Shown: one piece after another, positions 1 through 7,523 of the stretch
Layout: every line of letters starts with the position of its first letter
Position numbering within the stretch: position 1 is the first letter of the stretch
Source: a virus
Lineage: Duplodnaviria > Heunggongvirae > Uroviricota > Caudoviricetes
Strand: one strand, 5' to 3'
DNA length: 7,523 nt
Virus record (IMG/VR): IMGVR_UViG_2609460344_000014
Coordinates: 1-7,523 of that record
Notes under the pieces: generated by a model
Told to the model about the DNA's origin: nothing
What the model saw: the letters and a program-made list of their open reading frames with translations, nothing else
Databases searched by the model: none
Translations under genes and position numbers: made by a program

Positions 1-177
1 CAAAACGTGAAGTAATATTTCAGTTGGCGAATAATATCCGACAGTAATCACTCTGCGCAATAGCGCGGCCTTTTTCGTATTGCGGGCTGTTGTCTATCTT
101 CTGCCATTGTCCTGTAACTTCCGGACTTCAGCCCGCTCCTCATTTTACTCACAATATTATCCAGGCCGGGAGGATTC

Positions 178-2121
178 ATGGCATTTAAACACTATGACGT
201 GGTCAGGGCGGCGTCGCCGTCAGACCTTGCGGAGCGACTGACACAAAAACTGAAGGAAGGCTGGCAGCCGTTTGGCAGTCCTGTGGCTATCACGCCTTAT
301 ACACTGATGCAGGCCATTGCCGCAGAGGGTGATGTGACCACGCCTGTGGTTGTGCCCGACACAGGGGCTGGTGGCTCTCCGGGAGTGGCTACCACTGAAC
401 CGGAGTATTACTACGTTATTCCCCAGGCCGGGCAGTCGAACGGTATGGCCTATGGTGAGGGGCTTCCTCTGCCGGAGACCTATGATCGCCCTGACTCCCG
501 TATTAAGCAGCTGGCCCGTCGCAGCACTGTGACGCCGGGTGGTGATACCTGTGCATACAATGACGTTATTCCGGCAGACCACTGTCTGCATGATGTTCAG
601 GACATGAGCGCACTTAACCATCCTCATGCAGACCTGAGTAAGGGCCAGTACGGGACTGTCGGTCAGGGGCTGCATATTGCCAAAAAACTGCTGCCTTATA
701 TCCCGCAGAATGCCGGGATTCTTCTGGTGCCCTGTTGCCGTGGCGGGTCTGGTTTAACCGTGGGTAATGACGGCACGTTCAGCGAAACGTCTGGCGCATC
801 GGCAAATTCAGCCCGCTGGGGAGTGGGTAAACCGCTGTATCAGGATTTTCTCTTCCGTACAAAAGCGGCGCTGTCGAAGAACCCGAAAAACAGGCTTCTG
901 GCCGTGGTATGGATGCAGGGGGAAAATGATCTTGCGGACGGCAGTCAGCAGCACAGCGGCCTGTTTACCACTATGGTGCAGCAGTTCAGGGCTGATATGG
1001 CTGCATATTCTGCACAGTGTGTTGGCGGAAGTGCTGGCTCGGTGCCGTGGATTTGTGGTGACACCACGTATTACTGGAAGAATCTTAACGCCGATAAATA
1101 TGAGGCGGTATATGGCGGTTACAAGGGCAGGGAAGCACAGAATATTTTCTTTGTTCCTTTTATGACGGATGAGAATGGACAGAGCACGCCAACGAATGCT
1201 CCGGCGGAAGACCCGGATATTGTGGCTGTCGGGTATTACGGTGCAGCATCCCGAACCCAGGGCAGTTTTGTTTCGACACAGCGTGACAGCCATTTCAGCT
1301 CATGGGCACGCAGGGGCGTCATTTCAGACCGTCTGGCCTCAGCTATTATGCTCCATGCAGGGCGCACGGCTGAATTGATGCGCGGGCAGACCGTGACACC
1401 ACCGGATGAGAAGCCGTCACCTGATACACCATCAAAACCGTCCACGCCACCCGCAGACACCACGACGATGAGTACGCTATTTGCTTACCGGGCATCTGAG
1501 TCTGAAGGACGGTTGACACCACAGGGTTGGGCTGCCGGAGGTGGCAAGGCTCAAATCGTGGATGATGCCGGAGCCAGCGGGGGTAAGGCAATGAAACTGA
1601 CCAAGGAAACAGGAAGAGCCCCCTGGTACCTTGAGCATGATGCTGGTAATGGTGCGGACCTGCTGGGTAAAGGTGGTCTTGTCAGTTGTCGTTTTAAACT
1701 CGATGGCGCGCTTACGGCTAATCAGTACGCACTGGCGCTGTACTGGCCGGTTTCTTCATTGCCTCAGGGTGTCACACTGGAAGGTAATGCCGGTAACAAT
1801 CTGCTGGCGTCGTTTTACGTACAGAGCGATGCCACAGACCTCAACGTGATGTACCACAAGGGTAACGCTGACCAGAACACGAAGCTGGGGTCATTCGGCG
1901 CATTTGACAACGAATGGCATACGCTGGGTTTCCGTTTTGCCGGTAATAACAGCATTCAGGTGACGCCGGTGATTGATGGTCAGGATGGTGCACCGTTCAT
2001 GCTGTCGCAGTCTCCGGTAGGTTCTTTTGCGGCAGACAAATTACGTGTAACGGATATCACAAAAGCGGCGACGTATACGGTGCTGATTGAAAGTATAACA
2101 GTGGAAGTGAATAACCCGTAA
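178..2121 (+). CDS. nanS-p: Prophage-encoded sialate O-acetylesterase, NanS-p family (N-terminal DUF1737-like region, SGNH/SASA esterase core, C-terminal lectin-like domain)
   Basis: 647-aa ORF with GGGAGG 4 nt upstream of ATG 178. GQSN esterase signature (IPQAGQSNG, residues 85-88, nt 430-441). Length and three-part architecture match the large ORF found downstream of stx in lambdoid Stx phages (recalled, not searched). Position just upstream of the S holin is as expected. Confidence 0.85.
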   Translation: MAFKHYDVVRAASPSDLAERLTQKLKEGWQPFGSPVAITPYTLMQAIAAEGDVTTPVVVPDTGAGGSPGVATTEPEYYYVIPQAGQSNGMAYGEGLPLPETYDRPDSRIKQLARRSTVTPGGDTCAYNDVIPADHCLHDVQDMSALNHPHADLSKGQYGTVGQGLHIAKKLLPYIPQNAGILLVPCCRGGSGLTVGNDGTFSETSGASANSARWGVGKPLYQDFLFRTKAALSKNPKNRLLAVVWMQGENDLADGSQQHSGLFTTMVQQFRADMAAYSAQCVGGSAGSVPWICGDTTYYWKNLNADKYEAVYGGYKGREAQNIFFVPFMTDENGQSTPTNAPAEDPDIVAVGYYGAASRTQGSFVSTQRDSHFSSWARRGVISDRLASAIMLHAGRTAELMRGQTVTPPDEKPSPDTPSKPSTPPADTTTMSTLFAYRASESEGRLTPQGWAAGGGKAQIVDDAGASGGKAMKLTKETGRAPWYLEHDAGNGADLLGKGGLVSCRFKLDGALTANQYALALYWPVSSLPQGVTLEGNAGNNLLASFYVQSDATDLNVMYHKGNADQNTKLGSFGAFDNEWHTLGFRFAGNNSIQVTPVIDGQDGAPFMLSQSPVGSFAADKLRVTDITKAATYTVLIESITVEVNNP

Positions 2122-2269
2122 GCAGGAAAAAAAGACCGCCGTGGCAGGGAAAACAAGGAGCCAGAACCGGCGGCAGAAGTCGCTACATCCTTAGCAAAAA
2201 TATGCTGAGCAAAAAATGCAGGAGTTTTTTACTGGCAGGCATTGACCATGTCAATAATGGAGATGAATA

Positions 2270-2452
2270 ATGACATTTTTACAGCTGATTATGTTGTATT
2301 TCTGTACAGCAGTTTGTGTGCTGTATCTTCTTTCTGGTGGGTACAGAGTCGTGAGAGATTTCTGGCGCAGACAGATTGACAAAAGGGCCGCTGAGAAAAT
2401 CAGCGCCAGTCAGTCAGCCGGAACAAAACCCGAAGAGTCTCTCATTCCGTAG
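2270..2452 (+). CDS. Small single-pass membrane protein, 60 aa, unknown function
   Basis: ATG 2270 preceded by GGAG (2259-2262, 7-nt spacing). N-terminal hydrophobic helix (FLQLIMLYFCTAVCVLYLLSGG) followed by a basic tail. Same strand as flanking late genes. Confidence 0.45.
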   Translation: MTFLQLIMLYFCTAVCVLYLLSGGYRVVRDFWRRQIDKRAAEKISASQSAGTKPEESLIP

Positions 2453-2489
2453 CAACTTTCTTAACAACACCTTTCAACGAGAAAATACC

Positions 2490-2759
2490 ATGTCAGAAAT
2501 AAAATCGCTGGTCACTGCTGAAGCAGTGAAGGAAGTCCTGCGCTCTGAAGAAGTCAGAAGCGCACTGAAACAGCAACTTCGTCAGAATCTTGAGGCGCGT
2601 CTTGATGCTGAAGTGGATGCCATTCTGGATGAACTGCTGGGGGTACCGGCTGCTCCCGGGCCTGAAGACGGTGCGGGTGACAGTGCTGTTTCAGATGGTG
2701 TCGTGTCTCAGCCTGATGGTGGCAGTGAGCCTCAGCCTGACGGCGAAATGATGATGTAA
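2490..2759 (+). CDS. Hypothetical protein, 89 aa, helical N-terminus and acidic Gly/Pro/Asp-rich C-terminus
   Basis: Track ORF 2376-2759 overlaps the preceding ORF; the internal ATG 2490 (MSEIKSLVTAEAV...) gives a non-overlapping gene. Weak SD. Function not recognisable from sequence. Confidence 0.5.
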   Translation: MSEIKSLVTAEAVKEVLRSEEVRSALKQQLRQNLEARLDAEVDAILDELLGVPAAPGPEDGAGDSAVSDGVVSQPDGGSEPQPDGEMMM

Positions 2760-2834
2760 CCATGCGCAGGGGCTGTCGGTGTGAGCTGATGCCCCTCTTG
2801 TTGTTGTGAGCTTCCGGATTGCGGGAGACGGGGT

Positions 2835-3050
2835 ATGTACCAGATGGAAAAAATCACAACAGGTGTGTCATACACCACGTCAGCGGTGGGAACGGGCTAC
2901 TGGTTCCTGCAGTTGCTGGACAGGGTTTCCCCGTCTCAGTGGGCGGCAATAGGCGTGCTGGGGAGTCTGCTGTTTGGTCTGTTGACGTACCTGACGAACC
3001 TGTATTTCAAAATCAGAGAGGACCGTCGTAAGGCGGCACGGGGAGAGTAG
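2835..3050 (+). CDS. S: Class II holin, phage 21 S-type pinholin (71 aa) with dual-start motif
   Basis: Translation [71 protein letters not shown] closely matches S21-type holins as recalled. Two in-frame starts (ATG 2835 and ATG 2844, Met1/Met4) give the antiholin/holin pair. Two TMDs and a charged C-terminus. GGAG upstream. Confidence 0.9.
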
Positions 3051-3053
3051 GTG

Positions 3054-3134
3054 ATGAACCATGAAGAAATGAATCAGCGCTTCAGTCGTCTGGAAAATGA
3101 AATTGCTGAACTGAATAAAAACTGTCGGCGCTGA
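3054..3134 (+). CDS. Tiny ORF, 26 aa (MNHEEMNQRFSRLENEIAELNKNCRR), possibly a leader or coupling ORF or the detached N-terminus of the next gene
   Basis: Starts 4 nt after the holin stop, with GTG 3051 as an alternative start and GGGGAGAG upstream. Its TGA (3132-3134) overlaps the ATG (3134-3136) of the following 158-aa ORF, which has no SD of its own. Too short for the ORF track. Confidence 0.25.
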   Translation: MNHEEMNQRFSRLENEIAELNKNCRR

Positions 3135-3610
3135 TGCCTTCTGAAGATGAAAAAAAACGCCGCGATGAGCAGTTTGCTGCGTTTGACGATTATTGTCGGA
3201 AAGTGATGAGCAGAAATCTCGCAGAGTGTTTCAGTATTCATAATGATAATTTCAGTGAGCTGGAATGGGAGTGTAACCGGCCATCCTTTGTTGTATCCGG
3301 TGATGCTGGGAAAATAACCATCTCAGAAAATGGGAAAGTAACACCTCCATCGCACCAGCACAGTGAGGAGCTCATTGAATTTGCCATTGATTACCTGAAG
3401 AACAATAAAAAGCAGGGGCTGATGAAGCGCGTTGGCCGTTGCATGGGATATCTTCAGGTAGCCGCTGAGATTGAAGCGCTGGCCAGTGGTGCTGATAAGG
3501 ATGCAATTGTGCGGGAGGCTCTTCTTCGTGATTTTAATACTCCACCCTTTAAAAAAGTGCCGGCTTACTGGCTTCATCCGGGGCTGACTTATCTTAAAGT
3601 GCGTATTTAG
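3134..3610 (+). CDS. Hypothetical protein, 158 aa, inserted between holin and endolysin (candidate moron)
   Basis: Uninterrupted 158-aa ORF on the late-gene strand between S and R. No TM segment, no recognisable catalytic motif. Looks AT-richer by eye than S and R (not computed). Start coupled to the upstream tiny ORF through a TGATG overlap. Confidence 0.6.
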   Translation: MPSEDEKKRRDEQFAAFDDYCRKVMSRNLAECFSIHNDNFSELEWECNRPSFVVSGDAGKITISENGKVTPPSHQHSEELIEFAIDYLKNNKKQGLMKRVGRCMGYLQVAAEIEALASGADKDAIVREALLRDFNTPPFKKVPAYWLHPGLTYLKVRI

Positions 3611-3646
3611 TGGGCCAGGGACAGCGGCTGAATATTTAATATATCC

Positions 3647-4180
3647 ATGAACACCAAAATCAAATACGGCCTGTCGGCTGCCGTTCTGGCGCTGATTGCC
3701 GCTGGTGCGCCTGCGCCTGACATTCTCGACCAGTTTCTGGATGAAAAGGAAGGTAACCACACCACGGCATACCGTGATGGCGCGGGTATCTGGACCATCT
3801 GTCGCGGTGCCATTCTGGTGGATGGTAAACCTGTCGTCCCGGGCATGAAGTTGTCGAAGGAGAAATGCGACCAGGTTAACGCCATCGAACGTGATAAGGC
3901 GCTGGCATGGGTGGAGAAAAACATCAAAGTGCCATTGACCGAACCCCAGAAAGCGGGGATCGCGTCATTCTGTCCGTACAACATTGGTCCCGGTAAGTGT
4001 TTCCCGTCGACGTTTTACAGACGAATTAATGCTGGTGATCGCAGGGGAGCATGTGAGGCGATTCGCTGGTGGATTAAGGACGGTGGCAGAGACTGCCGTA
4101 TTCGTTCAAACAACTGCTACGGTCAGGTATCCCGTCGTGACCAGGAGAGCGCGCTGGCGTGCTGGGGTATCGACAGATAA
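3647..4180 (+). CDS. R: SAR endolysin, T4-lysozyme-like (GH24) muramidase, 177 aa
   Basis: N-terminal weakly hydrophobic Gly/Ala-rich signal-anchor-release segment (LSAAVLALIAAGAPA) followed by an E...D...T catalytic triad spacing (EGNHTTAYRDGAGIWT). Pairing with a pinholin is the expected arrangement. No obvious SD before ATG 3647. Confidence 0.9.
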   Translation: MNTKIKYGLSAAVLALIAAGAPAPDILDQFLDEKEGNHTTAYRDGAGIWTICRGAILVDGKPVVPGMKLSKEKCDQVNAIERDKALAWVEKNIKVPLTEPQKAGIASFCPYNIGPGKCFPSTFYRRINAGDRRGACEAIRWWIKDGGRDCRIRSNNCYGQVSRRDQESALACWGIDR

Positions 4181-4269
4181 GCAGAATATTTTGCTGAAAA
4201 ATAAGGCATGGCCACGCGGGCGGATAACATGAAATCCTGCGAACTGGCGAAACGTAAGTGAATAAAAGT

Positions 4270-4308
4270 AAAAACCCCGTTTGTTGGCAGCAAGCGGGGT
4301 TTTGTTTT
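4270..4308. terminator. Rho-independent-type hairpin (aaaaCCCCG, 15-nt loop, CGGGGtttt, then gttttt), potentially bidirectional
   Basis: GC stem CCCCG/CGGGG (4274-4278 / 4294-4298) extended by A:U pairs, followed by a T-run on the + strand. The complementary strand also has T-rich sequence after the stem. Lies about 90 nt downstream of the R stop. Confidence 0.5.
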
Positions 4309-4374
4309 TATGGCAGTAAGCTATGGGAGGCTGCCTTGATTGATTTTAGCAAACTGATTAGGGAGTTGCGACTC

Positions 4375-4470
4375 ATGATTAGTCAATTACCAAACTGGAA
4401 ATTTTTGCTGGTCTGGAGCATCCCTTTTTTATGGGTAGTATCCCAGTTAATTGTGGCAATTAAGGGGTAG
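4375..4470 (+). CDS. Small hydrophobic peptide, 31 aa (MISQLPNWKFLLVWSIPFLWVVSQLIVAIKG)
   Basis: ATG 4375 with AGGGAG (4360-4365) upstream. Predicted single TM helix. First of four back-to-back tiny ORFs between R and Rz. Confidence 0.35.
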   Translation: MISQLPNWKFLLVWSIPFLWVVSQLIVAIKG

Positions 4471-4472
4471 CT

Positions 4473-4604
4473 ATGTCAGACAAACTCATAACGCCGGCAA
4501 AGGTCCTGTGTGTGATTGTCGGTATTTCATTTTCACTAATGCTGGTTGCTCTTTTTCTGTCCCTCGCCTGGGTGATGTTGTCTTCGTCGGGGCTGCTGGG
4601 GTGA
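4473..4604 (+). CDS. Small hydrophobic peptide, 43 aa (MSDKLITPAKVLCVIVGISFSLMLVALFLSLAWVMLSSSGLLG)
   Basis: ATG 4473 with AAGGGG (4462-4467) at 5-nt spacing. Begins 2 nt after the previous ORF's stop. Single predicted TM helix. Confidence 0.4.
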   Translation: MSDKLITPAKVLCVIVGISFSLMLVALFLSLAWVMLSSSGLLG

Positions 4605-4606
4605 CA

Positions 4607-4723
4607 GTGACTGATGACATCAGCAGAGCGCTGGCTTTTGCTATTAAGTGGGTGGCTGTTGGTATTGCTGTGTCTCCGATGCTGTATGGGCTGGCTAAAC
4701 TGGTCATTGCGCTGAAATCGTGA
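4607..4723 (+). CDS. Small hydrophobic peptide, 38 aa (GTG start; ..TDDISRALAFAIKWVAVGIAVSPMLYGLAKLVIALKS), possible paralogue of the next ORF
   Basis: GTG 4607 (alternative GTG 4601 overlaps the upstream TGA). Codon-by-codon alignment with ORF 4735-4821 shows a shared AFAI(K/R)xVA core with synonymous third-position differences (gct/gca, gct/gcc, gtg/gtc). Start and frame are uncertain because other frames here are also hydrophobic. Confidence 0.3.
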   Translation: MTDDISRALAFAIKWVAVGIAVSPMLYGLAKLVIALKS

Positions 4724-4734
4724 ACTTTAAAAAG

Positions 4735-4821
4735 ATGAGTGCTGAACTTATTCGGGCAATGGCATTTGCCATTCGTATTGTGGCCATTGCTGTTCTGGTC
4801 TGGGCAATCCGTTGGTGGTGA
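4735..4821 (+). CDS. Small hydrophobic peptide, 28 aa ([28 protein letters not shown])
   Basis: ATG 4735. Stop TGA 4819-4821 lies 1 nt before the Rz ATG (4823) and overlaps the Rz SD (GGTGGTG). Resembles the preceding ORF at peptide level. Confidence 0.3.
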
Positions 4822-4822
4822 T

Positions 4823-5290
4823 ATGAACCGTGTTCTGTGTGTGGTGATTATTGTCCTGCTGGTAGCCTGTGGTGTGCTTAGTCTGGGGCTGAATCATTAC
4901 CGCGATAACGCCATCACCTACAAAGCGCAGCGCGATAAAAAAGTCAGTGAGCTGAAACTGGCGAATGCCACTATTACTGATATGCAGCAGCGCCAGCGCG
5001 ATGTTGCTGCGCTCGATGCAAAATACTCGAGGGAATTAGCCGATGCGAGAGCTGAAAATGAAACTCTGCGTGCTGATGTTGCCGCTGGTCGTAAGCGCCT
5101 GCGGGTCAACGCCACCTGCCCCGGTACCGTGCGTGAAGCCACCGGCACCTCCAGCGTGGATAATGCAACCGGCCCCCGACTGGCAGACACCGCTGAACGG
5201 GATTATTTCATCCTCAGAGAACGGTTGATGACAATGCAGAAGCAGCTGGAAGGGGCGCAGGAATATATCCGCACTCAGTGCCTGAAATAA
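4823..5290 (+). CDS. Rz: Rz i-spanin (inner-membrane spanin subunit), 155 aa
   Basis: Translation from ATG 4823 ([39 protein letters not shown]...[30 protein letters not shown]) is near-colinear with lambda Rz as recalled: N-terminal TMD plus coiled-coil periplasmic domain. The track ORF at 4739 is a GTG-extended version. Confidence 0.9.
5043..5228 (+). CDS. Rz1: Rz1 o-spanin lipoprotein, embedded in +1 frame within Rz
   Basis: 61-aa ORF wholly inside Rz. Signal peptide with lipobox (LPLVVSAC) and proline-rich mature part ([35 protein letters not shown]), matching lambda Rz1 as recalled. ATG 5058 is an alternative start. Confidence 0.85.
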
Positions 5291-5332
5291 GTTTTGTTGA
5301 TGCGCCGTATCGTCGCTGTATTCCCTCATTAA

Positions 5333-6237
<905 letters not shown>

Positions 6238-6244
6238 GGAGGTC

Positions 6245-6853
6245 ATGGTGGATAAGGGAAAAGAGATTATTGCAGTACGAAATGCAGCCTGCAACGAATA
6301 CGGCGGGATAAACTGTGAGGTGCAGTTTGAAGATGCGGTCAATGAAAAAGGAGAGCAGGTATGGCTGCCGTATACCGCAACGGAAACGGATAATACAGAA
6401 CACGGAAAAGCCTTGTGGTCGGGGCTGACAGCAGGAACATACGGAAGTGTGAGTGCCTTTGTTGCCACGGAAGCAATACTGGAAGCGGCAAAGGCGGCGA
6501 AAAGGGAAGAGATTAATATCTGGCGTGATGTGCAGGAGAATATGGAATACGTGATGGAATTCAACGGAAGGAACTGGGATTACGGCAAGAAGACGTTGTC
6601 CAGGATAAGCACGACACGACTGATGGCAGAGAACAACCGTCTTCCGGAAGGGTTTGCCTGGACGGACGGGGATAATAATGTGGTGCCGGTAACGGCGGCG
6701 GAGATAATTGCGCTGGCAGATGCGACAGAGCAGGCGATGTTTGCGAAAGGTGTGGAGATTAATACACGTCAGCTTCAGATGAAAGCAGAGGTTGAGGCGC
6801 TGACAGAGCTGAAGGCGATCCGCAGTTATGTTGTCGGATGGCCTGCAAGCTGA
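6245..6853 (+). CDS. Probable tail-fibre assembly (chaperone-like) protein, 202 aa
   Basis: Begins 8 nt after the tail-fibre stop, with GAGGAGG (6236-6242) overlapping that stop; GTG 6248 is an alternative start. Position immediately 3' of a tail-fibre gene and size are typical of tfa genes. Family assignment is from context and general resemblance, not a search. Confidence 0.5.
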   Translation: MVDKGKEIIAVRNAACNEYGGINCEVQFEDAVNEKGEQVWLPYTATETDNTEHGKALWSGLTAGTYGSVSAFVATEAILEAAKAAKREEINIWRDVQENMEYVMEFNGRNWDYGKKTLSRISTTRLMAENNRLPEGFAWTDGDNNVVPVTAAEIIALADATEQAMFAKGVEINTRQLQMKAEVEALTELKAIRSYVVGWPAS

Positions 6854-6855
6854 GT

Positions 6856-6884
6856 AAAAAAAACGGGACCACGGCCAGTCCCGG
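6856..6884 (-). terminator. Hairpin (CGGGAC, 8-nt loop, GTCCCG) flanked by an A8 tract: canonical intrinsic terminator for minus-strand transcription, possibly bidirectional
   Basis: Stem 6864-6869 / 6878-6883. On the minus strand the hairpin is followed directly by UUUUUUUU (complement of 6856-6863). On the + strand a T-run (6894-6899) follows after about 10 nt. Sits between the convergent tfa-like gene and ykgJ-like gene. Confidence 0.5.
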
Positions 6885-6997
6885 AACCATGAGTTTTTTA
6901 GGGTATTAGTTTGTTATCATAATTAGCGTGCTAAGTATGCCGTATCAGGCTGATTAGTGAAGTGATGTTGTTCGCATTTTTGCACGGCGGAGAATAT

Positions 6998-7327
6998 TCA
7001 GATTTTGGGAAATCCATATTTTTCCCGTGCGCGGTTACATGCTTCATTCGCGATGCCATTTTCGCCGGACATTGCGAATTCCCTGCATGTGGACGGACGG
7101 TTTTTGTAAACAGAGCAATATGCGTTTTCACCGGGGGGGCCGGCCAGAGCGACACATCGGGGATTTTTCTGATTGGTGCCGCGCATACAGCGATGAAAAG
7201 GAGATATTTGCTCAGTGAGACTGACCGGGACGTTTCCGCCAGCATCATCGGCTTCAGCCCAGTAAAAAGAGACGCGGAAAAATGCACAACAGGCACCACA
7301 CGTCATGCATGGATTCGGATTGTTCAT
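6998..7327 (-). CDS. ykgJ: YkgJ-family cysteine-cluster protein (putative zinc/iron-chelating CxxCxxCC domain), 109 aa
   Basis: Minus-strand ORF; start at the internal Met ([28 protein letters not shown]...) gives 109 aa with the CMTCGACC motif, matching E. coli YkgJ in length and motif as recalled. The track ORF extends to 7384 ([19 protein letters not shown]... extension), but that upstream ATG has GGAG only 1 nt away. Confidence 0.75.
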
Positions 7328-7425
7328 TTTTATACTATTTGTTGTTTTTTCAGCGATCAGATAAAAGGGCGCTGAAAAAAACATTCTCCAAAATTAGATT
7401 ATAACTATTTGATTTTATGGATAGA

Positions 7426-7459
7426 GGCATGCTTTTTACGAAAAAGTAAAAAGCATGCC
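7426..7459. repeat. Perfect 12-bp inverted repeat (GGCATGCTTTTT, 10-nt spacer, AAAAAGCATGCC)
   Basis: Exact reverse-complement arms at 7426-7437 and 7448-7459, in the region upstream of the minus-strand ykgJ-like gene. Function is not determinable from sequence: hairpin, protein-binding site or terminator for a gene beyond the window. Confidence 0.5.
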
Positions 7460-7523
7460 AAATTTGCCATTAACTCTTTGAATATTCAGCACTAATCATC
7501 TATTTCGGTTGCCTTCTTATTCA

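Follow-up and report, generated by a model that had tools for sequence, protein, structure and literature searches.

DUF1378 and DUF826 genes between nanS-p and the S21-type holin gene as a co-evolving two-gene accessory module of temperate phages

Introduction

Morons of the HK97 gp15 type are small inner-membrane proteins that bring about superinfection exclusion. In phage 21, a stem-loop over the ribosome-binding site of the holin gene S controls the ratio in which its two start codons are used. In phage Mu, lysis involves the releasin gp25, a protein of 99 residues with N-out/C-in topology, four periplasmic residues and an anionic cytoplasmic domain, which releases SAR endolysins, including that of 933W, from the membrane (PMC9239132). 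The NanS-p homologue gp84 of phi24B has been reported to be a processed, capsid-decorating protein (bioRxiv 10.64898/2026.04.10.717836). EcOnc52, a small RNA (sRNA) of the Sakai prophage Sp4, is Hfq-bound (Tree et al. 2014, PMC4104026), and an esterase-PasA-holin arrangement has been described in a 2026 preprint (bioRxiv 10.64898/2026.05.13.724894).

Here, we analyze the interval between nanS-p and S in a stretch of viral DNA of 7,523 nucleotides (the window), which is a lambdoid prophage late region. The interval contains two small genes. These are long-catalogued members of DUF families rather than a new kind of element, and as objects they are ordinary, since roughly one complete E. coli genome in five carries them, as do the reference Stx phages. 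What is new is that the pair is one co-evolving unit, uncoupled from NanS-p and from the holin.

Results

Gene map of the window

The features on which the analysis draws are listed below, with the evidence for each in brackets.

178-2121, plus strand: nanS-p sialate O-acetylesterase gene, context outside the pair (Pfam: DUF1737, SASA and DUF6645)
2127-2254, minus strand: candidate PasA/EcOnc52-type sRNA gene (promoter, terminator, alignments with the EcOnc52 and PasA loci)
2270-2452, plus strand: DUF1378 gene (ORF A), 60 aa (Pfam, PHROG, alignments, AlphaFold, dN/dS, charges)
2490-2759, plus strand: DUF826 gene (ORF B), 89 aa (Pfam, PHROG, alignment, AlphaFold, dN/dS, charge)
2768-2808, plus strand: hairpin of the intrinsic-terminator type (stem 2768-2796) with a T-rich tail (folds, RNAalifold covariation)
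2811-2827, plus strand: stem-loop with arms CTTCCG and CGGGAG, the 3′ arm containing the Shine-Dalgarno sequence of S (invariant pairs)
2835-3050, plus strand: S, encoding an S21-type class II holin (pinholin) with dual start Met1/Met4 (PF04971, 112 bits; PHROG holin families)
3134-3610: variable ORF, between the S and R21-type lysozyme genes
3647-4180, plus strand: R21-type lysozyme gene, with a SAR-like N-terminal segment, MNTKIKYGLSAAVLALIAAGAPAP (PF00959; N-terminal sequence)
ending at 5290: Rz/Rz1, 3′ of the R21-type lysozyme gene

The arrangement that the window shares with E. coli prophages ends at position ~5383. A collagen-like repeat lies 3′ of Rz (45 bp × 8.9, in a frame that lacks a start codon), and beyond the repeat are an ORF of the DUF4376 family and a CxxCxxCC gene of host-like character. 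What is left of the prophage is thus a remnant, its morphogenesis genes gone.

Two genuine genes of the DUF1378 and DUF826 families

ORF A begins with an ATG, and GGAG lies nine bases upstream (2257-2260). Its residues 3-25 are strongly hydrophobic (Kyte-Doolittle 19-residue maximum of 2.27, starting at residue 3), the remaining 35 residues have a net charge of +3, and AlphaFold gives a single helix over residues 3-48. With two residues before the helix and eight Lys/Arg after it, the positive-inside rule predicts an N-out/C-in topology. DUF1378 is predicted, then, to be a single-pass inner-membrane protein with a basic cytoplasmic helix. It does not resemble a holin or pinholin: it has one helix, not two, and produced no holin match in Pfam or PHROG.

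ORF B, which also begins with an ATG, has only a weak Shine-Dalgarno sequence (GAG, 8 nt upstream). The AlphaFold model contains helices at residues 2-6, 10-17 and 20-50, and pLDDT falls below 50 at residues 57-82. The layout is that of a three-helix N-domain (residues 1-51) followed by an acidic, Pro/Gly-rich disordered tail ending in MMM; the net charge is −12 and the pI 4.06. We predict a cytoplasmic location for DUF826. Across the family, the acidic tail varies in length and sequence, and its C-terminal end has conserved hydrophobic residues (MMM, TML, TLL).

An alternative, 127-aa reading of ORF B exists, starting at TTG 2376, and some DUF826 database entries carry an N-terminal extension of 38-52 residues, which we read as a start-site artefact. 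In all distant homologues the first residue is the Met encoded at 2490, and the extra residues would be read from DNA that already codes for DUF1378. For these reasons we rejected the long DUF826 form (127-141 aa), phrog_8301 and fusions such as P0192 as start-site or frameshift artefacts. Programmed frameshifting between ORF A and ORF B was likewise set aside, as no signal supports it.

Against the Pfam profiles, ORF A scores 124.2 bits with PF07125 (DUF1378; residues 1-59 on profile positions 1-59 of 59) and ORF B 120.8 bits with PF05696 (DUF826; residues 1-73 on positions 1-73 of 75), where the gathering threshold of both families is 25 bits. The corresponding PHROG families, phrog_494 for ORF A and phrog_311 for ORF B, are both labelled unknown function. 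In the closest genomes, RefSeq labels the products "DUF1378 family protein" and "DUF826 domain-containing protein", and the ORF A copy of the window is 97% identical to catalogued E. coli proteins.

Both frames are conserved in >250 related loci. Pairwise comparison of 58 unique DUF1378 coding sequences gave a median dN/dS of 0.18. With 107 unique DUF826 sequences, the median was 0.23 for the helical domain and 0.52 for the tail, and the holin, taken for comparison, has a median of 0.06. Conservation of the DUF1378 transmembrane residues is high and extends from E. coli as far as a phage of Stenotrophomonas. We conclude that the ORFs at 2270-2452 and 2490-2759 are real genes under purifying selection. 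One could suppose that they are chance or decaying reading frames without function, given how short they are, the weak ribosome-binding site of ORF B and the remnant state of the prophage. However, dN/dS is well below 1 for both genes, both match curated HMMs at about five times the threshold score, and the frames are intact in three phage lineages and in distant hosts, which makes that explanation hardly credible.

Matches to the genes occur in 1015 of 5426 complete E. coli genomes (about 19%), with a median of 3 copies per genome, and about 307 phage records have them as well. It is present in 933W (L0106 and the next ORF), VT1/VT2-Sakai and Min27, at ~81% DNA identity to the window. Both families are otherwise narrow. 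Hits that carry names are from Escherichia or Shigella, and the DUF826 profile recovers 60 cluster representatives only among 1.84 billion proteins. Among species-representative genomes, an E. coli-type DUF826 profile found no locus, and a profile built from distant DUF826 members found loci in Pantoea only.

None of the sources searched assigns a function. In the literature searched, a single paper names the two DUFs together, in one sentence that places them between nanS-p and S and gives no function; searches by locus tag returned noise only. The DUF826 model had no Foldseek match in the PDB, PDB sequence profiles gave chance-level matches for both families, NCBIfam gave no meaningful match, and four family members had no hit at E up to 1 among the PADLOC-DB defence models. 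Thus, we found no structure, defence model or paper that gives DUF1378 or DUF826 a function.

An earlier note on this DNA, made from its letters, had described two small genes between nanS-p and the holin, one for a 60-aa membrane-anchored peptide with a good Shine-Dalgarno sequence and one for an 89-aa protein with a helical N-terminus and an acidic disordered tail, and had considered neither function assignable. The description agrees with the GGAG motif, the hydrophobic segment and the single modelled helix of ORF A, and with the helices up to residue 50, low-pLDDT tail and net charge of ORF B; both genes belong to families without an assigned function. The note had named two outcomes that would speak against it, a lack of conservation and identity with a characterized late-region protein. 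Neither was found, since the frames are conserved in related prophages and no characterized late-region protein matches either gene. The synteny on which it proposed a check is essentially fixed in E. coli lambdoid prophages.

Genomic contexts of the pair

In E. coli lambdoid prophages, the genes stand in the order nanS-p, DUF1378, DUF826, S, with constant spacing, and the variable insertion site is after S. In nearly every lambdoid locus with enough downstream sequence, the pair is directly upstream of an S21-type holin gene, and an R21-type lysozyme gene usually comes next. In both lambdoid and Mu-like E. coli prophages, the pair lies directly 3′ of a SASA+DUF6645 esterase gene. It follows the esterase in 65 of the 66 esterase loci with enough downstream sequence, and in IMG/VR the esterase directly precedes the pair in all 80 loci found with DUF1378. 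The Mu-like cassette (gin, esterase, DUF1378, DUF826, com/mom) has no holin nearby, and its esterase has a different N-terminal domain.

The order of the pair is reversed in Mu/P2-like prophages, where the genes run tail fibre, assembly protein, DUF826, DUF1378, Dam methylase, and neither esterase nor holin is nearby; sister elements of these prophages have DUF1378 alone at that place. In L292 and L294, the pair occurs without an esterase. Each gene also occurs singly. Fels-1-like prophages of Salmonella and Pantoea have a shorter DUF826 without DUF1378, placed directly after Rz and ahead of the gene for the small terminase. In phage BUCT709 it is DUF1378 that is solitary. It overlaps the spanin stop codon there, and the lysis operon, which lacks a holin, is made up of genes for an R21-like SAR endolysin, an Rz-like spanin and DUF1378. 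Lysis genes recur among these neighbors: the S21-type holin gene after the pair, Rz before the solitary DUF826 and the spanin gene at the solitary DUF1378 of BUCT709.

Conversely, an S21 holin without the pair is seen in ~130 phage records, and nanS-p without the pair in ~46. In Stx2 phage 86, which lacks the pair, the esterase gene is directly followed by a terminator and then S. Given the ~130 S21-holin records and phage 86, the pair is dispensable. A strict dependence of the pair on the holin was rejected, both because S21 holins occur without it and because it occurs in Mu-like and reversed-order loci without a holin.

The pair diverges as one unit

Over 103 distinct combinations, we compared pairwise distances for DUF1378, the DUF826 helical domain, S21 and the adjacent 120 residues of the esterase C-terminus. 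Distances within the pair are tightly correlated (r = 0.93; 0.80 in lambdoids alone). Correlations of the pair with the adjacent NanS C-terminus are far lower (r = 0.23 and 0.16), as are those with S21 (r = 0.36-0.37). These values imply that recombination cuts on both sides of the pair, and seldom between its two genes. Of all the evidence for joint action of the two products, probably in physical contact, this co-evolution at r = 0.93, taken with the reversal of gene order, is the strongest.

It is our view, held with high confidence, that these genuine, selected DUF1378 and DUF826 genes are an autonomous two-gene accessory module of temperate phages, which is passed on and diverges as one unit, is swapped by recombination independently of NanS-p and S21, and is closed by a conserved terminator.

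The same data bear on the idea that the pair serves NanS-p, be it in folding, in membrane-proximal capsid assembly, in control of self-processing or in protecting the cell. The position of the pair, directly after the esterase in all but one of the esterase loci and throughout the IMG/VR set, on the same strand and ahead of the same terminator, is what one would expect of such helpers, and a processed capsid-decoration protein might plausibly need them. Yet the pair occurs without an esterase in L292/L294, each gene is also found alone without one, and the records that have nanS-p but not the pair include Stx2 phage 86. The pair and the esterase C-terminus have diverged without coupling (r 0.16-0.23), and a minus-strand sRNA gene appears to lie between the two. 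In the part of the phi24B virion proteome supplement that was covered, the expected coordinates hold no ORF and DUF826 peptides are missing, a weak negative that we also count against this idea. A strict dependence on NanS-p is rejected on the esterase-free loci and the uncoupled divergence, and we consider a helper role unlikely, less likely than either a lysis modulator or the exclusion or antidote cargo discussed below.

A candidate sRNA gene on the minus strand upstream of the pair

The 148-nt spacer between nanS-p and ORF A contains a conserved A7 run and a hairpin that together make a canonical terminator on the minus strand. The stem lies within 2134-2174, and the T7 run (complement of 2127-2133) abuts the nanS-p stop codon. 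Ahead of it on that strand is a conserved promoter with a −35 element TTGACA (complement of 2249-2254), a 17-nt spacer and a −10 element TAAAAA (complement of 2226-2231). The predicted transcript (2127-2219) is ~90 nt long and has a fold z-score of −2.8; Rfam had no match anywhere in the window at E up to 1. Lambdoid and Mu-like cassettes alike retain the A7 run, the TTGAC element and the hairpin, the last with compensatory changes.

This unit closely resembles described sRNA genes. It agrees in position, strand, promoter and terminator with EcOnc52 of Sakai Sp4 and with the PasA locus of E2348/69. Like the PasA/PasC and EcOnc51/52 sRNAs, the predicted RNA is encoded on the opposite strand between the esterase and the next rightward gene (PMC8550237; PMC4104026; bioRxiv 10.64898/2026.05.13.724894). 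With PasA and EcOnc52 it shares a promoter of the form TATTGACA...(T/G)AAAAA and a hairpin with T7 terminator abutting the esterase stop codon, whereas the body of the RNA differs in sequence from both. We therefore describe 2127-2254, on the minus strand, as a candidate gene of the PasA/EcOnc52 type.

Such an RNA just upstream of a small membrane peptide recalls type I toxin-antitoxin systems, with DUF1378 as the toxin and the divergent minus-strand sRNA keeping its translation low. At 60 aa with one transmembrane helix, ORF A falls within the range of type I toxins (≤60 aa, hydrophobic); the −35 hexamer of the sRNA is a few bases from the DUF1378 ribosome-binding site, and the sRNA would be antisense to the DUF1378 leader. 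But the RNA does not overlap the DUF1378 coding sequence, and the two are not consistently partnered: E2348/69 PP2 and Sakai Sp4 have an sRNA of this type unaccompanied by DUF1378, and DUF1378 occurs without such a spacer in BUCT709 and L292. Since each is found without the other, the sRNA gene is better regarded as a neighbor than as a dedicated partner. The type I reading was rejected on this ground, and we regard it as very unlikely.

Terminator, holin hairpin and promoter search

Downstream of the pair, the earlier note had pointed to an imperfect inverted repeat at about 2768-2797, followed by T-rich sequence. The repeat is there, and is longer than had been stated: positions 2768-2773 and 2775-2780 pair with 2785-2796, giving a hairpin of 12 bp with one bulge and a 4-nt loop, of which the repeat in the note forms the outer part. 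The hairpin (2768-2796) is followed by CTTGTTGTTGTG, in which the T-run is interrupted, and a simple terminator scan did not pick it up. A GC-rich hairpin is nonetheless found at this place in all 39 distinct downstream sequences folded, Mu-like cassettes included. In related loci the place is kept, the stem sequences differ, and the T-run is usually cleaner. Compensatory changes are seen at 4 of the 9 pairs in the RNAalifold consensus, and phage 86 retains the hairpin in the absence of the pair. By its sequence and predicted fold, then, the hairpin at 2768-2796 is a conserved intrinsic terminator.

A second stem-loop, at 2811-2827, buries the Shine-Dalgarno sequence of S. All 6 of its pairs are identical in 14 of 14 diverse sequences, and it is found in every S-containing locus folded. 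It presumably corresponds to the dual-start stem-loop of phage 21 S.

Like a moron, the pair has a terminator directly downstream. A moron's own sigma-70 promoter directly upstream was not found in any of the four contexts scanned, which, for a crude consensus scan, is a weak negative. In the window, the sole plus-strand sigma-70 match upstream (2242-2271) overlaps the start codon. Because no such promoter was found in any context, the pair is most simply read as late-operon genes that would be expressed in lytic growth.

Discussion

What might such a module do? One possibility is that it is cargo for exclusion, or of the toxin-antidote kind. DUF1378 would then be an inner-membrane effector that blocks phage entry or perturbs the membrane, and DUF826 a labile acidic regulator or antidote. 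For DUF1378, we take HK97 gp15 or T4 Imm to be comparable; for the pair, presumably, a type IV toxin-antitoxin system such as CptA/CptB. The location of the pair suits such a role, as it is always at classic insertion points (before S, after Rz, after tail-fibre genes, before mom/Dam) and is closed by its own terminator. So do its tight co-evolution and the adjacency that persists despite reversed order in one lineage. The conserved transmembrane residues of DUF1378 suggest a specific partner within the membrane, the hydrophobic end of DUF826 (MMM, TML, TLL) could act as a degradation signal, and the pair is intact in the window even though the prophage is a remnant. HK97 gp15 is likewise a small single-pass inner-membrane protein, carried as cargo within the late operon with a terminator next to it; unlike gp15, the pair has no own promoter that we could find, has a second, soluble partner, and shows no sequence relationship. 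The promoter search weighs against cargo of this kind: with no sigma-70 promoter upstream in any context, expression of the pair from a resting prophage is unsupported. Moreover, no PADLOC defence model matches, and the loci with only one of the two genes are hard to reconcile with a strict toxin-antidote pair, in which neither gene should be found by itself. We regard an exclusion or toxin-antidote role as possible, and as nearly as likely as that of a lysis modulator.

The function that we favor, tentatively and by analogy, is that of a membrane tether and an anionic partner that would modulate SAR-type lysis proteins, in the manner of a split Mu releasin (or of an antiholin). In this scheme, DUF1378 would sit in the inner membrane with almost nothing in the periplasm, and its basic cytoplasmic helix (residues 26-48, net +4) would bind the long DUF826 helix at its acidic end (residues 35-51, net −5). 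We infer this interaction from charge and co-evolution only. DUF826, anionic and partly disordered, would thereby be tethered at the cytoplasmic face of the membrane, and two polypeptides would together have the architecture that Mu releasin gp25 has in one. Late in infection, the complex would act on membrane-held SAR-type proteins: the R21-type endolysin, the exiting first helix of the S21 pinholin, or both. Its effect would be to tune the time of lysis, and hence the release of phage and Shiga toxin, as an accessory modulator rather than a core lysis gene. Consistent with a releasin-like role, phages that bear DUF1378 use SAR-type endolysins (R21-type in lambdoids and BUCT709, a gp22 homologue in the Mu-like prophage examined). 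The lysis genes found next to the pair in lambdoids, and next to the solitary DUF826 and DUF1378, also speak for a link to lysis.

The likeness to gp25 (DUF2730) is of the works-like kind only. DUF1378 shares with gp25 a very short periplasmic N-terminus and a single transmembrane helix that has a GG motif and is bordered by arginines on the cytoplasmic side; each system has an anionic cytoplasmic part, and each is found in phages with SAR endolysins. The few-residue periplasmic segment and the N-out/C-in single pass of DUF1378 are known by prediction only. In gp25, tether and anionic domain are on one protein, whereas here they are on two: the anchor polypeptide DUF1378 has no anionic domain, its part being +3 and that of DUF826 −12. 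Furthermore, the gp25 gene lies downstream of the endolysin, but the pair is upstream of the holin in the window; a position at most five genes downstream of an endolysin gene, as for releasins, was found only for DUF1378 in BUCT709. No sequence relationship with gp25 is detectable for either protein. Homology to Mu releasin was rejected, with hhalign probabilities of 0.2-0.3% for both profiles against gp25, and neither ORF A nor ORF B had a Pfam hit to DUF2730 at E up to 1.

Several observations speak against a role in lysis. The Mu-like prophage with the pair has its own gp22 and gp25 homologues ~25 kb away, so that a releasin role there would be redundant, and in that prophage the pair is not near lysis genes. 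In the lambdoid arrangement, a terminator stands between the pair and S, and S21 holins and phage 86 do without the pair. It is also possible that adjacency to lysis genes reflects only the usual sites of cargo insertion in late operons. The more specific proposal that a two-polypeptide, releasin-like or antiholin-like regulator times the exit of the R21-type endolysin or S21 pinholin from the inner membrane is, in our view, rather doubtful.

The value added by this work lies in delimiting the pair as an autonomous co-evolving module and in mapping the regulatory elements around it. Family membership, the autonomy and co-evolution of the pair, and the candidate sRNA gene in the 148-nt spacer were all absent from the earlier note's reading. 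The interval from nanS-p to S is more than two genes in an otherwise empty spacer; it is a structured slot, made up of a putative minus-strand sRNA gene, the pair, a terminator and the hairpin over the holin ribosome-binding site. As genes under selection that stand immediately before the lysis genes that release Shiga toxin, DUF1378 and DUF826 are of modest importance. If the proposed regulator of endolysin or pinholin exit were real, a widespread and overlooked gene pair would help to determine when Stx phages lyse their hosts and thereby release Shiga toxin.

A probable sRNA gene between nanS-p and DUF1378

The spacer between the nanS-p esterase gene and the DUF1378 gene probably contains an sRNA gene on the opposite strand:

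2127-2254, minus strand: candidate sRNA unit, with promoter (TTGACA, 17 nt, TAAAAA) and terminator (hairpin + T7)

This terminator directly adjoins the nanS-p stop codon, and the -35 hexamer lies only a few bases from the ribosome-binding site of DUF1378. Position, strand, promoter and terminator are the same at two known prophage sRNA loci, EcOnc52 of Sakai Sp4 and PasA of E2348/69, whereas the body of the candidate differs from those of both.

In E2348/69 prophage PP2, the esterase-to-holin gap (L299 2766-3214) holds a tandem pair of sRNA units on the minus strand; both have a TTGACA promoter and a terminator of their own. This tandem arrangement accounts for the reported PasA species, a major one of 85 nt and a minor one of 236 nt.

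Lysis genes

Two features of the window concern the holin gene S and the interval that separates it from the lysozyme gene R:

2811-2827: stem-loop (CTTCCG/CGGGAG) covering the Shine-Dalgarno site of the gene for the S21-type holin
3134-3610: 158-aa ORF, with a match to the C-terminal half of phrog_1085 only

The stem-loop is invariant, with the same sequence in all 14 of the diverse relatives compared (14/14). The S-R interval (3051-3646) is a variable insertion slot in this phage group, ranging among relatives from 8 to about 1500 nt; there it is empty or carries a YdfR/DUF1327 gene, and here it is occupied by the 158-aa ORF, whose partial match is to a family of unknown function.

DUF1378 also occurs in a lysis operon of phage BUCT709 (OM816835; L093 2938-4153), together with an R21-like SAR endolysin and an Rz-like spanin but no recognisable holin. 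The endolysin closely resembles the enterobacterial one; the listed host of the phage is Stenotrophomonas.

Region after Rz

Downstream of Rz lie the following:

5566-5966: collagen-like repeat (45-bp unit x 8.9, 91% matches), encoding Gly-X-Y triplets
6245-6853: DUF4376 ORF, 202 aa
6998-7384, minus strand, opposite to the DUF4376 ORF: gene for a CxxCxxCC zinc/iron-chelating domain

The repeat frame lacks a start codon and looks like the 3′ portion of a tail-fibre gene, fused straight after Rz; head and tail genes have therefore been lost from the prophage. The CxxCxxCC gene looks like flanking host DNA.

Esterases of Mu-like prophages

A NanS-type esterase (SASA + DUF6645) is also present in Mu-like E. 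coli prophages (L094 2594-4636; L096-L104). Whereas the lambdoid enzyme has the capsid-binding DUF1737 domain, the Mu-like one has a different N-terminal segment of roughly 100 residues in its place, which suggests that the Mu-like esterase is attached to another virion structure, or to none.

Follow-up and report, generated by a model that had tools for sequence, protein, structure and literature searches.

Gene content of the window and of the S-R interval

The window, the whole stretch of 7,523 nucleotides that was analysed, contains 7.5 kb of late-region DNA from a lambdoid E. coli prophage of the Stx type. A NanS-p-like sialate esterase with DUF1737, SASA and DUF6645 domains (178-2121) is followed by a DUF1378 protein (2270-2452) and a DUF826 protein (ending at 2759). 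The S gene (2835-3050, plus strand) encodes a phage-21-type class II holin, or pinholin, of 71 amino acids with dual starts at Met1 and Met4 (PF04971, E 9e-33). The R gene (3647-4180, plus strand) encodes an endolysin of the phage lysozyme type with 177 amino acids (PF00959, E 1.4e-24), and its N-terminus reads as a SAR-like hydrophobic segment rich in Gly and Ala. Rz extends to 5290 with Rz1 embedded (5043-5228). No RNA families were found in the window with Rfam.

A tail-fibre fragment without a start, containing 8.9 copies of a 45-bp collagen-like repeat (5566-5966), comes directly after Rz. It is followed by a DUF4376 gene (6245-6853) and, on the opposite strand, a host CxxCxxCC gene (6998-7384). 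Because this succession leads from Rz to host DNA with no packaging or head genes 3' of Rz in the window, the prophage is a deletion remnant; most tail genes are also missing from it. The same host junction is found in a related assembly (GCA_000249675.2, locus L004), which is 99.8% identical to the window over 6247-7523 and has an additional deletion that takes out most of R and Rz.

Between S and R lie 596 bp (3051-3646), here called the slot, with two ORFs on the plus strand. The ORF starting at ATG 3054 has 26 codons and a TGA stop (3054-3134); a start at GTG 3051 would give 27 amino acids. The second ORF encodes 158 amino acids (3134-3610), and its ATG (3134-3136) has the A at 3134 in common with the stop at 3132-3134, in the sequence TGATG. 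The ATG at 3054 is placed 4 nt past the S stop and its Shine-Dalgarno (SD) sequence, GGGGAGAG, is read within the 3' end of S (3040-3047). Ahead of R there is an AT-rich spacer of 36 nt (3611-3646, plus strand) without any SD-like sequence, where some relatives have extra cargo. No GGAG-like sequence is present within 15 nt 5' of the R start (...AATATTTAATATATCC-ATG).

No promoter-like site was found within 2300-4400 of the window, which together with the SD sequence inside S indicates that the slot gene is expressed from the late transcript with S and R. Only one terminator-like match was found in the vicinity, a weak one of 7 pairs (3 of them G-C) within the ORF at 3569-3586. With the reading frame restored as described below, the gene has a GC content of 45.2% and a GC3 of 43.5%, compared with 54.6% and 69.4% for S and 54.9% and 61.2% for R.

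The initial annotation had described a segment of about 600 bp, AT-richer than S and R, with the overlapping ORF pair, a 158-aa protein without recognisable motif and an R gene lacking an obvious SD sequence. All of these were recovered, and the 158-aa protein matches no Pfam family. Its comparison of the position with that of a moron holds in part: the composition does differ, but the segment has no promoter-like site of its own and only the weak terminator-like match inside the ORF.

The A5 allele and the frameshift

In E. coli O157 FDAARGOS_293 and ST866, which represent the nearest complete genomes, exactly this slot is filled by a single ORF of 558 bp encoding 185 amino acids, which RefSeq lists as a hypothetical protein (WP_001015158.1 and WP_062891728.1, respectively). 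Alignment with the intact 185-aa ORFs (loci L002 and L003) places the whole slot gene at 3054-3610 on the plus strand, as a copy of the 185-aa short form of PHROG 1085 with a -1 frameshift. In a three-way DNA alignment one A is gone in the window from a run of six (AATAAAAAACTG to AATAAAAACTG), and this alignment and the run lengths across loci locate the site to 3117-3121 (plus strand), with A5 in the window and A6 in intact alleles. The reading frame changes after codon 22, giving NCRR and then the stop at 3132-3134. The upstream fragment (3054-3134) thus has 22 codons of the native N-terminal helix followed by four out-of-frame codons (23-26), and the 158-aa fragment (3134-3610), which starts at the internal Met28, takes in the second helix of the predicted hairpin as well as the linker and, at the C-terminus, the domain of about 105 amino acids described below. 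The restored window protein differs from that of ST866 in one residue and from that of O157 in eight.

The pair of ORFs arises wholly from the chance overlap of the shifted stop with Met28. The window gene has no intact frame, the stop at 3132-3134 interrupting the match to full-length homologues. The suggestion in the initial annotation that the 26-aa ORF might be a severed N-terminus is thereby confirmed, since the alignment with FDAARGOS_293 and ST866 shows the 185-aa ORF minus one A. The unexplained module of two ORFs that it also proposed is instead a regular and widely annotated resident of the slot (PHROG 1085, the long forms being called "YdfR family protein"), and homologous phages identify the window copy as a known gene in degraded form.

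The A5 allele is also found at four other loci in at least three other assemblies, and records of other assemblies contain the identical 158-aa ORF. Two of these loci, L004 and L005 (GCA_907175995.1), have a block of S plus the slot gene that is 100% identical to the window, with an overall identity of only about 91% further upstream of S. The remaining two (L078 and L079) are IMG/VR contigs from one genome, each with one SNP in the S-gene-R block and an overall divergence of about 1-5%; in both, the tblastn match breaks at residue 22/23. Taken together the S-gene-R blocks of the five A5 loci are 0-1 SNP apart and the flanks about 1-9% apart, and no second lesion is present in the A5 allele at any of them. 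The allele is rare: it was absent from all 231 complete E. coli genomes with this N-terminal segment and present at only two of the 83 further loci, which comprise 80 IMG/VR contigs and three species-representative genomes.

Since the same allele recurs in several assemblies with differing flanks, it is considered inherited and not a read error. The A would most simply have been lost from the A6 run through replication slippage. The interval 3051-3646 is thus very probably one 185-aa slot gene that is frameshifted here, likely a recent pseudogene in a decayed prophage. The copy in the window is best read as a recent pseudogene because an inherited mutation is found inside a prophage already without packaging genes, head genes and most tail genes.

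A decidedly unlikely alternative is that the split is tolerated, termination at UGA being followed by reinitiation at AUG in the sequence UGAUG to give a functional, N-terminally truncated variant of 158 amino acids without the first helix. Stop and start do have one base in common, the conserved domain lies entirely inside the 158-aa ORF, and A5 is found at five loci without a second disabling mutation. The five loci are, however, near-identical, which suggests that the allele is young, and the absence of further decay therefore says little. There is also no SD sequence ahead of Met28, every other short-form copy examined has kept the N-terminal helix, and the host prophage is itself defective. 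It is extremely unlikely that the gene is intact in the real genome and that the lesion is a homopolymer error of sequencing or assembly: a length change of one nucleotide in a homopolymer would fit, as would a similar A8-to-A9 change in complete long-read assemblies of relatives, but the identical A5 at four other loci, in at least three other assemblies and with differing flanks, led to the rejection of this explanation.

The A8-to-A9 change concerns a second slippage-prone tract, which is intact in the window (3150-3157, plus strand). A9, a +1 frameshift, is found in three complete genomes (OkiPb01678, OkiPb01712 and RM13322) on two allelic backgrounds, and all three copies are marked as frameshifted by PGAP. 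Among other relatives, L027 has a 35-bp deletion in the slot gene and in L028 the long form is split. The slot gene is thus lost now and then, mostly at homopolymers, but the great majority of copies are intact. Rescue of the window copy by transcriptional slippage was considered and rejected by sequence reasoning, as the stop at 3132 lies upstream of A8 and A5 is too short.

Distribution, domain structure and conservation of the family

A profile search with the family gave the 83 further loci mentioned above, and the gene is placed between S and R at every one of them for which both neighbours were in view. The lengths of the slot are discrete, with 597/603 bp (the 185-aa form), 698, 931 (the 296-aa form), 1015, 1029-1031 and 1232 bp, and its content is highly variable. 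In the K-12 prophage Qin the gene order is essQ-ydfR-rrrQ-rzpQ, with ydfR in the slot, whereas in DLP12 essD abuts rrrD and the slot is empty. Lambda and phage 21 are not known to have a gene between S and R. The empty slot of DLP12 together with the wide variation in slot content indicates that the slot gene is dispensable for lysis. Of 5,426 complete E. coli genomes, 884 contain DNA of the gene and 660 of these have at least 80% of it. The initial annotation had regarded the interval as an odd insertion between genes that are normally adjacent; the occupied slot in Qin and the presence in 884 of 5,426 genomes do not agree with this.

Hundreds of homologues were found, and E. coli, Shigella and Salmonella enterica are the sources of the named relatives. 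When 1.84 billion cluster representatives were searched exhaustively with HMMER, only 43 relatives emerged, and the C-terminal domain is encoded in only 5 of 50,697 deposited phage records, one of them the Stx2-converting phage 86. The Salmonella homologues are located in the late region, just upstream of holins of the HP1 type or the lambda S type, and a metagenomic relative is found two genes upstream of a P21-type holin. The holin types adjoining the Salmonella homologues led to the rejection of a strict tie to pinholin/SAR lysis. Some relatives have a convergent partner gene of 105 amino acids (phrog_1853), which is kept even by homologues of about 30% identity; it is missing in the window and in most loci.

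The PHROG 1085 HMM matched the intact O157 form with E 2.9e-111 and the 158-aa ORF of the window with E 9.8e-104 to 1e-104, the match spanning profile positions 117-296. The homologues of 287-296 amino acids, annotated as "YdfR family" or "DUF1327 domain-containing", have PF07041 at the N-terminus followed by the whole 185-aa sequence, which makes up their C-terminal two-thirds (83-91% identity over 98% of the query). PF07041 matched neither of the two window ORFs (26/27 and 158 amino acids) nor the intact 185-aa form, even when E values up to 10 were allowed. The Salmonella proteins have 225-338 amino acids with a divergent DUF1327 as N-terminal domain (hhalign probability 80%, E 1.5e-5). One phage contig (L077) has the 185-aa gene and, next after it, a stand-alone ORF of 75 amino acids for DUF1327 (35.4 bits against a gathering threshold of 25). 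The 185-aa module and DUF1327 thus exist as a fusion, as separate genes or singly. There are also relatives with a replaced C-terminal domain or a disrupted gene.

The segment 3168-3646 (plus strand) is 100% identical to the 3' end of a 296-aa DUF1327-containing allele in FDAARGOS_1298 (L010), compared with 99.2-99.6% for a spread sample of other complete genomes. The identity to this long allele shows that the alleles are mosaics, with a junction near 3168.

Because the defining DUF1327 domain is lacking, the name YdfR is unsuitable; the window gene is the non-DUF1327 part of the YdfR family and should not be named YdfR. The gene is already catalogued, though uncharacterised, with intact near-identical copies in RefSeq and sister alleles flagged as frameshifted by PGAP. 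The intact 296-aa form is labelled partial YdfR by NCBI PGAP, which leaves the conserved C-terminal domain unannotated.

AF2 modelling on an alignment of 44 sequences, Salmonella included, gave a mean pLDDT of 68.5; with only 18 close homologues the pLDDT was 50, too low for use. The model has a hairpin of two helices (residues 3-27 and 31-59, with pLDDT 77-95 over residues 1-40), a disordered linker (60-78) and, in residues 79-184, a three-stranded sheet followed by four helices. The core of this last part (about 75-150) has values of about 68-89 and the last 25 residues are poorly modelled. We infer that the intact protein begins with a helical hairpin, which a flexible linker connects to a conserved alpha/beta domain of about 105 amino acids at the C-terminus. 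It is predicted to be soluble and cytoplasmic, as no hydrophobic segment or signal sequence was seen by eye. The conserved positions are concentrated towards the C-terminus (F79, G86, H103, I112, L115, F161, P164-P-F-K167, W173 and P176-G, as well as the stretch G128-R-x-M-G-x-L-Q-x-A-A-E-I-E).

Scans of the 185-aa protein and its relatives against Pfam, NCBIfam and PADLOC gave only sub-threshold coiled-coil noise, and a sequence-profile search of the PDB gave nothing below E 0.6. Foldseek searches with the AF2 model against viral structures (BFVD) and the PDB gave nothing with E below 0.2; since the model is only moderate, the lack of a fold match is weak evidence.

Purifying selection acts on the intact alleles. 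The dN/dS was 0.25 when 26 distinct intact alleles were pooled and 0.23 in the C-terminal domain, and the restored window gene compared with the O157 allele gave 0.17. The pooled value and the hundreds of homologues together show that the coding signal is real and not due to chance.

Possible functions and comparison with known systems

The product of the slot gene probably does not belong to the holin-endolysin-spanin machinery. When intact it would be made with the late, Q-dependent lysis transcript. A search of full-text literature on ydfR, DUF1327 and Stx lysis cassettes found only one paper that bears on the gene, on an interaction with RNase E, and the accessible parts of two Stx-phage surveys make no mention of a gene between S and R. 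In that paper, residues 1-72 of YdfR bind the catalytic N-terminal half of RNase E in BACTH and pull-down experiments, YdfR co-purifies with RNA, and few transcripts are changed upon overproduction of YdfR (PMC13232886).

The favoured reading, put forward tentatively, is that the family may be a late accessory factor that would act with DUF1327 on host RNA turnover or the fate of late mRNA. The proposal builds on the 185-aa module being repeatedly fused to DUF1327 or encoded beside it. The window protein itself is without DUF1327, however, and its link to RNase E is one of guilt by domain fusion. Moreover the RNase E interaction is known from a single study, in which overproduction of YdfR barely altered the transcriptome (PMC13232886), and the strict placement beside holins, in Salmonella too, fits a lysis-related role equally well.

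It is unlikely that the gene is moron-type cargo of the late region with a function in anti-defence, defence or superinfection exclusion, possibly together with the convergent phrog_1853 partner. The GC content about 10 points below the neighbours is in line with such an origin, as are the modular and mosaic nature of the family, the retention of the partner in homologues of only about 30% identity and the presence of other cargo, a Tad2-like gene among it, in the same lysis region. On the other hand, the short, 213-aa, 296-aa and Salmonella forms matched none of the families in PADLOC-DB v2, no promoter-like site adjoins the gene, and the partner is missing from the window and most loci.

A role of the intact protein as a cytoplasmic regulator of lysis timing is unlikely. 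It might for example bind the tail of the pinholin or delay release of the SAR endolysin, in a manner similar to T4 RIII. At all E. coli loci examined the gene is found between S and R and is translationally coupled to S, the Salmonella and metagenomic homologues adjoin or just precede holin genes, and an N-terminal helical hairpin is predicted, all of which would suit a regulator of this kind. Against this, three different holin families (P21 type, HP1 type and lambda S type) are associated with the gene, DLP12 does without it, as do phage 21 and lambda, and certain relatives have a replaced C-terminal domain or a disrupted gene. There is also no similarity to known antiholins or lysis regulators: no likeness to S21-71, lambda S107, T4 RI/RIII or P1 LydB was found in sequence, fold or transmembrane/SAR segment.

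Returning to RNA turnover, a more specific form of the proposal, quite unlikely as it stands, is that in E. coli and Salmonella the family links the lysis cassette of lambdoid and Stx phages to the decay of host RNA, for instance by serving RNase E as an adaptor or by inhibiting it. The factor would consist of the hairpin and the new C-terminal domain of about 105 amino acids, fused to or beside DUF1327 and in some lineages accompanied by the convergent phrog_1853, and it would protect or time the late, lysis (and stx) transcripts. The window copy would then be a naturally inactivated allele of this system.

The locus in the window matters little in itself, since the copy is broken and the prophage defective. 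The family, however, belongs to the lysis cassette of many prophages of pathogenic E. coli, where it is part of the late operon and lies downstream of stx, and the carriers include O157:H7, O104:H4 and extraintestinal pathogenic (ExPEC) strains. The family is notable for the combination of purifying selection, no recognisable fold and a domain fusion to an RNase E-binding domain. It would make a small but sensible experimental target, and its conserved C-terminal domain merits a family model of its own.

Among known systems, T4 RIII is a cytoplasmic cofactor of lysis inhibition. It resembles the slot protein by analogy only, both being small, soluble, helical phage proteins expressed with the lysis genes, but no similarity in sequence or fold was detected and the holin type is different. 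YdfR of K-12 (b1555, cryptic prophage Qin) is found in the same slot, with the class II holin gene essQ on one side and the lysozyme gene rrrQ on the other. It consists of DUF1327 and a short tail only, with no C-terminal domain, whereas the window gene has no DUF1327; the tail has a weak likeness to the middle segment of the 217-aa forms. The PHROG 1085 profile differs from the window gene by about 116 extra N-terminal positions, corresponding to DUF1327, and by the frameshift in the window copy. The closest counterparts, WP_001015158.1 and WP_062891728.1, represent the same gene in the same slot and of the same length, and are intact with A6 where the window has A5.

The convergent gene beside the slot gene

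Some E. coli prophages, O104:H4 among them, carry a convergent gene of about 105 amino acids on the opposite strand, directly 3' of the slot gene. It belongs to phrog_1853, which is of unknown function, and a Pfam search gave no match. Among the relative loci compared with the window (L-numbers) the gene is found on the minus strand at L022:585-902, L026:1273-1587, L029:436-759, L031:495-812, L033:2503-2817 and L034:2503-2859. It is present in about 95 complete E. coli genomes and absent from the window. Because it is also paired with three metagenomic slot-gene homologues of only about 30% identity, the slot gene and the phrog_1853 gene are suggested to form a conserved two-gene unit.

Altered alleles of the slot gene

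In place of its C-terminal domain, the slot gene of the Stx2a phage Stx2_14040 and of the Stx1a phage Stx1_14040 has a 233-aa ORF on the reverse strand (L015:2738-3439 and L016:2682-3383), and the forward slot ORF runs on into the antisense of this ORF. The 233-aa ORF is unannotated in the deposited records and gave no match in Pfam, PHROG or PADLOC searches. The A8 run of the window (3150-3157) is A9, a +1 frameshift, in three complete genomes (loci L001 and L023). These represent two different allelic backgrounds; the A9 allele has therefore arisen more than once, by either slippage or homopolymer assembly error. In principle, some in-frame mRNA could be regained from the A9 alleles by transcriptional slippage, which does not hold for the window allele.

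Cargo and decay around the lysis genes

In the window's gap of about 560 bp between R and Rz (4181-4738) there is a strong hairpin resembling a terminator, with 15 pairs and a T run behind them (4271-4303). Several short ORFs for hydrophobic products also lie in the gap, one of them of 43 aa (4473-4604). Hypothetical proteins of 28-51 aa are annotated in the corresponding gap of relatives, and the gap is a second cargo slot within the lysis cassette. In prophages L017, L018 and L019, where the S-R slot holds a 333-aa YdfR-family gene, a Tad2-like gene (PF11195, anti-Thoeris family; L017:5592-6113) lies shortly after Rz. The lysis region therefore hosts anti-defence cargo. A predicted pertussis-toxin-S1/ArtA-like ADP-ribosyltransferase (L020:1710-2519; weak Pfam matches) is located in the same late region of a Salmonella diarizonae prophage with a family member.

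The window region 5333-6234 is a tail-fibre fragment without a start, including a 45-bp tandem repeat in 8.9 copies (5566-5966) that encodes collagen-like GXY triplets. This fragment abuts Rz directly, and the prophage has thus lost the packaging, head and most tail genes.

DUF1327 and the arrangement of modules

The first part of the long form is annotated by PGAP as 'YdfR family protein, incomplete, missing C-terminus', and the remainder carries no annotation (L010:4553-5443, L028:375-710 and L033:1687-2022). The 296-aa ORF of L010 is intact, contrary to this label. The label seems to be an artefact of annotating with a model that derives from the 103-aa K-12 protein. K-12 YdfR (L009:4055-4366, minus strand) consists of DUF1327 and a tail with weak similarity (12 of 26 residues identical, E 0.001) to the central segment of the 217-aa forms, lacks the C-terminal domain and looks like a naturally truncated member of the family. 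In one IMG/VR phage contig (L077) the S-R slot contains, in order, an intact 185-aa gene, a stand-alone 75-aa DUF1327 ORF (L077:3586-3813, plus strand) and a 116-aa reverse ORF, all three within the slot. The 185-aa gene and the DUF1327 ORF carry the two modules of the fused 296-aa proteins, here as separate genes and with their order reversed.

Follow-up and report, generated by a model that had tools for sequence, protein, structure and literature searches.

A hairpin with the appearance of an intrinsic terminator lies between the endolysin gene R and the spanin genes Rz/Rz1 of the window examined here (the whole 7,523-nt stretch of DNA), raising the question of how Rz and Rz1 can be expressed together with the rest of the lysis cassette when a terminator precedes them on the same strand. 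The initial annotation offered a partial attenuator, the boundary of an inserted cassette, or the 3′ end of an antisense transcript as possible answers. The window comprises late-region DNA of a lambdoid prophage of E. coli that resembles Stx phages, with the following features:

178–2121: NanS-p-type esterase (ORF list and Pfam)
Between the esterase and the holin: DUF826 gene (ORF list and Pfam)
2835–3050: class II (S21-like) holin (ORF list and Pfam)
3134–3610: 158-aa ORF matching phrog_1085, function unknown, with no Pfam match
3647–4180, plus strand: R, a SAR-type, RrrQ-like endolysin of 177 aa (Phage_lysozyme, PF00959), with its stop codon at 4178–4180
4181–4270, plus strand: untranslated spacer, the R 3′ UTR (column variability)
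4271–4303, plus strand: putative terminator hairpin (terminator scan, RNA fold and variability)
4337–4821, plus strand: four small peptide genes, A–D (ORF list)
4823–5290, plus strand: Rz spanin (Phage_lysis, PF03245), with Rz1 embedded at 5043–5228

R is identical to K-12 RrrQ at 158 of its 177 residues (89%). The N-terminus of the holin, MYQMEK, contains two Met codons three codons apart, reminiscent of the dual-start holin/antiholin motif known from S21-type pinholins, and the position between holin and endolysin, occupied here by the ORF at 3134–3610, holds a YdfR-family gene in relatives. The esterase–holin interval is the position of the PasA/PasC sRNAs in other prophages, with the PasA sequence absent here, and contains the sole plus-strand promoter-like site of the window (region 2242–2452; TTGACC, an 18-nt spacer and AATAAT), directly preceding a 60-aa hydrophobic ORF at 2270–2452. 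Because similarity to intact prophage late regions stops near 5383, followed by a startless collagen-like tail-fibre fragment within 5383–6244, this copy of the prophage is truncated, with the terminase-to-tail genes lost. A 45-bp unit repeated 8.9 times at 5566–5966 encodes 15-residue protein repeats, and a tail-fibre-assembly-like ORF lies at 6245–6853.

The stem-loop at 4271–4303 reads AAAACCCCGTTTGTT-GGC-AGCAAGCGGGGTTTT, followed by GTTTTT up to 4309 and preceded by AAAGTAAAAA, with a stem of 15 bp that includes four A-U and six G-C pairs, a G+C-rich core at 4275–4299, and a 3-nt apical loop (GGC). The tracts on either side of it are:

4265–4274, plus strand: A tract AAAGTAAAAA, which pairs with the four leading Ts of the tail and is a U tract on the minus strand
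4300–4309, plus strand: T tract TTTTGTTTTT, the last segment common to prophages with differing cargo

Folding of 4265–4312 as plus-strand RNA gives −21.1 kcal/mol (z = −4.83), with none of 200 shuffles as stable, and the core at 4275–4299 alone folds at −15.6 kcal/mol. The stem followed by UUUUGUUUUU on its 3′ side is canonical terminator anatomy, and the hairpin ranks first when the entire window is scanned for terminators (15 pairs, six of them G-C). A d’Aubenton-Carafa-type terminator score (d) reaches 28.2 with a tail score of 4.67, making this the sole plus-strand site with d > 10 in the 7.5 kb. The hairpin thereby combines the properties expected of an intrinsic terminator, namely a stable G+C-rich stem-loop, a U-rich tract directly 3′ of the stem, and a location in untranslated RNA past a stop codon, beginning 91 nt after that of R; the ORFs that cross it have frames that are not conserved among relatives. 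Judged by this anatomy, the hairpin is most likely a genuine Rho-independent terminator for the plus (late-operon) strand, and would be expected to terminate unmodified polymerase in vivo. The terminator-like hairpin with a GC stem and A and T tracts that the initial annotation placed at 4270–4308 is thus borne out, as is its spacing of about 500 bp to Rz, which starts at 4823, 514 nt beyond the T tract, whilst the folding energy of 4265–4312 answers the objection of weak stability; the description of the hairpin as lying just after the endolysin stop, however, overlooks the 91 nt between them. A second strong terminator-like hairpin is present on the minus strand at 6864–6883 (CGGGACTGGCCGTGGTCCCG then T8, d = 31), downstream of the minus-strand ORF at 6998–7384.

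To which of its neighbours the hairpin belongs can be read from about 200 related prophage loci, compared in two sets: 80 IMG/VR loci anchored on the R protein (≥95% identity) and classed by the length of the R–Rz interval, and 119 hairpin-anchored loci, 116 of them with enough upstream sequence. An R of the SAR-endolysin type lies at a fixed distance upstream in all 116 (stop codon 91–92 nt ahead of the point where the search pattern begins), with the hairpin 91–95 nt past the R stop and its core at 94–95 nt in every peptide class. The R–Rz interval overall ranges from 0 to ~1.4 kb, and the distance from hairpin to Rz takes at least 14 values in the hairpin-anchored set. The interval classes comprise:

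0 nt: R overlaps Rz (locus L073)
298 nt: one peptide
336 nt: one peptide
438 nt: two peptides
~487 nt: two peptides
642 nt: four peptides (the locus in the window)
~993 nt: antirepressor gene (ant) and one peptide

These classes share sequence as far as CGGGGTTTTGT and diverge beyond, and in a search whose query positions 1–210 correspond to window 4100–4309, homology between prophages breaks right after the T tract, placing a mosaic junction at 4309/4310. Given the fixed distance from R, the almost invariant stem and the homology break past the T tract, the hairpin closes the R module at its 3′ end and borders a variable cargo slot on the left, and is not part of the peptide cassette. The inserted-cassette boundary envisaged in the initial annotation therefore stands in part, in that homology breaks at 4309/4310 and at least 10 cargo sets follow, but the hairpin travels with R and not with the peptide cluster. 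The co-absence of the hairpin with the 4310–4822 segment, also raised there, holds where R abuts Rz, with 4181–4822 wholly absent from L073, K-12 Qin, and EPEC PP2, PP4 and PP5, but not across the hairpin-bearing cargo sets, in which the hairpin is linked to R. Where R directly adjoins Rz the prophage lacks a terminator altogether, and the element is therefore dispensable. In the ant class (VT2-Sakai, Sakai Sp10/Sp11 and P13353), the spacer is common up to ~4268 and is then replaced by unrelated sequence, with the hairpin absent; an equivalent terminator in this class was considered and rejected, the substitute in VT2-Sakai folding at −6.6 kcal/mol, with stronger ones in a few others. Descent of the spacer from the Qin Rz gene was also rejected, with K-12 homology stopping at 4190.

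The 129-nt spacer plus hairpin has 3175 occurrences, spread over 1980 of 5426 complete E. coli genomes (~36%), with up to seven copies per genome, and seven of the 10 RefSeq matches listed carry no annotation beneath it. A degenerate hairpin pattern searched against species-representative genomes returned mostly unrelated generic terminators (e.g. in Hymenobacter) and one Escherichia match, and is uninformative on the range beyond Escherichia.

Among 37 unique spacer-plus-hairpin sequences, the 13-bp conserved stem shows 0.31 minority sequences per column, compared with 2.6 in the spacer and 3.7 at the apical positions, making the stem ~8-fold less variable than the spacer average whilst the apical loop varies freely (three and two states at positions 4289–4290). 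Most stem changes in the plus-strand RNA either retain the pair as G-U or turn an existing U-G wobble into U-A, and the common hairpin variants of other prophages fold at −18.9 to −21.6 kcal/mol. The stem is weakened or altered in about 8 of the 80 R-anchored loci, with the commonest such variant, CGAGG (six loci), folding at −12 kcal/mol with d = −18. Compensatory double changes in the stem are absent among the 37 unique sequences, leaving covariation silent either way, and some stretches of the spacer vary as little as the stem does; stem conservation alone is therefore no proof of selection for structure. The spacer consists of invariant blocks and hypervariable patches (4203–4220 and 4247–4254), in which near-identical prophages show as many as four states per column, and neither a coding nor a pairing explanation for these patches was supported. 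RNAalifold predicts only invariant mini-hairpins in the spacer, with a covariation term of −0.13 kcal/mol, and a hand-picked helix between 4204–4208 and 4251–4255, whilst containing one apparently compensatory pair, performed no better than shuffles. A 17-codon ORF at 4209–4262 was dismissed as a conserved gene or leader, its ATG being gone in most variants, as were a 24-codon ORF ending 8 nt before the A tract and an extension ORF from GTG-4258, neither of which is conserved in start or frame.

Beyond the junction, the cargo of the window consists of:

4337–4470, plus strand: peptide A, TTG start
4473–4604, plus strand: peptide B
4601–4723, plus strand: peptide C, GTG start
4720–4821, plus strand: peptide D, GTG start, adjoining the Rz ATG

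Situated between the SAR endolysin and Rz, these peptides are 33–44 aa long with a single TM each, and match PHROG 6632, 4906, and 1115/4493/3246, all of unknown function, with a Pfam search of A–D giving no match. C and D are paralogues, and the peptide modules are recombined in relatives as A′, D′, C+D, C+B, and ant+B′. Related loci carry at least 10 alternative cargo sets between the hairpin and Rz; in L115 and L125 the order is hairpin, C, B, a 311-aa DNA methyltransferase and Rz, in L002 ant occupies the slot (1852–2421), and in L203 the slot is IS-disrupted. The position just downstream of the hairpin is thus a hot spot for cargo, and peptides A–D, as plausible lysis modulators or lysogen-benefit genes, may be of more practical interest than the hairpin itself.

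The arrangement of these genes bears directly on how they can be expressed. Stops and starts overlap or adjoin at the junctions of B, C, and D (TAGCTATG, GTGA, and GTGA), D ends in TGATATG at the Rz start, and this layout couples the peptide genes translationally to one another and to Rz. The GGGAGG Shine-Dalgarno sequence of peptide A follows the T tract after a gap of only 21 nt, and a promoter scan found no plus-strand promoter-like site between 4310 and Rz (4823). The separate regulation initially suggested for the cassette finds no support in this short distance, the lack of a plus-strand promoter-like site from 4310 to Rz, and the overlapping genes. With no promoter, nor room for one ahead of peptide A, and with the peptides coupled to Rz, expression downstream of the hairpin requires read-through.

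Transcription arriving from the opposite direction offers another possible use for the hairpin, as a minus-strand terminator ending an antisense RNA of ~175 nt to peptide A in the style of a type I toxin-antitoxin system, initiated for example at the promoter-like site at 4479–4450. The A tract reads UUUUUACUUUU on that strand, the minus-strand fold of 4265–4312 still reaches −14.2 kcal/mol (z = −3.06), the cargo codes for small hydrophobic peptides, and the CGAGG variant retains pairing on the minus strand only. However, the two U-G wobbles of the plus-strand stem become C-A mismatches on the minus strand, resulting in a much weaker terminator, with d = 0.15 compared with 28.2. For a bidirectional terminator the picture is mixed, with a U tract present on the minus strand but a fold of only −14.2 kcal/mol and the C-A mismatches. 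Whilst 4479–4450 is the single minus-strand promoter-like match, promoter-like matches number three against 6.0 ± 2.7 expected by chance, and this one lies at the A/B gene junction, which exists in the 642-nt class only, whereas the hairpin is present in all peptide classes. Inspection by eye in two cargo classes, up to 100 nt rightward of the hairpin, revealed no convincing minus-strand promoter, and no antisense RNA of the locus is named among the EPEC RIL-seq entries listed, which derive from non-induced cells. Between the difference in d, a promoter-like match at chance level, and no RNA named, the antisense 3′ end put forward in the initial annotation is disfavoured, and we regard it as highly doubtful.

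How the plus strand is read past the hairpin is suggested by the biology of lambdoid late operons. RNA polymerase modified by Q at pR′ ignores intrinsic terminators, as in lambda, phage 21, and phage 82. The late transcript, including the lysis genes, is antiterminated by Q (PMC7547250), and late operons carry the terminators of the embedded sRNA genes AsxR/AgvB, PasA/C, and HnrS (PMC4104026; 10.64898/2026.05.13.724894; PMC13502914). Prophage PP6 of EPEC E2348/69 contains the same locus at 98% identity, with a co-directional Q antiterminator gene 5 kb upstream, and its lysis genes are almost silent in non-induced cells. One copy of the hairpin lies in NC_011601 at ~1448281–1448319. By analogy with these operons, the paradox of Rz/Rz1 co-expression past a terminator is most likely resolved by Q antitermination. 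The hairpin is of an ordinary kind, if slightly unusual in its placement, and is not surprising there, as it is most likely read through by the Q antiterminator during lysis.

The explanation we favour, and consider probable, is that this Rho-independent plus-strand terminator forms the 3′ terminus of the R module in a widespread Qin/Stx-phage-like prophage family, is bypassed by Q, and doubles as a mosaic junction. In the lysogen, ordinary RNA polymerase straying into the lysis genes, whether by leakage through tR′ or from promoters of upstream accessory genes, would be released at the hairpin, and the cargo, the spanins, and everything further downstream would stay silent. Upon induction, Q-loaded polymerase from pR′ would pass the hairpin, as the behaviour of lambda, phage 21, and phage 82 leads us to expect, and Rz/Rz1 and the small peptides, with no promoter of their own, would be co-expressed with S and R. 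Over evolutionary time, the point past the T tract has become a tolerated insertion and recombination junction for varied cargo because the hairpin site is neutral for late expression.

A neutral origin has also to be weighed, in which an accessory gene formerly present after R left its terminator behind as the hairpin and its decayed 3′ end as the spacer, and no role is selected today, the element persisting because Q makes it harmless and because of its position at a recombination junction. Hypervariable patches in the spacer and the non-conserved 24-codon ORF ending 8 nt before the A tract would fit such decay, as would the absence of the hairpin from the ant class and from prophages whose R adjoins Rz directly, and its weakening in about 8 of 80 loci. 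This is difficult to reconcile, however, with a stem ~8-fold less variable than the spacer average around a loop free to vary, with stem changes that mostly keep pairing in the plus-strand RNA, and with retention of the hairpin, found in 36% of complete E. coli genomes, beside more than 10 cargo sets, making a relic unlikely. The partial attenuator of the initial annotation, or equally an mRNA 3′ stabiliser, would have lytic transcripts partly ending or being trimmed at the hairpin by design, with the S–R message exceeding the spanin message and so helping to set the stoichiometry of lysis. A strong hairpin in an untranslated 156-nt gap of an otherwise tightly packed cassette would suit this role, and EPEC counts do fall from R to Rz (baseMean 1.9 for R, 0.87 for E2348C_1414, and 0.12 for Rz), however these come from non-induced cells in which the lysis genes are near-silent, and are too low for a real step-down. 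Furthermore, the consensus fold contains no competing antiterminator helix, no leader peptide is conserved, Q-modified polymerase is well established to ignore intrinsic terminators, and many relatives lyse without any R–Rz gap, leaving programmed attenuation quite improbable.

The spacer and terminator together (~125 nt, or a processed part) might alternatively be released from the R 3′ UTR as an Hfq-binding regulatory RNA. The U-tailed terminator follows AAUAAAAGUAAAAAC, five A-R-N triplets of the kind described as the Hfq distal-face motif (PMC4104026), the spacer contains invariant single-stranded blocks, and sRNAs are frequent in the late regions of such prophages. Against this, an Rfam scan of the whole window gave no matches at E ≤ 1, the promoter scan found no plus-strand promoter nearby, and the spacer shows no structural covariation (−0.13 kcal/mol). 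The Hfq-CRAC peaks listed include none beside the 3′ end of R in Sp10 or Sp11, the two Sakai prophages located, which, both being of the ant type, cover the shared spacer and not the hairpin, and no RNA from E2348C_1412–1415 is named among the EPEC RIL-seq entries listed, again from non-induced cells. Known HnrS and PasA/C RNAs map elsewhere, and identity of the hairpin with any of them was rejected: PasA/PasC lie between the esterase and holin genes, with the PasA sequence absent from the window, HnrS/EcOnc10-12 lie after Rz on the opposite strand, and AgvB and AsxR gave no match. On balance, an sRNA seems very improbable here. A bolder form of the idea, to which we attach a low probability, is that 4181–4309 is cut or terminated on induction as a stable, U-tailed, Hfq-type trans-acting RNA carrying (ARN)5, or, equivalently, that the hairpin has been selected as a “Q-only gate” creating a slot for peptides that tune the SAR endolysin and the spanins.

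The favoured explanation, of a Q-bypassed R-module terminator, leaves current understanding intact, with nothing in the hairpin findings overturning it. For annotation, the hairpin provides a recurrent landmark, unannotated in most of the RefSeq matches listed, at the point where the RrrQ-type endolysin module gives way to a cargo slot. To phage biology it offers an illustration of how an intrinsic terminator can sit harmlessly within an essential lysis cassette, thanks to antitermination of the operon, and of how such neutral points become mosaic junctions.

The locus shares with the morons of lambdoid phages, described in the account of Juhala et al. (2000) cited in PMC4104026 as accessory DNA between conserved late genes with a stem-loop terminator at the junction, the slotting of variable DNA between conserved late genes with a stem-loop at the junction. 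Presence or absence between collinear phages is also observed, with an interval of 0 to ~1.4 kb and at least 10 cargo sets. In contrast to a classical moron, which has its own promoter and a terminator after the cargo, the segment from 4310 to 4823 contains no plus-strand promoter-like site, the peptides being promoterless and coupled to Rz, and the hairpin comes before the cargo, its linkage to R holding in 116 of 116 loci. Bidirectional Rho-independent terminators resemble the hairpin in having an upstream A tract, a downstream T tract, and a near-palindromic stem, however the flanking genes here are co-directional rather than convergent, and the minus-strand version is much weaker. HnrS (EcOnc10-12) and PasA/PasC are likewise short, terminator-ended late-region elements of the same family, multicopy in pathogenic E. 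coli, but they occupy other positions, HnrS directly after Rz and on the other strand, PasA/C in the esterase–holin interval, and neither has a sequence match in the window. Compared with lambda, phage 21-like, and Qin-type cassettes, in which R and Rz abut or overlap, the hairpin here stands between the two genes. Unlike the terminators of the sRNAs embedded in Stx phages, it ends no known sRNA. With the Q-antiterminated terminators of late operons, including lambda tR′ and those downstream of it as well as the Stx-phage sRNA terminators, it has in common a G+C-rich stem and a U tract; those of lambdoid late operons are likewise co-directional with the late genes, lie downstream of pR′ and Q, and must be read through for late genes to be expressed, with the AsxR/AgvB, PasA/C, and HnrS work concerning the same prophage family as the window.

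Follow-up and report, generated by a model that had tools for sequence, protein, structure and literature searches.

The standard scheme of lysis in Gram-negative hosts consists of holin, endolysin and spanin, and the releasin of phage Mu and Lcc6 of phage LambdaSo show that small membrane proteins can be missing parts of it. In phage P2, the gene for the membrane protein LysA lies between those for the endolysin K and the spanins LysB/LysC; LysA is polytopic, with a length of about 140 aa, and acts as a non-essential lysis-timing factor. Other regulators are the antiholins, such as lambda S107, S21-71, T4 RI and P1 LydB, which control holin or SAR-endolysin activity. Lcc6 of the Shewanella phage LambdaSo is a 65-aa transmembrane protein which is needed for pinholin/SAR-endolysin lysis; it is essential, is encoded far from the lysis genes and consists of an N-terminal transmembrane (TM) segment followed by a cytoplasmic tail of 43 aa (10.1101/2024.01.23.576932). 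The releasin of phage Mu, gp25, represents DUF2730 (PMC9239132).

We analyzed an array of four small ORFs in the slot between the endolysin and spanin genes of a lysis cassette, which is contained in a window of 7,523 nucleotides (the whole stretch of DNA under study) from a deleted, defective prophage remnant. The relevant features are:

2835..3050, plus strand: class II holin (pinholin) of the S21 type, belonging to this lysis cassette (Pfam Phage_holin_2_1, E 9e-33)
3647..4180, plus strand: SAR-type lysozyme R, bounding the slot on its upstream side (Pfam Phage_lysozyme, E 1.4e-24)
4271..4303, no strand assigned: strong hairpin with A-run and T-run flanks, shaped like a bidirectional intrinsic terminator, at the head of the small-ORF module (terminator scan)
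4336..4470, plus strand: ORF1 (o1), 44 aa from TTG 4336 (most likely start), with SD GGGAGG at 4325-4330 (phrog_6632, E 1.3e-12)
4473..4604, plus strand: ORF2 (o2), 43 aa (phrog_4906, E 4.5e-21)
4607..4723, plus strand: ORF3 (o3'), 38 aa, from GTG 4607 to TGA (phrog_1115, E 1.2e-24)
4735..4821, plus strand: ORF4 (o4), 28 aa, from ATG 4735 to TGA (phrog_4493, E 3.8e-6)
4823..5290, plus strand: Rz i-spanin, starting at ATG 4823, the downstream boundary of the slot (Pfam Phage_lysis, E 3.6e-50)
5043-5228, plus strand: Rz1 o-spanin, embedded in Rz (Pfam Rz1, E 1.7e-21)

The preliminary description had placed four ORFs between R and Rz at spacings of 2, 2, 11 and 1 nt; re-reading the sequence gave the same layout, with all four on the same strand and Rz starting 1 nt beyond the end of ORF4. 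The SD sequences proposed for ORF1 and ORF2 were located at 4361-4366 (AGGGAG) and 4462-4467 (AAGGGG), respectively, and hydropathy analysis returned the single hydrophobic TM helix claimed for each of the four. The same type of analysis revealed an Ala/Gly-rich, weakly hydrophobic segment resembling a SAR domain at the N-terminus of R.

The array shares with P2 LysA the gene position between endolysin and spanins, a predicted inner-membrane product and an apparent dispensability, but the peptides here have a single helix, measure 28-60 aa across their families and are arranged in arrays, and a sequence relationship with LysA was not detected with Pfam or PHROG. With Lcc6, as compared by description and not by sequence, it has in common a very small single-pass membrane protein in a pinholin/SAR-endolysin/spanin setting, whereas the peptides described here are predicted to be tail-anchored, are encoded within the cassette and appear dispensable. 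Because the families are also found in combination with a GH19 endolysin, which is soluble, and a holin of the lambda S type, they are not specific for SAR systems. Like the Mu releasin and the antiholins, the peptides are small, membrane-associated and encoded in a lysis cluster, but they show no Pfam match to DUF2730 or to a holin family. They differ from the 'disruptin' type of phiKT gp28 by a net charge of only +1 to +3, a high mean hydrophobicity, the low hydrophobic moment of ORF2 (0.20) and the spanins adjoining the array. The charged C-terminal cytoplasmic domain of holins is absent as well, the peptides ending either 1-3 residues past the helix (KG, KS, RWW) or with an uncharged tail, and all four are devoid of the periplasmic extension and the lipobox of spanins.

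The preliminary description had missed that all four ORFs are present in databases, as hypothetical proteins and as members of PHROGs, and had likewise overlooked the greater length of ORF1 and the N-terminal truncation of ORF3. The ORFs belong to three PHROG families of unknown function (phrog_6632 for o1, phrog_4906 for o2 and phrog_1115/4493/3246 for o3/o4), and the same proteins are present in RefSeq as "hypothetical protein" entries (WP_001280935.1, WP_042004856.1, WP_032140280.1 and WP_001043230.1), with PGAP annotating three to four of the four ORFs. For ORF1, the database entries begin within the hairpin (70 aa), and for ORF3 they begin so as to overlap ORF2 (51 aa); the family alignments support neither of these starts. 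None of the four peptides matched Pfam (E up to 1) or NCBIfam, and PADLOC defence models (E up to 1) did not match either. Full-text literature searches, both with the peptide sequences and on small ORFs within lysis cassettes, retrieved no description of them, and two relevant reviews are silent on the subject.

ORF1 had been read as a peptide of 31 aa. This reading from ATG 4375 exists, but the true start is most likely TTG 4336, resulting in a product of 44 aa that ends with a TAG stop at 4470, because the N-terminal MIDFSKLIRELR of the longer form is kept in homologues of five other genera. In the cross-genus alignment, these homologues from Citrobacter, Enterobacter, Klebsiella, Providencia and Salmonella are 44-45 aa long and contain MIDFSKLIRELR. 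The long form covers positions 2-43 of the 45 positions of the phrog_6632 profile, while the 31-aa form matches with an E-value of only 6e-5. ORF1 is predicted to fold into an amphipathic N-terminal helix (hydrophobic moment 0.60) and a C-terminal transmembrane helix. A profile-profile match of the ORF1 family to the ORF3/4 family (94%) was rejected as an artefact of hairpin sequence translated in over-extended database entries; after trimming, a 16-column C-terminal match remained (83%).

ORF2 matches phrog_4906 over its full length (its residues 1-43 align to positions 7-49 of the 49-position profile) and is the most hydrophobic of the four, with a predicted N-in, single-pass topology. Its length is fixed, as illustrated by 42 distinct cluster representatives of exactly 43 aa (GRAVY 1.09-1.82), and in-frame stops are absent from 24 DNA variants. 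The gene is preceded by an SD in every context, which is strong across six different upstream contexts. Relatives were found in 276 phage records, mostly of Stx-converting phages. A scan of species-representative genomes with the ORF2 alignment returned a single 328-nt contig, labelled Xanthomonas pisi and possibly a contamination, so ORF2 is essentially limited to E. coli and Shigella. A frameshifted or truncated o2 was counted in about 11 of about 170 loci, and disrupted small ORFs were also observed for o3' (locus L003) and o1 (locus L073); because of these disrupted copies, the genes are considered dispensable.

Judged from the family alignments, ORF3 is a 5'-truncated copy of the o3L family of about 60 aa, of which it represents the C-terminal 38 residues. 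It covers only positions 30-67 of the 67-position phrog_1115 profile and lacks the N-terminal 22 residues of the family, including its most conserved motif, MKNGLExDAP. The AF2 model consists of a short N-terminal helix followed by one long helix (residues 23-59), which corresponds to ORF3. At the first codon, the o3 family has GTG in 85 of 85 truncated copies; each of the 93 full-length ones has GTA or TTG. An alternative start at GTG 4601 would extend ORF3 to 40 aa and overlap the ORF2 stop as GTGA. ORF4 is a short paralogue of ORF3 with a C-terminal ...RWW and without the MKNGLExDAP motif, as seen in the family alignments, and may alternatively start at GTG 4720 (33 aa), overlapping the ORF3 stop. 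One variant carries an in-frame insertion of one codon, and short genes of the ORF4 type with a conserved ATG are present in three further contexts. Because a clear SD is not recognisable for ORF4, its translation probably depends on coupling. The AFAI(K/R)xVA core reported to be common to ORF3 and ORF4 is encoded with synonymous codon differences (GCT/GCA, GCT/GCC and GCT/GCC), and the suggested duplication of a coding unit is borne out by their relation as paralogues, with the intermediate P0242 bridging the ...ALKS and ...RWW types.

An earlier reservation was that other frames of this biased sequence are also hydrophobic and the frame assignment is uncertain. The proposed frames proved to be the most hydrophobic by far (GRAVY 1.16-1.64, compared to 0.79 or less for every other frame), and no ORF reads as hydrophobic in another frame. 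In addition, T is enriched at codon position 2, with fractions of 0.42-0.53 across the ORFs. The tiling of the ORFs is only weakly unusual, the observed coverage being matched in 4.5% of dinucleotide shuffles; because this result is marginal, we dropped it as an argument and base the case on comparative evidence. The lowest values were obtained for the o3 family, with a dN/dS of 0.17-0.19 (P 1e-14 to 1e-22) and 16/7/32 variable columns by codon position, followed by ORF1 (0.46, lowest among frames), ORF4 (0.48, P 0.013, lowest among frames) and ORF2 (0.65, P 0.001, compared to 0.60 for the antisense frame sharing its wobble positions). As anticipated, selection is thus specific for the frame, with the proposed one showing the lowest dN/dS or, in the case of ORF2, being level with the wobble-sharing antisense frame. 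The alternative that the interval is a decayed remnant of one larger gene does not apply, as the units are found singly and in other orders. From this comparative evidence, we conclude that the four ORFs are genuine conserved genes for small membrane proteins.

The window-type arrangement itself gives no independent evidence of selection, because conservation of the non-coding leader equals that of the ORFs; from 4258 on, the 642-nt haplotypes of this type show only 11 differing sites. This uniformity is also expected if the R-Rz junction is a hot spot of module swapping, involving antirepressor genes and small ORFs, where some or all of the ORFs, above all ORF3 and ORF4, would be inert leftovers that are open by recent spread. 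The truncation of ORF3, the known frameshifted copies, the marginally non-random tiling and the defective state of the prophage in the window agree with such an origin. Nevertheless, we consider it unlikely that the array is recombination debris, because the full-length relatives are under clear purifying selection, the families reach several genera and the short ORF4-type genes keep their ATG in the three other contexts. The confinement of the GTG first codon to truncated ORF3 copies argues in the same direction, though these derive from a single event, and phage PhiR5_1 (recorded host E. coli C), deposited as a complete genome, has the same array with the 31-aa form of ORF1 behind an antirepressor-like gene. 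In the reading of the array as functional genes, ORF3 of the window would be a truncated paralogue made by recombination, which may be either a minimal functional form or inert.

Of 5,426 complete E. coli genomes, 587 contain the interval at a coverage of at least 80%, and 2,062 have it in part. The slot is conserved in the lysis cassettes of lambdoid prophages of Enterobacteriaceae. Its general order is endolysin, terminator-like hairpin, a short SD-containing leader, small ORFs (between one and four) and the spanin genes, and it was observed in E. coli, Salmonella and Enterobacter despite differing types of holin, endolysin and spanin. Among 185 loci, the units are shuffled as modules, and the many architectures include o3L-o2-Rz, o1-o2-o3'-o4-Rz, Ant-o2-Rz, o3L-Rz, o3L-o4-Rz and o3L-o2-o3'-o4-Rz, and in 174 of 178 cases at most 10 nt separate the final small ORF from Rz. 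In Salmonella, o3L is located immediately 5' of Rz in three holin/endolysin combinations, while Enterobacter carries an o1-like gene after a GH19 endolysin and the same hairpin, in front of a different, overlapped spanin pair. In the cassettes of L089, L091 and L096, which have no Rz close by, the small-ORF families are found beside a small lipoprotein, and the link to the spanins may be mere genetic linkage. A lipoprotein of 60 aa that neighbours the ORFs in cassettes with an M15 endolysin was ruled out as a spanin substitute, because it is also present about 770 nt downstream of Rz in locus L124.

The gene position by itself makes the suggested holin/antiholin-like modulation of lysis by the peptides plausible. 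In our preferred reading, to which we assign an even chance, the array would encode late-expressed, non-essential, tail-anchored peptides of the inner membrane acting as accessory lysis modulators. At the N-terminus, the peptides of 28-60 aa would have a short cytoplasmic segment with positive charge, and at the extreme C-terminus a TM helix, resulting in a tail-anchored N-in topology with next to nothing exposed beyond the membrane. Its transcription would be confined to the late lysis transcript (Q-antiterminated), and coupled translation would pass from one ORF to the next and on into Rz. Within the inner membrane, the peptides may contact the i-spanin, the holin/pinholin or the SAR anchor helix to helix and may thereby tune the timing or efficiency of lysis as dispensable accessory factors, with parallels to P2 LysA in position and to LambdaSo Lcc6 in concept.

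The proposed coupling could also be the whole purpose of the array, if the passage of ribosomes over the 640-nt insert sustains Rz/Rz1 expression and any action of the peptides is irrelevant. The stop-to-start distances along the array range from -4 to 11 nt, including GTGA and ATGA overlaps, and the RWW codons of ORF4 (TGGTGGTGA) provide Rz with an SD-like sequence, in line with such a relay. Purifying selection at the amino acid level and motifs conserved across genera render this explanation extremely improbable, and Enterobacter, where the gene that follows is equipped with a GAGG of its own 22 nt away, retains the RWW end.

In E. coli, Salmonella and Enterobacter, the hairpin at the head of the module is found 5' of o3L or of o1-like genes, also where the upstream gene is a different one. 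Its outer stem is invariant, and the one pair of the inner stem that was counted occurs as four pair types, indicating compensatory changes. Because its terminator shape separates the module from R and because Stx phages carry typical morons (antirepressor genes) at the same site, we also considered that the peptides are expressed in the lysogen and help the host or exclude superinfecting phages, having no part in lysis. Exclusion factors are commonly small membrane proteins, which would fit the peptides. However, consensus scans, which weak promoters could escape, revealed no plus-strand sigma-70-like promoter between hairpin and ORFs, either for the window or for related modules; moreover, the ORFs abut Rz with gaps of 1-10 nt, and PADLOC models remained unmatched. 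A moron function is accordingly quite unlikely.

The array had also been likened to type I toxins. TisB, Ldr and Zor are of comparable size and hydrophobicity, and the similarity of the peptides to this group (TisB, Ldr, Hok, ZorO, Ibs) extends to length, a hydrophobic single helix, tandem copies and a prophage setting. Control by a cis-antisense RNA would require a minus-strand start inside the array and an end at the bidirectional hairpin, which could terminate both ways; candidate promoters are a minus-strand site at 4479-4450 in the window and TAGTCA-18-TATACT within the start of o3L in E. coli and Salmonella, implying an RNA of about 70 nt that spans SD and start codon. These promoter-like matches occur at shuffle-level frequency in protein-constrained sequence, are not conserved between modules and are absent or shifted in o1-like and o4-type modules. 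A sar-like antisense RNA was set aside, as the search yielded no consistent promoter for it. The peptides further differ from type I toxins in being embedded in an operon at a fixed position in lysis cassettes, without a conserved antisense RNA gene; consensus scans showed no promoters of their own, the gaps of 1-11 nt leave no room for them, and an Rfam search of the whole window (E up to 1) returned zero matches, antitoxin RNAs included. Taken together, a toxin function is very unlikely. The antisense frame 4486-4707 is indeed open, as had been pointed out, but it is the wobble-sharing frame and a by-product of sense codon usage: a stop would need Tyr, His or Gln codons in the sense strand, of which ORF2 contains none and ORF3 a single Tyr in a non-stop context. 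We therefore rejected it as a real ORF, and since ORF2 and ORF3 occur in reverse order elsewhere, it is not a conserved unit either.

Our preferred reading of the peptides as accessory lysis modulators may be extended to the hairpin-leader-peptide(s)-spanin unit, which is present in most records of Stx-converting phages and more than one-third of complete E. coli genomes. It is conceivable, if doubtful, that this unit is a general, unrecognised component of enterobacterial lysis cassettes, whose peptides would bind to TM segments, either of the i-spanin or of the holin, and determine the timing or sharpness with which the envelope is breached. Should the peptides be inert, the locus would exemplify how recombination at module junctions leaves small ORFs open, which are then propagated by annotation pipelines. 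In either case, they are encoded within the lysis cassette of very common prophages. If they do tune lysis, the timing of the phage burst and the release of Shiga toxin would be affected, toxin release being lysis-dependent, and if the unit is general, the release of toxin and virions by Stx phages would be changed in timing and amount.

The window covers late genes of a lambdoid E. coli prophage that resembles Stx phages, with the following features:

178-2121: NanS-p-type sialate esterase (domains DUF1737, SASA, DUF6645)
2376-2759: DUF826 protein
2835-3050: S21-type class II holin
3134-3610: 158-aa ORF between holin and lysozyme, function unassigned
3647-4180: lysozyme (R) with a weakly hydrophobic N-terminal anchor
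between 3647-4180 and 4823-5290: small-ORF interval, ORF1 to ORF4 on the same strand
4823-5290: Rz, with Rz1 embedded at 5043-5228

Immediately after Rz lies a piece of a tail-fibre gene that carries a frameshift and collagen-like repeats, then a gene resembling those for tail-fibre assembly and a host-type CxxCxxCC gene. Terminase and head genes are missing between Rz/Rz1 and the tail-fibre remnant (5291-6244), so the prophage is a deletion remnant. The frame shift leads into GxY repeats, whose tract (5566-5966) consists of 8.9 copies of a 45-nt unit. The match of the 158-aa ORF to phrog_1085 is limited to positions 141-296 of 296, the C-terminal half; in related prophages its place is taken by a YdfR-family gene or a gene for a 185-aa protein, which makes this a second variable slot of the lysis cassette. 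A 2026 preprint (10.64898/2026.05.13.724894) locates the prophage sRNAs PasA, PasC and PasD after the sialate esterase gene and ahead of the holin-lysozyme operon; by position, this site corresponds to 2122-2834, which contains a promoter-like site at 2242-2271 (10/12 matches) and, at 2304-2326, a weak terminator-like hairpin.

The four ORFs were found as claimed in the preliminary description: re-measured spacings were 2, 2, 11 and 1 nt, both Shine-Dalgarno (SD) sequences were present, ORF3 and ORF4 shared the AFAI(K/R)xVA core with synonymous differences, and hydropathy analysis gave one hydrophobic helix per peptide. In each ORF, the proposed frame was the sole strongly hydrophobic one (GRAVY 1.16-1.64 vs. 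at most 0.79 elsewhere); the proposed frames also bear the T-at-codon-position-2 signature of membrane-helix coding. Helix hydrophobicity equalled that of the Rz anchor in ORF2 and was marginal, in the range of the lysozyme anchor, in ORF1, ORF3 and ORF4. That short ORFs cover 447 nt is only weakly unusual on its own, as 4.5% of dinucleotide shuffles reached the same coverage, and the coding case must therefore rest on comparison.

Substitutions were therefore tallied for each family along minimum spanning trees of the distinct DNA variants. The dN/dS values were 0.17-0.19 for the ORF3 family (P 1e-14 to 1e-22; 16/7/32 variable columns by codon position), 0.48 for ORF4 (P 0.013), 0.46 for ORF1 (P 0.04, few sequences) and 0.65 for ORF2 (P 0.001), and in each family the proposed frame ranked first or tied for first. 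Its sole rival was the antisense frame sharing its wobble positions, whose good dN/dS scores are a known artefact. The antisense frame 4486-4707 is indeed open, but this is no signal, because stops there require sense Tyr, His or Gln codons, which are nearly absent. The strand of ORF2 is settled by its unchanging start, stop and length and by a strong, correctly spaced SD that is present behind six different upstream sequences; ORF4 showed one in-frame codon insertion. A pure translational relay, in which the peptides themselves are immaterial, is contradicted by selection acting at the amino-acid level. Disrupted copies exist (ORF2 in ~11 of ~170 loci, ORF3 in one phage, ORF1 in one contig), and the genes are therefore dispensable.

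Among 5,426 complete E. coli genomes, 587 carried the 642-nt R-Rz interval at ≥80% coverage and 2,062 carried it partially, with three or four "hypothetical proteins" in the RefSeq annotation. All source names were "hypothetical" or "uncharacterised", and the matching PHROG families are of unknown function: phrog_6632 for ORF1, phrog_4906 for ORF2, phrog_1115/3246/4493 for ORF3 (matched only over the last 38 positions of a 67-position profile) and, weakly, phrog_4493 for ORF4. Pfam, NCBIfam and PADLOC yielded no match to the four ORFs. Full-text literature searches did not retrieve the peptide sequences, and a Stx-phage lysis-cassette survey and a spanin census are silent on them.

ORF1 is longer than the 31 aa initially assigned: homologues of 44-45 aa in Citrobacter, Enterobacter, Klebsiella, Providencia and Salmonella share an invariant, strongly amphipathic N-terminal helix, (M/V)IDFSKLIRELR, encoded in the window from TTG 4336 with GGGAGG ahead. 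ORF2 is restricted to E. coli and Shigella; its 42 distinct cluster representatives are all hydrophobic and exactly 43 residues long, with the N-terminal two thirds conserved and a variable tail. The suspected duplication was borne out by alignments placing ORF3 and ORF4 in one family. Its general layout is a conserved MKNGLExDAP segment, optionally preceded by a basic helix (MxKYKRILLRLT), and then a transmembrane helix opening with A(F/W)AI(K/R) and closing with either ...ALKS or ...RWW, the two ends being bridged by the database protein P0242. This family is small: among 1.84 billion cluster representatives, a profile search retrieved 24. AlphaFold2 on its alignment predicted a helix (3-14), a linker and a long helix (23-59) at a mean pLDDT of 75, and window ORF3 corresponds exactly to the long helix. 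ORF1 and the ORF3/4 family have only a C-terminal LIxAI(K/R)(G/S or WW) end in common (hhalign 83%, 16 columns), which could reflect remote homology or 3'-end exchange. The deposited proteins P0042, P0377, P0242 and WP_001043230.1 (the 4258-4470 reading) start within or ahead of a terminator hairpin (MNKSKNPVCWQQAGFCF...); ORF1-ORF3/4 similarity from such over-extended entries was rejected as spurious, as translated hairpin sequence enters profile comparisons between unrelated small-ORF families.

This strong hairpin (4271-4303), with an A-run on one side and a T-run on the other, lies in the gap between R and the first small ORF and accompanies the small-ORF module rather than the upstream gene. 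The outer stem does not vary, and the one inner-stem pair counted shows four pair types, which amount to compensatory changes. Beyond the R stop, 4196-4254 occurs as two diverged haplotypes (23 variable sites) in otherwise near-identical intervals and holds the motif ggcatggc.ccac.gggcggataaca..aaatcc, common to Salmonella prophages, and is followed by the conserved hairpin. The segment 4181-4310 could represent a 3'-UTR-derived RNA or merely the module junction; Rfam gave no match there or elsewhere in the window.

Homology of window ORF3 to its full-length (~60 aa) relative, o3L, starts at codon 23, which is GTG in 85/85 truncated copies and GTA or TTG in 93/93 full-length copies. The end of ORF2 supplies GGGG five bases upstream of this GTG, and the ORF2 stop itself is overlapped by another GTG, in the form GTGA. 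This is consistent with a translated minimal form, although the pattern goes back to a single ancestral event. An origin as recombination debris has to be taken seriously for ORF3, less so for ORF4: haplotypes of the window arrangement differ at 11 sites from 4258 on, with the non-coding leader equally conserved, and are too alike to reveal selection.

Across 185 compared loci, the units (o1, o2, o3L, truncated o3' and o4; S, holin; Ant, antirepressor-like gene) are shuffled, the architectures including S-R-o3L-o2-Rz in O157:H7 and many others, S-R-o1-o2-o3'-o4-Rz as in the window, Ant-o2-Rz in Stx phages, and Ant-o3L-Rz, o3L-Rz, o3L-o4-Rz, o1-o2-Rz, o1-o2-o3'-o2-Rz and o3L-o2-o3'-o4-Rz. The deposited complete genome of phage PhiR5_1 carries o1-o2-o3'-o4 behind an antirepressor-like gene, with ORF1 in its 31-aa form. 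The slot is retained in different hosts and types of cassette. In Salmonella, o3L always immediately precedes Rz, in cassettes with holin_2_3 or holin_2_1 plus lysozyme, or with a lambda-S-type holin plus soluble GH19 endolysin; in Enterobacter, an o1-like gene follows a GH19 endolysin and precedes two overlapped spanin genes that belong to another family. A further small-peptide family of the slot is an unannotated 48-50-aa ORF (MMIKAETTPQGADDAAKIIVVCRGIRHILTPVAWIICTALVAYTTIYLNR) with one hydrophobic helix between ORF3-type and ORF4-type genes (locus L089, 1644-1796; L092, ~1630-1779), its stop overlapping the o4 start as ATGA. The last small ORF ends ≤10 nt from the Rz start in 174/178 cases, and the first always lies ≥150 nt from R. 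The small ORFs are conserved tail-anchored membrane-protein genes in a fixed endolysin-spanin slot, packed for translational coupling. In M15-endolysin cassettes, a lipoprotein of 60-63 aa, with the lipobox LLAGC and three Cys in its mature portion, lies directly 3' of the small ORFs (L091, 1775-1957; L096, 1564-1782; L089, 1886-2008), whereas in L124 (4055-4216) it is found ~770 nt after Rz; it is not recognisable as a spanin (weak NCBIfam spanin2 match, E 0.07).

No promoter of their own was detected for the small ORFs, which argues against a lysogen-expressed moron; the peptides would be made late, from a Q-antiterminated transcript reading through the hairpin. A type I toxin under antisense control is conceivable for o3L: at its start, a minus-strand promoter-like TAGTCA-18-TATACT is kept in E. 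coli and Salmonella (L088, 1442-1471; L097, 4008-4037) and, with the bidirectional hairpin ~35 nt away, would yield a ~70-nt antisense RNA across SD and start codon. However, this site matches at only 9/12 positions and lies in protein-constrained sequence, and for the small ORFs in general neither a conserved antisense promoter nor an Rfam match was found. Because the peptides have almost no soluble part, they would act via helix-helix contacts in the inner membrane. The i-spanin anchor is slightly favoured as partner, since the spanin pair is the constant neighbour while holin and endolysin types vary; linkage alone could explain this neighbourhood, and in three loci (M15 endolysin or other context) the small ORFs have a small lipoprotein as neighbour instead.

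Three lysis proteins stand as the nearest precedents. The LysA gene of phage P2 lies likewise between endolysin and spanins, a likeness of cassette position, and no homology to the small peptides was detected for LysA or for the second precedent, Mu releasin. The third is Lcc6 of LambdaSo, whose pinholin/SAR lysis requires this 65-aa protein (10.1101/2024.01.23.576932); it is a precedent by description as a small transmembrane lysis factor, not by sequence comparison. The small-ORF array is real and more general than the preliminary description could see; its proteins are already catalogued as hypothetical, and the function outlined here is a proposal from sequence. While extra small membrane ORFs as such are unsurprising, the conserved endolysin-spanin slot merits the attention of phage-lysis specialists.
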